Shown here in pieces: positions 1 to 25,278 of a stretch of 25,278 bases of DNA. Location of the stretch: the IMG/VR virus record IMGVR_UViG_3300012953_000206, positions 1 through 25,278 of that record; one strand, given 5' to 3'. Position numbers and translations under genes: made by a program. Source of the DNA: a virus. Taxonomy: Duplodnaviria; Caudoviricetes. The notes under the pieces were generated by a model. That model ran no database searches. It saw nothing but the letters and a program-made list of their open reading frames with translations, and was not told where the DNA came from. Each line of letters starts with the position of its first letter. Position 1 is the first letter of the stretch.

Positions 1-1
1 T

Positions 2-2692
2 ATATGGGATCAGGATCTTGGAGCTAAGTCTATTGGCGAACCAACTGCTGTAGAAAAAGTTGTAGGTATTGGTGTTGGTAATTATAAGAGACTTACTATT
101 GACTACAATTTAGTTGATGGTGTAAAAAATGGTCCATTCTTAATTTTAGATGTAGAAGATTATACAGTACAAAGTATTGAATCAGAAGATTCTTTATACG
201 TATTCTTAGATGGTGTTCTACAAAGAAAAGGATACTCATATACTATAGCTGGTCCAAATATCTTCTTCAATATTCCTATTACAAAGGAAATGAAGATTGA
301 TATGAGATATCTCTATGGAAGAGATGTTGGTCAGGTTCTTAATGTTTATGATTTTGCACCAGACACATATTTTTCACAAGGTTCATTCTCTTTTGATTCT
401 ACTGAATTAACTCCTTTCTTAAAGTATGATTGGATGGGTGATGCTGTTGGATCTGCAATTCAAGTTTGGCAACAAAGAGCAAATGGGACATATAATGTTA
501 TTGGTGAAATTACCAATCCAGTAGTTACTGGAAATACTATAGTGTTTGATCTTAAGGGTCAGAATGGTGCTATTGAAAGTGGTTTAGATTATACTTTTGT
601 ACCAAAAAAATACTATGATAGAACATTTGTAATTACAGATGCTAATATTTCTAATGCAACTCTATCATATGTAAAAGATGCGGATGGAAGGAAAATTCTT
701 AAGACTGATGATGGTATCTGGTCTGGAAGTAACTATGGAATAACATATAAAAAACCATTTGTATCTTTATCAAATGGAGATAGTATTCGTGTAGATGGTG
801 AAGAAGGATTCCGTAGTATTAAAAAATTACCCACAGAAGCTACTAGTAAAGATGGAAGACCTAATGAACAAACATCTGATGACATTTTTGGTACAGTCTC
901 AGTTGAGTCTTATACTGGAATTACTAGAGGTGAAGGTCTTTCTGTAATTGCTACTATTGAATCTGGAAGTATTACAAAGTTAACTTGGAACCAACGTAGT
1001 TATGATCCAATTACACAACCAACTGCATACCAATACTTTACACCTCCTGTACTTAAGTTTGAAACATTAGATGGTAATGGTGGTGGTGCAAGAGCAAATG
1101 TTCTTGTAAGTAAAGGTCAAGTAATAAGTGTTGATTTAATTGATGGTGGTTCTGGATATACTAAAGTTCCAAAAATTATTGTAACAAGAAGATTTGATGT
1201 TCTCTCAGACAGAAATATTGGTGTATCACTAATTAATGTTGCTATCAGACCTTACATAGATGTTGCTCAAAGTGGTTCAGTTATAACAACTATTTCAGTT
1301 CTTGGTAACAGACTTGTTGATGCATTCTCTTTCTCTTCTGTTAACCTACAGAGTCCAGCAGATGTCTCTCGTAAGATAACTGCAGAAATTCAAACTGATA
1401 AGAAAAATATTGTAGATGGTACATCTGGATTTGATATGCCAGTTGGTATTGATCAACCTGGTGGTGCTCAAATTGTATTCATTGAACCACCACCTGCTGT
1501 TGATATTAATGGTGAAGGTGGTGTATTAAGACTTCAAGGTTCTGCAACTGTTGTTTCTGCAGAGCTTCAAGATATTGTTTCTCTTAACTCTATTTCTACT
1601 GTAAGTAAGGCAATTACAAGCACCGTACAGAATGTCATTCCTAATGATGCTCTATCTAACATCAACTTCTTTGAGAATGCTGCATATCTTGATATTGACT
1701 TTAATATTGGTGATAGCATTGCTTATATTCCTGATACATTTAAGTTTGATGCAATGGGTCTACTTCTCATTGGTGATGAAGTAGTAAGATACCATAGAAA
1801 ACTTTCTGATAGATTTACTAACATCCTTAGAGGTCTCAGGGGAACTACTGAGAAAGATTGGACTGCTGGTACTTTCTTGAGACAAATTCCAGAACTTATA
1901 TCTGTTGCTCCTGTGGGTGTTGTTCAGATACAGTCTGAAAGTGATGTTAAGATGGTCAGTGCATCTGTATCTGCAGGTGGATTTGAAAGGAAAGTACAAA
2001 GACAGATCTCTCCTGCTTCTGCAATGTCTGTAACTAAAGATGCTACAGAAGTTGTTATTACACCTCCACCAGGCGGTGTTGTTGATGGATATGCTGAGGA
2101 ACTATTCTTAACAGATCCAATTCCCGTTAGAGCTGGTAACACAACTGGTGGACATGATGGTGAAGTTGATCTTATTGAAATCAATGATGGTTATCATGTT
2201 GGTAAGAGAAATGCAACTGAAGTTCTTATCGTTAACTCTATTTTTGGAAGAACTGCAGAATACATTGGACAATATACTAAAACAAACGCTGGTCATACCA
2301 TTAGTCATTTTGAAGGTATTTTTGATGATGGTGCATGTTCTGTATCTGGTTTATCACTTGCGGAACTTGATTTGTACTTTGGATCTATTACTATAAAAGA
2401 CTTCAGTGAAAGAGGAGATTCTAGTTATACACTAGCTGGTGATAAATTTATTATGATGCCCCCATCAATCCAAAATCCAGTTGCAATTAGTTCTTCCGCA
2501 GGAACAATTGGTGGAAATATTGTTGTTCAAGATACAACTTACTTCCCTGATCAGGGATATGTATTTACTAGTGGTGGAACTGTTATTCAGTATACTGGAA
2601 AAACAGCAACATCATTTACTGGATGTACTTTAACTAGAGGTACAAACTCAATTTCTAACGGTCATGAGTTGGTTCCGTTTACAATTGATTAA
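2..2692 (+). CDS. gp7: Baseplate wedge initiator gp7-like protein, C-terminal part (5'-truncated by window)
   Basis: The frame is open from base 2 (IWDQDLGAKSIGEPTAVEK...YVFLDGVLQRKGYSYTI...EMKID), so the ATG at 290 is internal. It has the VFLDGVLQ..Y motif, a GGSGY..P module and two F(P)..G....Y..K....F....RG modules seen in cyanophage baseplate proteins, and lies directly upstream of gp8. Confidence 0.72.
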   Translation: MWDQDLGAKSIGEPTAVEKVVGIGVGNYKRLTIDYNLVDGVKNGPFLILDVEDYTVQSIESEDSLYVFLDGVLQRKGYSYTIAGPNIFFNIPITKEMKIDMRYLYGRDVGQVLNVYDFAPDTYFSQGSFSFDSTELTPFLKYDWMGDAVGSAIQVWQQRANGTYNVIGEITNPVVTGNTIVFDLKGQNGAIESGLDYTFVPKKYYDRTFVITDANISNATLSYVKDADGRKILKTDDGIWSGSNYGITYKKPFVSLSNGDSIRVDGEEGFRSIKKLPTEATSKDGRPNEQTSDDIFGTVSVESYTGITRGEGLSVIATIESGSITKLTWNQRSYDPITQPTAYQYFTPPVLKFETLDGNGGGARANVLVSKGQVISVDLIDGGSGYTKVPKIIVTRRFDVLSDRNIGVSLINVAIRPYIDVAQSGSVITTISVLGNRLVDAFSFSSVNLQSPADVSRKITAEIQTDKKNIVDGTSGFDMPVGIDQPGGAQIVFIEPPPAVDINGEGGVLRLQGSATVVSAELQDIVSLNSISTVSKAITSTVQNVIPNDALSNINFFENAAYLDIDFNIGDSIAYIPDTFKFDAMGLLLIGDEVVRYHRKLSDRFTNILRGLRGTTEKDWTAGTFLRQIPELISVAPVGVVQIQSESDVKMVSASVSAGGFERKVQRQISPASAMSVTKDATEVVITPPPGGVVDGYAEELFLTDPIPVRAGNTTGGHDGEVDLIEINDGYHVGKRNATEVLIVNSIFGRTAEYIGQYTKTNAGHTISHFEGIFDDGACSVSGLSLAELDLYFGSITIKDFSERGDSSYTLAGDKFIMMPPSIQNPVAISSSAGTIGGNIVVQDTTYFPDQGYVFTSGGTVIQYTGKTATSFTGCTLTRGTNSISNGHELVPFTID

Positions 2693-2699
2693 ATTTTGC

Positions 2700-2713
2700 T
2701 ATAAATATAAATA
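2700..2713 (+). promoter_or_regulatory. Two overlapping T4-type late promoter boxes (TATAAATA at 2700-2707 and 2706-2713)
   Basis: Exact T4 gp55 late consensus occurs twice (TATAAATATAAATA) in the intergenic gap, 41 nt upstream of the gp8 ATG. Confidence 0.85.
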
Positions 2714-2754
2714 ACTCAGGCACAAACTATTACAACGTCGGATAAAGAAACACC

Positions 2755-4569
2755 ATGGCTGCTATTATTTCTGATAAGTTTCGTATATTTAACGCGAAAC
2801 AATTCTTAGAATCACTTACTGAAGGTCCTACGGACACCAGTACAGAACGATCTAGGATGTACTTCTTTGTGGGTAGACCGCAACCGTGGAGAGCATACTT
2901 AGAGATTTACTCAAAAAACGCCACATCATTTACTGTGGGGGATGAGGTTTACGTAGGAACATATGGTTCCACTACCTTCCGTGCTACAATTGCTGCAGTT
3001 TATGATAGTGCCCTACTTCTTACCGACGTTTTTGGAAGTGCAGGTGTAAACTCCGCTCCTGCTCTAGCAACCGATCTTAAATGCCGTACTGGTGGAGCAG
3101 GTGGTTCCGATACAGGTGCTATTGCTAAGTCAGGTGTTTATCGTTATGCAACTGAGGACGTTCCTCCTCTACCACTTGATAATCAAGGAGAAAAAATTGC
3201 TCTTTACGACGAACTAATTGCTGCTAAACGTATTACTGATGCTTTCGCAAGAACTGTTATCCGTCGTTATAACTGGGATTTAGTAGCTAACCCTAAGTTT
3301 GATAGTTGGAAACCTGACTATTCTGCTACACCAGGTGGCGGTGGTCAAATTGGTAAATCCACGGCAACAGGTCAAACTAGCATTGCTGATGCTAAGTTTT
3401 ATGTATTGAACTCATCATACGAAGTATTCAAGTGTCTCTACAATGGAGAGAATCCTTCTAACACAACTGGACAAAACGCTACTGAAGAACCAACTACTGC
3501 AGGTGGTAACTATGCCTCTGCTACAGGTCTTTATACAGAAACAACTGGTGCTGGATACATTTGGAAGTATATGTATACCATTCCAACTGATGATGTTCTA
3601 AAATTCCTTTCTTCTGACTTCCTTCCAATCGTTCTTCCTGCAAACGCTTCTAGAACTGCTGTTGTAGCAGCTGCTGTAGATGGAGCATGTGATGTTGTTC
3701 TAATTGAAGATGCTGGTTCAGGACTTCCTACTTCTCAGACTCTTTATACTAGTATTAAAGGTGATGGAGCTGGTGGTAAAGTTAAGTTTGTAACAAATGG
3801 TTCTGGTACAATCACATCTGCTGAGATTGAAGCTCGTGGATCAGGTTACACTTATGCTAATGTTTTATTTGCTAACGGTAACCTCTTCTCTGATGCTGGT
3901 CTATCATCTGCTGTAACAACTGGTGCTTCTGCTGTTGGATCTCTTGAAGTTCTTCTTCCTCCTTCTGGTGGACATGGTTCTGATCATGAGACAGAACTTA
4001 ATGGTAAGCGTGTTATGACAAATATTCGTCTTACTTACTCAGAAGGATCTGGAGACTTCCCTGTAGATAACGACTTCCGTCGTATTGGTATCATTTCTGA
4101 TCCATATAACTATGGAACAACAACTTTCTCTACTGCTGATACACTTTCTGGTTTAAAATCTATTAAGGTTACAGGTGCTACTGCGGACTTCGCTGTTGAT
4201 GAGAAAGTTCAACAAACTGTAACTGGTGGTACTGCATATGGTACAGTTGTATCATGGACATTAGACAGTGGTTCTACTACTGCTGGAGTTCTTAAGTATA
4301 TCCAAACAAATGATGCTCATACAGATCAAGGTGTAGTAAGAGCTTTTGAAAGTAATGGTTCTAATGCTATTACTGGAGAAGTTTCTACTGCTTCTGGTAC
4401 TGTAGATACAGGTTATGCTTCCGCGTTACTTGGTGTTACTTTCTCAAGTGGTTTAGCAACACCTGAAGTTGAAAATAATTCTGGTGATGTCATCTACGTT
4501 GAAAATAGAAGACTAATTACTCGTGCTCCTGACCAGATTGAAGATATCAAGTTAGTTATTGAATTCTAA
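2755..4569 (+). CDS. gp8: Baseplate wedge subunit gp8 (cyanophage type), 604 aa
   Basis: MAAIISDKFRIFNAKQFLESL start, YFFVGRPQPW, RRYNW, FYVLNSSYEVFKCLYNG, GYIWKYMYTI, DFRRIGII.DP and the C-terminal SGDVIYVENRRLITRAPDQIEDIKLVIEF match T4-like gp8 as I know it. Confidence 0.9.
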   Translation: MAAIISDKFRIFNAKQFLESLTEGPTDTSTERSRMYFFVGRPQPWRAYLEIYSKNATSFTVGDEVYVGTYGSTTFRATIAAVYDSALLLTDVFGSAGVNSAPALATDLKCRTGGAGGSDTGAIAKSGVYRYATEDVPPLPLDNQGEKIALYDELIAAKRITDAFARTVIRRYNWDLVANPKFDSWKPDYSATPGGGGQIGKSTATGQTSIADAKFYVLNSSYEVFKCLYNGENPSNTTGQNATEEPTTAGGNYASATGLYTETTGAGYIWKYMYTIPTDDVLKFLSSDFLPIVLPANASRTAVVAAAVDGACDVVLIEDAGSGLPTSQTLYTSIKGDGAGGKVKFVTNGSGTITSAEIEARGSGYTYANVLFANGNLFSDAGLSSAVTTGASAVGSLEVLLPPSGGHGSDHETELNGKRVMTNIRLTYSEGSGDFPVDNDFRRIGIISDPYNYGTTTFSTADTLSGLKSIKVTGATADFAVDEKVQQTVTGGTAYGTVVSWTLDSGSTTAGVLKYIQTNDAHTDQGVVRAFESNGSNAITGEVSTASGTVDTGYASALLGVTFSSGLATPEVENNSGDVIYVENRRLITRAPDQIEDIKLVIEF

Positions 4570-4576
4570 AAACTAC

Positions 4577-4584
4577 GCTAAATA
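4577..4584 (+). promoter_or_regulatory. Late-promoter-like box GCTAAATA
   Basis: TAAATA core in the intergenic gap, 35 nt before the ATG at 4620. An identical 8-mer sits at a near-identical distance before 18322. A GGAG Shine-Dalgarno-like site is at 4612-4615. Confidence 0.65.
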
Positions 4585-4619
4585 CTAGGGACTAGAGACT
4601 TAGTAATTGGCGGAGTACG

Positions 4620-7600
4620 ATGCCTCAGAAGACAAACCTAAATGTTAATCCTTATTATGAGGACTTTGACGCGAGTAAGAATTTCTATAAGATTCTATTC
4701 CGTCCTGGTTACTCTATTCAAAGTAGGGAATTAACACAAGTACAATCCATTCTCCAAAATCAGATTGAGAGTTTTGGAAAATATGCTTTCAAGCAGGGTG
4801 AGCTTGTCATTCCTGGTGAAGTAGGTCTCAATACAAAATTAGATTACGTAAAATTATCGTCTGTCTCTGAGGTTGCTATTTCAGAGGGAGACGATATTGT
4901 TTATAAGAAATATGATATTTCTCAATTAGTAGGACAAAGACTAATTGGTCTTACTTCTGGTGTTACCGCTACAATTTTAACTACAAAGTTAGCTACTGAG
5001 TCTTCTGCTGATACTTTGTTTGTTGGTTACGTTAATAGTGGTAATTCCAACACAGAAACAACATTCCGTCAAGGTGAAACTCTAGAAGTTGTTGATGGTG
5101 TTAATACACCTCTTTTAGTTGTTGGTACAGATGGTAGTGTTCTACCTACTAGTATTCAGATAACGAATCCAGATACTCTAGAAGTAACTTCTCTAGAAAG
5201 TCCTGCTATGGGTTATGGTTCTGCTGTTAAAGTAGAAGAAGGTATATACTTTGTTAATGGTTATTTTGTTCGTAATAGTGAAGAACTATTAGTAATTGAT
5301 GAATATTATGATAAACCATCAGCAAAAGTTGGTTTTACTATTAAAGAAGAAATTGTAACACCTGAATCAGAAGCAAGTTTATATGATAATTCAATTGGTT
5401 CAGCAAACTATACTGCACCTGGAGCACATAGATTAAAGATTAGTTTAGAGTTAAAAGAGTTTGCTCTTGATGCAATTACTGATAAGAATTTTATTCAGTT
5501 ATTGAATATTTTTAGAGGACAAGTTAGAAGTAAGATTTCTTCTACGGATTTTAGTGTCCTAGAACAAACTTTAGCACGTAGAACATTTGATGAATCTGGT
5601 GATTATATTGTTGATAATTTTTCAGTAGATGTTAGAGAGTGGGCACAGAAAGACGGTAATAAGGGTATATACAGTATTGATGATTTAAACCTTTATAATG
5701 GATATGATGCTTCTGATGCAGCTAAGAAAATGGTTGCAAGTATTGGTCCTGGTAAAGCATATATTAAAGGATATGAGATTGTTAATAAAGAAACTAAGTA
5801 TCTAGAAATTAATAAGGCAAGAGAAAGTCTTTCTAGTGACAACATAAATCTTAAGACTAAGGGTCTTCCAACATATAACATTACTAATGTATTTGGTAGT
5901 GTTCCTCTAAACAAAGAAGGATCTGAGTTAACTGCATATCCTGATGTATTCTTATATTCAACATTTAATGATGGATCTATTGGTTTAAACAACACAGAAC
6001 TACCTACTGATCATAGACAAACTATTGATAGAAGAGGTAAGACTTTTAATACTGATGATGGTATTAAAACCATTACTTTACAAATTACTAACACTACAAC
6101 TTTAATTGGTGCAGTAACAGATTCCACATTCCAAACTCAGTTTGGTGAATTGTTTTATGTTAAAACTAGAAGTGATCTAGGAACTCCAACAGCTGTTAGT
6201 TCTTTTAAAACATTATCTTTTGCAACTTCAAACAAACCATTGATCAACTCTTCTGAGTCTGTTCAATTTTTAGAATTGACAGTTTATGGTAATAAGAGTG
6301 AACTAGAGTTACTTGCATTAGAATATGATTTATCTGATAGTGAAAAGAAGAGAAAAATCTACTTAACATCAGCTGATGCTTCAGCAGCTAATAATGAGTT
6401 TGGATTTATCGTAGATTATTCAGAAATTATTACTCCTGTTATTGGTAAAACAAAACCAAGCAACTTTTTCTTAAAGAGTAGAGGTTCTGGTTTTAATTCT
6501 GATTCTGATATTGTTATATCTAAAGGTCGTTTAGAAGCAGGAACTTCTGCGTATAATACTACATTTGGTTATTCATATTTTGATCCTCAATTCTTCACTA
6601 AAATAATTTTAGAAAATATTCCTGCAGGTGCTAATTCATTTGATGAAGGTAAGTATGTATTTGGTATTAATAGTAGTGCATATGGTGTTGTAGAAGGATC
6701 TTCTGCTGGTGTTTATAGTACAGGAAGGATTTTGTTTGTTAAAACTTTATCTGGTAAGTTTAAATCTGGTGAAACACTTAGAGATGAAGATGGCAATACT
6801 GTAAAAATTGCAAAAGACAATACAATCTCACACTTCGTAGTTCAAAATAGAGGTTTAGGATACGCTGAAACTGGTGTTACATTATTAATTAATGGTCTTG
6901 AATTTGATGCATCAAAGATTGCATTAGGTCAAACAATTGCAGGTAATATCTACAATGCTACTATTGTTAATAGAAAAGCAGTAAATATTGAGTATGCACA
7001 ACCACCAGCCATAACTGTAAAGAATCCTGAGGGTGCATCTGCTCCTGGTTCTGCAGCTGCTGTTGTACCCGTTCTATTCAGAAATACAGTAACTACATAT
7101 ACTCCACAGAATGTTAAATCTGTAGGTTGTTTATATGGATCTGGAAATTCTAATTCTTTCTCAGCAGACGTTGTTGTAGATAGTCAAGAATACTCTGATA
7201 TTAAAGCAGTAACAAATTATACTTTCTTTGGTACTCAAGGAACTAATTTTATTGAGTCAACTAGTTTTAGTGCAGACGCATCTGTTTTATTGCAGCAAGG
7301 AGATCTTATACAATTCTCTGATAATACTAACAACCTAGTTCGTGCAGTAGTACAGTACGCAACAAAACAAGAAGGATCATCTAAATCTAGAATTTATGTA
7401 GATACAGTTTTACCTGGTGATGTTACAAACACTAGTATTGTACGTTTACGTCCTAAAGTAGCAAATACTAACTCTGGTACATTATTATTCCCAACTGGTA
7501 GTAAGCAAGTTTCTCAAGTTTCTGTTGGTGGTGATGATACAAAAATTAAATATTACTTCCGTAGAGATTTTGTAACTACTGCTTCTTCTGGTGGTGGTAC

Positions 7601-10600
7601 AATTACATTTGCTGCACAGTTACCATTTGGTACACAAAGATTTGCATCTTTTAGTGAAAGTAATTTTGTTATTACTGTATTAGATCCAGGTGATGCTCCC
7701 AATATTGTCAAAGGAGATATTCTTTATATTAGTGAAGATTCTGTAGAGATTTCATCTGCTACTGATACATCTAGTGGTTTAACATCTGGTAGTATTAGTT
7801 TACAATTACCATCAACGTATTTTGGAACTATTCCTTCTAATGGAACTTATCCTAAATTAAAGCTTACTGCAACTCTAGAAGTATCTAATGCAAAACCAAG
7901 ACTTAAGACTGCTGTAAGAAATAAGAGACTTGTTATTGCTTCTGCTGGTGATCGTATTGTTCCATTTAGAGGAAGTGATTATGATAGTGAAGTAGTAGAA
8001 ACTTTATCATATTCTGATGCTTTTAAATTAAGATATGTTTATGAAGGAACTTCATCACAACCACCTAATGTAGATTCTGCAGGTAATTTGATCTCTGGAA
8101 CTGATGTTACCGATAGATTTACATTTGATAATGGTCAGAGAGACACATTATATGATGTTTCTAGAATCGTTCTTAAACCAGGATTTGAACCTGTTGTTGG
8201 TCAACTACTGATTGCATTTGATTATTTTGAACAATCTCAAGGAGATTTCTGTACTATTGATAGTTACTTACATGAAGCTGGTGTTCCAGAAGATGAAATT
8301 CCATCTTTCAACTCTTCAGTTCATGGTAATTTAGAACTTAAAAACGTAATTGATTTCAGACCTAAGGTAGATACCAGTGCTATTATTCCTGGTTTCCTCA
8401 ACATTGCGTCTCTTGAGACTACTGCTGGATCTTTTGCTGGTTCAGGTGCAGTAATATCAAGCACTCCAGCTCCAGATTTTGGATTGGATTATACATTCTC
8501 ATTCAGTCAGATTCAATACTTAGATCGTATTGATGGTATTTTCTTAGATAAGAAGGGTAGTTTTATTGTTAAAGAAGGTAATTCTTCGTTGAATCCAACC
8601 AAACCAGATCCTATTGATGATGCTGTACCTCTTTTCTATGCATATATTCCTGCATTTACAAAGACAACTAAAGATGTAAGGATTACTCCTGTTGATAACC
8701 GTCGTTACACAATGCGTGATATCGGTAAGTTAGAGAAACGTATTGAAAGACTTGAGTATTACACTACACTTAGCATCCTAGAGCAACAAGCTCTTAATAT
8801 GCAAGTTAAAGATGAAATTGGACTTGATAGATTTAAGTCTGGATTCTTTGTTGATAATTTTGAAGCACATAAAGTTGGTAACTTACAATCTCTTGATTAT
8901 AGATGTGCAGTGGACAGTCAGCAAAGTGTCCTACGTCCACAAGCGAAAGAAGATTCTGTTAACTTAGAAGAAGTAAATGTAAGAGAAGATCAAAGATCTG
9001 TTTCTGGATATAAAAAATCTGGAGACATGGTAACATTACCATATTCTCCATTATCTTTATTGGGAAATAGTTTTGCATCTAAAACCTTAAATCCAAATCC
9101 ATTTGTTGTTCTTCAATATGTTGGTGATGGAGAGATTTCTCCATCTGTAGATCATTGGTATGATCAAACAGAAGAACCACTTGTAGTAGATACAAATACT
9201 GATCTCTTTAATATTTTCTTAGCTAAGGAAAATGTAAAAGAAAGTTTCTCAAGTCTTTACAACTCTTTTGTAGTTAACTGGGTTGGAACATCTTCTTCTT
9301 TTACTACAATTAATTCTTTAGGTGAAAATAATACACAACAATCTATAACTTCTGTTACTAGTGCATCTGTAGCAAGTTCTTCTAATATTAGTCCTCAAAA
9401 CAATGAGGTAGGAAAAGGAATTCAAACTAAGAGTGTTGGTGAAAGTTTAGTTTCAACTTCTTTAGCTTTCTTTGCTAGAAGTGTTCCTGTTAGGTATGTC
9501 GTAAGAAGAATGAAGCCAAACACTAAACTTTATGTGTTTTTAGAAGGTAGAGATATTAGTCGTTGGGTAAACCCAGACCTAAGATTTACAGGTATTGCTG
9601 GCAATTCTCCATCTGCATTTAATGGAGAGATTACAACTGATGAATATGGTAATGCTAGTGGTTTAATTATTGTTCCATCTGGATTACCACCATTGGAAAA
9701 TGCAACATGGAGTGGAGATATTAATACTGTATCATATGATACATCTGCAGAAGAGGTTTCTGTAACATCAGGTGTATTAACATTTAGATTTACTTCTAGT
9801 TCTACTAATATTTCTAAAGAAGAAGTTGATAGTTATACAGAAGTTAAGTATTATGCTACTGGTATTCTTCCAGAAAATCCTTCTAGTATTGTTTCTACAA
9901 AACCATCCTACTTCAAATCTAATGAAGGTGTTCAGTTAATTGAAAGCAATACTGATAATCCTGTAAGACCTAATCCTCTTGCACAAACATTTAAAGTAGA
10001 AAATCTAGACGGTGGATGTTTTGTAACTGGTGTTGATTTGTTCTTTAGTAAGAAGAGTGATAATATTCCAGTTAAAGCTTATATTACTAATGTTGATGCA
10101 GAGAAACCTGCTAAGAACATTGTTCCTGGTTCTGAGAAGACTCTATCTCCAAATACTTCTCTTAAGTGTTCTGCTAGTGGAAACATGGCAGTATATAAAG
10201 GAGAAAGTGTAACTGGTGCATCTTCTTCTGCGTCTGGTCCTATACTTAAAGTATTTGATAAGAATAATGTAGAACTAGTAGCTACTGCTTCTGGTAAGTA
10301 TAGTCTTACTAATGAGCAAGTTTATACTGTAGTTCTAAGTAATCATAATGGTAAATCTTTTGTTCAGAATGAAGATTTAATTATTCCATCTGTAACCCTT
10401 GCTAATGCAACCAATGCTACAGATTTAGTTCTTTCTATCGTAAAGGATAGTGGTAAAGTTTCTAAGATGAGAATTGCTAATCCTGGTTTAAACTATGATA
10501 GTGCAATTCTTACAATTGAAAGTCCACAACTTGCTGGTGGTGCAACAGCAACTGCAAGTATTGAAGTTTCTGGTGGTAAGATTTACAATGCTGAAGTATC

Positions 10601-12719
10601 TCTTACTGGTTTTGGTTACACAGAAGCACCTTCTGTGGTCGTTAAAGGCGTTGGAAACGGAGCTGGTGGGTGTGAGATCCAAACATTCATTGAGATTGAT
10701 TCACCCGCCGTTGTAATGGGTGTAGCAATTGATGTATCCGAGGTAACTAACTCCACTACACCAACACACTTTGCATTTGATTATCCAGTTTATTTACAAA
10801 ACGATTATGAATATGCATTGGTGGTAGAAACTGATTCTACTGATTATCAACTTTGGGTTTCTGAATTGGGTGCTACTGACATTGCGACAAGCACTGTTAT
10901 TACTACACAACCATCTCTAGGTTCTGTATACAAATCTCAGAATACTGAAAGTTGGACAGAAAATATTTTTGAAGATCTTAAATTTACTCTTTATAGAGCA
11001 GAATTTGATCTAACAAGACCAGCAGAACTTGTACTTAAAAATAATAGTCTTGGATATGAACTGTTGGATGCAAATCCAATTGAAACAAATGCAAGCTCCA
11101 ATTCTGCTAGTACATCTGTACTATTCAAGAACAACAACGCAGTTCTTAAAGTAAATCATAGAGATCATGGTTTTGAAGATAGTGGAAATTCTTATGTTTT
11201 CTATAGAACTGCATTAGAGACTGGTGGTATTACTGCCTCTAATATTAATAGTAACTTATTCCAAGTTAGTAATTCTGGAGTTGATTCGTATAGTGTTCTT
11301 TCTACATCTCAAGCTGCAGGAAACTCTGTTGGTGGTGGTACTTCTGTATATGCAAGTCATAATAGAAAATTTGAAACTTTATATCCTCAAATTCACTATC
11401 TAACATTCACAGGCACTGTTCTAGATGTTTCTGTAAAAACAACTAATGTTGTTCCAGTAGATTCTAGTACAACTAATTACACTTCATATTCTCAAACTGA
11501 ATATGAAAAAACATTCTTAAATGAACCACATTACTTTACAAATCAGAAGATGATTGCTTCTGATATTAATGAAACTTTGAATAGTATTTCATCATCTCTA
11601 GATTATAAGATGAAAATATCGTCTACTGTGTCTCATTTGAGTCCAATTATTGACCTTTCTAATGCATCTGTTAAAACAATCACTAATAGAATTGAAAATG
11701 CTACTGGTCAAGAGAGTAGATTTGGTAGAAGAGATCAAGTTATTGAATTCTATCCTGTATATCAATTTGATCTTGCTGGTAATGCTGGAACAGAATTACA
11801 AGCTAATCAAACAATTGAAGGTCAGACTTCTAAGACATCTGGAACTATTGCAAGAGTTAATGGTCAAGTTGTATATGTTAGAGTTAAGACAAGTCAATTC
11901 TTCCAAAAAGGTGAGAAAGTAAATCTAGGGAATCAAACTGCATTAACTAATGTTACTGTTGATTCTAATCCAACACAAGTATTTGCATCTATTGCAGATG
12001 CTTCTACTATTGTAGCACGTAATCCTTCTGTAATTCTTGAAACATATGACAATACCATTACTGGTAAAACAGTTATTTGGAATAGTCAGACTCAAGAATT
12101 AACTGCTAGAGTTGATATTAAACCAATTAATGACAATTATACTGATAAGATTGTTGACAATGCTTTATACAATAGAAATTCTGTTGTAGGTGATCAAATT
12201 GCTGATATCTTCCGTATAGGAGACTTTATTAAATATCCAAATCAACCAGATGAAGAAGCTAATTATCTAGAGGTAGGTAAGATTACATATTCAAATGGTG
12301 TTGATTTTGTTTCAGAAGATACTTCTAAGAATGGTTCTGCAATTGCTAAGTATGTAACTAAGGAAGTTGTTATTAACAATCCAGCAACTGCTATTGATGT
12401 ACATCTAATGGCAAATGTTAAGGACATTTCTAATATCCAAGTTCTTTATAAGTTTAAAAAAGCATCTAGTCAAGATAACTTTGATGATATTGATTGGATA
12501 TTATTCAATGGTAATGGACAACCAGATACTTTAGAATTAGCAACTACAGAAAACACAATATCAAGTGTTGTTGAGAAACAATCTTCTTATCAAGATCTTA
12601 AATATAGTGTATCTGATATTGAAGAATATTCTTCATTTGCTATTAAAATTGTCATGCTTGGTGTTGATCCTGCATTCTCTCCTAAGATTCAAGATATACG
12701 TGCTGTTGCTGCATTCTAG
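4620..12719 (+). CDS. vrlC: Large virion structural protein, VrlC / DUF4815-like, 2699 aa
   Basis: The N-terminus MPQKTNLNVNPYYEDFD..KNFYKILFRPGYSIQSRELTQVQSILQNQIESFG, APGAHRLKI, LARRTFDESGDY, RRYTMRDIGKLEKRIERLEYYT, PLAQTF and the C-terminal P.IQDIRAVA match the cyanophage VrlC-like family found after gp8. Confidence 0.82.
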   Translation: MPQKTNLNVNPYYEDFDASKNFYKILFRPGYSIQSRELTQVQSILQNQIESFGKYAFKQGELVIPGEVGLNTKLDYVKLSSVSEVAISEGDDIVYKKYDISQLVGQRLIGLTSGVTATILTTKLATESSADTLFVGYVNSGNSNTETTFRQGETLEVVDGVNTPLLVVGTDGSVLPTSIQITNPDTLEVTSLESPAMGYGSAVKVEEGIYFVNGYFVRNSEELLVIDEYYDKPSAKVGFTIKEEIVTPESEASLYDNSIGSANYTAPGAHRLKISLELKEFALDAITDKNFIQLLNIFRGQVRSKISSTDFSVLEQTLARRTFDESGDYIVDNFSVDVREWAQKDGNKGIYSIDDLNLYNGYDASDAAKKMVASIGPGKAYIKGYEIVNKETKYLEINKARESLSSDNINLKTKGLPTYNITNVFGSVPLNKEGSELTAYPDVFLYSTFNDGSIGLNNTELPTDHRQTIDRRGKTFNTDDGIKTITLQITNTTTLIGAVTDSTFQTQFGELFYVKTRSDLGTPTAVSSFKTLSFATSNKPLINSSESVQFLELTVYGNKSELELLALEYDLSDSEKKRKIYLTSADASAANNEFGFIVDYSEIITPVIGKTKPSNFFLKSRGSGFNSDSDIVISKGRLEAGTSAYNTTFGYSYFDPQFFTKIILENIPAGANSFDEGKYVFGINSSAYGVVEGSSAGVYSTGRILFVKTLSGKFKSGETLRDEDGNTVKIAKDNTISHFVVQNRGLGYAETGVTLLINGLEFDASKIALGQTIAGNIYNATIVNRKAVNIEYAQPPAITVKNPEGASAPGSAAAVVPVLFRNTVTTYTPQNVKSVGCLYGSGNSNSFSADVVVDSQEYSDIKAVTNYTFFGTQGTNFIESTSFSADASVLLQQGDLIQFSDNTNNLVRAVVQYATKQEGSSKSRIYVDTVLPGDVTNTSIVRLRPKVANTNSGTLLFPTGSKQVSQVSVGGDDTKIKYYFRRDFVTTASSGGGTITFAAQLPFGTQRFASFSESNFVITVLDPGDAPNIVKGDILYISEDSVEISSATDTSSGLTSGSISLQLPSTYFGTIPSNGTYPKLKLTATLEVSNAKPRLKTAVRNKRLVIASAGDRIVPFRGSDYDSEVVETLSYSDAFKLRYVYEGTSSQPPNVDSAGNLISGTDVTDRFTFDNGQRDTLYDVSRIVLKPGFEPVVGQLLIAFDYFEQSQGDFCTIDSYLHEAGVPEDEIPSFNSSVHGNLELKNVIDFRPKVDTSAIIPGFLNIASLETTAGSFAGSGAVISSTPAPDFGLDYTFSFSQIQYLDRIDGIFLDKKGSFIVKEGNSSLNPTKPDPIDDAVPLFYAYIPAFTKTTKDVRITPVDNRRYTMRDIGKLEKRIERLEYYTTLSILEQQALNMQVKDEIGLDRFKSGFFVDNFEAHKVGNLQSLDYRCAVDSQQSVLRPQAKEDSVNLEEVNVREDQRSVSGYKKSGDMVTLPYSPLSLLGNSFASKTLNPNPFVVLQYVGDGEISPSVDHWYDQTEEPLVVDTNTDLFNIFLAKENVKESFSSLYNSFVVNWVGTSSSFTTINSLGENNTQQSITSVTSASVASSSNISPQNNEVGKGIQTKSVGESLVSTSLAFFARSVPVRYVVRRMKPNTKLYVFLEGRDISRWVNPDLRFTGIAGNSPSAFNGEITTDEYGNASGLIIVPSGLPPLENATWSGDINTVSYDTSAEEVSVTSGVLTFRFTSSSTNISKEEVDSYTEVKYYATGILPENPSSIVSTKPSYFKSNEGVQLIESNTDNPVRPNPLAQTFKVENLDGGCFVTGVDLFFSKKSDNIPVKAYITNVDAEKPAKNIVPGSEKTLSPNTSLKCSASGNMAVYKGESVTGASSSASGPILKVFDKNNVELVATASGKYSLTNEQVYTVVLSNHNGKSFVQNEDLIIPSVTLANATNATDLVLSIVKDSGKVSKMRIANPGLNYDSAILTIESPQLAGGATATASIEVSGGKIYNAEVSLTGFGYTEAPSVVVKGVGNGAGGCEIQTFIEIDSPAVVMGVAIDVSEVTNSTTPTHFAFDYPVYLQNDYEYALVVETDSTDYQLWVSELGATDIATSTVITTQPSLGSVYKSQNTESWTENIFEDLKFTLYRAEFDLTRPAELVLKNNSLGYELLDANPIETNASSNSASTSVLFKNNNAVLKVNHRDHGFEDSGNSYVFYRTALETGGITASNINSNLFQVSNSGVDSYSVLSTSQAAGNSVGGGTSVYASHNRKFETLYPQIHYLTFTGTVLDVSVKTTNVVPVDSSTTNYTSYSQTEYEKTFLNEPHYFTNQKMIASDINETLNSISSSLDYKMKISSTVSHLSPIIDLSNASVKTITNRIENATGQESRFGRRDQVIEFYPVYQFDLAGNAGTELQANQTIEGQTSKTSGTIARVNGQVVYVRVKTSQFFQKGEKVNLGNQTALTNVTVDSNPTQVFASIADASTIVARNPSVILETYDNTITGKTVIWNSQTQELTARVDIKPINDNYTDKIVDNALYNRNSVVGDQIADIFRIGDFIKYPNQPDEEANYLEVGKITYSNGVDFVSEDTSKNGSAIAKYVTKEVVINNPATAIDVHLMANVKDISNIQVLYKFKKASSQDNFDDIDWILFNGNGQPDTLELATTENTISSVVEKQSSYQDLKYSVSDIEEYSSFAIKIVMLGVDPAFSPKIQDIRAVAAF

Positions 12720-12728
12720 GTTCCGCGT

Positions 12729-12935
12729 ATGGACTATATTAAAGTTAAAGGACATGATGATCTTGTGAGAGACAAGAACACAGGTGCCATAATCAATCTT
12801 GACGATTCTGCAATCACTGCAAGACGTAAGTCAAAACAGCTTGGTTCCGCGTTGGACGACATAAATATGTTGAAGAATGAAGTTTCTGAAATTAAATCAC
12901 TACTTAGAGAGTTAGTAAAAAATGCCATCAATTAA
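12729..12935 (+). CDS. Small hypothetical protein with C-terminal coiled coil, 68 aa
   Basis: Fills the gap between two long genes in the same orientation. KVKGHDDLVRDKNTGAIIN is followed by the heptad-like INMLKNEVSEIKSLLRELV. It overlaps the next gene by 14 nt. Confidence 0.8.
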   Translation: MDYIKVKGHDDLVRDKNTGAIINLDDSAITARRKSKQLGSALDDINMLKNEVSEIKSLLRELVKNAIN

Positions 12936-15900
12936 CGTCGCAAAAACTGATACTTTTGAGAATCAAAGGCAAAAGATTAATCAAATTGGTGATCAAATTT
13001 TTAGCATTAGTCAGGGTGGTAGTGATCTATCTACTGGCATTTTGAAAATTGGAGATGGTACAAAACCATTACCATCATTAGCATTTACTACTGATTCATC
13101 TCTTGGTATTTACAAACCATCACAGGGAGCCCTTGGATTCGTTCATAATTCAAAGGATCTCTTTAATATTTCTAATGATAGTCTAAATTCGTTTAGAAAT
13201 ATTTTACTAACAAGAAAACTTATTGAAACATCTGGTGTTTCTATCAATGCTCCAGGTCAAAACTATGATGATGGAACTTTTGCTAATATTCCGTTAAATG
13301 GTGGTAGTGGAACTGGAGCACAAGCAGAATTTGTTGTTACTAAGTTTACTGGAACTATCACAACAACAGGGGATAATTACGTTCCAGGTCAATATAGTAG
13401 TGTAAGTTTATCTGGTGGAAATGGATCTGGTGCTATTGTAGACTTTAACATCCCATCTATTGGTGGTGTTGTTAGTGTTCCTGGTGCAGGATATATACCA
13501 GGATCTTACACTGCGGTTCCACTTACACCAACAACAGGAAGTGGTGCTGGTGCTATTGGAACTATTGATATTACAGGAGATGCTTTTATTCTTGGAACTA
13601 TTAGTGCTCCTGGTTCAGGATATGAAACTAATAGTTATCAAGCAGTAACTTTATTAAATACTCCCACAACAACTTATACAGTTACTAGTACAACAAATCT
13701 AGGAACTCCTCCACCAGCTAATGTATACCAAATTAATGGTGTTACGCAACAGGCACTAACATTAATAAAAGGAAATTCATATACGTTTGATGTTTCAGAT
13801 GCATCAAATGATACACACCCATTTGTTTTTCAAACTACACAAGGAGGAACATTAGGAGAAAATTATTCTGTAATTACAAAAGGAACTCCTGGCACGGCAA
13901 ATGCTACTGTACAATTAATTATTAAACCAAGCGCACCTAACGAGTCAATTAAATACAATTGTACTGCTCATGATGGTATGGGTGCTGCTGTTACTATTAC
14001 TACTGGTACTGCTGGATCTTATGGATCTGGTGCAACAGCCAACATTACTGTTGACTCTGGTGGTGCGATTACTGGCGTTTCTAACGTAACCCTAGGATCT
14101 GGTTATCAAGTTGGAGATGTTTTAAGTGCTTCTCAACGTGATATTGGTGGTCAGTCATTTGGTGGTTCTGGATTTCAATGGACTGTCAGTAGTTTTGATT
14201 ATCAAGGAACTATTAATCAAGTAGTTATTACAGATTCTGGTACAAACTATCAGTTAAATAATATTCTTGAAATTAACAATGCTGATGTTGGTGGAGCTGG
14301 TGCAGGATTTCAGTATACAATTTCTACGACACCAGGAAAAGTAACTGAATTATTATTCAGTGACAAAGGAACTGGATATCAAGTATCAGATGTTTTAACT
14401 CTACCTGCTGCAGTTTCTACTAGTGGTGAACTAAAAGGAACTGTTGGTCCTCTTTCAACAACTCTTAGCGATGCGAGTGCTACTATTACAGTAACATCTA
14501 CTACTGGAATTGTAGCAGGTATGATAGTATTTGGAGGACAAACAGATACTGGAGCATTAGCTGGTAATACTACAGTAGCATCTGTAGATAATGCTACAGA
14601 AATTACTTTATCTGATATTCCTACTGTCGCAGGTGCAGCAAGTCTTACATTTGAATCTGCAGGCAATTTAGCAGAAGTTGTTGTTGGTTCAAAAAATGGA
14701 CTTTTAATTGGTGCTGTTGTAACTGTAACTTCTGGAACAGGAACATTAGCAGCAAACACAAAAATTCTCAGTATTGATTCTAACAGTAATATTATTGTTT
14801 TAGATAAAAATCCAACACAGGCAGGATCTGCAACATTATCATTTGCTCCTCCATATGGATCTGGTACTGCTTCATTCCAATACACGATTGATGCGTTGGG
14901 TGTTGTTGAGAGTGTGGATATTACTAGTGGTGGTAATGGATATGCGGTAGGAGACGATTTAAATGTTATTTCTACAGATTTAGTAAATCCAATTGTATAC
15001 CCCGTAGTTAATGTAGACGGATATACACACACATTTGTTAGTGCTCCTGCTTCCAGTGCGTTTGCTGCTGGTGATCAGTTAGAAAAATCAGATGGAACAT
15101 CTCAATCAGGTATTGCTGTTGTAAAGACAACTTTAAATGGTGGAAATATTATAGAAGCGGATCTAGAGGGTACATTCCAAACAGGTGATGTATTAAGAAA
15201 AGTGGGAACAACTTCCCCAACCTTTGAAGTAAATACAGTTGCTGCAGATGCAGATTATTTTTACAAGTTAGATGTAGGATCTGGATATACTTTACAACCA
15301 AGTTTTACTTTTTATGTTGGAAACACATATCAGTTTGATCTCAGTGATCCAACAAATTCTACTCACACATTTGCATTAAGTTCTTTCCCAGAAGGAAGAT
15401 GGGGACAAAGTTTAATTGAAAACATTACCGCTAGTTTGTTAACTAGCAATAAACAAATTACAGTTTCTTCTACTACAGGAATTGTAGCTGGAATGGTTGT
15501 TGAAGCTGTTTCTGGTACTGGAACTGTTGATCAATCTACAGTTGTGGAAAGTGTGGATAGTGGTACTACACTAACTTTAAGTGTTAATCCAACTGCTTCT
15601 GGAACTGCAGTATTAAAATTTTATGGTGCAGAATATACAGATGGTGTTACTAGAACAGCAACTACATTAACAATCAAAGTTACAGCAACAACACCAACAC
15701 CTTTATATTATTATTGTTCTACCCCAGATGATAGTCATACTGGAGAAGGTGGATCATCTTCAATTACTATTGATGCAAATAATCCAAAAACTTTTGGAAC
15801 TGGATTTATTTTAGATGTAAATGCTGTTTCTTCATCAAATACAGTAAGCACAAACGTTTTAACTGGTGAAGTTTCTAGTGCAACTGTAAACGCAACTACA

Positions 15901-17775
15901 TCAATAACAACCACACAAGGAAATATTACTAATATTTCCGCAGATAATACTACAACTACAAATCTCGTTGTAGAACAAATTGATTCTTCTACCAATCTAG
16001 AATTAACTGCCTTAAGTTTAAATGTAAATAATCCACTTAATGTTGGAGCTAATTTACAGATAAGTAATACCAATGGTAATATTACTACCACTGGTGTTGT
16101 CAAATCTACAGGAACTTTCAGTTCTTCAGATGTTCTTCAAATTGAATTGGCAGAAATTAGCAGCATTGGTGCTAATGATTTGACTATTGCTCCTGCTGGA
16201 GGAAGAATTGCAAAAGTATCAGGAACCACTGCGTTAGTTCTTCCTGTTGGAGATACTTTAGAAAGACCACAATCACCTATTGCACAAAATGGTGCAATTA
16301 GATTTAATACTGATAATAACCAATACGAAGGTTATAATTCTACTACAACATCTTGGTCTTCTCTAGGTGGTGTTCGTGATATTGATGGCAATACTTATAT
16401 CTTAGCAGAACTTACTGCTGGAGCAAATGATAATATATTATGGTTCTACAATGATGCTGTAAACACATTAAAGTTAACTCCAAATTCCTTAGATTTTACA
16501 GGAGTTAAAACAATCTCTTCTACAAAGTTAGGACTTCCAACATATGTAGAATGGACTGCGAATACTCCAGTAACCCTTGGACAATATATCAAATACAGAA
16601 ATAATCTATATGAAGTAACTGGTGCTGGATCTACTGCTACTTCAGGAGGTGAACCAACACATACAACAGGAGCATTGAACAATGGTACTTCACAATTAAC
16701 TTGGAGTCAAAAAGCAGTTTCATCAATCACATTTGATAACGCTGAAGAAGTTAGGATTGGACCTTTTAAAAATTGTCCTCTGATCATTGGATCTGAGTTA
16801 AAACTGCATGACAATAGAATTTCAACAACGGTTCAAGATTTAATCATTGAACCAAACGCAGGCAAGCAAACAATTGTACTGTCAAATACACATTTTAGAA
16901 TTCCTGCTGGTACTGACAACGAAAAACAAATTGCAGCTGCTGGTCCTGGTTCTATTCGTTTCAACACTGATATTCAACAGTTTGAAGGATACAGTGGTAC
17001 TAACTGGTCTTCACTTGGTGGTGTTAGAGACGTTGATGGCAATACTTACATCATTCCAGAAACTGCTCCTGGTCAGAACGAGAACATTCTGTATTTCTAT
17101 AACAACAATAAAAATACACTTCAGTTGTCCGAATCTGAATTAGATTTTACAAACATTGATACAATTACAACTAGTGGTGGAACAAGTCTTGCTCTTGACA
17201 CAGCAACTTTAACGTTAAACACTAATGACACTACTATTGATAACACTGATTCAACTAGAACATTTATCAGCAGCACAAAACAGTATTTTGATCTGGGATT
17301 ATCTTCTGGATTAAATACAGATCCTATCCTTAGATTAGATGATCAGGGTGATGTTTATCTGAACACAACCTTTGGGTCTGGATCATTTAATGGAGTTAAG
17401 ATTTTTGATGGTGATCTAAAAGAATTTGAACTAGCTGATTATAAACTTAAAACTTCTACATTTACATTGGACAAAGGAGGTTTAGAATCATCCGCTGTAG
17501 TTCTCTATGATAGTTCAACTTCAAAGGGTTGTAAAGTAACTGTAGTTTCTAAATCAGATTCTGGAAAAAGATCTATGGCAGAGTTTTCAGTTATAGATAA
17601 TGGTACGGATATTTTCTACAGTGAATATGCCGCATTGAATACTTCTGCTGATGGATTTGCAGCATCATTTGACTTTACTGCTTCTACAGAACCAAGAATT
17701 ACATTGACATTGACAGATAATCACACTGTTGCTGATATCATTCAGTTCACCGTACTAATTCAGGAAATTAAGTAA
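12922..17775 (+). CDS. Tail fibre-like virion structural protein, 1617 aa
   Basis: N-terminal DTFENQRQKINQIG fibre-type start, Gly/Thr/Ser-rich G.GY modules, a duplicated IRFNTD...EGY...WSSLGG module and a CBM5/12-like insert. It lies within the structural operon. Confidence 0.75.
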   Translation: MPSINVAKTDTFENQRQKINQIGDQIFSISQGGSDLSTGILKIGDGTKPLPSLAFTTDSSLGIYKPSQGALGFVHNSKDLFNISNDSLNSFRNILLTRKLIETSGVSINAPGQNYDDGTFANIPLNGGSGTGAQAEFVVTKFTGTITTTGDNYVPGQYSSVSLSGGNGSGAIVDFNIPSIGGVVSVPGAGYIPGSYTAVPLTPTTGSGAGAIGTIDITGDAFILGTISAPGSGYETNSYQAVTLLNTPTTTYTVTSTTNLGTPPPANVYQINGVTQQALTLIKGNSYTFDVSDASNDTHPFVFQTTQGGTLGENYSVITKGTPGTANATVQLIIKPSAPNESIKYNCTAHDGMGAAVTITTGTAGSYGSGATANITVDSGGAITGVSNVTLGSGYQVGDVLSASQRDIGGQSFGGSGFQWTVSSFDYQGTINQVVITDSGTNYQLNNILEINNADVGGAGAGFQYTISTTPGKVTELLFSDKGTGYQVSDVLTLPAAVSTSGELKGTVGPLSTTLSDASATITVTSTTGIVAGMIVFGGQTDTGALAGNTTVASVDNATEITLSDIPTVAGAASLTFESAGNLAEVVVGSKNGLLIGAVVTVTSGTGTLAANTKILSIDSNSNIIVLDKNPTQAGSATLSFAPPYGSGTASFQYTIDALGVVESVDITSGGNGYAVGDDLNVISTDLVNPIVYPVVNVDGYTHTFVSAPASSAFAAGDQLEKSDGTSQSGIAVVKTTLNGGNIIEADLEGTFQTGDVLRKVGTTSPTFEVNTVAADADYFYKLDVGSGYTLQPSFTFYVGNTYQFDLSDPTNSTHTFALSSFPEGRWGQSLIENITASLLTSNKQITVSSTTGIVAGMVVEAVSGTGTVDQSTVVESVDSGTTLTLSVNPTASGTAVLKFYGAEYTDGVTRTATTLTIKVTATTPTPLYYYCSTPDDSHTGEGGSSSITIDANNPKTFGTGFILDVNAVSSSNTVSTNVLTGEVSSATVNATTSITTTQGNITNISADNTTTTNLVVEQIDSSTNLELTALSLNVNNPLNVGANLQISNTNGNITTTGVVKSTGTFSSSDVLQIELAEISSIGANDLTIAPAGGRIAKVSGTTALVLPVGDTLERPQSPIAQNGAIRFNTDNNQYEGYNSTTTSWSSLGGVRDIDGNTYILAELTAGANDNILWFYNDAVNTLKLTPNSLDFTGVKTISSTKLGLPTYVEWTANTPVTLGQYIKYRNNLYEVTGAGSTATSGGEPTHTTGALNNGTSQLTWSQKAVSSITFDNAEEVRIGPFKNCPLIIGSELKLHDNRISTTVQDLIIEPNAGKQTIVLSNTHFRIPAGTDNEKQIAAAGPGSIRFNTDIQQFEGYSGTNWSSLGGVRDVDGNTYIIPETAPGQNENILYFYNNNKNTLQLSESELDFTNIDTITTSGGTSLALDTATLTLNTNDTTIDNTDSTRTFISSTKQYFDLGLSSGLNTDPILRLDDQGDVYLNTTFGSGSFNGVKIFDGDLKEFELADYKLKTSTFTLDKGGLESSAVVLYDSSTSKGCKVTVVSKSDSGKRSMAEFSVIDNGTDIFYSEYAALNTSADGFAASFDFTASTEPRITLTLTDNHTVADIIQFTVLIQEIK
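13234..15828 (+). repeat. Protein-level nested repeat: four N-halves followed by four C-halves of a G.GY beta module
   Basis: N-halves (G..Y..G.Y..V.L...G.G.GA) start near 13234, 13351, 13465 and 13594. C-halves (G.(I/V)..V....G..Y.V.D.L....G.GF) start near 14062, 14206, 14335 and 14899. Confidence 0.75.
16156..17172 (+). repeat. Internal duplication (about 120-aa conserved unit, 221-aa offset) in the 1617-aa protein
   Basis: GAIRFNTDNNQYEGY...WSSLGGVRDIDGNTYILAE...NILWFYN..LDFT versus GSIRFNTDIQQFEGY...WSSLGGVRDVDGNTYIIPE...NILYFYN..LDFT. WSSLGG begins at 16354 and 17005. Confidence 0.9.
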
Positions 17776-18276
17776 ATGGCTACCAATTTAGAAAAGTTTG
17801 AATCCCTTGGTGGATATTCTGTAGACGAAACAGTCCACATTGATGAGAAGCATAATGCTATGTCTCTCAACTCTATTGAGATGAAAAATCAGTTTTATAC
17901 TGACAGTAAAACAACAAATTATATTTTACGAGGTGTTAATACATCCACACTTCAGTTAGATGCTGTTGGAACCCAAATTACAATCAACAATAACACTGTT
18001 AATTTTGTTACAGGTCATTTTCTTGGTGTTAATCCATCAGGAGTTGTATATTCTGGAAAAATTGAAAGTGCAGTTTACTGTGATGCAGTTGGTGCAACAT
18101 CAGTTCTTTCAAGTATGTTGACAATTATTAAACACGATGTTCCTACTGGTGAATCATGGACAATTGAACCATTCACAGCAACCAATCGTTTTAGTTATTC
18201 TACTGTAAGATCTGGAACTGTACAAACAATTAAGTGGGCAGTATCTACAGAAGTTATTAGTATTGCTTGGGCTTGA
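17776..18276 (+). CDS. Hypothetical (probable virion structural) protein, 166 aa
   Basis: ATG directly follows the upstream stop (TAAATG), with AGGA at 17762-17765. Beta-rich composition and codon usage resemble the neighbours. Confidence 0.8.
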   Translation: MATNLEKFESLGGYSVDETVHIDEKHNAMSLNSIEMKNQFYTDSKTTNYILRGVNTSTLQLDAVGTQITINNNTVNFVTGHFLGVNPSGVVYSGKIESAVYCDAVGATSVLSSMLTIIKHDVPTGESWTIEPFTATNRFSYSTVRSGTVQTIKWAVSTEVISIAWA

Positions 18277-18277
18277 T

Positions 18278-18285
18278 GCTAAATA
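18278..18285 (+). promoter_or_regulatory. Late-promoter-like box GCTAAATA
   Basis: Same 8-mer as 4577-4584, in the intergenic gap 36 nt before the ATG at 18322. Confidence 0.65.
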
Positions 18286-18321
18286 TAATATAGGAAAAAA
18301 GTCAAGAGCACAGGGAACACC

Positions 18322-21300
18322 ATGAGTTTTCATATTAATTCCGATAAAGAAAAAATTAGGGGCGTCAACCCTAAAATTATTGGTGATAATGAGACTACCA
18401 TAAGAGTTGGCAGTGGAGCTGACGAACGAGAAATAATGCGTTTGGAGTTAGATACTCAAAGCGGGTTACCTCGTGTTGGTATTAACAGAACTGGTCAGAG
18501 AGTTAATAATATCAACGTCACTGCAGGTGGTTCTGGGTATACATTAGCTCCTACTGTTGTTGTTGATGCTCCTCCTAGTGGAGGAACTCAAGCTCTTGCT
18601 TCCGCGTTTATTTTTAATGGTGCTGTTGTTTCTGTAGCAGTAAATGATCCTGGTAATGGATACACGACTGCTCCAAACGTTGCATTTACTGGTGGTAATG
18701 GAGCTGGTGCTGCAGCAACTTCAGTCCTTGATACTGTTGATTTTGAACTTGATATTAATGGTGCTATCAGAACCTCTACATCTATTATTTCTGATACTGC
18801 TAGAATTTTAAACTTAGATATTGAGAACTTTATCACTCCAGATCTAAATTTAAGAGCACCAAATCTTAAGACATATATGAATGGAACTGGTACGCCATGG
18901 GCTGCCAATGTTATTGTAGCTAAAGGTGCTTATAGATACGCACAAGGAAATGTATACGAAGCAACCAACACAGGAACATCTGGAACAAGTGCTCCTATTC
19001 ATAAAGATGGAATCGTACTTAATGGTGAGGTAAACTTTAAACACATTGGTTTCAGAGTTGACGATAATAATGATTTCAAGTATCTTGAAACTGGTAACGC
19101 TGGTGTATTTCCCCGTTCTATCACACCCATACTAGGTGATAGATCTGACAAAATTGCAACTACAGAATACGTACTTAACCTAGCAACAAATGACGTTGGT
19201 GGTCGTGTTTATGTGTCCGCACAAATTGGTTCTGACTTAAATGATGGTCGTTCTGCTGTAAACCCAGTCCGTACTATCAAGAAAGCAGCACAGATTGCAT
19301 GGTCAACACCTGGTGTTAAAGAAACACTTATTGTATCTGGTGGAGATTATGTAGAAGATAACCCAATTTCATTACCTCCAGACTGTTCAGTTGTTGGTGA
19401 CAACCTTCGTTTGGTTATTGTCAGACCAGCTAACCTTGGAAAACATATTTTCAAATTTGGTGATAAAAACTATGTTACTGGAGTAACATATAGAGATAAA
19501 ATTGATTCCAATGGCGACTCAATTGGAACTTGGGATTATGCTATGGTCTTTGACGATAAGCAAAGAATCGTTATTGATAATGAAGCAAACGGAGATGCTA
19601 GTGTAGAGTTTCCAATTGGACATCAAATTTTTGGACCAGAAAGATTTCGTATTGGATTCCAAAATAACACAGGATTGGCATTATTACAATCTAATGTTGA
19701 AGCTGTAGGTTTAAACACTGGTGCTAGAGCAAATATTGTTGATGTTGCCTTTACTACCACCACAGGTGCCAGTGCATATGTCACTGGTACTATTGATGTA
19801 CAGTTAAAATCTGGTTCCTTAATTGAAGGTGATCAGTACAGTTATATTACATCTGCATCTACTGGTGGTGCATCATCATTAACTATTTCAGGTACATCTG
19901 GTAATAACAAACTAAGGTTTACCAATGATCCATCATCTGAAATTCCAGTAAATTCTGTTGTATTTTTAGATGATACTGATAATTCTAGTTTTACATCAGG
20001 TTATTATCAAGTAACTAGTATTGATACTTCAAACTCACCAACTTATTGGGATGTTGAGTTTATTCCAATCTTAGGTGCTCCTTCTTGGGATACTACACTA
20101 ACAGAAACCATTGCAATGAGTTCTGCTACAACAGTATCCAATACAATAGATACTGTCAATCTAAAATCAATTAGATCTGAGGGTGAAGTTGTTTCTTATG
20201 ATCAAGATGTAACATCAACTCTACCTATTTCTAGAGTTGATTTCTCTTTACAAGGAGATGCTAGTATTGCAACAGGTGGTTTCCAACAAGCTCAATTTGG
20301 AAGTGCAGAAGATATTGGTGGTATTGTTTTCTATACAAGTGCTCTTGTAGGTAGAACAAATTTCCATGAATTTAAAGAAGGACAAGAAATTATTATTAGT
20401 GGAATGCCAACTAATAGTCCAGATTTGTCTTTCCTTAATGGTAAACAAAGAATTTATAAAGTTTTAGAAGATGCTGATGGTCGTGCAAGAAGATTTGTAA
20501 TTCCTAAAAAATTCCCATCATTAACAACATCAAACTTTAATCCAGGAGAATTTGCAACAGTACAGTCATATTCTAAAGTTGTTACATTATCACTATTAAA
20601 CTCACCAAACAAGTTTCCTCTTGCTACACCTGTTGAAAGAAGGTATCAAGATGCTTGTCAGTTAATTAGAAATAATAGAGATTATATTGCAGAGGAAGTA
20701 GTTGGTAGAATTAATAAGGAATTCTCAAAAGATTATTTTGCTGTATATAATATTAATACCGTCAGTAATACTTTTGACATTTATCTTGGTGCTACAGATC
20801 ATGTAAACACATATGTTAGTGGTGGTACAGTAACATTTGGCGGTAGTTCGTATACAATTAGTAATTTTGTATATGACAATGTAGGTGGTGTTGCTACAGT
20901 TACAACAACTAATCCTGCTGTTAGTGCATTATCTGAAGATGATATTGTTAAATTAGCAGATATTCTTATTTCTTGTAGTGCAGGTCAAAAAGTATATCCA
21001 GCATACAGTGCTCCAACTTCTGGAATCAATACTGGTGATGATGGTGATACACAATGTAAGCAAGATATTATTCACTTCTTAAATGCTCTAGTAAGAGATC
21101 TTGAGTTTGGAACTAACCATAATATTATTGAAGGTTCTAAAAAATATATTATTGATGGCAAGATCACTTATATTGATGATGAAATTATTCAGAATGTGCG
21201 TGCTATTGAATATGCCAGAGAATTAGCAATTTATGCAATGTGTAACTGGAGGATTAAAGATAGAACTCCTACTGATCCTCTATACGTTACAAAATATGCT

Positions 21301-24300
21301 ACATCTACAAGATATATTGATGATACAATTATATCAGCAACAGCAGGAAATCCACGTTGTGATGATGTAAGAGCTGCTATTGATACTTTATCGTTCTTGT
21401 GGGCTGATGTTATCACTAATAATGCTAATGGAACTTATCTTGATGCTGCATATTTAATTGCAAGAAACGCTGATGTAATTGCAGATCAAGCACTTATTGA
21501 TACAGAAGCTGCATATCCAACACTTGATCTTTCTGATTTACATCAGAGAAAATGTCGTAGAGATATTAAGATTGTATTAGAAGGATTATTGAGAGATTTA
21601 GTTCTTGGTGGAAACCATGGTGTTGTTTCTACTGCAGAGGCATACTTTAGCGGAACTGTTCTTTCTGGTATCTCAGAAGGACAAAGAGCAGAAACACTTT
21701 ATGCTTTTGAAAGAGTAAAACTATATTCCATCCAGGCAATGCGTAACTGGTCTGATGGAAACGTTTTACTAACAACTCCAACAGGATCTACGTATGTTCC
21801 TGCTACAGGAGCATTGACAGTAGTTATTCCAGATCCAGCAGTAGCACCTGTAGCAAACTCAGACAGGATTGCTTTCTCTGAGGGAGCGTTAACATTTACT
21901 TGTGCATATGGTGGTGGTGGTACTGATGCAGGTCCTTATAGAACTGACATTGCATTTGGTAAGAGTTTCTTAATCACTAACGTAGCTTCTAGTGGTGGTA
22001 ACACTACACTTTCACTTAATGTTGGTGTTGCAGGAAGCAATACTGACACACATACATTTGATAGTGCTCTTGCTAATGGCACTAAAATTATCTATGGTCC
22101 TATTACATTAACATCTCCAATTCCTAGGTATGAAGATTGGAGTATCTTAACTGAAAGTGGTGCTGCTCCTATTGGCATATTTACTCCATCAAATGTTACT
22201 TATGATCCAGCAAATGGTGATCTTACATTTACTACTGCAACTGCACATAATTTAACAAACTCCAATACAATTCGTTTCCAACCAGAATCATTGGTGTTTA
22301 CTTGTGATATGGATAATGATGCTACAGAGCATAGATATCCACAAAATGGTCAACCTGCATTTGGTAATAACCTTGTAATTACTGGAACAACATCCAATAC
22401 AGTTACAGTTAATGTTGGTGCTGTTGGTAGTAATGTTCAATTTACACCTACTGCAGGAAGTTATGATCCTGCAACAGGAATAATGACACTAGAGATTGGT
22501 GCTCATACTTTAGATGTTGGAGAAGGTGTTGTTATTGCTGATAATTCATTATCATTCAAGTGTTTAATGGATGGTAATACTGCAACTAAGACATATCCAA
22601 GACCTTCTATTGATAGAGTTAGTGGAAGATCAATTTCAATTGCAGGAAAAACAGCAACTACAATTTCAGTTAATGTTGGTAAATCTCCTGCAGATAGAAC
22701 ATTCCAAGCAGGTTCTAACACAGCATATGATCCTGTATCTGGACTTTTAATTCTTGATGTAGGTACTCAACATGGTATTGGCGTAGGAAGAAATATTGTA
22801 TTAGAAGATGGTGCTGTAACGTTTACATGTAATCTTGATGGTAATGCAACTCAACATAGTTATCCTCGTTCAACCGACCCTGCATCTGGAACATCTCTAG
22901 AGGTTACTGATGTTACAACTTCATCACATACAGTAAGCAATGCACCATACGATGCAGCTACTGGTATTATAACATTCACATTATCATCTCATGGATGGGC
23001 AACTGGTGATTATATCAAGATTGATGATGATGCATTAACATATAAATGTGAACTTGATGGTAATTCAACTGATCATGCTTATCCTCGTGCTGGATTTGAT
23101 TATGCAAGTAATCGTTGGTTACCGATTACAAAGATAGATGACAATACATTCTCAGTTGATGTTGGTGTTTCTTCTTCTGCTGATCAATATACACATACAT
23201 TTGTAAGTGCTGCAGCTAACGGAATTAAGAGGCAAGCTGGATTAATAGTTGTTAATGTTGGTACTACTCCTCTTGTTAATTTCACTCCTAGTGGAGTAAC
23301 ATACAATACTACAAGTGGTGATTTAGTTATTCAATTGAATGCAAATCATGGACTTACTGTTGGAACAAGCATTAAACTTGCTACAGATTCATTAACATTT
23401 GAATGTCCTGCTGCTGTTGGAACTCATACATTTGTAAGTGGAACTACTGGAGCAATTCAAGCAAGTAATGGTAATACCAATACATTTACTGCTATAACAG
23501 GTACAACTTATAATCCTACAACTGGAGTTTTAATATTAAAATTCTCTGGTGCTCATGGTTTATCAACAAGTAATAAAGTCACGATTGCTAACGGTGGAGT
23601 TACATTTACTTGTGATGCTGATAATCATGCAACAAACCACCCATATCCTAGAGCATCTGATCCTGTATCAGGACAAGCACTTGACATTGATGCTGTAACT
23701 AGTGATACAATTGAAGTTAATGTTGGTATAGCATCTTCAAATAGTCAGAGTACATATCCTCGTGCAACAGGTGCTAATACATCTAGTGGTGCTGACTATG
23801 CATATGACACTGCTCTACCAATTACTAATGCAGATCAGGCAGCTGGTACAATTACAATTAATGTTAATGGTGGACAAGGTGCAATTAGTGTAGGATCTAC
23901 CCATACATTTGTATCTGCAACAGCTGGAGCAGTAATTTCTGGTGGTAATTACGCACATACATTTGTAAGTGGTCTTGCAAATGGTATTAAATTTACACCA
24001 CAATCTGCACATACATTCGTATCTGCAACAACTAATGCAATTTCACATACTCCAAATTCACCTCACGCATTTATAAGAGCAAATACAGATGCTGTAAGTG
24101 CTTATTCTTCTAGTGCTGGATCAATTTGTGCAAATGTAGAATCTAGTATTAACACAGCATTAGAACTGTTTGCAGATATTCTAGACGGAACAACCCTTCC
24201 TGGATCTACAACCCAAACGTTTGGAACTTTATATGATACTGCTCCTATCATTACATATCCAGATAGTTACATCACTGATTTCTATAATCAGAGAATGGCA

Positions 24301-25278
24301 GTTCGTGGTATTTACGATGATTATCCTATCATTGAAGCATCTCCATATACACAGAACGCATCTGTTATTTCCTTTAGAGGGGGTGGTGGTGCTCTTGTTG
24401 ATGGATCTAAAGTTAAGCAACCTAACTGCCCATTTGCTGGATTAGAACCAGATGGAACAGCATCCTTCCCTAATCAGGGTAAATCCATGGTTGCTGCAGC
24501 GTTCACGATTGTGTCGTTTGGTGGTACTGGATATAGAATTATAGAAGATGGATATGTACAGTTAGTTTCTGTATTTGTTATTTTCTGTCAAGACGGTGTT
24601 CTTGCTGAATCAGGTGGTTATGCATCTATTACTAACTCTGCTACCAACTTTGGTACATATGCTTTAAGGGGTAAGGGATATAGAGAAGAATGTTATGAGT
24701 TTGACCAAGGAACAGTTAATGTTGTATCTCAGACTCCAACTGGAAGAACCACCATGACAATTGGTGGTATTGGTAGGGAACCACTTGAGCACTACATTGT
24801 TAAATTGGACGGATATACAAATGCAGATCCAACCAAAGAATTCTTTATTGATAGTGTAAGTGGTGTTACTGTAGGACCACCTTTCTCAGCGACTCTTATA
24901 ATTGATGATGGTGTGGGTAATGGATTAAGTCTGATTGAAACCGCAACTGGTAATACTATTTCTGGACTAACAGCATTACAAGCTGCGTTAACACCAGCTG
25001 CTGCATCTAACGCAACAATCAAGTTACATAGACCATCAATTGTTAATTCCTCATCACACACTTGGGAATTTGCTGGTTCTGGTAACAATTATCTTGCATT
25101 ACCTGAAAACGGTGGTACTAAGGTAGAAGCAAATGAGCAAGTATCTCAAGATTATGGTCGTGTTTATGTTTCAGGTACTGACGAACTTGGAGACTTCAAG
25201 GTTGGTACATTTGCTAGAATTGAGAACAGAACTGGTAACATTACCTTTACTGGTACGGTTACAATTTCTGAAGTTGAA
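18322..25278 (+). CDS. Very large tail fibre/spike-like structural protein, >=2319 aa, 3'-truncated by window (absent from ORF track)
   Basis: Hand translation from ATG 18322 (MSFHINSDKEKIRGVNPK...) found no stop before the window end (...GNITFTGTVTISEVE). It contains KIATTEYV, a beta-helix-like start (VYVSAQIGSDLNDGRSAVNPVRTIKKAA...GDYVEDNPISLPPDCSVVGDNLR), SPYTQNA...GYVQLVSVFVIFC...GGYASITNSATNFG, and HTWEFAGSG...GRVYVSGTDELGDFKVG. Confidence 0.92.
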   Translation, partial: MSFHINSDKEKIRGVNPKIIGDNETTIRVGSGADEREIMRLELDTQSGLPRVGINRTGQRVNNINVTAGGSGYTLAPTVVVDAPPSGGTQALASAFIFNGAVVSVAVNDPGNGYTTAPNVAFTGGNGAGAAATSVLDTVDFELDINGAIRTSTSIISDTARILNLDIENFITPDLNLRAPNLKTYMNGTGTPWAANVIVAKGAYRYAQGNVYEATNTGTSGTSAPIHKDGIVLNGEVNFKHIGFRVDDNNDFKYLETGNAGVFPRSITPILGDRSDKIATTEYVLNLATNDVGGRVYVSAQIGSDLNDGRSAVNPVRTIKKAAQIAWSTPGVKETLIVSGGDYVEDNPISLPPDCSVVGDNLRLVIVRPANLGKHIFKFGDKNYVTGVTYRDKIDSNGDSIGTWDYAMVFDDKQRIVIDNEANGDASVEFPIGHQIFGPERFRIGFQNNTGLALLQSNVEAVGLNTGARANIVDVAFTTTTGASAYVTGTIDVQLKSGSLIEGDQYSYITSASTGGASSLTISGTSGNNKLRFTNDPSSEIPVNSVVFLDDTDNSSFTSGYYQVTSIDTSNSPTYWDVEFIPILGAPSWDTTLTETIAMSSATTVSNTIDTVNLKSIRSEGEVVSYDQDVTSTLPISRVDFSLQGDASIATGGFQQAQFGSAEDIGGIVFYTSALVGRTNFHEFKEGQEIIISGMPTNSPDLSFLNGKQRIYKVLEDADGRARRFVIPKKFPSLTTSNFNPGEFATVQSYSKVVTLSLLNSPNKFPLATPVERRYQDACQLIRNNRDYIAEEVVGRINKEFSKDYFAVYNINTVSNTFDIYLGATDHVNTYVSGGTVTFGGSSYTISNFVYDNVGGVATVTTTNPAVSALSEDDIVKLADILISCSAGQKVYPAYSAPTSGINTGDDGDTQCKQDIIHFLNALVRDLEFGTNHNIIEGSKKYIIDGKITYIDDEIIQNVRAIEYARELAIYAMCNWRIKDRTPTDPLYVTKYATSTRYIDDTIISATAGNPRCDDVRAAIDTLSFLWADVITNNANGTYLDAAYLIARNADVIADQALIDTEAAYPTLDLSDLHQRKCRRDIKIVLEGLLRDLVLGGNHGVVSTAEAYFSGTVLSGISEGQRAETLYAFERVKLYSIQAMRNWSDGNVLLTTPTGSTYVPATGALTVVIPDPAVAPVANSDRIAFSEGALTFTCAYGGGGTDAGPYRTDIAFGKSFLITNVASSGGNTTLSLNVGVAGSNTDTHTFDSALANGTKIIYGPITLTSPIPRYEDWSILTESGAAPIGIFTPSNVTYDPANGDLTFTTATAHNLTNSNTIRFQPESLVFTCDMDNDATEHRYPQNGQPAFGNNLVITGTTSNTVTVNVGAVGSNVQFTPTAGSYDPATGIMTLEIGAHTLDVGEGVVIADNSLSFKCLMDGNTATKTYPRPSIDRVSGRSISIAGKTATTISVNVGKSPADRTFQAGSNTAYDPVSGLLILDVGTQHGIGVGRNIVLEDGAVTFTCNLDGNATQHSYPRSTDPASGTSLEVTDVTTSSHTVSNAPYDAATGIITFTLSSHGWATGDYIKIDDDALTYKCELDGNSTDHAYPRAGFDYASNRWLPITKIDDNTFSVDVGVSSSADQYTHTFVSAAANGIKRQAGLIVVNVGTTPLVNFTPSGVTYNTTSGDLVIQLNANHGLTVGTSIKLATDSLTFECPAAVGTHTFVSGTTGAIQASNGNTNTFTAITGTTYNPTTGVLILKFSGAHGLSTSNKVTIANGGVTFTCDADNHATNHPYPRASDPVSGQALDIDAVTSDTIEVNVGIASSNSQSTYPRATGANTSSGADYAYDTALPITNADQAAGTITINVNGGQGAISVGSTHTFVSATAGAVISGGNYAHTFVSGLANGIKFTPQSAHTFVSATTNAISHTPNSPHAFIRANTDAVSAYSSSAGSICANVESSINTALELFADILDGTTLPGSTTQTFGTLYDTAPIITYPDSYITDFYNQRMAVRGIYDDYPIIEASPYTQNASVISFRGGGGALVDGSKVKQPNCPFAGLEPDGTASFPNQGKSMVAAAFTIVSFGGTGYRIIEDGYVQLVSVFVIFCQDGVLAESGGYASITNSATNFGTYALRGKGYREECYEFDQGTVNVVSQTPTGRTTMTIGGIGREPLEHYIVKLDGYTNADPTKEFFIDSVSGVTVGPPFSATLIIDDGVGNGLSLIETATGNTISGLTALQAALTPAAASNATIKLHRPSIVNSSSHTWEFAGSGNNYLALPENGGTKVEANEQVSQDYGRVYVSGTDELGDFKVGTFARIENRTGNITFTGTVTISEVE
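21769..24102 (+). repeat. Seven copies of a ~105-aa beta module (YDP.TG / H.L..G / F.C..D / YPR / VNVG / HTFVS), mostly nested
   Basis: Unit starts are near 21769, 22180, 22441, 22702, 22927, 23281 and 23422. The HTF(V/D)S-type His codons are at 22051, 23194, 23425, 23902, 23956, 24010 and 24064. Confidence 0.88.
23902..24102 (+). repeat. Tandem 54-nt (18-aa) period repeat, 4 copies of HTFVS(A/G)...(A/G)(I/V)
   Basis: catacatttgtatctgcaaca (23902), catacatttgtaagtggt (23956), catacattcgtatctgcaaca (24010) and cacgcatttataagagca (24064) are spaced exactly 54 nt apart. Confidence 0.88.

Follow-up and report, generated by a model that had tools for sequence, protein, structure and literature searches.

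The window, that is, the whole stretch of 25,278 nucleotides analysed here, is the baseplate region of a T4-like phage according to the Pfam and PHROG matches of its genes. A gp8-like wedge gene, a VrlC-like DUF4815 gene and more structural genes lie upstream of a long ORF (Table 1), which is cut by the window end (2319 amino acids in the window; 3747 codons from stop to stop in the related locus L001). Both its profile match and its position after the baseplate genes place it in PHROG 5342, and by sequence it is a putative cyanomyophage-type tail fibre protein, its fibre name coming from annotation and its assembly into the virion being predicted. In six named cyanophages the syntenic gene, with the same neighbours, carries the label 'tail fiber' or 'structural protein', and in two further named phages the match sits in a gp7-like giant gene instead. 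When the nested stretch described below was used as query, 327 phage records were retrieved, all of them labelled as Synechococcus phage, cyanophage, Prochlorococcus phage or marine virus. Pfam returned no family for the whole ORF or for the nest, and a sequence search of the PDB returned no relative of the nest. The repeated modules of the nest are held in a loop of a helical host region; the module-free orthologue L016 has a loop of ~43 amino acids at this position, and its helical region matches a phycobilisome protein weakly (18.1 bits against a cut-off of 22.2).

A module of ~100-105 residues is made of five pieces (A to E), and a motif search of the translated ORF recovered all coordinates of the original prediction. 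The YDP.TG anchors (A) are located at 21793, 22201, 22462, 22726, 22948, 23302 and 23509, the F.C cysteines (B) at 21901, 22303, 22561, 22828, 23047, 23404 and 23611, and the E histidines at 22051, 23194, 23425, 23902, 23956, 24010 and 24064, i.e., seven A, seven B and seven E pieces. Profiles for A, B and E were built from intact modules of other loci, with a background (99th percentile of shuffle maxima) of 2-8 bits. Trained without the window, they scored all seven A and all seven B pieces at 20-49 bits and six of the seven E pieces at 21-43 bits. The last E is divergent (HAFIRA instead of HTFVSA) and reached 8.5 bits, barely above the shuffle background. The predicted periods of 87 amino acids for opening units and 18 amino acids for closing segments were confirmed, with the E repeats spaced 54 nt apart. 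The reading of two units needed refinement: unit 6 is a hosted module as claimed, but it is a circular permutant that starts with its E (HTFVSG at 23425), and unit 0 is intact as claimed, but it is atypical and lies outside the nest. Furthermore, an eighth copy was found upstream by comparison with the module profile (hhalign probability 84%, E 7e-6 over A-C). It has a weak E1_FCCH match (E 0.014), and its D and E pieces were assigned by eye.

Table 1 Features of the tail-fibre-type ORF and the module nest (positions in the window).
Feature	Position	Strand	Basis or location
Host ORF, putative tail-fibre-type structural protein	18322..25278	+	PHROG 5342 'tail fiber protein', 3032 bits
Eighth module copy, permuted D-E-A-B-C	20749..21030	+	Inside first helical region
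Helical host region, N-terminal part; unit 0 and the nest lie in its loop	21433..21753	+	Module-free orthologue L016
Unit 0, intact atypical ABCDE, outside nest	21769..22092	+	Motifs, profiles
Unit 1 opener ABCD, depth 1	22174..22434	+	Motifs; barrel alignment to model range 1..644
Unit 2 opener ABCD, depth 2, in D-E loop of unit 1	22435..22695	+	Motifs, contacts
Unit 3 opener ABC, depth 3, branch point	22696..22920	+	Motifs, contacts
Unit 4, intact module in C-D loop of unit 3, first tip	22921..23241	+	
Resumed D strand of unit 3	23242..23274	+	VNVG at 23251; model strand E351-361
Unit 5 opener AB, depth 4, in D-E loop of unit 3	23275..23418	+	
Unit 6, permuted E-A-B-C-D, depth 5, in B-C loop of unit 5, second tip	23419..23733	+	
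Unit 5 resumed: C (YPR 23755), D (~23857), closer E (23902)	23734..23943	+	
Closer of unit 3, His 23956	23950..24003	+	Contacts, alignment of relatives
Closer of unit 2, His 24010	24004..24057	+	Contacts, alignment of relatives
Closer of unit 1, His 24064, divergent	24058..24105	+	Closer scoring, model range, split-chain model
Helical host region resumes after nest	24121..24190	+	Adjoins short loop in module-free orthologues

Written as pieces, the region reads ABCDE (unit 0) followed by ABCD ABCD ABC ABCDE D AB EABCD CD EEEE. The module pieces nest as balanced brackets, with six modules in the nest. This string was parsed at cost 0 by a grammar in which a module, in normal or E-first order, may be inserted at any junction between the pieces of another, the C of unit 0 having been entered by hand from a regex match. 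Cost 0 was also reached by 41 of 2000 shuffles that kept in-order fragments intact. In the resulting tree unit 1 holds unit 2, which holds unit 3, which in turn hosts two inserts, namely unit 4 and unit 5 with unit 6 inside it, so that the proposed depth of five levels and the branching at unit 3 both hold. The layout is no assembly artefact because it is identical in L001 (2373/2373 bases of the nest stretch) and repeated at 87% identity in L002, where a parse that excludes nesting costs 13 against 1 with nesting. Among parsed strings of related clusters, which are mutually related, 59 of 66 beat the mean of the fragment shuffles (36 of 66 with p ≤ 0.1) and seven did not. Under token shuffling, each of the 56 parsed strings did better than all of its shuffles (the other 20 of the 76 strings were too short or too long), and this null was judged too easy and replaced by the fragment shuffle.

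The same site was then compared among 75 distinct orthologous sequences, which carry 0 (17 sequences), 1 (25), 2 (1), 3 (3), 4 (1), 5 (25), 7 (2) or 12 (1) modules. The nest is dispensable at the 17 sites that hold no module, and a metagenome scan yielded no further six-unit orthologue. Several members of the natural series of 0, 1, 3, 5, 7 and 12 modules occur in cultured phages; Sf-FP1 and S-RIM32 have the nest at this site, and Syn1 and Sf-CH11 lack it. Openers and closers had been expected to co-vary 1:1 in homologues; by profile, the A, B and E counts are equal at 71 of the 75 sites (29 of the 33 that carry at least two modules), and the four exceptions (L044, L076, L082 and L085) come into balance when a count by eye includes divergent closers. 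Among relatives, bracket pairs are gained or lost as wholes, and shorter nests lack one inner block together with its closers. All 29 aligned four-unit blocks have one contiguous gap at 23317-23955, which covers units 5 and 6 and the first closer, and both two-unit blocks have a gap at 22708-24009. Token pattern was the criterion for choosing these aligned blocks, and selection therefore accounts for their balance but not for the location of the gap. Among 28 three-closer stacks, the last closer best matches the last closer of the window in 25, and none starts with a match to the first closer of the window.

Similarity between openers was further compared with similarity between closers across related proteins, using 57 modules from 25 proteins (one per distinct string among cleanly parsed clusters, a clean stack parse being obtained in only 80 of 166 clusters). 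With last-in-first-out pairing the correlation was rho 0.38, against -0.11 for first-in-first-out and 0.02 +/- 0.07 for random pairing, and none of 300 permutations reached 0.38. The 16 non-orthologous proteins gave rho 0.39 and -0.09 for the two orders, again with 0 of 300 permutations. Related giant proteins carry up to ~25 module copies through four insertion loops: among 115 modules of 25 strings, inserts are located in the D-E (36), C-D (21), A-B (13) and B-C (4) loops, 13 of the 115 modules are circularly permuted, and L145 and L154 each hold 25 A and 25 E pieces in one cluster. The five-deep, six-copy nest is modest beside these related loci. Two loci among 145 candidate stretches were found in cellular genomes, both in metagenome-assembled genomes, and they are probably phage contigs.

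These counts also bear on a simpler account, in which an array of ABCD repeats and a separate array of 18-amino-acid E repeats expanded independently and match by chance. On paper, two separate duplications could yield ABCD-ABCD-E-E, the 54-nt spacing of E resembles that of a short repeat, and long clusters show an E deficit by profile. Over all 76 distinct cluster strings there are 497 E against 587 A pieces, with A equal to E in 38 strings, within one in 54, and rho 0.98; the mismatches that were inspected, covering part of the cases, are divergent closers missed by the profile. On the other hand, the matched counts at orthologous sites, the losses as single contiguous blocks, the parse cost of L002 and the placement of closers into openers by the structure models below all speak against independent arrays, and the C-D and B-C splits are impossible by that route. 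Ordinary tandem repetition is largely refuted by these observations and is very improbable.

The structure prediction that had been proposed as a check of the nesting was run, with the outcome that had been expected. The nest was folded in two models: an alignment that set fragments of units 5 and 6 on units 2-4 (A1) was dropped, alignment rows were chosen by token pattern, units 5 and 6 being present in only two rows of alignment A2, and L210 was excluded from alignment A4 for an unknown residue. AlphaFold2 modelled 22174-24105 (33 alignment rows) with a mean pLDDT of 84.9 and a pTM of 0.61, the last three closers reaching 88-94 and the first ~72-78. Units 5 and 6 with their closer, folded alone (23 rows), reached a pLDDT of 85.5. 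Strand pairing was read from the first and last positions of structural alignments and from contact lists. In the long model, barrel 6l2u_B aligned to unit 1 plus the last closer over model range 1..644 (81 of 103 residues, 3.4 Å, Z 6.9), and a solved barrel aligned to unit 5 plus the first closer over 367..591. Units 4 and 6 form barrels at 250..356 and 414..521, respectively. In the short model, an endosialidase barrel aligned over 1..223, across the inserted unit 6 (Z 7.4, 2.4 Å, 81 residues), and unit 6 is a separate barrel at 49..153.

No alignment range in the long single-chain model directly displays units 2 or 3 closed, and evidence on these units comes from a split-chain model in which units 1-4 are one piece and the last three closers the other. 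It scored 0.67 against 0.00 for the best of three controls, where the two pieces belong to one protein and the controls include no wrong partner of the same family; 116 of 157 solved complexes pass the mark for such scores, compared with 2 of 215 mismatched pairs. The runs agree in at least 98% of contacts, with a partner pLDDT of at least 86, and a sequence search retrieved no complex like the split-chain pair. The best contacts join closer 23956 to unit 3 (residues 174-217 with closer residues 596-608) and closer 24010 to unit 2 (residue 91 with closer residue 622), and closer 24064 has no pair among the 25 best contacts. Units 1, 2 and 3 offer equivalent residues to the closers, and the intact unit 4 is not in the interface. 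In this model the score supports complementation and the contact list supports its order. Taken with the alignment ranges, the AlphaFold2 results have the closers at 23902, 23956, 24010 and 24064 completing units 5, 3, 2 and 1, in the order that was originally proposed.

Tail fibres are usually trimers, and the E strands could instead fill the openers of a neighbouring chain by domain swapping in an oligomeric fibre. Such closure in trans would be consistent with the split-chain model, in which the pieces come together as separate chains, and with the Si3 domains of cyanobacterial RNA polymerase, which are described as partly domain-swapped (PMC11515920). Nevertheless, the single-chain model closes barrels in cis at high confidence and its geometry needs no partner, which makes swapping improbable. 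Judging from the models, each opener is very probably completed in cis by its last-in-first-out closer strand. Units 1, 2 and 3 are predicted to form a stalk that is rooted in the loop of the helical region and forks into unit 4 and units 5-6.

The module itself is predicted to be a small beta-barrel like the barrels of endosialidases and E1-FCCH. Among the matches listed, the best was a phage endosialidase barrel (Z 8.3-8.4, 2.1-2.2 Å, 81 residues), with unit 4 matching that of phi92 at Z 8.3 and 2.1 Å over 81 residues; identity between the endosialidase barrel and the module is 12-20%, and at a Z of 7-8 the tool cautions that the matched arrangements are common ones. A chain of phage FCWL1 (Z 7.8, 2.7 Å, 81 residues) and E1 FCCH (Z 7.3-7.8, 2.4-2.5 Å, 75-76 residues, again in the range of common arrangements) were also among the matches listed, and FAD-binding and riboflavin-synthase barrels ranked lower there. 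A Foldseek search of the PDB with the long model gave beta-rich matches that were all weak, and in BFVD cyanophage proteins ranked first. According to Pfam, 10 of 91 intact modules weakly match PF16190 (best E 0.0037) and nine of 91 match PF12195 (best E 0.0043), the latter with no match among the window copies; the best window copy reaches 15.9 bits for E1_FCCH (PF16190), below its gathering score of 29.5 bits. In the ESM Atlas, a viral FCCH cluster appeared at 0.92 with 172 shared features. Because the fold matches, the weak Pfam matches and the Atlas signal agree, they suggest a distant kinship with the endosialidase and FCCH barrels, and membership by Pfam cut-off fails. A search of the PDB with the module profile gave scattered weak matches, the best to iota-carbonic anhydrase (E 0.0026); this value arose from three sub-threshold stretches and was taken as chance.

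According to our main reading, to which we assign a probability of roughly 0.8, the nested barrels are predicted to form a forked stalk that is likely a swappable host-surface-binding cluster and likely grows and shrinks by block recombination. T4-like phages shuffle fibre genes by patch recombination, and it is rather probable that a block enters a loop by two crossovers in flanking homologous pieces of the donor and recipient modules, which would keep the brackets balanced. Misaligning the copies by one level during crossover would deepen the nest. We infer growth by import of whole blocks because the window's own units are only 25-41% alike over A-B with no recent duplicate, the block of units 5 and 6 shares 69-71% identity with blocks from proteins of different build (L091, L092, L167 and L168), and a second site also carries the four-unit block (L071, L081-L084 and L086). 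A DNA repeat search, carried out on the window and on P-SSM4 gp7, detected no near-identical recent duplicate that would show recombination in progress.

As to function, the barrels may bind host-surface sugars with avidity, as the endosialidase barrel does, which we put forward tentatively and by analogy. This suggestion is drawn from three points: nothing but barrels is found at the tips, close relatives differ in copy number, and the barrel of K1F endosialidase is described as a sialic-acid binding site and a host-discrimination hotspot (PMC13564897). About equally likely is that the same nested fold serves as inert spacer or decoration, adding bulk, reach or stiffness. FCCH-like barrels are reported as accessory domains facing outward on siphovirus tail tubes (PMC13576161), which would fit such a role, as would the span of 0 to 12 copies at the site and the conserved module residues, which are mostly core-type. 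Exactly one Cys is present in 76 of the 91 intact modules and each module keeps two His, a conservation partly due to the selection of modules on these anchors. Yet the tips present no other domain, so a pure spacer would hold out nothing; branching adds surface more than length, and the best fold match is a sugar-binding barrel. Against the originally suggested lengthening of an appendage, a variable binding cluster is at least as good an explanation as a spacer, because the tips are only more barrels and 17 of 75 sites are module-free. More speculatively, and rather doubtful as a whole, host-surface binding could be part of a recursive building system of cyanomyophages, with a plug-in barrel, four tolerant loops, permuted forms and balanced blocks swapped between giant virion genes, in which the branched multivalent glycan-binding tree of each phage would tune its host range. 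If true, this would be a route of diversification that differs from tandem repetition, tip swapping and hypermutation.

Growth of repeat proteins usually proceeds by adding copies in tandem, and the nest is unlike this in that a single domain grows into trees by self-insertion. Its architecture is supported, and the host-surface-binding function and the growth by block recombination are proposed. Since 540 residues pass before the outermost barrel can close, the nest is a test case for the folding of deeply nested chains, and the natural module series makes folding, evolution and function testable. It opens the questions of how recombination keeps nested genes balanced and whether giant structural proteins of abundant marine cyanomyophages set host range. 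The nest is also a natural scaffold for the design of branched multivalent proteins. Linear domain annotation misses such proteins, as the Pfam result illustrates.

Among known systems, the T4 tail sheath protein gp18 is described as four nested 'Russian doll' domains (PMC3004832, PMC6088184), and it resembles the nest as a structural phage protein whose chain passes outward and returns through inserted domains. The domains of gp18 are four unlike ones in a fixed, unbranched order, whereas the units of the nest are homologous, and no window gene matched the sheath family in Pfam or PHROGs. Endosialidase barrels (phi92, 4hiz 257-340; K1F, 424-508; Pfam PF12195) are likewise part of a host-binding phage protein, but they occur as a single copy in an enzyme. 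The FCCH-like domains of tail tubes are single, terminally fused copies, with no nesting reported in the accessible text of PMC13576161, and one described tail tip has local FCCH likeness only (PMC13612043).

The closest parallel is Si3 of cyanobacterial RNA polymerase, for which recursive self-insertion is described with six levels and bifurcating nodes in Prochlorococcus RpoC2 (PMC13114784) and with recursively inserted HABAS domains (PMC11515920). The idea that such nesting might be undescribed does not stand for self-insertion in general, given these Si3 papers. For phage virion proteins, a literature search largely without subscription papers turned up no description of repeats nested in themselves; the word 'phage' is absent from the main text of PMC13114784, and its supplement, with 48,551 insertion events, could list such proteins. 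Like Si3, the nest has a domain set in copies of itself over several levels with bifurcating hosts, here in a predicted structure. Unlike Si3, which resides in the trigger loop of the RNA polymerase beta' subunit, it resides in a tail-fibre-type ORF of a baseplate cluster, its tree holds a permuted copy, and its blocks move between genes. HABAS is a sandwich-barrel hybrid; the best fold matches of the module are other barrels, and HABAS/SBHM chains are absent among the 50 structure matches listed per search, a listing with which a HABAS fold of the module would still be compatible. Copy number is 0-12 at one site and ~25 in related proteins, compared with 8-10 domains in Si3. The nest works like Si3 but is no member of it; recursive self-insertion is known, and what is new here is its occurrence in a virion-type protein together with a natural dosage series.

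Other loci arrange the module of the window's nest, a predicted small beta-barrel with an opener (pieces A-D) and a closer (piece E), in other layouts. The L076 orthologue, from 510 onward (aa ~1165-2460), carries 12 modules at the site of the window's nest, including two further E-first permutants, and its openers and closers are balanced 12:12 as counted by eye. Larger sets were found in the giant structural proteins of L145, L154, L158, L160, L110 and L125, which contain 25-27 modules; in both L145 and L154, one cluster comprises 25 A and 25 E pieces and parses at a cost of 4-5, where shuffled versions average 15-16. Among prokaryote genome contigs, the only two matches were L243 and L244, both from metagenome-assembled genomes and probably phage contigs. 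Each has a long ORF rich in modules, the version in L244 being divergent.

The window's ORF also contains an eighth module copy (see table), which is replaced by a whole four-unit nest at about 20749-21030 in several relatives (L071, L081-L084 and L086). The inserts split the module-hosting helical regions themselves, which would add one nesting level more. These regions look phycobiliprotein-like from sequence, the uninterrupted copy in L016, a module-free orthologue, matching PF00502 in a Pfam search with an E value of 0.0027 and 18.1 bits, under the cut-off of 22.2. Further out, the DUF1565-like stretch resumes, as judged by eye, from 24331, approximately 1600 inserted residues after its start, and the protein's entire middle may thus be a single giant insertion within a beta-helix-type domain.

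Features of the host ORF around the nest (window coordinates unless stated)
Feature	Position	Remark
DUF1565-like start	19204-19560	E 0.0024, under cut-off
Helical regions hosting modules	20638-21753 and 24121-24190	uninterrupted copy L016:7452-7961
Eighth module copy, permuted D-E-A-B-C	20749-21030	within first helical region

In the alignment of all modules, exactly one Cys per module was present in 76 of 91, and two His are conserved, with opener and closer contributing one each, a conservation partly due to selection on these same anchors. The Cys and two His could possibly form a metal site or a cross-link tying opener to closer.

In the ORF part past the window end, present in L001 as aa 2330-3747 of the frame at 2061, GLDADxLD-type motifs, known from tail fibres, are repeated. 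Finally, in the L044 orthologue (aa ~1160-1500), two E-first permuted modules nested as E E ABCD ABCD precede unit 0, a layout that mirrors the one in the window.
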